A stretch of 22,836 nt of DNA from Vitrella brassicaformis CCMP3155. Its lineage: Eukaryota; Protista; Chromerida. The stretch covers positions 1 to 22,836 of the forward strand of contig CDMY01000767.1 of assembly GCA_001179505.1 (NCBI GenBank). The letters run 5' to 3'. A program made the translations under genes and the position numbers. The notes beneath the pieces are model-generated. The model was not told where the DNA came from. It made no database searches and worked only from the letters and a program-made list of their open reading frames with translations. Below, one piece after another: positions 1 through 22,836 of the stretch; positions within the stretch are counted from its first letter, which is position 1, and every line of letters begins with the position of its first letter.

Positions 1-1262
1 GTCTCGTGCAGGATCGCGGCCGGCCTGAATGGCCTCAGCGTAGTCCTTGACGACCCACAGGAGGTACAAGATGTTGCCGTTCGGCAGCTCAATTGCCTCG
101 TGGTGTTGAATGGCGACGCGCCCCCTCTCGAATTTTGTGGTGTTGAACTCCCACTCAATCTGTACATATTAAAGGTGTATGTGTGCATCTCTTTCGTCAG
201 TGCAGTTTCCGTACCTCATCGTTATGATTGACCATTTGCAGGATGCCAGCGCGCCCACCGTACGGGAAAACCGGATCCTGACGCAGAGGGGGCCGAGTGA
301 TGTCAGTGGCAGCCCGAAGGAGCCAGCCATTCCTCATGATGGAGGCTGAACCAGACGCCGGCGGACCAGCCGCTATGTTGAAGGTCTTGGCGACGCACAA
401 GTTCGAATCATAGAGATATGCCACGTTGGTCCCGAGGGGCGCCCACAAAGTCAGCTGGTCCATACCTTTCCCTGGCATGCTGCCTCCAAGTCCGGTGTTC
501 TCGCTGAGGACTGATAATACTGAGGCCACACAAAAAGGCAGCCGTTCCATCTGTTCCAGTCCTATGGCATGTGCGGTCATCTCTGTGCATGGCTGACCAC
601 CTGATGTGTTGGAGGTGAGGTTGCCCTGATGCACGGAAGTATCCACGTCATCTGGGCCATCGGCACGGGAGGAAGTCACATGTCGGCGGACGGNNNNNNN
701 NNNNNNNNNNNNNNNNNNNNNNNNNNNNNNNNNNNNNNNNNNNNNNNNNNNNNNNNNNNNNNNNNNNNNNNNNNNNNNNNNNNNNNNNNNNNNNNNNNNN
801 NNNNNNNNNNNNNNNNNNNNNNNNNNNNNNNNNNNNNNNNNNNNNNNNNNNNNNNNNNNNNNNNNNNNNNNNNNNNNNNNNNNNNNNNNNNNNNNNNNNN
901 NNNNNNNNNNNNNNNNNNNNNNNNNNNNNNNNNNNNNNNNNNNNNNNNNNNNNNNNNNNNNNNNNNNNNNNNNNNNNNNNNNNNNNNNNNNNNAGCCAAC
1001 GAGAACCACCAGAATGGCCATCATTGGCGTCAGCGCGACAAGAAGCAACTGGCCCCCGCACCGACAACACACGAATCAACGAATCACACCAAGGACACGG
1101 AGATGTATGCGATGTGTGTACTCTCACCTGGAGCAGCGGACCTGGAGCAGCGGTGCCTTGTACAAACCCTGATGGTAGCCTTGGGACCAGATTTTTGTCA
1201 AGGGAATTTTGGGGTAAATGTCTCCTGGGTAAATCTGTCGGCCTCTCTTTTCCGTCAAACAC
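1..1262 (-). CDS. Aryl-sulfate sulfotransferase (ASST / arylsulfotransferase-like beta-propeller) family protein; multi-exon, 3' part beyond the window start, 5' end unresolved, interrupted by an assembly gap
   Basis: The minus-strand ORF reads TLWAPLGTNVAYLYDSNLCVAKTF...SIMRNGWLLRA...YGGRAGILQMVNHNDE. A phase-0 GT-AG intron (160-214, gtacgg...gtacag) joins it to an open exon 159-1: IEWEFNTTKFERGRVAIQHHEAIELPNGNILYLLWVVKDYAEAIQAGRDPARD. This matches from memory the ASST pattern TLFAP..TYLID / NG.LLR / GG..G.I...WEF / HH...LPNGNIL..W..K...EA..AGRDP. A second phase-0 intron (1049-1127, gtgaga...ggccag) joins PLLQ to the hydrophobic stretch LLLVALTPMMAILVVLVG. Frame across the 694-993 gap cannot be verified. 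Confidence 0.8.
694..993. other. Assembly gap (300 N)
   Basis: Run of exactly 300 N, the same length as the other two gaps, so a placeholder size. Confidence 0.99.
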
Positions 1263-1729
1263 GAGACGAGGGCAGCGGAGCCCTAGGACATAATGACACG
1301 CTGGCCCGAATGCGCTGGTCGCGTCTCCTTGGTCCCTCGTGTCCCCCCTCCCGGCGTATCGCTGGCTCTCTGTCCTCCTCTTCCTCAGGTTCCCCGCTTG
1401 GATGGGTTTGTGCCGATCGCCGTGGGTTTCAGATATAGTTGCCAGACGTTAACAGGATCCACTCATAAGTCATGACCTTGTTTTATTGGGCGTTCATTTA
1501 GATGTGCCGAATCATGAAATGCTCCCGCCACATGTCATGAGATTCACTTGCTGGTCACACTCTGTCTGTGTTTGCATCCGGCAATAAGCATATGGTAGCA
1601 GCTTTGCAACCAGACAAATTAGGGGCGCTTCGAGCTGGTGTCCGGCATAAACCCCGAAGCAACACAAGTCAAAGATGCAATGGCGTTTTGTCCATAGCTT
1701 TTCGTGGATGGTCAAAGAGACATGCCTAC

Positions 1730-2597
1730 ATTCGAGTCCACGTTGAATTGCGATGGACAGACTGTTCAACTGGTGCGTAGACTAAAAAGGTTGAGACAGC
1801 CAGTTGCACTCCAACTGATGAAGTTGTGCGTGGAGCTGTCTCATATCGAAGTCCTGAGTTCGTCCTGCACGATGCCGCCGATACACAGAGTTCGAGACCC
1901 CGGCGAAATGTGGGCCGGGGCGACAGCTCTAGTCCTTTTTCATCTAAGGTCGGATGAATGAAACATCTCTCCGGTGCGGCAGAAACCCGCCAAATTTGCG
2001 TAGTCTTGGTGGATTGTAAGGTCGGCTGGAGTGTGTGGCTGCTTTTCTGGTTTTCCTGCCGTACCCCCGTGCCCTTGAGCCGTCCAGCTATGAAGCGCTG
2101 TTGCTGCTCACAGATGCCACAGAGAGCTCTACGCCATTGTTGGCGGTGCAGCTGCCAAGGGATCCGTAGGAGCTTATTTACTCTGACAGCGACTTGGATC
2201 ACGTGAATGTGAAGTGTATGTGCATGTAAGCGGAAGCTGTGTCTTGTAGGGCCTTGCTGCATCCTTCCGCATCGGTCTTTTCGGAAAAAGACAGATTCTG
2301 CACAGTTTTTAACACACGGATATCGTCGGGAGGCGAACCGGAGCAGGGATTTTCCTTGCTGAGCTTTGCTGAGGATATCTTGCTGAGGATACGGATGTCT
2401 CGGTTCTTGTCTCGGGTCCCTTCCTGGGAGGATTCCGTCGATGGGAATAGACGCCTCGCAGAAGGCAAGGATCGCTTTGGTAGGGGGAACGTTTTCGAGC
2501 TGCCTGCCTGGTCTGATGTTGCAATGAGCGATCTGCTGGAGAATGCACGGTTGGCGGCCTTGTAGTTCACGGCTGGCAACGATTTTGTTCGTGTCGC
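1730..2597 (+). repeat. Repeat family A, tandem copy 1 (left boundary uncertain, may start further upstream)
   Basis: 1746-2597 appears identical by eye to 2898-3749 and is closely similar to 4066-4924. Confidence 0.9.
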
Positions 2598-2897
2598 NNN
2601 NNNNNNNNNNNNNNNNNNNNNNNNNNNNNNNNNNNNNNNNNNNNNNNNNNNNNNNNNNNNNNNNNNNNNNNNNNNNNNNNNNNNNNNNNNNNNNNNNNNN
2701 NNNNNNNNNNNNNNNNNNNNNNNNNNNNNNNNNNNNNNNNNNNNNNNNNNNNNNNNNNNNNNNNNNNNNNNNNNNNNNNNNNNNNNNNNNNNNNNNNNNN
2801 NNNNNNNNNNNNNNNNNNNNNNNNNNNNNNNNNNNNNNNNNNNNNNNNNNNNNNNNNNNNNNNNNNNNNNNNNNNNNNNNNNNNNNNNNNNNNNNNN
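2598..2897. other. Assembly gap (300 N)
   Basis: Run of exactly 300 N. Confidence 0.99.
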
Positions 2898-3765
2898 AAT
2901 TGCGATGGACAGACTGTTCAACTGGTGCGTAGACTAAAAAGGTTGAGACAGCCAGTTGCACTCCAACTGATGAAGTTGTGCGTGGAGCTGTCTCATATCG
3001 AAGTCCTGAGTTCGTCCTGCACGATGCCGCCGATACACAGAGTTCGAGACCCCGGCGAAATGTGGGCCGGGGCGACAGCTCTAGTCCTTTTTCATCTAAG
3101 GTCGGATGAATGAAACATCTCTCCGGTGCGGCAGAAACCCGCCAAATTTGCGTAGTCTTGGTGGATTGTAAGGTCGGCTGGAGTGTGTGGCTGCTTTTCT
3201 GGTTTTCCTGCCGTACCCCCGTGCCCTTGAGCCGTCCAGCTATGAAGCGCTGTTGCTGCTCACAGATGCCACAGAGAGCTCTACGCCATTGTTGGCGGTG
3301 CAGCTGCCAAGGGATCCGTAGGAGCTTATTTACTCTGACAGCGACTTGGATCACGTGAATGTGAAGTGTATGTGCATGTAAGCGGAAGCTGTGTCTTGTA
3401 GGGCCTTGCTGCATCCTTCCGCATCGGTCTTTTCGGAAAAAGACAGATTCTGCACAGTTTTTAACACACGGATATCGTCGGGAGGCGAACCGGAGCAGGG
3501 ATTTTCCTTGCTGAGCTTTGCTGAGGATATCTTGCTGAGGATACGGATGTCTCGGTTCTTGTCTCGGGTCCCTTCCTGGGAGGATTCCGTCGATGGGAAT
3601 AGACGCCTCGCAGAAGGCAAGGATCGCTTTGGTAGGGGGAACGTTTTCGAGCTGCCTGCCTGGTCTGATGTTGCAATGAGCGATCTGCTGGAGAATGCAC
3701 GGTTGGCGGCCTTGTAGTTCACGGCTGGCAACGATTTTGTTCGTGTCGCAACTGACGCCGCCTGG
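2898..3765 (+). repeat. Repeat family A, tandem copy 2 (possibly an assembly duplicate of copy 1)
   Basis: ORF translations at 1958/3110, 2239/3391 and 2309/3461 are identical. Flanked by N gaps on both sides. Confidence 0.85.
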
Positions 3766-4065
3766 NNNNNNNNNNNNNNNNNNNNNNNNNNNNNNNNNNN
3801 NNNNNNNNNNNNNNNNNNNNNNNNNNNNNNNNNNNNNNNNNNNNNNNNNNNNNNNNNNNNNNNNNNNNNNNNNNNNNNNNNNNNNNNNNNNNNNNNNNNN
3901 NNNNNNNNNNNNNNNNNNNNNNNNNNNNNNNNNNNNNNNNNNNNNNNNNNNNNNNNNNNNNNNNNNNNNNNNNNNNNNNNNNNNNNNNNNNNNNNNNNNN
4001 NNNNNNNNNNNNNNNNNNNNNNNNNNNNNNNNNNNNNNNNNNNNNNNNNNNNNNNNNNNNNNNNN
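3766..4065. other. Assembly gap (300 N)
   Basis: Run of exactly 300 N. Confidence 0.99.
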
Positions 4066-6075
4066 ATTCGAGTCCACGTTGAATTGCCATGGACAGACTG
4101 TTCAACTGGTGCGTAGACTAGAAAGGTTGAGACAGCCAGTTGCACTCCAACTGATGAAGTTGTGCGTGGAGCTGTCTCATATCGAAGTCCTGAGTTCGTC
4201 CTGCACGATGCCGCCGATACACAGAAGCACGATGCCGCCGATACACAGAATTCGAGACCCCGGCGAAATGTGGGCCGGGGCGACAGCTCTCGTCCTTTTT
4301 CATCTAAGGTCGGATGAATGAAATATCTCACCGGTGCGGCAGAAACCCGCCAAATTTGCGTAGTCTTGGTGGATTATAAGGTCGGCTGGAGTGTGTGGCT
4401 GCTTTTCTGGTTTTCCTGCCGTACCCCCGTGCCCTTGAGCCGTCCAGGTATGAAGCGCTGTTGCTGCTCACAGATGCCACAGAGAGCTCTACGCCATTGT
4501 TGGCGGTGCAGCTGCCAAGGGATCCGTAGGAGCTTATTTACTCTGACAGCGACTTGGATCACGTGAATGTGAAGTGTATGTGCATGTAAGCGGAAGCTGT
4601 GTCTTGTAGGGCCTTGCTGCATCCTTCCACATCGGTCTCTTCGGAAAAAGACAGATTCTGCACAGTTTTTAACACACGGATATCGTCGGGAGGCGAACCG
4701 GAGCAGGCATTTCCCTTGCTGAGCCTTGCTGAGGATACCTTTCTGAGGATACGGATGTCTCGGTTCTTGTCTCGGGTCTCTTCCTGGCAGGATTCCGTCG
4801 ATGGGAATAGACGCCTCGCAGAAGGCAAGGATCGCTTTGGTAGGGGGGACGTTTTCGAGCTGCCTGCCTGGTCTGATGTTGCAATGAGCGATCTGCTGGA
4901 GAATGCACGGTTGGCGGCCTTGTACAGTCCGGACCGCGTAAGTGGGTCAGTACATAGCTGGCTCACTTACGTGTCTGACCCGCTTATACGTACTACAGGG
5001 CTGACCCAGTTGTTTTCCAGCGACTTTTAGAGTGATTTCTCGCTGTGAATGAATCACAGGAGCCTCTCAGAACACCATTGACTCTTTTTTTCGCGCTCAA
5101 AGTCACTCAAAACGACGAAAAACCGGTCTGTTCTGTCATTCATTCAATCAGTCCTTGAATGGCTGCGAGAGCCCTTGGATGTCTCCGAATGTTTGATTCA
5201 TCGTTGATCTCCACCCCCGCCACGCAAAGTGATGCAGCCTGAGTGATTTTGCAAGGAAATTCGTCGTCAACACGTTCTCTTGGCGTCATCAACGGTGTCT
5301 GATGGGCCATGACGGCACGAAAGGCATGAACAGCAAGCATAACAGGAAGCAAATCACATAAATCATGCCGCCCCGCCGCCTGCAGCAGTGAATGCATCAG
5401 TCGAAATGGCCATCAAATCGCTCTCACGATGAGTGGGTGGGCGGATGGGGTGGGTGGAGGGCGGAGGGCGAAGTGATGCATCATGCATGGAATGACTGAG
5501 GAGGAACATGCTGCATGCTGACCACCCTCTTGTTTGTCACAAATGGGTCTATCGTGCCTCGGAGTGAAACAGCCGCTCTTCCGTTTACATCGTGAGTCAA
5601 CCCCGCCAAGCAAACTCCATCTTTCGTCGCGATCACCGTCCGAATGGTTCATCTCAGAATATGACAATCAAAATGTCTGTATTTCTCCGTTCATTCACGT
5701 TTTCATCGGTCCGCTCTTTCACAAAGGTGTTCTTCATCGTCTTGCGGTCATTTTGAGCCATGAATGGTCGGTTTGGATGGCTGATTTGAGTCTCTTTGGA
5801 AGGTGACCCGGTTATCCGGTCCGTTTTTGACTGTGTACAGAGTGATTCAGCCCAGCTGGCCCACATACGCAACTGACCCGCTTATACGGTGACCCACTTA
5901 CGCGGTCCGGACCGTAGTTCACGGCTGGCCGCGATTTTGTTCGTGTCGCAACTGACGCTGCCTGGATTTCATTTCTCGGCCGATGTCTGTTCATTCATGG
6001 ATGTTCTTATCAATCCACGTGCCGTACACTCGCCGACGCATCCATTGACCCTTTCCTCATGTACAGTCCGGCTGT
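4066..6075 (+). repeat. Repeat family A, diverged tandem copy 3, split by a DNA-transposon insertion at 4925-5914
   Basis: 4066-4924 aligns to copy 1 with substitutions and a 24-bp tandem duplication (4203-4250). Family sequence resumes at 5915 (tagttcacggctggccgcgattttgttcgtgtcgcaactgacg). 5990-6075 matches 15385-15480 in reverse complement. Confidence 0.85.
4925..5914. mobile_element. Non-autonomous Tc1/mariner-type DNA transposon (990 bp, 25-bp TIRs, TA target-site duplication)
   Basis: Left TIR cagtccggaccgcgtaagtgggtca (4925-4949); right TIR tgacccacttacgcggtccggaccg (5890-5914); 1 mismatch. TA lies on both sides (4923-4924 and 5915-5916). The empty site ttgTAgttc is seen in copies 1 and 2. 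No transposase motif recognised inside. Confidence 0.9.
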
Positions 6076-6974
6076 TGTTTCTACATACATGTATGATACC
6101 CTCCGTGATTGAGCGCTTGGCATCAAGCTTGGCTCGATGGTGGCATCCCTGGCAGACTCCGGCAGTTACGACAATCACATGGGCAGACTCGCTGTCAGAT
6201 GGGCAAGCCCATCAGACAGGTGAAGGGAAGGAGAGTCGTCGGGTGTCTAGTCGCTCATCATGGCGCCTTCGCCTGCGGTCTTCGGCCCCTTCTGGCCGGC
6301 TGGGATGATCACGGTGGGGTGAGGTGTTGAATGGAGAGACACGGAGACGCCGCTCCGTGCTGGGGTACTCCGTGCAGTGGGCTTGCTGACGACGGTTGAG
6401 AGCACAAGTACTTCTGGGGACCACGAAAGGCTCAGATGCTTGAAATCGACGAAGACAAAGATGGATGCGGATGGGTCGGAATTGATGACCAGACGAAACA
6501 AATAGGGCAGGAATGGCCTCTTCAGCTTGTGCATCCAGGAATTCCTTGTTTTCAATAGTTTCACGATGCGAGCACCAGCCTTCCTTTCCTCTGAGAAAAG
6601 GACTCATCGCTCTGCTTCTCCTTTCGGAAACGTGAAAAACGGGGGCTACAATTGCAACCAATCAAACACAACTACCCGAGTCACGCAAACAGACAAACGA
6701 AAGAACAGCGACGCCGACGATGATTTCAAGCCAAAAGACACAACAAACCAGGCCGCCGGCGCTGCCTCTGGCGGTTGCAAACATTTCAACTGCAGCCAAC
6801 CGCCTGTGCAATGCTAGCTTCGGGCTCATTGCAGCTCGTGACGGCAAGGACCGCTACACCGGGATGTCCCTTTAGGGTTTCGCTGCCACGTCTATGTCTC
6901 AGCTTTCCATCTATCGCCGCAATAGTGCAACGCAACTCAAATTTGTGCATGCAGGTAGCCACTAACTCATGTGC

Positions 6975-7075
6975 TGTCATTCTTCCACGAAGTGGGGAAG
7001 AAAAGGACTAGAGCTGTCATGTGCATCCCGACCCACCTCCAGCCGGGGTTTCGAATCGCCAATTGCTGGCATCCA
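6975..7075 (-). repeat. Repeat family A, short diverged fragment
   Basis: aaaaggactagagctgtc...ccggggtttcgaa is the reverse complement of ~1890-1945. Confidence 0.7.
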
Positions 7076-7537
7076 GTGTGCAGCAGTTGTTTCACTCGTT
7101 GTTCATCGTTTCGACCTCCCTGTGTTGATTCCCATCGTCAGAACAGGCAGATTCAGACCAGATGTTGTGAGCATCAGCTAGGTGTGTGCATCGTGTGTCA
7201 CGAGTGACACGTCGTGTGTTCGTGCGTTCGTTCGTCGTTCGCCGTCCAATCGTTCGTTTATTCGTTTGTTTGTACTCGTCTGTGAGACAGACAGGCAGTC
7301 GTTGATAGGACCAGTCCCCCGTGTGTGCGAACAGAGATAGCTTGAGCCTTTAGTAACAGAAACCTTCACACATCCAACCGAACACTCACTCTCACTCACC
7401 AGCAACAGTTCATGCAGCATCCTCGAGCTTTGTCCTATTACTCATAGCACATCGGACACAGACACGGCAAGACAGAACGACGCAACAGATGTGTCCGATA
7501 TAGTCAAAGACCATTGTCACACGGACGGCTCATGGGT

Positions 7538-7638
7538 ATGAGGGAAGAAGAAAAAGAGAAGAGAAAAAGAAGCGGGGTATGGGGGAAGAAGAAGAAAAAA
7601 AGGAGAAAAAGAAAGAAAACAGAGAAAGAGAGAGAGAG
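7538..7638 (+). repeat. Polypurine (A/G-rich) low-complexity tract
   Basis: gagggaagaagaaaaagagaagagaaaaag...gagagagagagg seen directly. Confidence 0.85.
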
Positions 7639-8101
7639 GCACACACCAGCCGACTTTAATACTTCGCCAAGACCGTGTTGTGTACACGAATTGGTGAGTT
7701 TCTGTCCCACCGGTGAATCACTCATTCGGACTTCAGACGAAAAAGAAGCTGTCTTACACATTGGTGCGCCGGCTTGGCATGTCGACTCGCCCAGAAACGC
7801 TCAGACAGGCGGGACGCGTTCCAGACGCCCCTCCCTCAAAAAAAGGAGCGGGCTTAGTAAGAAAAGCGAGATGGATGATTTTCCGTAACAGAATTATCGG
7901 GTGTGCAGGTTTTACATGCTCGTTGTTTAGATTGTTCAAACACGCGGTCACCGGACGCAACCAACGCAGTCTTCTCGCACTCTACAGGCGAAGAAAAACT
8001 CAGCGAAAAAAAGACGAGCTGTGAGGGTTCAGAACAGCAAACAGAACAGCAAACAGAAGCTCCGTAAATCGTTCGGGGCCTTTTTTGTTGTGTTTGTGGG
8101 A

Positions 8102-10102
8102 ATGATCGGGACGAGAGGGAAAGAGAAGGCATCGTGTGGATTTGCGAACTTGTTGCTATTGTCATTGTTGCAATGGGTCAGTTTATATCTGTGTGTCAAC
8201 TCTCATCACCCGACGAAGTCCCGCTCCATCTCCTCATTCGCTCGTCATTTCGCATTCAATAACCAACGGATCAACGTCATCCAAGACGCCAGCAACGACT
8301 TTGCCGATCTAAAGGCACTGGAGCGAGACATCGAGGTGCCGTTCTACATCTACCACACGCCGGCTATGAGGAAGCTTTATGGCATGTGTCAAGAGAGCGC
8401 ACGGAATATCCTTGAGGGGCGCTGGCCTGCACTTCTCCCGCTGGGGGACAGGAAGAACGTTGACGAGATATACTGGCTGGACCAGTTGTGGAACGATTCT
8501 TGGAGGACGTCTGACCCTGACAAAGCGCTCGTCTATGTCCTCCCAATCTATCCGGGTCTGTCTACACATAATGAGGGAGACACGTACAGGATTAGTTCAT
8601 TCATTCACTTGCCTGCAGTGTTACTTCTGCACAACTCATGCAACGACAGAAACAGAACGAAAGCCCACGACTTAGCAGCAACGGCTGTCAAGGAGGTGAG
8701 AAAGTGTATAAGTGGAAATATGGGCACCAGTCAGATGTCCAGGTGATGGAGACGCCACAATGGAAGAGGAACGGCGGACTCGACCACATCCTGGTGGTGA
8801 GTGATCGTTGGCCCCCGCTCATGACAAGCAATGTTCGAATAGTGTATTGATTGACCATGCAGGCGAGCGACTGGCGCTTTAATTATCCCTTCGATATGAC
8901 GAGAGTATTGGGGGAGTCTTTCGCGACATTTGCGAAGAACATCACACAGGGGCGGCACCTTGTGGACAACCGTAAGGAAGTGAAGGAGAAAAGCCAGCTA
9001 GCTGTGATCTACATCTCGACCAACAGACAGAGGCCTCTTCGGATGTGCTGTCACGATACCCCACACGTATGAAAATCCTACGCAACTCAATGCATCGATG
9101 ACTGGTTGTGTATGCCTGCATTCAGGTCTTCGCTGACGCCACTCCATCAGGCCTACCAGCCTTTTGAGAAGGAAAGCCTGCTGAGGCGTGGGCTTATCAA
9201 ACCTACCGACGTGTTTGAGGATGACCGACTTGCCATGGCTTTCAATCCTCCCTCGAGACACGACTGGTTCAAACGCGACTACACAATGTTCTTTCAAGGT
9301 CAGACACGGGCAACGCTCAACTCGGCCGATATGTGTGCTGTGGTTGAGTGTTGTAGGAAAGTTGTATCACGACCGTCCGTATCGAAAGCTGGCCTTCGAA
9401 AGCTTGGCGAGTTGGCACTATAAATTAAAAGCCTGCCCAGATTGCGTACCAGGGACCAACGTATTTGTTGCAACCGGCGACATATCACAAACTGAATTTC
9501 CCTTTTGCCCACGCCAAGACAGGACAACACGTTCAAAAGGACGAATTGGCAGATTCGAGCAGTGTGAGGGCGTGGTGAATGGCACACACCGGCTGTCCGA
9601 GACGTCGGCTTTCATTCACCGCCTGGCCAGCTCCAAGTTGAATCTATGCTTTCGGGGAAGAGATGTGACGAGCTCGAGGGTCGTTGACGGCTTTGCAACT
9701 CGCACGATTGATGTTTTAATCAGCGACCTAGACGATATGTATAAATACGCCATCCCGCTCCAATGCGAGATCCCATGGAAGTATTGAAAAGAAGGCAGAT
9801 TTGCACTTGATGCTTCCAATACTTGGCTCCCCTTTGTGTTGTGAGCAGGAACCTGACCTATTCGATCGAGGGCTCTGTCTTTGAGCAGAACCCTCGCGCA
9901 GCGCTGAAGCCGATCTTGGATGAGCTCTACAAGGACCACCGAGCCGTAACAGAAAAGCTGCGAATGATGGACTACTACAGCAAGAAACTTCTCTGGGACG
10001 CCCCAAATAGCGAGACAGCAAGAAGTGTGCTCCGCGCAATGACACGACAATGTCTCACTGACAAGACAAAGCTCAACTATATCAAAAGGACCAGCAAAGA
10101 TG
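8102..10102 (+). CDS. Exostosin family (GT47) glycosyltransferase, type II membrane, multi-exon; start codon and last exon uncertain
   Basis: N-terminal hydrophobic anchor (FANLLLLSLLQWVSLYLCV) and GT47 motifs PFYIY, WRTSDPDKALVYVLP, WKRNGGLDHILV, MFFQG, SSKLNLCFRGRDVTSSRVVDGF and IPLQCEIPW. Six GT-AG introns join the ORF pieces in frame: 8696-8742, 8797-8862, 8972-9026, 9067-9125, 9299-9356, 9781-9848. A further donor (gtaagc) lies at 10103. Confidence 0.88.
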
Positions 10103-10815
10103 GTAAGCCATCCATACACGCAGAAAGATACACAACCGACAATTGGGATCTCTCTGTGCGCGTTGGGGTGAAGGTACGGCGGCGAATGTGCGAGATCATC
10201 CTTTGTTCTCCGAGTGTGCATTCGTCGACACATCGGCGAGTCGAGAGGAGCAACGAAAGCCCTGTCGGACATGTTTTTGGGGGATCAAATAATTGACGGG
10301 ATTCAAATGTTGTCGAATGTTGTCGAATAAGGGACGGGGTGAAGCAACGGCAACACCCCGTTCTTGCGTACACGTTTACCTTCCTTCGTCCTCTACCTAA
10401 TGCTCTCACCGTCACCTCGATACGCTGACACAAAACATTGGGGTGCAACCTCTCAGCGGATATGGAGTGCAAAGTTCGCTGACGAGAAGCTAGCCAGCGA
10501 GCCCGCAGTAGTCAGCGAGCCCGCACTAGCCCGCACGGACCCCGTTCATGTAATCGACTTTGTCCCTGCGCCACCCACCCTCATCAGGGGGCTCCATCTG
10601 ACCGCTGGCAGGATTAGGGCTAGTCGGCGGCAAGTCAAACGTGCTGCGGGAGTGACTGAAATCTGTTACCACCGGCTGCTGAAAAATGACAATCTGCGAT
10701 AGCCATGTGTCGCAGCGAGCAGTTCCAACATCTCAACATCCTCATGTAATCGACTGCCAAATTCGTGTGTTGTTCTTCATCCTGTGACCTACCAAGGCGG
10801 TCTGGACTGCCGGCA

Positions 10816-10903
10816 CACACCAGCCCCGCTCCGGGGCTGTGAGGTGGCTGGCCGATCTGGATTTTGTGTTTGTGTGTATCGTGATGCATGTCTCACGCTT
10901 GTT
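10816..10903. repeat. ~85-bp duplicated segment, copy 1
   Basis: cacaccagccccgctccggggctgtgaggtggctggc...gcatgtctcacgcttgtt recurs at 11757-11842. Confidence 0.85.
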
Positions 10904-11756
10904 ATATATTTTTGCACGTATCACTTAGAGAATGGCCACTCACGCAGTCACATCCAAGTCGAGGGGCGAATCGAATATGTCTAAAGGAATAACTCGAATA
11001 ACTGGAATAGTGTCAAAAGAACTGTCAGTGCCACATACACGGCAGCCCTCTGACTCTCCTGAATGGCTGAGCCGCTGGGGATCTGGGCGTGGTGGTTGTC
11101 CCTTTCTCGGTGGATTCGTGGTCGAGGTAGGACGCTTTGTTGTTGTCGGGCGACTTCGAGCCGGGATGTTCTTTCCGAAGGACCCGGGCACAGCCTCAGG
11201 ACAGAGCTCTCTTCGGGCAGGATTCTTCACTGCTTTCTTCGGAGGATTCCTCGGATTCCTCGCTGCTTTCCTCGCTGCTTTCTTCTGAGCTGTCTTCGCT
11301 GCCCGGAACCCTTGGATTCGTCGTCTCTGATACTGAATGACAGAGTGTTGTGTTTGATGACATCTGACCGGAGATCACCAAAAGGAAGACCACACGCAGG
11401 TTTTTGCCTCCGCTGTGTATGTATTTTTCTGTGCAAACATACCCGTTCCTCGTACACCCAATTTGTCGCCGCCCAAGATGCAAAGGCCTCCATTGCATGC
11501 TCCATTGACGGAACAGTTGTGGGGTGCCCGTGTTGCAAGGGTTAAGTTCATAGAGGCGCCTGGGACGCGCGCTGCCCCGGCGACCTTCACCGACAGTAAC
11601 AGTCATGTTCTCGTTGAAGCCCTTCTTGACCTGGGTCTGCACCTGCTTTGTATAATTTTGGCGATGGGCATGCGGGCCAACGGTTGTTTGCGAAGAATCC
11701 AAAAAGAGGGGCCAGCGCGTTTCCCGAGGACTTCGTCAGCCGCGGGCCATACAGGC

Positions 11757-11842
11757 CACACCAGCCCCGCTCCGGGGCTGTGAGGTGGCTGGCTGGATCT
11801 GCTTGTGAATGTGTGTGTCATGTTGCATGTCTCACGCTTGTT
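11757..11842. repeat. ~85-bp duplicated segment, copy 2
   Basis: Direct repeat of 10816-10903, with a near-identical first 37 bp. Confidence 0.85.
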
Positions 11843-12089
11843 GCAGTGTGCGACATGTCTTTCGCAGTCAACGAACGTTTGTGCATTGTTTCTGGATGTA
11901 TTATTCCCCTTCGATTGCTTGATACGAACTGATGCCTAGACGAACTTCGTCGCCCGTTCATGTATCTCCTTAACACCTCTCGGTCTTGAAAATAGGGGAG
12001 AGTTCACATGTGTATTTGTCTTCCTTGAAAACGGCATGACGAATGGTAGACTTCCAAATATCCCCGGTTCAGGGAATCAACCAACTAAA

Positions 12090-12500
12090 ATGAACATTCG
12101 AGACCCCGAAGGAGGGCCGGAGAAGGCACACGACAGCTTCAGTCCTTTTTCACCGGTGCGACAGAAAACCGCCAATTTGCGTAGTCTTGGCGGATACGTT
12201 GTTGACTCTCACCGGTCGACGTCGGCTGGTGTGTGTCTCTGCTCTTCTGGCTTTCTGACGTCCCCCGGTGCTCATGAGCCGTCCAGGTATGAAACTTTGT
12301 TGCTGCTCACAGATGCCACAAAAGCGCCGGGCCATACAAAAGCGCCGGGCCATTGTTGGCGGTGCAGCTGCCAAGGGATCCGTAGGAGCTTGTTTACTGT
12401 GACAGCGAGTCGGATCAATGACGTGTGAATGCGAAGTGTATGTGCACAAAAGCGAAAGCTGTCTTTGCCGCGTCCTCTGCTCGGAAAAAAAAGATTGCAC
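12090..12500 (+). repeat. Repeat family A, diverged partial copy
   Basis: cgagacccc, aaccgccaatttgcgtagtcttgg and gagccgtccaggtatgaa...cagctgccaagggatccgtaggagctt align to ~1890-2300. Carries an 18-bp tandem duplication at 12318-12353. Confidence 0.85.
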
Positions 12501-12815
12501 ACGACAGCTCAGATCAGTTTCACGTATCCTGCTCTAGCTGAAAACTGAGCTGGAGGTGGTTATCAGCTCGCAAACAAAATATCGCAAGACCAGCTTTTTT
12601 TCTAGGGGGTCTTTTCAAGATCTGTCTTCGGATATCTGTGGAGGGGGTCACCGCGAGGAACGAGTTTGCTTCGAGGTTCAAATCCGTTCACTCGTTTGCG
12701 CGAAACACGGCGGCAAAAAACCCGGAAAATCGGTTTTGGCTGTTTTCTCTCGGGTTTCTGGTGCGTTCGCCGCGCAAGTCTGTGTGTGAGTGGTTCTTCG
12801 TCTGCTCTTTCCTCA

Positions 12816-14470
12816 CGCAAGCGATTGTCGCTCTGCGCTCCGTGAAACACGAGAACCAGCCACCGAAAGTTGACGGTGCCGTCAACCCAAATCATCACAA
12901 TTGTGTCAATGCATGATACATTTCGCTGTGCTGTGTTCACACGTAAGCGCTCATCGCTTTTCGTCGTTGTCAACAAGAAGAACCAGTCACTGAAAGTTTA
13001 CACAGCCATGAACCATCAGTCACACAATGCATCGTTCACGGCACAACTGCTTTACGCTCTCTTCGTACGCAAGCGGCCGTCGCTCTTCGGCCGCGCAAAC
13101 GAGACCATAGCCGCTGAAAACTTGCTCACCGCCAACTCAACCGCAATCTCCTTGCACACGCTTCAAGGTCGATCTGGTTGATGAAATATATGCGCACAGA
13201 CGCTGCCAAAGAGGAGTCTGCTTCTAGTCGCAATTGCGCCCTGTCGTTCGGGTAAAAGGTGGCGAACACTGGTGTCGGTTACACGGAATTCGGCTGATCT
13301 CTCGGGACTCTCATTCAGTCGATGCAAAAGCAAAAGCATGTATGTCTGATACAACCCGTCATGCTGTGTCTGCACGCCAGCGGCCATCGCCCTGCGCCGT
13401 CTTGAGAAAGAGAACCAGACACCGAAAGTTGGCACAGCTGTGGGCTAAATCAGCACGATTGTGTAAATAAGAGTCCGAGCTCGCATTTTGGGGTTTCTCC
13501 CGGACCGCTCATTTTCTCCTCTGCGGGGCTTTTTCGAGGTTGAAGAAGGCCGAGGACACCTCCGTCTCATCAGTCTGGTCCATATGATGTGCGATTTGCA
13601 GTGAAACACCATGTGGAGCACCCCGGCTGCCCCATCGACCGCCGTTTCTGTGGGCAGCGTGACGTCGCAGGGGTAGGAGAAGCTTTCGGCGGGGGAGGCT
13701 GCAGCAGTGCCTTTCTTCCAGCGACTGTGAGCTGTCCAGAGACGGATGGAAAGCGTCTTCGGTGAGGTAAAATGCAAGGAGGTGAGACGGGCCAAAAGAC
13801 GGGCACTCGGGGTCACATTGCACATGCATGGTGAAACTCAGGCATGCTCTGGCCACTCCGAGTACGTCTTCAAGCCAGTCTATGTGTTGCATGCGAGACG
13901 GGGGCCAGGACCCCCTACCAACCTGTGCACACACGACACACACGGACACCGAGCATACAAGACAGACGCGTACACGCACCCCCACGACATATACCTGGCA
14001 CACCACCTCCCCCGGCCCAGGGGAGTATGCAAGCCGGGCAGCCCTGCCGCCATCAGGGTGAAAACGAACTGGCCTTTTTACGAAATCCAGGGGTAGCCAA
14101 GGGAAACCTTGGTGTGCCGGACACCCGCCCTGGTCTCTGCCTCGTTTTTGCAGGGCTGCTAATCGTTTCCATGGATGCATTTTCGTGCGTTCATAGGAGA
14201 CGCGAATGAATGAATGAATGAATGAAACTGTGGGGCTAAATCAGCACGATTGTGTAAATGCATGATACATCTCGAGTGCAAGGGGCCATCGCTGAGCGCC
14301 CCGTGAAAAGGAGAACACACACACACACACGGGGCACCGAAAGTTTACACAGCCGCCAACTCTTAAATCAGAACGTATCAAATCATGATGCACCTCTCCC
14401 AGCTCTGTCGGCACTTGAGTCGGCTCCGCCGTCACAGGACTAGCCACGCAAAGTTTGCACAGTTGTCTTG
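12816..14470 (+). repeat. Degenerate ~125-bp repeat array (family B), interrupted by inserts
   Basis: Unit cgcaagcggccatcgc...gagaaccagccaccGAAAGTTtacacagc...aaatcancacgattgtgtaaatgcatgatacat. The GAAAGTT-like core lies at 12865, 12992, 13116, 13424, 14339 and ~14449; the first three are spaced 127 and 124 bp. Confidence 0.7.
13469..14227 (+). mobile_element. Probable non-LTR retroposed insertion (5'-truncated LINE/SINE-like) with ~31-bp TSD and (GAAT)n tail
   Basis: Flanked by ctgtggg(g)ctaaatcagcacgattgtgtaaat at 13438-13468 and 14228-14259. Ends in (gaat)5 at 14204-14226. Hairpin ccaagg-gaaa-ccttgg at 14097-14112. No RT or endonuclease motif recognised. Confidence 0.65.
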
Positions 14471-15221
14471 GCTCAAGCCACACGCAAACCAATACGTGGT
14501 CACTGGTCTACGTGTGTCAGACTTCGTACGTGTGTCTTTGTGAAAGACAAACAGTTTGTGCTTGTCTGTCTTTGTGCTTGTCGATTGAATCGTGAGGGTC
14601 TTTTCATCAAAAAGTGTCTACACCGAGAAAACGCTATCTTTATAGCGAATGAATCCCAAACGGCCCCTTAACATGGGCGTGGGTAGACGGCCGCCATTGG
14701 TTGCTGCTAGTCGGTGGTCTCACGTGGAGGAGTTCGAGAGCCCGCGGGGTACACTACATGCCGGCGTCCAGCAGCTGCACCACCTCGAGGGGCTCAGTTG
14801 CCACTCTTTCATGTAGATCTCGTCAAGACGGTACTGCCTTCTGTTGGCCATTGGATATTTCCGGATCACTTCAACTTGAGCCTTCAATCCGAGGTACAGT
14901 TTAGATGTCCCATCAGCTGTTTGTCGTCGGCAACACACCAGATCAACCTATCGGTCTCTCTGAATCGGGAGACTGTGACGTTTGCCAGTCAGCAAGTCAC
15001 TGAGTGTGAAGGACGGTGACATTGATAATCTCTCTCGCTCTCGAATGAAATTTCGCCGAGAAGAAAATGCGGCAAGAAAGAAGTGGCGCAATAAGGGTCA
15101 AAGGGCCTCTGCGGAACAAACATCGAACGCACTTATTGAAGCGACGATGACTTCTCAATTCGATGTTCCAAAATACTATGGTGCGATTGTTTGACATTGT
15201 TCAGTGTGTCTCCCTCGCTCC

Positions 15222-15242
15222 CTCTCTCTCTCTCTCTCTCTC
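15222..15242 (+). repeat. (CT)n microsatellite
   Basis: ctctctctctctctctctctc seen directly. Confidence 0.9.
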
Positions 15243-15379
15243 ACTCAATGATTAGACACTTGTCTTATTGACGCTGTCCAATACTTTGGTTTGAGGCCCT
15301 CTGGCAGCTAATTGAAGCAACTGCAGCCGTAATAATTTGAGTTGAGTCCACGAGACATCAATGCCACATAAACAAAAAA

Positions 15380-17203
15380 AGACCGCCGCCAGACTGTACG
15401 CAATTAGGATGGGGTCAATAGATGGATGCTCGCCGAGTTAATGGCACGTGGATTGGTAAGAACATCCATATCTGAACAGACAGCGCTCGAGACATGACGT
15501 GCAGGCGGCATCAGTTTAGCAAAAATTGCGGATCAGTCATGAATGACAAGGCCGCCAACCGTGCATTCTCCAGCAGATCGCTTACTGCAGCAGCAGACCA
15601 GGCAGGCAGCCTGAAAGCGCTCTCTAGGGCGATCGTTGCAGCCCTTTCCCAATATTGCCGTCAGCCAGGCGTCTCTTCTCCCCATGGGCGTATACGTAGC
15701 ACTTACAACAGCCCCGGCGGCATCCCCCCAGCGAGAGACCCGAGGCATCCGTATCAGCGGCAAGGCTCAGGCAAGGAAGACCGGATCCGTAGGGTCCGCC
15801 CCCCAGGCAGCATTTGGCACACGGGCCTCATTCCGACGTCAAGGCCCCAGCCTAGCTTCGGACATTCGACACGCAAAGGGAAGCTACAGTCAACAAATAA
15901 ATGCTCCAACCTAAAAGTTCAAACGCGGAAACAAGCGCGGAAGACAAATGCACTTGACGCCCAACACATCGCGTGGCTTAGGAGACATGTGTGGCTTAGC
16001 GTCCGTACAACATTCCACACCGCTCTCTTCGTTTCTATCATGCATATACCTCTACTTCCCCTCTGTTCACTGCCGAAGTCGGCTCATGTGAAAGGCGATG
16101 GATGCAGCGTTTTCTGCACCTCCCGTAAACGGATGCGGTCAGCGCAGGTTGCGTAAGAGTGCTCGCAGCCCGGCCAAGCGTACTACTCGTTCATCGTTGA
16201 TCCACTTGAGGCGCTCAACGAGGTACTTGTGAGCTGTGTGCTCTCGTGTCGTAGCTGCTAACGCCCCTTTTCTTGAAGGGAAGCAAGTCTGGGCTCACAT
16301 GATATATACTGTGACCCTTGGGTATTTATACTTTACTAATCGCCGAATGTTCCGATGTAGGGCCATTGTAGGCAAAGACGCCTAGGTCGGTCGGCATACC
16401 TAAGCAGAGTACCTCTATCTTCCGCTTACAAAGCCCAATCATCGCTCACAAGCCGTGTCTCAGACGTCTCTTCAGTCAGATTGACAAAGGAGCCCGTTCT
16501 TCTTACTCAAGTCCAGCCACTCCATCCAGCCTGCCACAGAAAGGCACACGACATGCAGCACATACACGAATGAATTCGAGGACAGCGAGACGCCGGGATT
16601 TTCGCTGCATATGTATGTCTTATAGGTATGCCCACAAGCAGAAGATGCAACCGTCTCCGCTGCATCTGCCAGAGGGAAGTCATCCTAGATGTGCCACTGT
16701 GGATGGGCTAGTTTAGCATGCAGAAACCTGTGCAACACACTTTGAAGGCGGAGGGACTGTCCAACCATGCACAAACGGTGGCGTCACCTGTCGCGCCAGT
16801 TTGTCATTCTCGTACCTTGTGCAGAATCTGTCTTTTTCCGAACAGACCGATACAGATGGATGCAGCAAGGTCCTACAAGACACAACTTTCGCTTTTGTGC
16901 ACATACACTTCACTTCACATAATCCAAGTCGCTGTCAGAGTAAATAAGGTCCTACGGATCCCTTGGCAGCTGGAACACCATCTGTGAGCAGCAACAGCGC
17001 TTTATACCTGGACGGCTCAACAGCACGGACAGAAAACCAGAAAAGCACGACACACACCAGCCGACTTACTAATCCGCCAAGACTACGCAAATTTGAAGAG
17101 TTTCTGTCACCGGTGAGATGTTTCATTCATCCGACTTCACATGAAAAAGGACTACAGCTGTCGTGTGCATCCCCCGGCCTACCTACCGCCGGGGTTTCGA
17201 ATG
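15380..17203 (-). repeat. Repeat family A, diverged inverted copy with ~1 kb of unrelated sequence in the middle (~15780-16815)
   Basis: 15545-15660 is the reverse complement of ~2500-2570 (aaggccgccaaccgtgcattctccagcagatcgc). 15735-15775 matches ~2385-2430. 16820-17203 is the reverse complement of ~1890-2310. Confidence 0.75.
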
Positions 17204-17385
17204 TGCACGTTTCCACCATGGGAGGCAAGTTCACGCTCCATTGCACGTTTCCACCATGGCCAAAAGGGCGATTTCATTGCATCTTTCAGTATTTTAGGCA
17301 CATCACCGTACGCATGAGCAGCAGAGACAGCAGTGAGTTCATCTTCATGATCATTGCGCTCGCTGGACATATGTACCTCATCAAC

Positions 17386-17551
17386 CTACACACATACAGG
17401 CATGCAACACACATAGACACAACACAGCAGAGAGGTGAAACGCGTGAGTGAGTATTGGTACGTACGTATGCGTCACACACGAAATGAATTCACACACACA
17501 TACAAACACGTAGCCCAGCTGTCTGTCTATCCCTTTCCCCTTCTGACTGAC
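17386..17551 (-). other. Putative spliceosomal intron (166 bp, phase 0) in the Copia integrase-RT linker
   Basis: Donor gtcagt at 17551 after codon CTG; TG/pyrimidine-rich end ...tgtatgtgtgtag at 17386. Splicing gives KYMNGL|VDEVHMSSERNDHEDEL...VPKILKDAMKSP in frame; unspliced, the ORF stops and the downstream part is in another frame. Confidence 0.75.
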
Positions 17552-18117
17552 CAGGCCATTCATGTACTTCTGCATGAGCGTCTGGTACTCCTCAGTGGTC
17601 CACACACACTTGACGGTCTCGGTCCCAGGCAGCGATGGTATCCGCCAGCGAATGAAGTCCTCCAATGTCACGCGCGTGACCATCTCGGGGTCGAGAGTGG
17701 CCGTCTGGAGTGAGCCGACGTGGTAGTCCTTGTAGCGGTCCTCAGGGAAGTGAACGTGTCGGCCTGCTCGTGTCGTCGTGCCCTGTGGCTGAGCTGCCTG
17801 CTCAGCTGGGGGCTGAGCTGCAGGTGCCGGTGGGTCAGCTGCCATTGCTGGTGCCGCTGCAAGGGGCTCGTTTGCATGCTGGTGCCGGCATGGGCTCGTC
17901 ATGCTGTGGTGATTGCTGGTGCCGGCATGGGCTCGTCATGCTGTGGTGGTGGTGGTGGTGGTACTGCTGCTGCTGCCGCCTCGTCGTCCAGGTGGTCCGC
18001 ACCGTCATGCTGCTGGTCTGCAATGCCGCCATTGCCTTGGTCCTGCTGTCCGTTATGCTGTGGTGGATCGGCCGCCTCAGCTGCGGCTGGCTGCTCGTGT
18101 TGGTCTGCACCTTCCTG

Positions 18118-19330
18118 CTAATGTTGCTGAGGTTGCTCCCCTTCTGAGCCGTCGTTCTCGGACACAGCCGCAGTGGGCAGAGGGGCTGCTGGTGCTGGTG
18201 GCTGTGGTGCTGGTGCTGGCGGCTGTGGTGGGGGCACTCCTTGCTGGATGAGTGGCGGTGCAGTAGGATGCGGGTGAGCGAAGTAGCCGTGTGGTGGGTA
18301 GGGGGCTGGTCTTGGTTGTGGCGGTGTCGGCACCGCAGGAGTGGCAGGGAAGGGCGTTGCGGGTGTGGTCGTCTTGCTCGCCGTCTTGAGAGGGAACACC
18401 GACTCGTGAACCGACACATCACGTGACTCAACTACCACCGAACGATCTGGGATGAACACACAGTGCACGTCCTTTGTGTTCTCCTTTCTGCCCAGGTACA
18501 CCCCTTTCTCAGCCTTGAAATCAAATGGATGACGGCGAGGACCCTCAGGTGCCTTGCGCTGGTGGACGTAGGCCAGCGCACCAAACGCATGGATGTCTTT
18601 GTAGTCGGGCTTGACACCACGCAGGGCCTCGATGGGGGTCATCAGACGCTCACGAGACAAGGCAGCATGCGGCATACGGTTCCTCAGGTAGGTCGCCCAC
18701 TTGACGGCGTACGGCCACAGCAAGTCGCGAAACGTCCACAGTCCGCTCTGGTGCAGCAGCTTTCTCGACATGTCCACGATGATGCCTATGGAGCGCTCGA
18801 CGATGCCATTCTGGTGCTGATGGTGGGCGGCGCTGAACTCCTGCTTGATGTTGAGGTCGGCGCACGTTGAGCAGAACAGACGAGAGTGGAACTCGCCTCC
18901 GTTGTCGGTGCGAAGACGGTGGATGCCGTGGCCGTCCGTATTCGGTGCGGAAGAGCTTGAGTGCGCGCGCGACGGTGTCGGCGGTGTGGTCGGACAGCAC
19001 ATAGACGAATGCGGCACGAGGGAAGACGCAGACGAAGAGCATGAAGCAGGTGAACCTCGAGATCAAGTTGCCGATGATGCTGGTCTTGACGGGCTTGATG
19101 TCTGCAGTGACGAGGTCGCCGATGAAGTCGGCCTTGATGGGCTCTCCCTCCTTGGGCACTTCGCGCATCGCGCCGAGTTTGCAGCTGTCGCATGGGGGCA
19201 GGTCGTTGGGCACCTTGACGTTCTCGTTCTCGGGCCATTCGCTCATGCGTGAGAGGGCCTTGGCAGTCGCATGGCTCTTGTTGTGCCAGTAGTTGTAGTT
19301 CTGCTCGGACGAGTCGACGGCCAACACACA
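18118..19330 (-). pseudogene. Copia GAG-pre-integrase plus DDE integrase, frameshifted
   Basis: ORF 18650..19552 carries the HHCC zinc domain and the first Asp; ORF 18118..19017 carries TDNGGEF and VERS. Removing a 4-bp duplication (ccgtccgt, 18932-18939) gives TEYGHGIHRLRTDNGGEF in frame. A premature TAG lies at 18118-18120. Confidence 0.92.
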
Positions 19331-19560
19331 CTGATCAACCCTGACAGCAACAGACTCACACACACTGGTTAGCCCTGGGGCATCACCCGTGTTTGTGTGT
19401 CTGTCTATCGCCACCTGCCCGTCATTCTGACCTGAATGTGGGCCGGGGCGAGCACATGGTGCTGCTTTGAAGGGGGCCCCGGACCCCATGCTATGTTGTT
19501 CGGGGCTCAATCGTCCACCACCATTCTCCATCCGTCCCGTGTGCATGGCCATGTCCCCAC
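19331..19560 (-). other. Putative spliceosomal intron (230 bp, phase 0) in Copia pol between protease and pre-integrase
   Basis: Donor gtgggg at 19560 directly after codon CAC; ggctaac branch-like motif ~40 nt before the acceptor gatcag at 19331. Splicing gives KLHFIDFVH|CVLAVDSSEQNYNYWH; read-through hits a TGA. Confidence 0.6.
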
Positions 19561-19587
19561 GTGCACAAAATCGATGAAGTGCAGCTT

Positions 19588-19979
19588 CTGATGAGGCTGT
19601 AGTTGGTTGTCTTGTGCTTTGCTTAGACCATACGGTGGGTATGGTCTAGATCAATACAGGTCGACTCAAGCGTGGGGACTCGAGAGCGATTGAATGAATG
19701 AACGTCAGTCGTGAAAGTCCTCTGCGCAGTGCCGGTCATGCAGCGAGCTCAACCAATGGGCGCTGTGAGCGTTGACAAGGCAGGAAACTGCCGCTGCCAA
19801 ACTCGCAGACGACCGGCAAAAGCAAACACCACGTCTGAGGACATCGCATGCACAGCCAGGCAGACACACAGACAGTGTGGTGTGTGTGGTTGGTGTGTCT
19901 GTCTGCCTGTCCTTCTGTCTGTCTTGATACGCACCAGAGAGTGATTTCAAAAGTGCACCCGAACGAAAAGCGACACGAC
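19588..19979. mobile_element. 392-bp insertion in Copia pol flanked by a 10-bp target-site duplication
   Basis: agtgcagctt occurs at 19578-19587 and 19980-19989. Removing the insert plus one copy (402 bp) restores RCGKLH-FIDFVH in frame. Confidence 0.8.
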
Positions 19980-20439
19980 AGTGCAGCTTGCCGCACCTCG
20001 AGAGGGGAATGCTCACACCGGTGCTCTCGTGGATGAAGTGCGAGGCGACTTGGTGGCTCAGGTAGACACCGTATCCATGCAGGTTGATGTCGTCAGTCGC
20101 AAACACGTTGTACTTGAGGTCGAGCACGACAGCGATGTTGCCGATCGTTAGAGTGACGGGGCCAGATGTGCTCTGCATGGTGAGGGGGAGGGTGCCGACG
20201 GCCTTGATGGGCATGAGATCGTTGGATGCTGTCCTGATTATTTCGGGCACGGCTAGGGGCGAGATGTTGACCAGGTGTTTGCCGTCCCTCACGGCGCTAT
20301 TGGTGGCGGCGCAGTCGACGAGCATGCTGCTCTGCAGGTCGATGGAGTAGAGCTCAGATACGATGGGCTGAACGGTGATGACGCGCTGAGTGATGAGGCA
20401 CCACGAGTCACGGTCGATGTGGTGCTGCTCCACAGTCAC
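19980..20439 (-). pseudogene. Copia aspartic protease region of pol
   Basis: MLVDCAATNSAVRD...GTLPLTMQSTSGPVTLTIGNIAVVLDLKYNVFATDDINLHGYGVYL...PLSRCGKLH follows the Copia protease layout (DSGAT..H, G.G.V.L, NVLYVP.L..NL.SV). Confidence 0.8.
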
Positions 20440-20473
20440 TGGCTGTGCCGTCCCTCCGTTGCCGCGGTTGCCC

Positions 20474-21573
20474 CTATCGTTGCGTTGTCATCTGGCGGCC
20501 GTTGCGTGCGCTGCGGTTGTTGATGTCCCTGTCTTTTCTCGGCTCCCACATCAGCGCCCTGCTGTCGCCGTTGCGCAGCTTGTTGATGCGGTCGTCGCAG
20601 TAACGCCATCCACCCCAATGCGTCTTGTGGCAGAAATCGCAGTCCACCATGCCGATGCGCCTCATCCGCTGCTCGTCCAGATGCCCGTGAGGCAGGGGCT
20701 GGTGGTGCTGTGAGAGGATGTGTGGGTAGGAAGTGTAGGAGGGATGGAGCTGATGGTGCATGGGCATGTGCTGGGGTGGGCTGCTCTACATATGTGGTGC
20801 CATGAGAGGCATGGGTGGCTGCACGGGATAGCTGCCCTGTGGCGGGAAGAGTGGAGGGGCGGGCGGTTGGGTGTTCTGCATCATGGCCATGATGTCTTGC
20901 TGTGGGCTCGTCGATGTGGTCGACTGGCGGAGGTGGGTGGCTCCCCACTTGCGCAGGCGGTCCTTGATGGCGTCCAGCCCCAAGTTGTCGCTGAGTATGT
21001 TCTCCTTCAGGATACTAAGGCTCGTCTCGGTGGTGGGGATGGAATCAGTCAGGTAGGCCTGCTGATCCAGCTGTGAGAGCTCCTTGCCCATGCACACACG
21101 ATACTGATTCACCAGGCTCTCGAAGCGCAGGATCTCCGTCTCCGGCTCGAGGGTCTGCCAGGCGAATGAGCGGAGCTGCTGAGCCAGCATCGTGCCCATC
21201 TGGTTCTTGTTGCGCAGGTAGCACTTGCGAAGATGCCACCACGCGTAGGCGCCATTGCCCTCCTCCATGTCGCCCATCTGCTGCAGGTAACTGGCCGCTC
21301 TTCCTTTGCAGACGCCCACGAGGATACGCCACAGTCCCTGTGCGGCCTTCCATTTGTTCTTCGTCGCCTCAGTCGCATCAGTTGCTGTCGCATTCGCTTG
21401 GCAGCCTCCTCAGCATCCCCTCATTGCTCGGGCATCACTCCTTGCTCAGCATAGGAAAAGAGCAGCCGCCTGACCTTCCAGTTCCAGTTCAGATACGCGT
21501 GAGAGTCGCCATTTAGCTCGGGAATCGTGAGACGCTGGTCGTCGATGGTGATCTCAAAGCCTCGGCCGGCCAT
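20474..21573 (-). pseudogene. gag: Copia gag, disrupted
   Basis: Stop and frameshift near 21420; in-frame TAG at 20786-20788 followed by same-frame continuation (20767-20474) containing the zinc knuckle; frameshift before the protease near 20490. Confidence 0.85.
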
Positions 21574-22434
21574 AGCCTCAGTGCAGAATCAATAAAGGAA
21601 AGTCTATACAAGCAGAAGTAGCCTTGCTTCAGCAGAGAAACCTTCTTGCTGCGCCCATGTTGAAGTTGCTGTGTGCCGAACACATACCGTGGTCAGAAGG
21701 ATCAATCTCTGCCGTACAAGCCTTCACACAAGGCACGCAACGCACGAGTCCATCATGGGCGTGGCCAGCCCGCCAAGCAACACACGCACGAGAGCTGCCA
21801 ACGCTCACCAAAGAAGCACGAAATAGTGAGACAGAGAGAGAGCGGTTTCACGGAATGTCCTAAGCGGCTTGACGGCCAAGTCCCATGTCTTTCACGCACA
21901 ATCAAACGAACGAGAGGCAACAGGAATCACCCACGCACGCTCCACATGCACAGAGGAACCCAAGGAACACACTCACGAGGCCTCCAGACCGAAACCCACG
22001 GCCGTCCGCTGAATACGATCTGGCCGAGTCGCTCCTGAGATGTGCCACCCCGGGCCTCCCCCACGCCGCAGAGCCGTCCGCCCTCGGCGCCGGAACCTCC
22101 ATCCGCTATATACGGGTCAGTTGCAGGATGGAAACCCCTCGACTCCGCTCGAAAGACGACTCCGTTCGGGTGCGCGTCGTCGGCGGATCCCTGCCGCGCC
22201 TCGACTCGAGGACGAACAGGAAGAAGTGACATCGTCACTTCATCGCCAAGTAGCGTGGATCCTTCAGCGTCAATAGTGAGACAGGTCTGCAAGCTAAGCG
22301 TGCACAACCCTGCTGGGGGCGCGCGCGTGCGCGACGTTGTGTGCCTGCCTTGATGTTCGCAGCGCATTGCATATCCTCCTGTTTGCATGTGTGCATCGTC
22401 CGAATGAATCCCTTGTGTGTTCATGAGGACGCTC

Positions 22435-22464
22435 GAATGAATGAATGAATGAACGAATGAATGA
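22435..22464 (+). repeat. (GAAT)n microsatellite
   Basis: gaatgaatgaatgaatgaacgaatgaatga seen directly. Confidence 0.9.
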
Positions 22465-22836
22465 AGCTGACATTAGCCCACACCCCCTGGGGGGGAAACT
22501 GTCATTAACCGTAACACTCGTCTGTGTGTCCGTGATACTCATACAAATACAGTCCCATCAGCACGCAGAGTCAAACAGGCTCAAGGGGAGGAGGGATCAA
22601 TCCCCGCCCTATCAGCACACCCCAGTCCCGCAAACCCTCCCCTCCCTCCCCCACGCAGACAGAAGCTAGTCGCACGCGCGAGGGCGATAGACAAGTGAGA
22701 GCGAATCCATTTAGACACATGACTGAACCCCCGACCCTTCCACCCCTCCTTCTCCAAAAGCGCATGAGCCATGTGGGCGATGAACACGTTGGCATCGTGT
22801 CCCCACACACCGTCACACGTCACCACCAGAGGGCAG

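Follow-up and report, generated by a model that had tools for sequence, protein, structure and literature searches.

A probable host-type intron between integrase and reverse transcriptase in a Ty1/copia retrotransposon family of Vitrella brassicaformis

LTR retrotransposons copy themselves via RNA, and an efficiently spliced intron should vanish from them after one cycle. Intron retention is rare in these elements because RNA-mediated copying normally erases introns. To our knowledge, the natural exceptions are few and comprise Ogre together with the introns by which copia, BARE and EVADE produce gag. Penelope-like elements reportedly retain introns in genomic copies (Arkhipova and colleagues), but they belong to another class (GIY-YIG, target-primed), and another reason has been proposed for the retention. 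In Ogre, a Ty3/gypsy element of plants (Tat/Ogre), a short intron between PROT and RT divides the polyprotein gene into two ORFs; splicing is needed to reach RT, unspliced RNA must persist as the template, and partial splicing has been shown experimentally. Among Ty1/copia elements, alternative splicing in copia (Drosophila), BARE and EVADE/Arabidopsis gives a gag-only subgenomic mRNA, the unspliced RNA encoding Gag-Pol (PMC5580714). About 172 bp lie between the two ORFs of the plant Ty1/copia element Bianca, for which an unusual mode of expression is suspected (PMC6317226). As summarized in a later source, an intron that Boeke et al. 1985 placed in Ty was lost on transposition (PMC12786077).

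Here we describe a Ty1/copia family whose integrase and reverse transcriptase are probably separated by a spliceosomal intron. The host, V. brassicaformis, is a chromerid, an alveolate alga that is a close relative of apicomplexan parasites. The window, that is, the whole stretch of DNA analysed (22,836 nucleotides of strain CCMP3155, GCA_001179505.1 CDMY01000767.1:1-22836), contains a decayed, 3ʹ-truncated LTR retrotransposon copy of this family. Its parts were ordered from a three-frame map and Pfam scans of the minus strand; C42, C739, C962 and L045 denote other sequences of the family and X1 and X3 public sequencing runs, all treated below.

21658..21833, minus strand: 5ʹ LTR, 176 bp, TG...CA, a 95% match to the stretch after the C42 pol stop codon and to two C739 stretches
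21645..21657, minus strand: primer-binding-site-like stretch TGGGCGCAGCAAG directly after the LTR; identical letters follow the LTR in L045 (4597-4609)
20477..21588, minus strand: gag region with an in-frame stop at 20786-20788; weak Retrotran_gag_2 match; homologous to the open L045 gag frame
19980..20487, minus strand: protease region (Pol_BBD, PF22936), out of frame with gag owing to the loss of 5 bases near 20485
19578..19979, no strand assigned: insertion of a dispersed non-autonomous repeat, 402 bp, private to the window copy, with a 10-bp target duplication
18118..19577, minus strand: integrase (zinc-finger, rve core, SH3-like domain; Pfam rve and SH3_retrovirus), with frame breaks near 19552 and 18932
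17552..18117, minus strand: low-complexity linker and end of the upstream exon, ending ...QKYMNGL; its last 300 nt are indel-free in the alignment of all copies
17386..17551, minus strand: probable intron, GTCAGT...TGTGTAG, 166 nt, phase 0; exact joint in runs X1 and X3
17222..17385, minus strand: start of the downstream exon (RT N-terminal lead-in VDEVHMSSER...ELAS), 95% identical to residues 1-55 of the C42/L045 RT/RNase H frame
17203..17221, minus strand: truncation point, where family homology ends; what remains of RT/RNase H and also the 3ʹ LTR are absent from the contig; loose ends at 17202/17203/17220
16880..17202, no strand assigned: unrelated dispersed repeat adjoining the truncated element; at least 34 genome places, with matches ending at 17202-17203

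The closest analogue of this arrangement is the Ogre intron, and the Vitrella element works like Ogre without being a member of that group. Both have an LTR retrotransposon polyprotein gene that a short intron splits into two ORFs, so that splicing would be needed to reach RT and unspliced RNA would have to persist as template. However, the Vitrella element is of the Ty1/copia type, with an RVT_2 reverse transcriptase, and resides in an alveolate alga; its intron lies after INT, so that ORF2 contains only RT-RNase H; and partial splicing, established by experiment in Ogre, is presumed here. With copia, BARE and EVADE the family would share a spliceosomal intron in a Ty1/copia element and spliced RNA occurring alongside unspliced RNA, the latter being the genome. 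The logic is nevertheless opposite: splicing there creates a stop and yields Gag alone, whereas splicing in Vitrella would remove stops and extend the frame into RT, and shGAG splicing of the copia/EVADE type was rejected on this ground. Bianca, too, is of the Ty1/copia type and has two ORFs with a similarly long spacer between them, but its first ORF encodes GAG or GAG-PROT and its second all remaining domains, and it is not known to be spliced. Nor is Bianca near enough kin of the Vitrella family to surface in the protein search, as all hits outside the family are at most 41% identical. Finally, the Ty1 experiment predicts precisely intron-less copies derived from spliced RNA, which is what the joined form found in run X3 would be; the artificial intron was lost efficiently, whereas the natural Vitrella intron persisted through repeated transposition.

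The family has the Ty1/copia domain order, with Pol_BBD, rve and SH3_retrovirus in ORF1 and RVT_2 in ORF2 (Pfam). In the window the 176-bp LTR precedes gag, and in C42, C739 and L045 it follows pol; homology of the window to C962 and L045 ends at 21831-21834. The stretch that follows the LTR, at 21645-21657, presumably resembles primer-binding sites of the half-tRNA(iMet) type. Decay of the window copy, claimed in the preliminary description, is plain from the gag stop, the indels near 20485, 19552 and 18932, the 402-bp insertion and the truncation. Gag and protease form one frame in other copies, and the integrase region is unbroken there. The 10-mer of the target duplication lies at 19578-19587 and again at 19980-19989, and a joint omitting the 402-bp insertion occurs in all four public runs, with 10 letters fitting both sides. 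The repeat family to which the insertion belongs is about 390 bp long and has at least 35 genome matches at 77-96% identity; its depth relative to the Copia family is 10x in DNA-like runs and 66-160x in RNA-like runs, and it may be highly transcribed.

Two further readings were considered and set aside. A second phase-0 intron at 19331-19560 is unsupported and unnecessary, since C962 and L045 read from protease to integrase in one frame; the window's frame change there consists of a 4-base loss near 19552 plus the 402-bp insertion, and a contig of the RNA-like run X1 crosses 19331, the supposed acceptor, unspliced. A non-catalytic integrase, suspected from a Cys in the 'FVDD' motif, was ruled out, the catalytic D,D35E being intact in the family. 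At the other end of the copy, an 18-nt direct duplication, CCATGGTGGAAACGTGCA (window 17222-17279), lies exactly where the RT frame breaks off and suggests a microhomology-type rearrangement at the truncation. The repeat at 16880-17203 recurs in the window at 1891-2242, 3043-3394, 4250-4602 and 12150-12462, partly in a tandem-like array with N gaps at about 1.7-4.6 kb.

The intron candidate itself is a 166-nt GT...AG segment running on the minus strand from 17551 to 17386, between the upstream frame and the RT frame. The last codon of the upstream ORF (...QKYMNGL) is a CTG for Leu at 17554-17552, and GTCAGT begins at 17551. The frame VDEVHMSSER...VPKILKDAMKSPFWPWWKRAMERELAS starts at 17385, one base out of step with the upstream frame, which in the unspliced window copy meets a stop just beyond the AG. 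The coordinates, end motifs, differing frames, phase-0 join and TG-rich makeup given in the preliminary description are all correct when read on the minus strand, T and G together making up 0.61 of the segment. At family level, ORF1 (gag-protease-integrase-linker) has about 1220 codons and terminates within the segment, and ORF2 (RT-RNase H) has 545 codons, starts exactly at the AG and has an ATG of its own five codons past it in all copies. The poorly conserved linker preceding the segment (17900-18120 and its counterparts in C42, C962 and L045) is a low-complexity stretch rich in Pro, Gln, His and Ala, with short indels between copies and with frame changes in the window copy and C42.

When the junction region was searched against the genome at DNA level, three places came up, namely the window, C42 and C962, and all three carry the segment, so that no intron-less copy is present in the assembly; nor does the segment occur anywhere in the 72.7-Mb genome outside these three family copies. 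Every copy found has it at the same codon boundary, with the donor GTCAGT or GTCGGT and the acceptor TGTGTAG. The suggestion that the intron was gained after insertion and is private to the window copy is thereby refuted. Outside the LTR, the window and C962 have different flanks, homology stopping at the LTR end, and the two are therefore separate insertions. Domestication of a single copy, another scenario raised earlier, is not supported, given that the copies possess LTRs and occupy different loci. C962 has integrase and linker in a single ORF terminating inside the segment, and the donor is kept; a scaffold gap begins inside the intron. In C42, the 545-codon RT-RNase H frame starts exactly at the AG and runs to a stop, after which the LTR follows.

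Copies from other sources agree. An independent NCBI assembly contains a 5.9-kb contig (L045; GCA_029979645.1, JARPOD010003058.1) that holds the whole element with uninterrupted frames, in the order gag-protease-integrase-linker, the segment of 187 nt with a stop 11 codons in, the 545-codon frame for RT-RNase H and finally the LTR. Two near-identical 1977-nt contigs (L044/L046) of JGI sample 3300017297, possibly an MMETSP transcriptome re-assembly, represent a C962-type copy with the complete segment. L045 carries exactly the same 99 nt at both ends (1-99 and 5806-5904), and its unit includes one LTR, as in a cyclic de Bruijn path; because its ends overlap in this way, the contig may be a composite of several copies, and the cyclic path could stem from LTRs that were collapsed, from a tandem array or from a circle with 1 LTR. 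C962 (L038) holds part of the integrase twice (reverse complement 4600-5400) and has N runs at 793-1092 and 2522-2821; the duplication and gap point to a tangled assembly graph and are consistent with more copies than were assembled. C739 shows the order RT-LTR-gap-RT-LTR, its junction region not being assembled.

Four complete alleles of the segment are available, of 166, 197, 197 and 187 nt, which correspond to 1, 2, 2 and 1 modulo 3. All four start with GTC(A/G)GT, end with TGTGTAG and hold in-frame stops, which lie 11 to 57 codons in. Removal from GT to AG nevertheless produces the phase-0 join of ...KYMNGL to VDEVH... in every allele, notwithstanding the lengths. Because the lengths differ modulo 3 and in-frame stops are found throughout, no fixed frameshift or read-through would serve, and only exact excision joins the frames. 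A programmed frameshift or stop read-through was accordingly rejected, the frame offset varying (1 or 2 modulo 3), several stops being present and no structured signal being found: the segment has no stable fold (fold z = +1.9), and it has no Rfam family match near threshold.

The segment also evolves as an intron would. Its interior shows 5.7-9.6% divergence from allele to allele, and one to three indel events in each pair, against 1.1-3.7% in the flanking exon (460 nt), where indels are at most codon-sized. The interior thus changes 1.6-5.5 times faster than the exon flanks (Fisher p < 0.01 in five of six pairs), while the first approximately 20 nt and the last approximately 45 nt are nearly invariant. 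Maintenance of the GT and AG ends while the interior diverges, proposed earlier as a check, therefore holds across the four complete alleles.

Selection on the element was assessed as pairwise Nei-Gojobori dN/dS between intron-bearing copies. For RT-RNase H, the ratio is 0.11-0.13 when L045 is compared with C42, C962, C739 and the JGI contigs (Fisher p 1e-9 to 2e-18), 0.40 for C42 against C962, and 0.19 for C42 against C739, a copy whose junction is unassembled. The protease-integrase-linker region gives 0.31-0.52 (p < 1e-6 for the long comparisons) and gag 0.35-0.45. Synonymous distances (dS 0.05-0.18) resolve three sublineages among the copies with an available junction region, consisting of the window copy, of C42 with C962 and the JGI contigs, and of L045; the intron is present in all three, and C739 is a further RT lineage. 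Copies that merely decay after one burst are expected to have dN/dS near 1. The low ratios, including those of the ORF downstream of the intron, therefore indicate that the intron-bearing lineage transposed repeatedly with its RT in use. To judge from these sequences, the intron has been kept through several rounds of copying via RNA. Of the scenarios offered in the preliminary description, the one supported is that of a lineage that copies unspliced RNA and is able to use spliced RNA, with at least three sublineages under purifying selection sharing the intron.

Relatives of the family are organized differently. The next relatives in the Vitrella genome are only 34-47% identical in RT, and three Vitrella Copia relatives have rve, SH3 and RVT_2 (Pfam) in one uninterrupted ORF of 1103-1319 aa. 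Since relatives encode integrase and RT in one ORF, the intron is a derived trait of this family. Within a library of 1.84 billion representative proteins, only two proteins belong to the family; thousands of other Copia matches typically place RT at residues 800-1200 of one long protein. Protein searches with the RT exon, with the linker end and against this library looked for the product of the junction, one linker search being swamped by low-complexity words. No protein running from the linker into RT was found, a blank that the length windows and short contigs make uninformative; only P0001, P0062, P0063 and P0073 are family proteins, and all are called from internal ATGs.

A form that precisely lacks the GT...AG segment exists. 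Contigs (as opposed to raw reads) of four public runs, X1, X2, X3 and X7, were aligned to 16900-21500 at 90% likeness or more, and a joint that skips exactly 166 nt, from 17385 to 17552 (CT..AC on the plus strand, and hence GT..AG on the minus strand), was found in two of them, which come from two different studies: in one contig of X1 at depth 5.5 and in one contig of X3 at depth 187. In X2 the site is without coverage. Each of the joint contigs is short, with a shorter anchor of 27 nt; only three letters fit both sides of the joint, and a repeat-induced false join is therefore unlikely.

What this form represents depends on the nature of the runs. X1 and X2 comprise 25-28 Mb of contigs, the longest of 7.6-9.3 kb, and their ratio of repeat depth to element depth exceeds that of X3 and X7 by a factor of 6-16; from the contig total, the longest contig and this ratio of the 402-bp repeat to the element, they are taken to be transcriptomes. 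X3 and X7 comprise approximately 100 Mb of contigs, the longest of 104 kb and 35 kb, respectively. These two are presumably genomic DNA, because approximately 100 Mb matches the 72.7-Mb genome together with the 25.65 Mb of bacterial scaffolds that Woo et al. removed from the Vitrella assembly (PMC4501334). The depths in X3 fall in near-integer steps (84-108 for window-specific contigs, 187 for the joined form, 274 for the intron bin, and 474-517 for exon 2 and integrase), which fits about three intron-bearing and about two intron-less DNA copies. The joined form in X3 would accordingly consist of intron-less genomic copies; such copies are absent from the assembly, which is fragmented at exactly these family sites. 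In X1, presumed to be RNA, the intron bin has a depth of about 5.0 next to 5.5 for the joint, and the JGI contigs, the sole long contigs from another source, keep the intron. As the joined form is also found in the DNA-like X3, the joined words of X1 could be transcripts of intron-less copies, and the joined form may derive in part from intron-less DNA copies. The joint from 17552 to 17385, proposed earlier as a check on RNA-seq reads, thus exists as an exact joint in contigs of both X1 and X3, and in X1, presumably RNA, it may come from splicing.

In structure the segment resembles host introns. Four Vitrella actin introns, delimited by means of the conserved protein, have lengths of 166, 208, 116 and 95 nt and the donors GTAAGC, GTGAGT, GTACGT and GTCAGT; their 5ʹ halves are rich in purines and their 3ʹ ends, ahead of the AG, in TG. 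In the Copia segment the donor is that of the fourth actin intron, the build is shared, and the length falls within the actin range. The earlier reservation about its length, which was based on nearby host introns of 47-79 bp, falls because actin introns span 95-208 nt. The genome as a whole is compact and poor in TEs, which account for 1.5 Mb, Copia contributing 213 kb (PMC4501334). It is also intron-rich: introns occur in 94.75% of genes, the median being six per gene, and total 16.4 Mb (PMC4501334).

Taken as a whole, the segment is probably a genuine U2-type GT-AG spliceosomal intron resident in a V. brassicaformis Ty1/copia family. The earlier claim of a host-style spliceosomal intron between integrase and RT of a Copia element, which must be removed for RT to be joined to the polyprotein, agrees with every test run. 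A quite different reading treats the segment as the inter-ORF spacer of a two-gene element, in which RT-RNase H would be made from unspliced RNA by termination-reinitiation or internal initiation, the GT...AG would be incidental and the joined form would be an ancestral intron-less subfamily. The conserved ATG of ORF2, 13 nt after the ORF1 stop, lends itself to this account, as do the joined form in a DNA-like run, the retention of the segment in the JGI contigs and the precedent of Bianca, with its two ORFs and no mechanism shown (PMC6317226). We consider it improbable nonetheless. The joined and unjoined forms differ precisely at GT and AG in phase 0, which this account leaves unexplained; the segment has the donor, size and composition of a host intron; the distance and frame from the ORF1 stop to the ORF2 ATG vary by allele, with stops 11 to 57 codons in; the segment contains no structured RNA signal that we could find; and the five codons between AG and ATG are conserved in frame with ORF2.

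The remaining alternatives concern the segment's origin and its reality. It may have arisen as a DNA-level insertion (an introner, a MITE-like element or filler DNA) into an intron-less element that was later co-opted, which would make it a recent gain and would be compatible with intron function today. Gain must have happened sometime, as relatives at 34-47% identity are without a break here; intron-less family members probably exist; and GGT is present at both junctions. However, a 3-nt repeat is expected for any G|GT...AG|GT intron, there is no target-site duplication or terminal inverted repeat at the segment such as the private, TSD-flanked insertion considered earlier would leave, and the 72.7 Mb contain no further copy of it. 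Since the segment is common to at least three sublineages, whose dS reaches 0.18, it is not recent on the family's time scale, and such an origin is unlikely; an introner or MITE origin in particular was rejected, given a segment found nowhere else, with no inverted termini and with only GGT shared by its junctions. That the segment is a product of decay or mis-assembly, with random indels in a dead copy and a GT and AG by chance, is scarcely credible. The window copy is heavily decayed (stops, indels, the 402-bp insertion, truncation) and the N gaps of C962 begin inside the segment, but the same segment recurs in two assemblies independent of each other and in a third data set, the frames on its two sides are open over 848+ and 545 codons, dN/dS lies well below 1, and the exact joint occurs in contigs built from reads.

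If the segment is a spliceosomal intron, the element's expression could proceed as follows. The host spliceosome would excise the intron from some of the transcripts and so yield mRNA encoding the complete Gag-Pol polyprotein, and intron-retaining RNA would encode Gag-PR-INT only; partial splicing would thereby set the ratio of RT to Gag-PR-INT. Unspliced RNA would be the form that is reverse-transcribed, so that new copies inherit the intron, and reverse transcription of spliced RNA would generate intron-less copies, as X3 hints. The strongest version of this scheme holds that host splicing is obligatory for the lineage, with RT obtained from spliced RNA only, intron-retaining RNA alone being propagated, retention setting the ratio of Gag-PR-INT to RT-RNase H, and the family mixing intron-bearing with precisely intron-less copies. 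We put this version forward tentatively, as a possibility that falls somewhat short of being likely.

In the literature searched, which is incomplete, no Ty1/copia element was found for which an intron between integrase and RT is reported; as far as that search shows, the position is new for a host-type intron. In other retroelements, frameshifting sets the ratio of products. If splicing in the Vitrella family is partial and regulatory, it would be a third way to dose Pol products, beside frameshifting and subgenomic gag RNAs. It would also make one ask how unspliced RNA in Vitrella avoids being retained in the nucleus. The finding bears on gene annotation, as the published Vitrella pipeline flagged TE genes partly by low intron number (PMC4501334) and this Copia element probably bears an intron. 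Should the intron-less genomic copies be confirmed, the family would offer a natural read-out of how frequently spliced and unspliced RNA are reverse-transcribed, and a family that mixes intron-bearing and intron-less members would, if true, be a natural counterpart of the classic Ty1 intron experiment.

Follow-up and report, generated by a model that had tools for sequence, protein, structure and literature searches.

A frameshifted protease-integrase linker with an intron-like cassette in a decayed Copia element of Vitrella brassicaformis

Splicing that yields a separate message for structural proteins has been described in Copia elements of plants and Drosophila. In barley BARE1, an intron of 104 nt directly downstream of gag is spliced alternatively, and a stop follows Gag by three residues (Chang et al. 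2013, PMC3735527). In the Arabidopsis element EVD (Ty1/Copia), splicing around the protease gives shGAG, a subgenomic Gag mRNA whose frame is shifted to a new stop, a scheme generalised there to Ty1/Copia elements of Arabidopsis (Oberlin et al. 2017, PMC5580714); the EVD introns are ~300 nt long, and splicing them out deletes the protease and is coupled to premature polyadenylation (PMC5580714). For Drosophila copia, a 2-kb spliced RNA with an intron of ~3 kb covering pol is on record (Yoshioka et al. 1990, as cited in PMC5580714).

Here we compare these systems with a Ty1/Copia element on the minus strand of a 22,836-nt stretch of the Vitrella brassicaformis CCMP3155 genome (contig CDMY01000767.1, positions 1 to 22,836; hereafter, the window). 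A first-pass annotation of the window had proposed two frame-restoring phase-0 GT-AG introns in pol of this element, one of 392 nt and one of 230 nt, the latter between protease and integrase. Taken as a whole, the 230-nt segment is very probably a frameshifted coding linker in a decayed copy, in which a cassette resembling an intron is embedded.

The window element and its 392-nt insertion

The window copy is decayed and truncated. Its gag-like ORFs lie near 21300-20500 on the minus strand and are followed on the same strand by the protease part of the polyprotein (19982..20439), which ends in RCGKLH and matches the Pol beta-barrel domain (PF22936 Pol_BBD; E 2.2e-6, residues 40-123). Beyond the protease-integrase linker (19331..19560), the N-terminal part of the integrase (18941..19330) was recognized from its translation, i.e., the HHCC zinc finger WHNKSH...CDSC, and from a weak, sub-threshold match to PF13976. 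The integrase catalytic core, an SH3-like domain and a proline-rich tail occupy 18121..18935, where Pfam returned a weak rve match and PF25597 SH3_retrovirus at E 8.8e-14. The domain order on the minus strand, from Pol_BBD through rve to SH3_retrovirus, is that of Ty1/Copia. The first residues ahead of the reverse transcriptase are encoded at 17370-17180; RVT_2 itself is absent from the window, the copy being truncated near 17180.

The genome (72.7 Mb, 1064 contigs) was searched at the DNA level for sibling copies, and same-family copies were detected on contigs C962, C36 and C42. The two copies on C36 are partial; they are separated by a scaffold gap, and both end at scaffold gaps. The gag-protease stretch of the window (21831-19980) has ~94% DNA identity with C962. 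In the C42 copy (L069), sequence resembling the 5' end of the window element (C42:33-208, corresponding to window 21658-21833) recurs ~1.5 kb after the start of the reverse transcriptase, which is suggestive of an LTR and of a non-autonomous copy with an internal deletion. A 166-nt stretch of the window (17551-17386) that starts GTCAGT and ends GTAG is present in C42 and, at least partly, in C962. Elsewhere in the window, three copies of tandem repeats of ~1152-1208 bp (1746-4587) have 98-100% identity and are broken by scaffold gaps; a piece related to them (95 nt) is found at 12349-12443, and similar sequence borders the truncated Copia end near 17000-17130.

The first of the two proposed introns is an insertion. 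As the first-pass annotation had read, RCGKLH is encoded at 19998-19981 (AGG TGC GGC AAG CTG CAC) and FIDFVH at 19578-19561 (TTC ATC GAT TTT GTG CAC), and a 392-nt insert does lie between them (19588..19979, minus strand). Excising 392 nt, however, leaves a frameshift at the RCGKLH/FIDFVH join; a clean join needs the loss of 402 nt, i.e., the insert (19979-19588) together with one copy of the 10-nt duplication AAGCTGCACT that flanks it (19989-19980 and 19587-19578). More than 20 copies of the repeat are found on other contigs at 78-95% identity, with a shared 3' end (...CATCAG) and a 5' extent that varies between 67 nt and at least 1.7 kb. The insert is absent from the siblings, and C962 and C36 match across the site with a 10-nt overlap. 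The 392-nt piece is a transposable-element insertion belonging to a dispersed repeat, and the common 3' end with variable 5' extent is the pattern of 5'-truncated retroelement copies. Three other copies of the repeat have AAGCTGCACTCC directly after their 3' end, 10-12 nt of which are the same as the duplication here, and insertion by microhomology rather than with a true target duplication is possible. Long copies of the repeat have an upstream ORF with a YVDD-like motif; a Pfam search with the ORF upstream of the repeat in one long copy (L012) gave no match.

A protease-integrase linker with a private frameshift

At the second site the sequence features reported by the first-pass annotation are all present. 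GTGGGG lies at 19560-19555 and is followed, 17 codons on, by a TGA in the protease frame (19509-19507); CTAAC is at 19372-19368 with a T/G-rich stretch after it; a CAG ends at 19331 and precedes TGT GTG TTG GCC (CVLAVDSSEQNYNYWHNKSH); a nearer AG is found at 19342-19341; and the segment ends show neither a target duplication nor a terminal inverted repeat. On the strength of these features, the segment had been read as a constitutive phase-0 intron running from GTGGGG at 19560 to the CAG at 19331 (230 nt, or 234 in the siblings). Under that reading, splicing results in the canonical short spacing of Copia proteins, and a 4-bp difference among copies is neutral intron variation. The GT and AG termini, a CTAAC lying 38 nt ahead of the acceptor, and the T/G-rich tract all speak for it.

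Comparison across genomic copies, a check that the annotation itself had proposed, shows a frame break that only the window copy has, i.e., the compensating frameshift that it had named as telling against an intron. The linker segment is kept at ~96% identity in all siblings covering the site, once whole in C962, the only sibling to span it entirely, and twice in part in C36. At the proposed donor the window reads GTGGGGACATGG, where C962 and both C36 copies read GTGGGGACGGACATGG; the three siblings thus carry GGACGGAC where the window has GGAC. In the siblings the segment comprises 234 nt, or 78 codons, in frame and stop-free, with one of the six frames open over this length. In C962, a 600-aa ORF continues without interruption from the protease across the segment to the integrase, the public model for this copy (CEM37894.1) reads through the segment as well, and the C36 copies, over the part that they cover, are both in frame. 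In the window, the N-terminal part of the integrase is in frame with the linker as far as the site of the 4-bp deletion (19551..19557, minus strand). Loss of one GGACGGAC unit there puts the linker out of frame, and removing 230 nt (234 minus 4) merely cancels the deletion.

A pairwise alignment of the window with C962 over 19587-18558 (1026 aligned bases) contains only two indels. The 4-bp deletion at ~19555 is exactly balanced by a 4-bp ACGG insertion at ~18939 (18936..18942, minus strand), 617 nt away, where two window ORFs in different frames overlap (18650-19552 and 18118-19017). Both indels are ORF-breaking slips at 4-nt repeats. Since each gains or loses a single unit of a tandem 4-nt repeat (GGAC and ACGG), with a net change of zero, and the scaffold has gaps and collapsed repeats, both could be assembly or sequencing errors in a copy whose real frame is intact. 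We regard this as improbable, given that the same copy is decayed regardless, with its independent 392-nt repeat insertion, many indels in gag and truncation.

The lesions have left their mark on the public annotation. Model CEM32857.1 (571 aa, window 18121-20665) has predicted introns at 20548-20473, 19995-19341 and 19057-18961, and the second and third of these cover lesions of the window copy. The model calls for caution, as it bridges at least two lesions with artificial introns. In this it resembles other models of frameshifted pseudogenes; it differs in that one of the stretches it skips holds a plausible real short intron, described below.

The ability of the 230-nt segment to restore the frame is not special. 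As many as 25 different GT-AG pairs do so equally well without a stop, because the open integrase frame reaches back to 19618 and shares a stretch with the open protease frame. Nor does the chance argument for two independent frame-restoring introns hold, since one is the insertion and the other cancels the deletion. The proposed donor, GTGGGG, differs at +4 from four of five reference donors. A profile check with PF13976, in which the exons were searched apart, gave only sub-threshold matches (E 0.05-0.18); these begin just after 19330, which fits an exon boundary, but they do so in exon-only and read-through pieces alike and are non-discriminating.

Long protease-integrase linkers are normal in Vitrella Copia elements. 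In those Vitrella Copia ORFs that are uninterrupted, Pol_BBD and rve are 130, 158, 158 or 213 aa apart (end to start), and the G.LY motif and the HHCC finger ~50, 75, 75 or 125 aa. Read-through of the window family gives 182 and 100 aa, respectively, whereas the proposed splice gives 104 and 22 aa, both shorter than in any of the uninterrupted ORFs sampled. The spliced spacing, put forward as short and typical of Copia, is therefore not typical of Copia in this genome.

Protein homology also extends across the proposed 3' junction. A second Vitrella Copia family (hereafter, famB) shares 50 linker residues with the window family, inside ORFs of 871-879 aa, and the last four codons of the segment, RVDQ, align with famB RVEQ across the junction. 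Residues encoded by the segment are thus present in homologous proteins, where an intron would have them absent.

Base composition points both ways. In the C962 ORF, codons 208-276 have a GC3 of 0.52, compared with 0.83-0.84 for the flanking protease and integrase (p = 1.5e-9). Such a low value is unusual for coding sequence and, taken alone, would also fit an intron; the island does end at the proposed acceptor, but it starts ~10 codons inside the proposed donor. With a stop-free frame in every sibling covering the site, homology across the 3' junction and famB transcripts that keep the corresponding block or lose only 91 nt of it (see below), a constitutive intron has very little probability left. 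As delimited, positions 19560-19331 do not form an intron; they encode the polyprotein's protease-integrase linker. The 230-bp reading is an artefact of a broken copy and is not countable as evidence for constitutive introns in Copia pol.

Alternative splicing of a 91-nt intron in a second Copia family

The famB family has the block it shares with the window family in another place, between the gag zinc knuckle and the protease, within the open frames of 871-879 aa and again as a low-GC3 island. The protein collection contains four famB transcript ORFs from MMETSP (the marine transcriptome project). Two of them, P0003 (867 aa) and P0005 (870 aa), retain the block; the other two, P0006 (398 aa) and P0008 (401 aa), end in ...ARPGPHSG-VRQC and a stop. 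In the famB genomic sequence, VRQC and the stop are encoded directly after the junction GGTCAATAG/GTGTGCGTCAATGTTGA, 91 nt downstream of CATTCAG/GTCAGAATG. These transcript-derived ORFs delimit a 91-nt GT-AG intron, CAG/GTCAGA...AATAG/GT, on the minus strand at L062 5550-5460 (C817:11459-11549), which is also present twice on C359.

Retained and spliced forms were both seen in each of two famB subfamilies, and we conclude, from protein ends rather than cDNA, that the 91-nt intron is alternatively spliced. Its retention allows in-frame read-through into Gag-Pol; its removal shifts the frame and brings a stop after four codons, leaving a Gag-only message. Two further features of famB were recorded. 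Its protease-integrase linker (L062:4745-5077) is a second low-GC3 island of ~100 codons, in frame and retained in the transcript ORFs. P0003 and P0005 leave the genomic integrase frame after ...KPKELR via an apparent 1-nt shift, and the expressed famB copies, or their assembly, are therefore defective in integrase.

The famB arrangement (91 nt, CAG/GT...AG/G, stop after four codons) matches BARE1 point for point. In both, gag and pol form one ORF, and a short GT-AG intron inside it gives read-through when retained and Gag only when spliced; BARE1 resides in a plant and famB in an alveolate alga. EVD differs in that its intron of ~300 nt removes the protease, compared with 91-101 nt here. Drosophila copia, as far as its description in PMC5580714 goes, is alike in that a spliced subgenomic mRNA alters the ratio of structural to enzymatic products, and differs in having an intron of ~3 kb spanning pol rather than a frame-shifting one of 91-101 nt. 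As its transcript-derived proteins show, the chromerid family famB uses the same device as BARE1 and EVD, keeping the intron to make Pol and splicing it out to make only Gag.

A shared block and a candidate 101-nt intron in the window family

The window family and famB are otherwise only ~26% identical in protein, and a single 114-nt core (19394..19507, minus strand) is their only substantial DNA match. Over this core, the window sequence (19507-19394) has 87-89% identity with famB (C817 and C359), in the same reading frame in both families. The core consists of 76 nt of upstream coding sequence and the first 38 nt of a candidate alternative intron of 101 nt (19331..19431, minus strand), which was recognized by its donor context, length and T/G-rich tract. 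The candidate donor is CAG/GTCAGA, with the GT at 19431-19430 and GTCAGAATGACGGGCAGGTGGCG following the CAG, and is identical to that of famB. As candidate acceptors there are the CAG at 19331 and an alternative AG at 19342-19341.

In a MAFFT alignment the famB acceptor falls on the CAG at 19331, the acceptor of the first-pass annotation. The 3' half of the candidate intron is weakly similar to famB (62 of 2000 shuffles reach this similarity, p ~0.03), so the suggested homology of the acceptors is tentative. On the minus strand, window positions 19324-19377 contain an internal duplication with a spacing of 34 nt (CAGGGCTAACCAGTGTGTGT and CAGGGTTGATCAGTGTGTGT), which explains the extra length of the candidate intron and its several AGs; the CTAAC motif is accordingly a paralogue of the acceptor region. 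Of the intron first proposed here, the acceptor and the T/G-rich tract survive as parts of the 101-nt intron-like stretch, and the donor, the length and the phase do not. If there is an intron at this locus, it may be one with another donor, length and phase, shifting the frame rather than restoring it.

Three host introns in tubulin-family genes (L070, L075 and L076; contigs C553, C113 and C256) served as a control. They were delimited by conserved protein sequence, each GT-AG pair being tested by translation across the junction; tubulins were used because the relatives of the window gene itself, at only ~48% identity, are unfit for exact exon mapping. The tubulin introns are 78-127 nt long, with the donors GTAAGC, GTAGGT and CAG/GTCAGA. 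They have an excess of G over C, are not pyrimidine-rich and carry a (T/G)n tract before the AG. The 101-nt candidate matches them in length, donor, T/G-rich tract and G excess, and the GTGGGG donor fits less well. GC content was rejected as an intron marker, as tubulin introns (GC 0.42-0.61) overlap with exons; the G-over-C skew and GC3 are more telling.

Other accounts of the shared block were tried and set aside. As a dispersed repeat or introner, the segment has only seven genomic matches, all inside the two Copia families (a weak C356 match lies in low-complexity host sequence). A more general mobile island finds no backing in the second low-GC3 island of famB, which is confined to that family. 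A dN/dS comparison of the block showed mostly non-synonymous differences between the families and no sign of purifying selection on the peptide; within either family the copies are too similar to be tested in this way.

The strongest competing account is that the linker is plain coding sequence with nothing spliced in the window family, the shared block being an inert relic of recombination between co-packaged RNAs of two Copia families and the 4-bp deletion simple decay. We give it a little less than an even chance. It accommodates the continuous ORF of C962 and the outcome of our search of the protein collection, which yielded no window-family transcript ORF, spliced or unspliced, short ones included. 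The position of the block also agrees with it. BARE1- and EVD-type introns lie just after gag or around the protease, and the window cassette lies after the protease and ahead of the HHCC finger. Splicing 19431-19331 would shift the frame without a prompt stop, giving an out-of-frame nonsense tail of 66 codons in C962, still ending before the integrase core, and 181 in the window, versus four in famB. The poor conservation of the 3' half of the candidate intron relative to famB fits an inert relic as well. Such a relic does not account for a donor that, with the 38 nt downstream of it, is almost unchanged between the families, for the agreement of donor, length and T/G-rich tract with working host introns, or for a compositional island that ends at the aligned acceptor in both families. 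EVD-type introns resemble the 114-nt core in that conservation is highest at the donor. The BARE1- and EVD-type retained form, in frame and stop-free within a single ORF, is found in both the C962 ORF and the 879-aa famB frame.

That the candidate intron is spliced in the window family is a reasonable conjecture, to which we would give somewhat less than even chances. Intact copies, with a donor at 19431 and an acceptor at 19331 or 19341, may then work like famB. With the cassette after the protease, the predicted spliced product would be Gag-protease with an out-of-frame nonsense tail, unlike the Gag-only product of BARE1. More speculative, and on balance unlikely, is the idea that a retained-intron cassette of ~190 nt has moved between two distant Copia families into different places of the polyprotein. 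Such a cassette would be made up of a short coding lead, a U1-type donor, an open-frame intron of 91-101 nt and an acceptor.

The famB family extends to an alveolate alga a strategy described in plants and Drosophila. That a donor-bearing block is common to two otherwise unrelated families hints that splicing modules are exchangeable. If the movement of the cassette were true, the cassette that makes a Gag-only message in famB would make a Gag-protease message in the window family, and what balances structural against enzymatic proteins would itself be a portable module.
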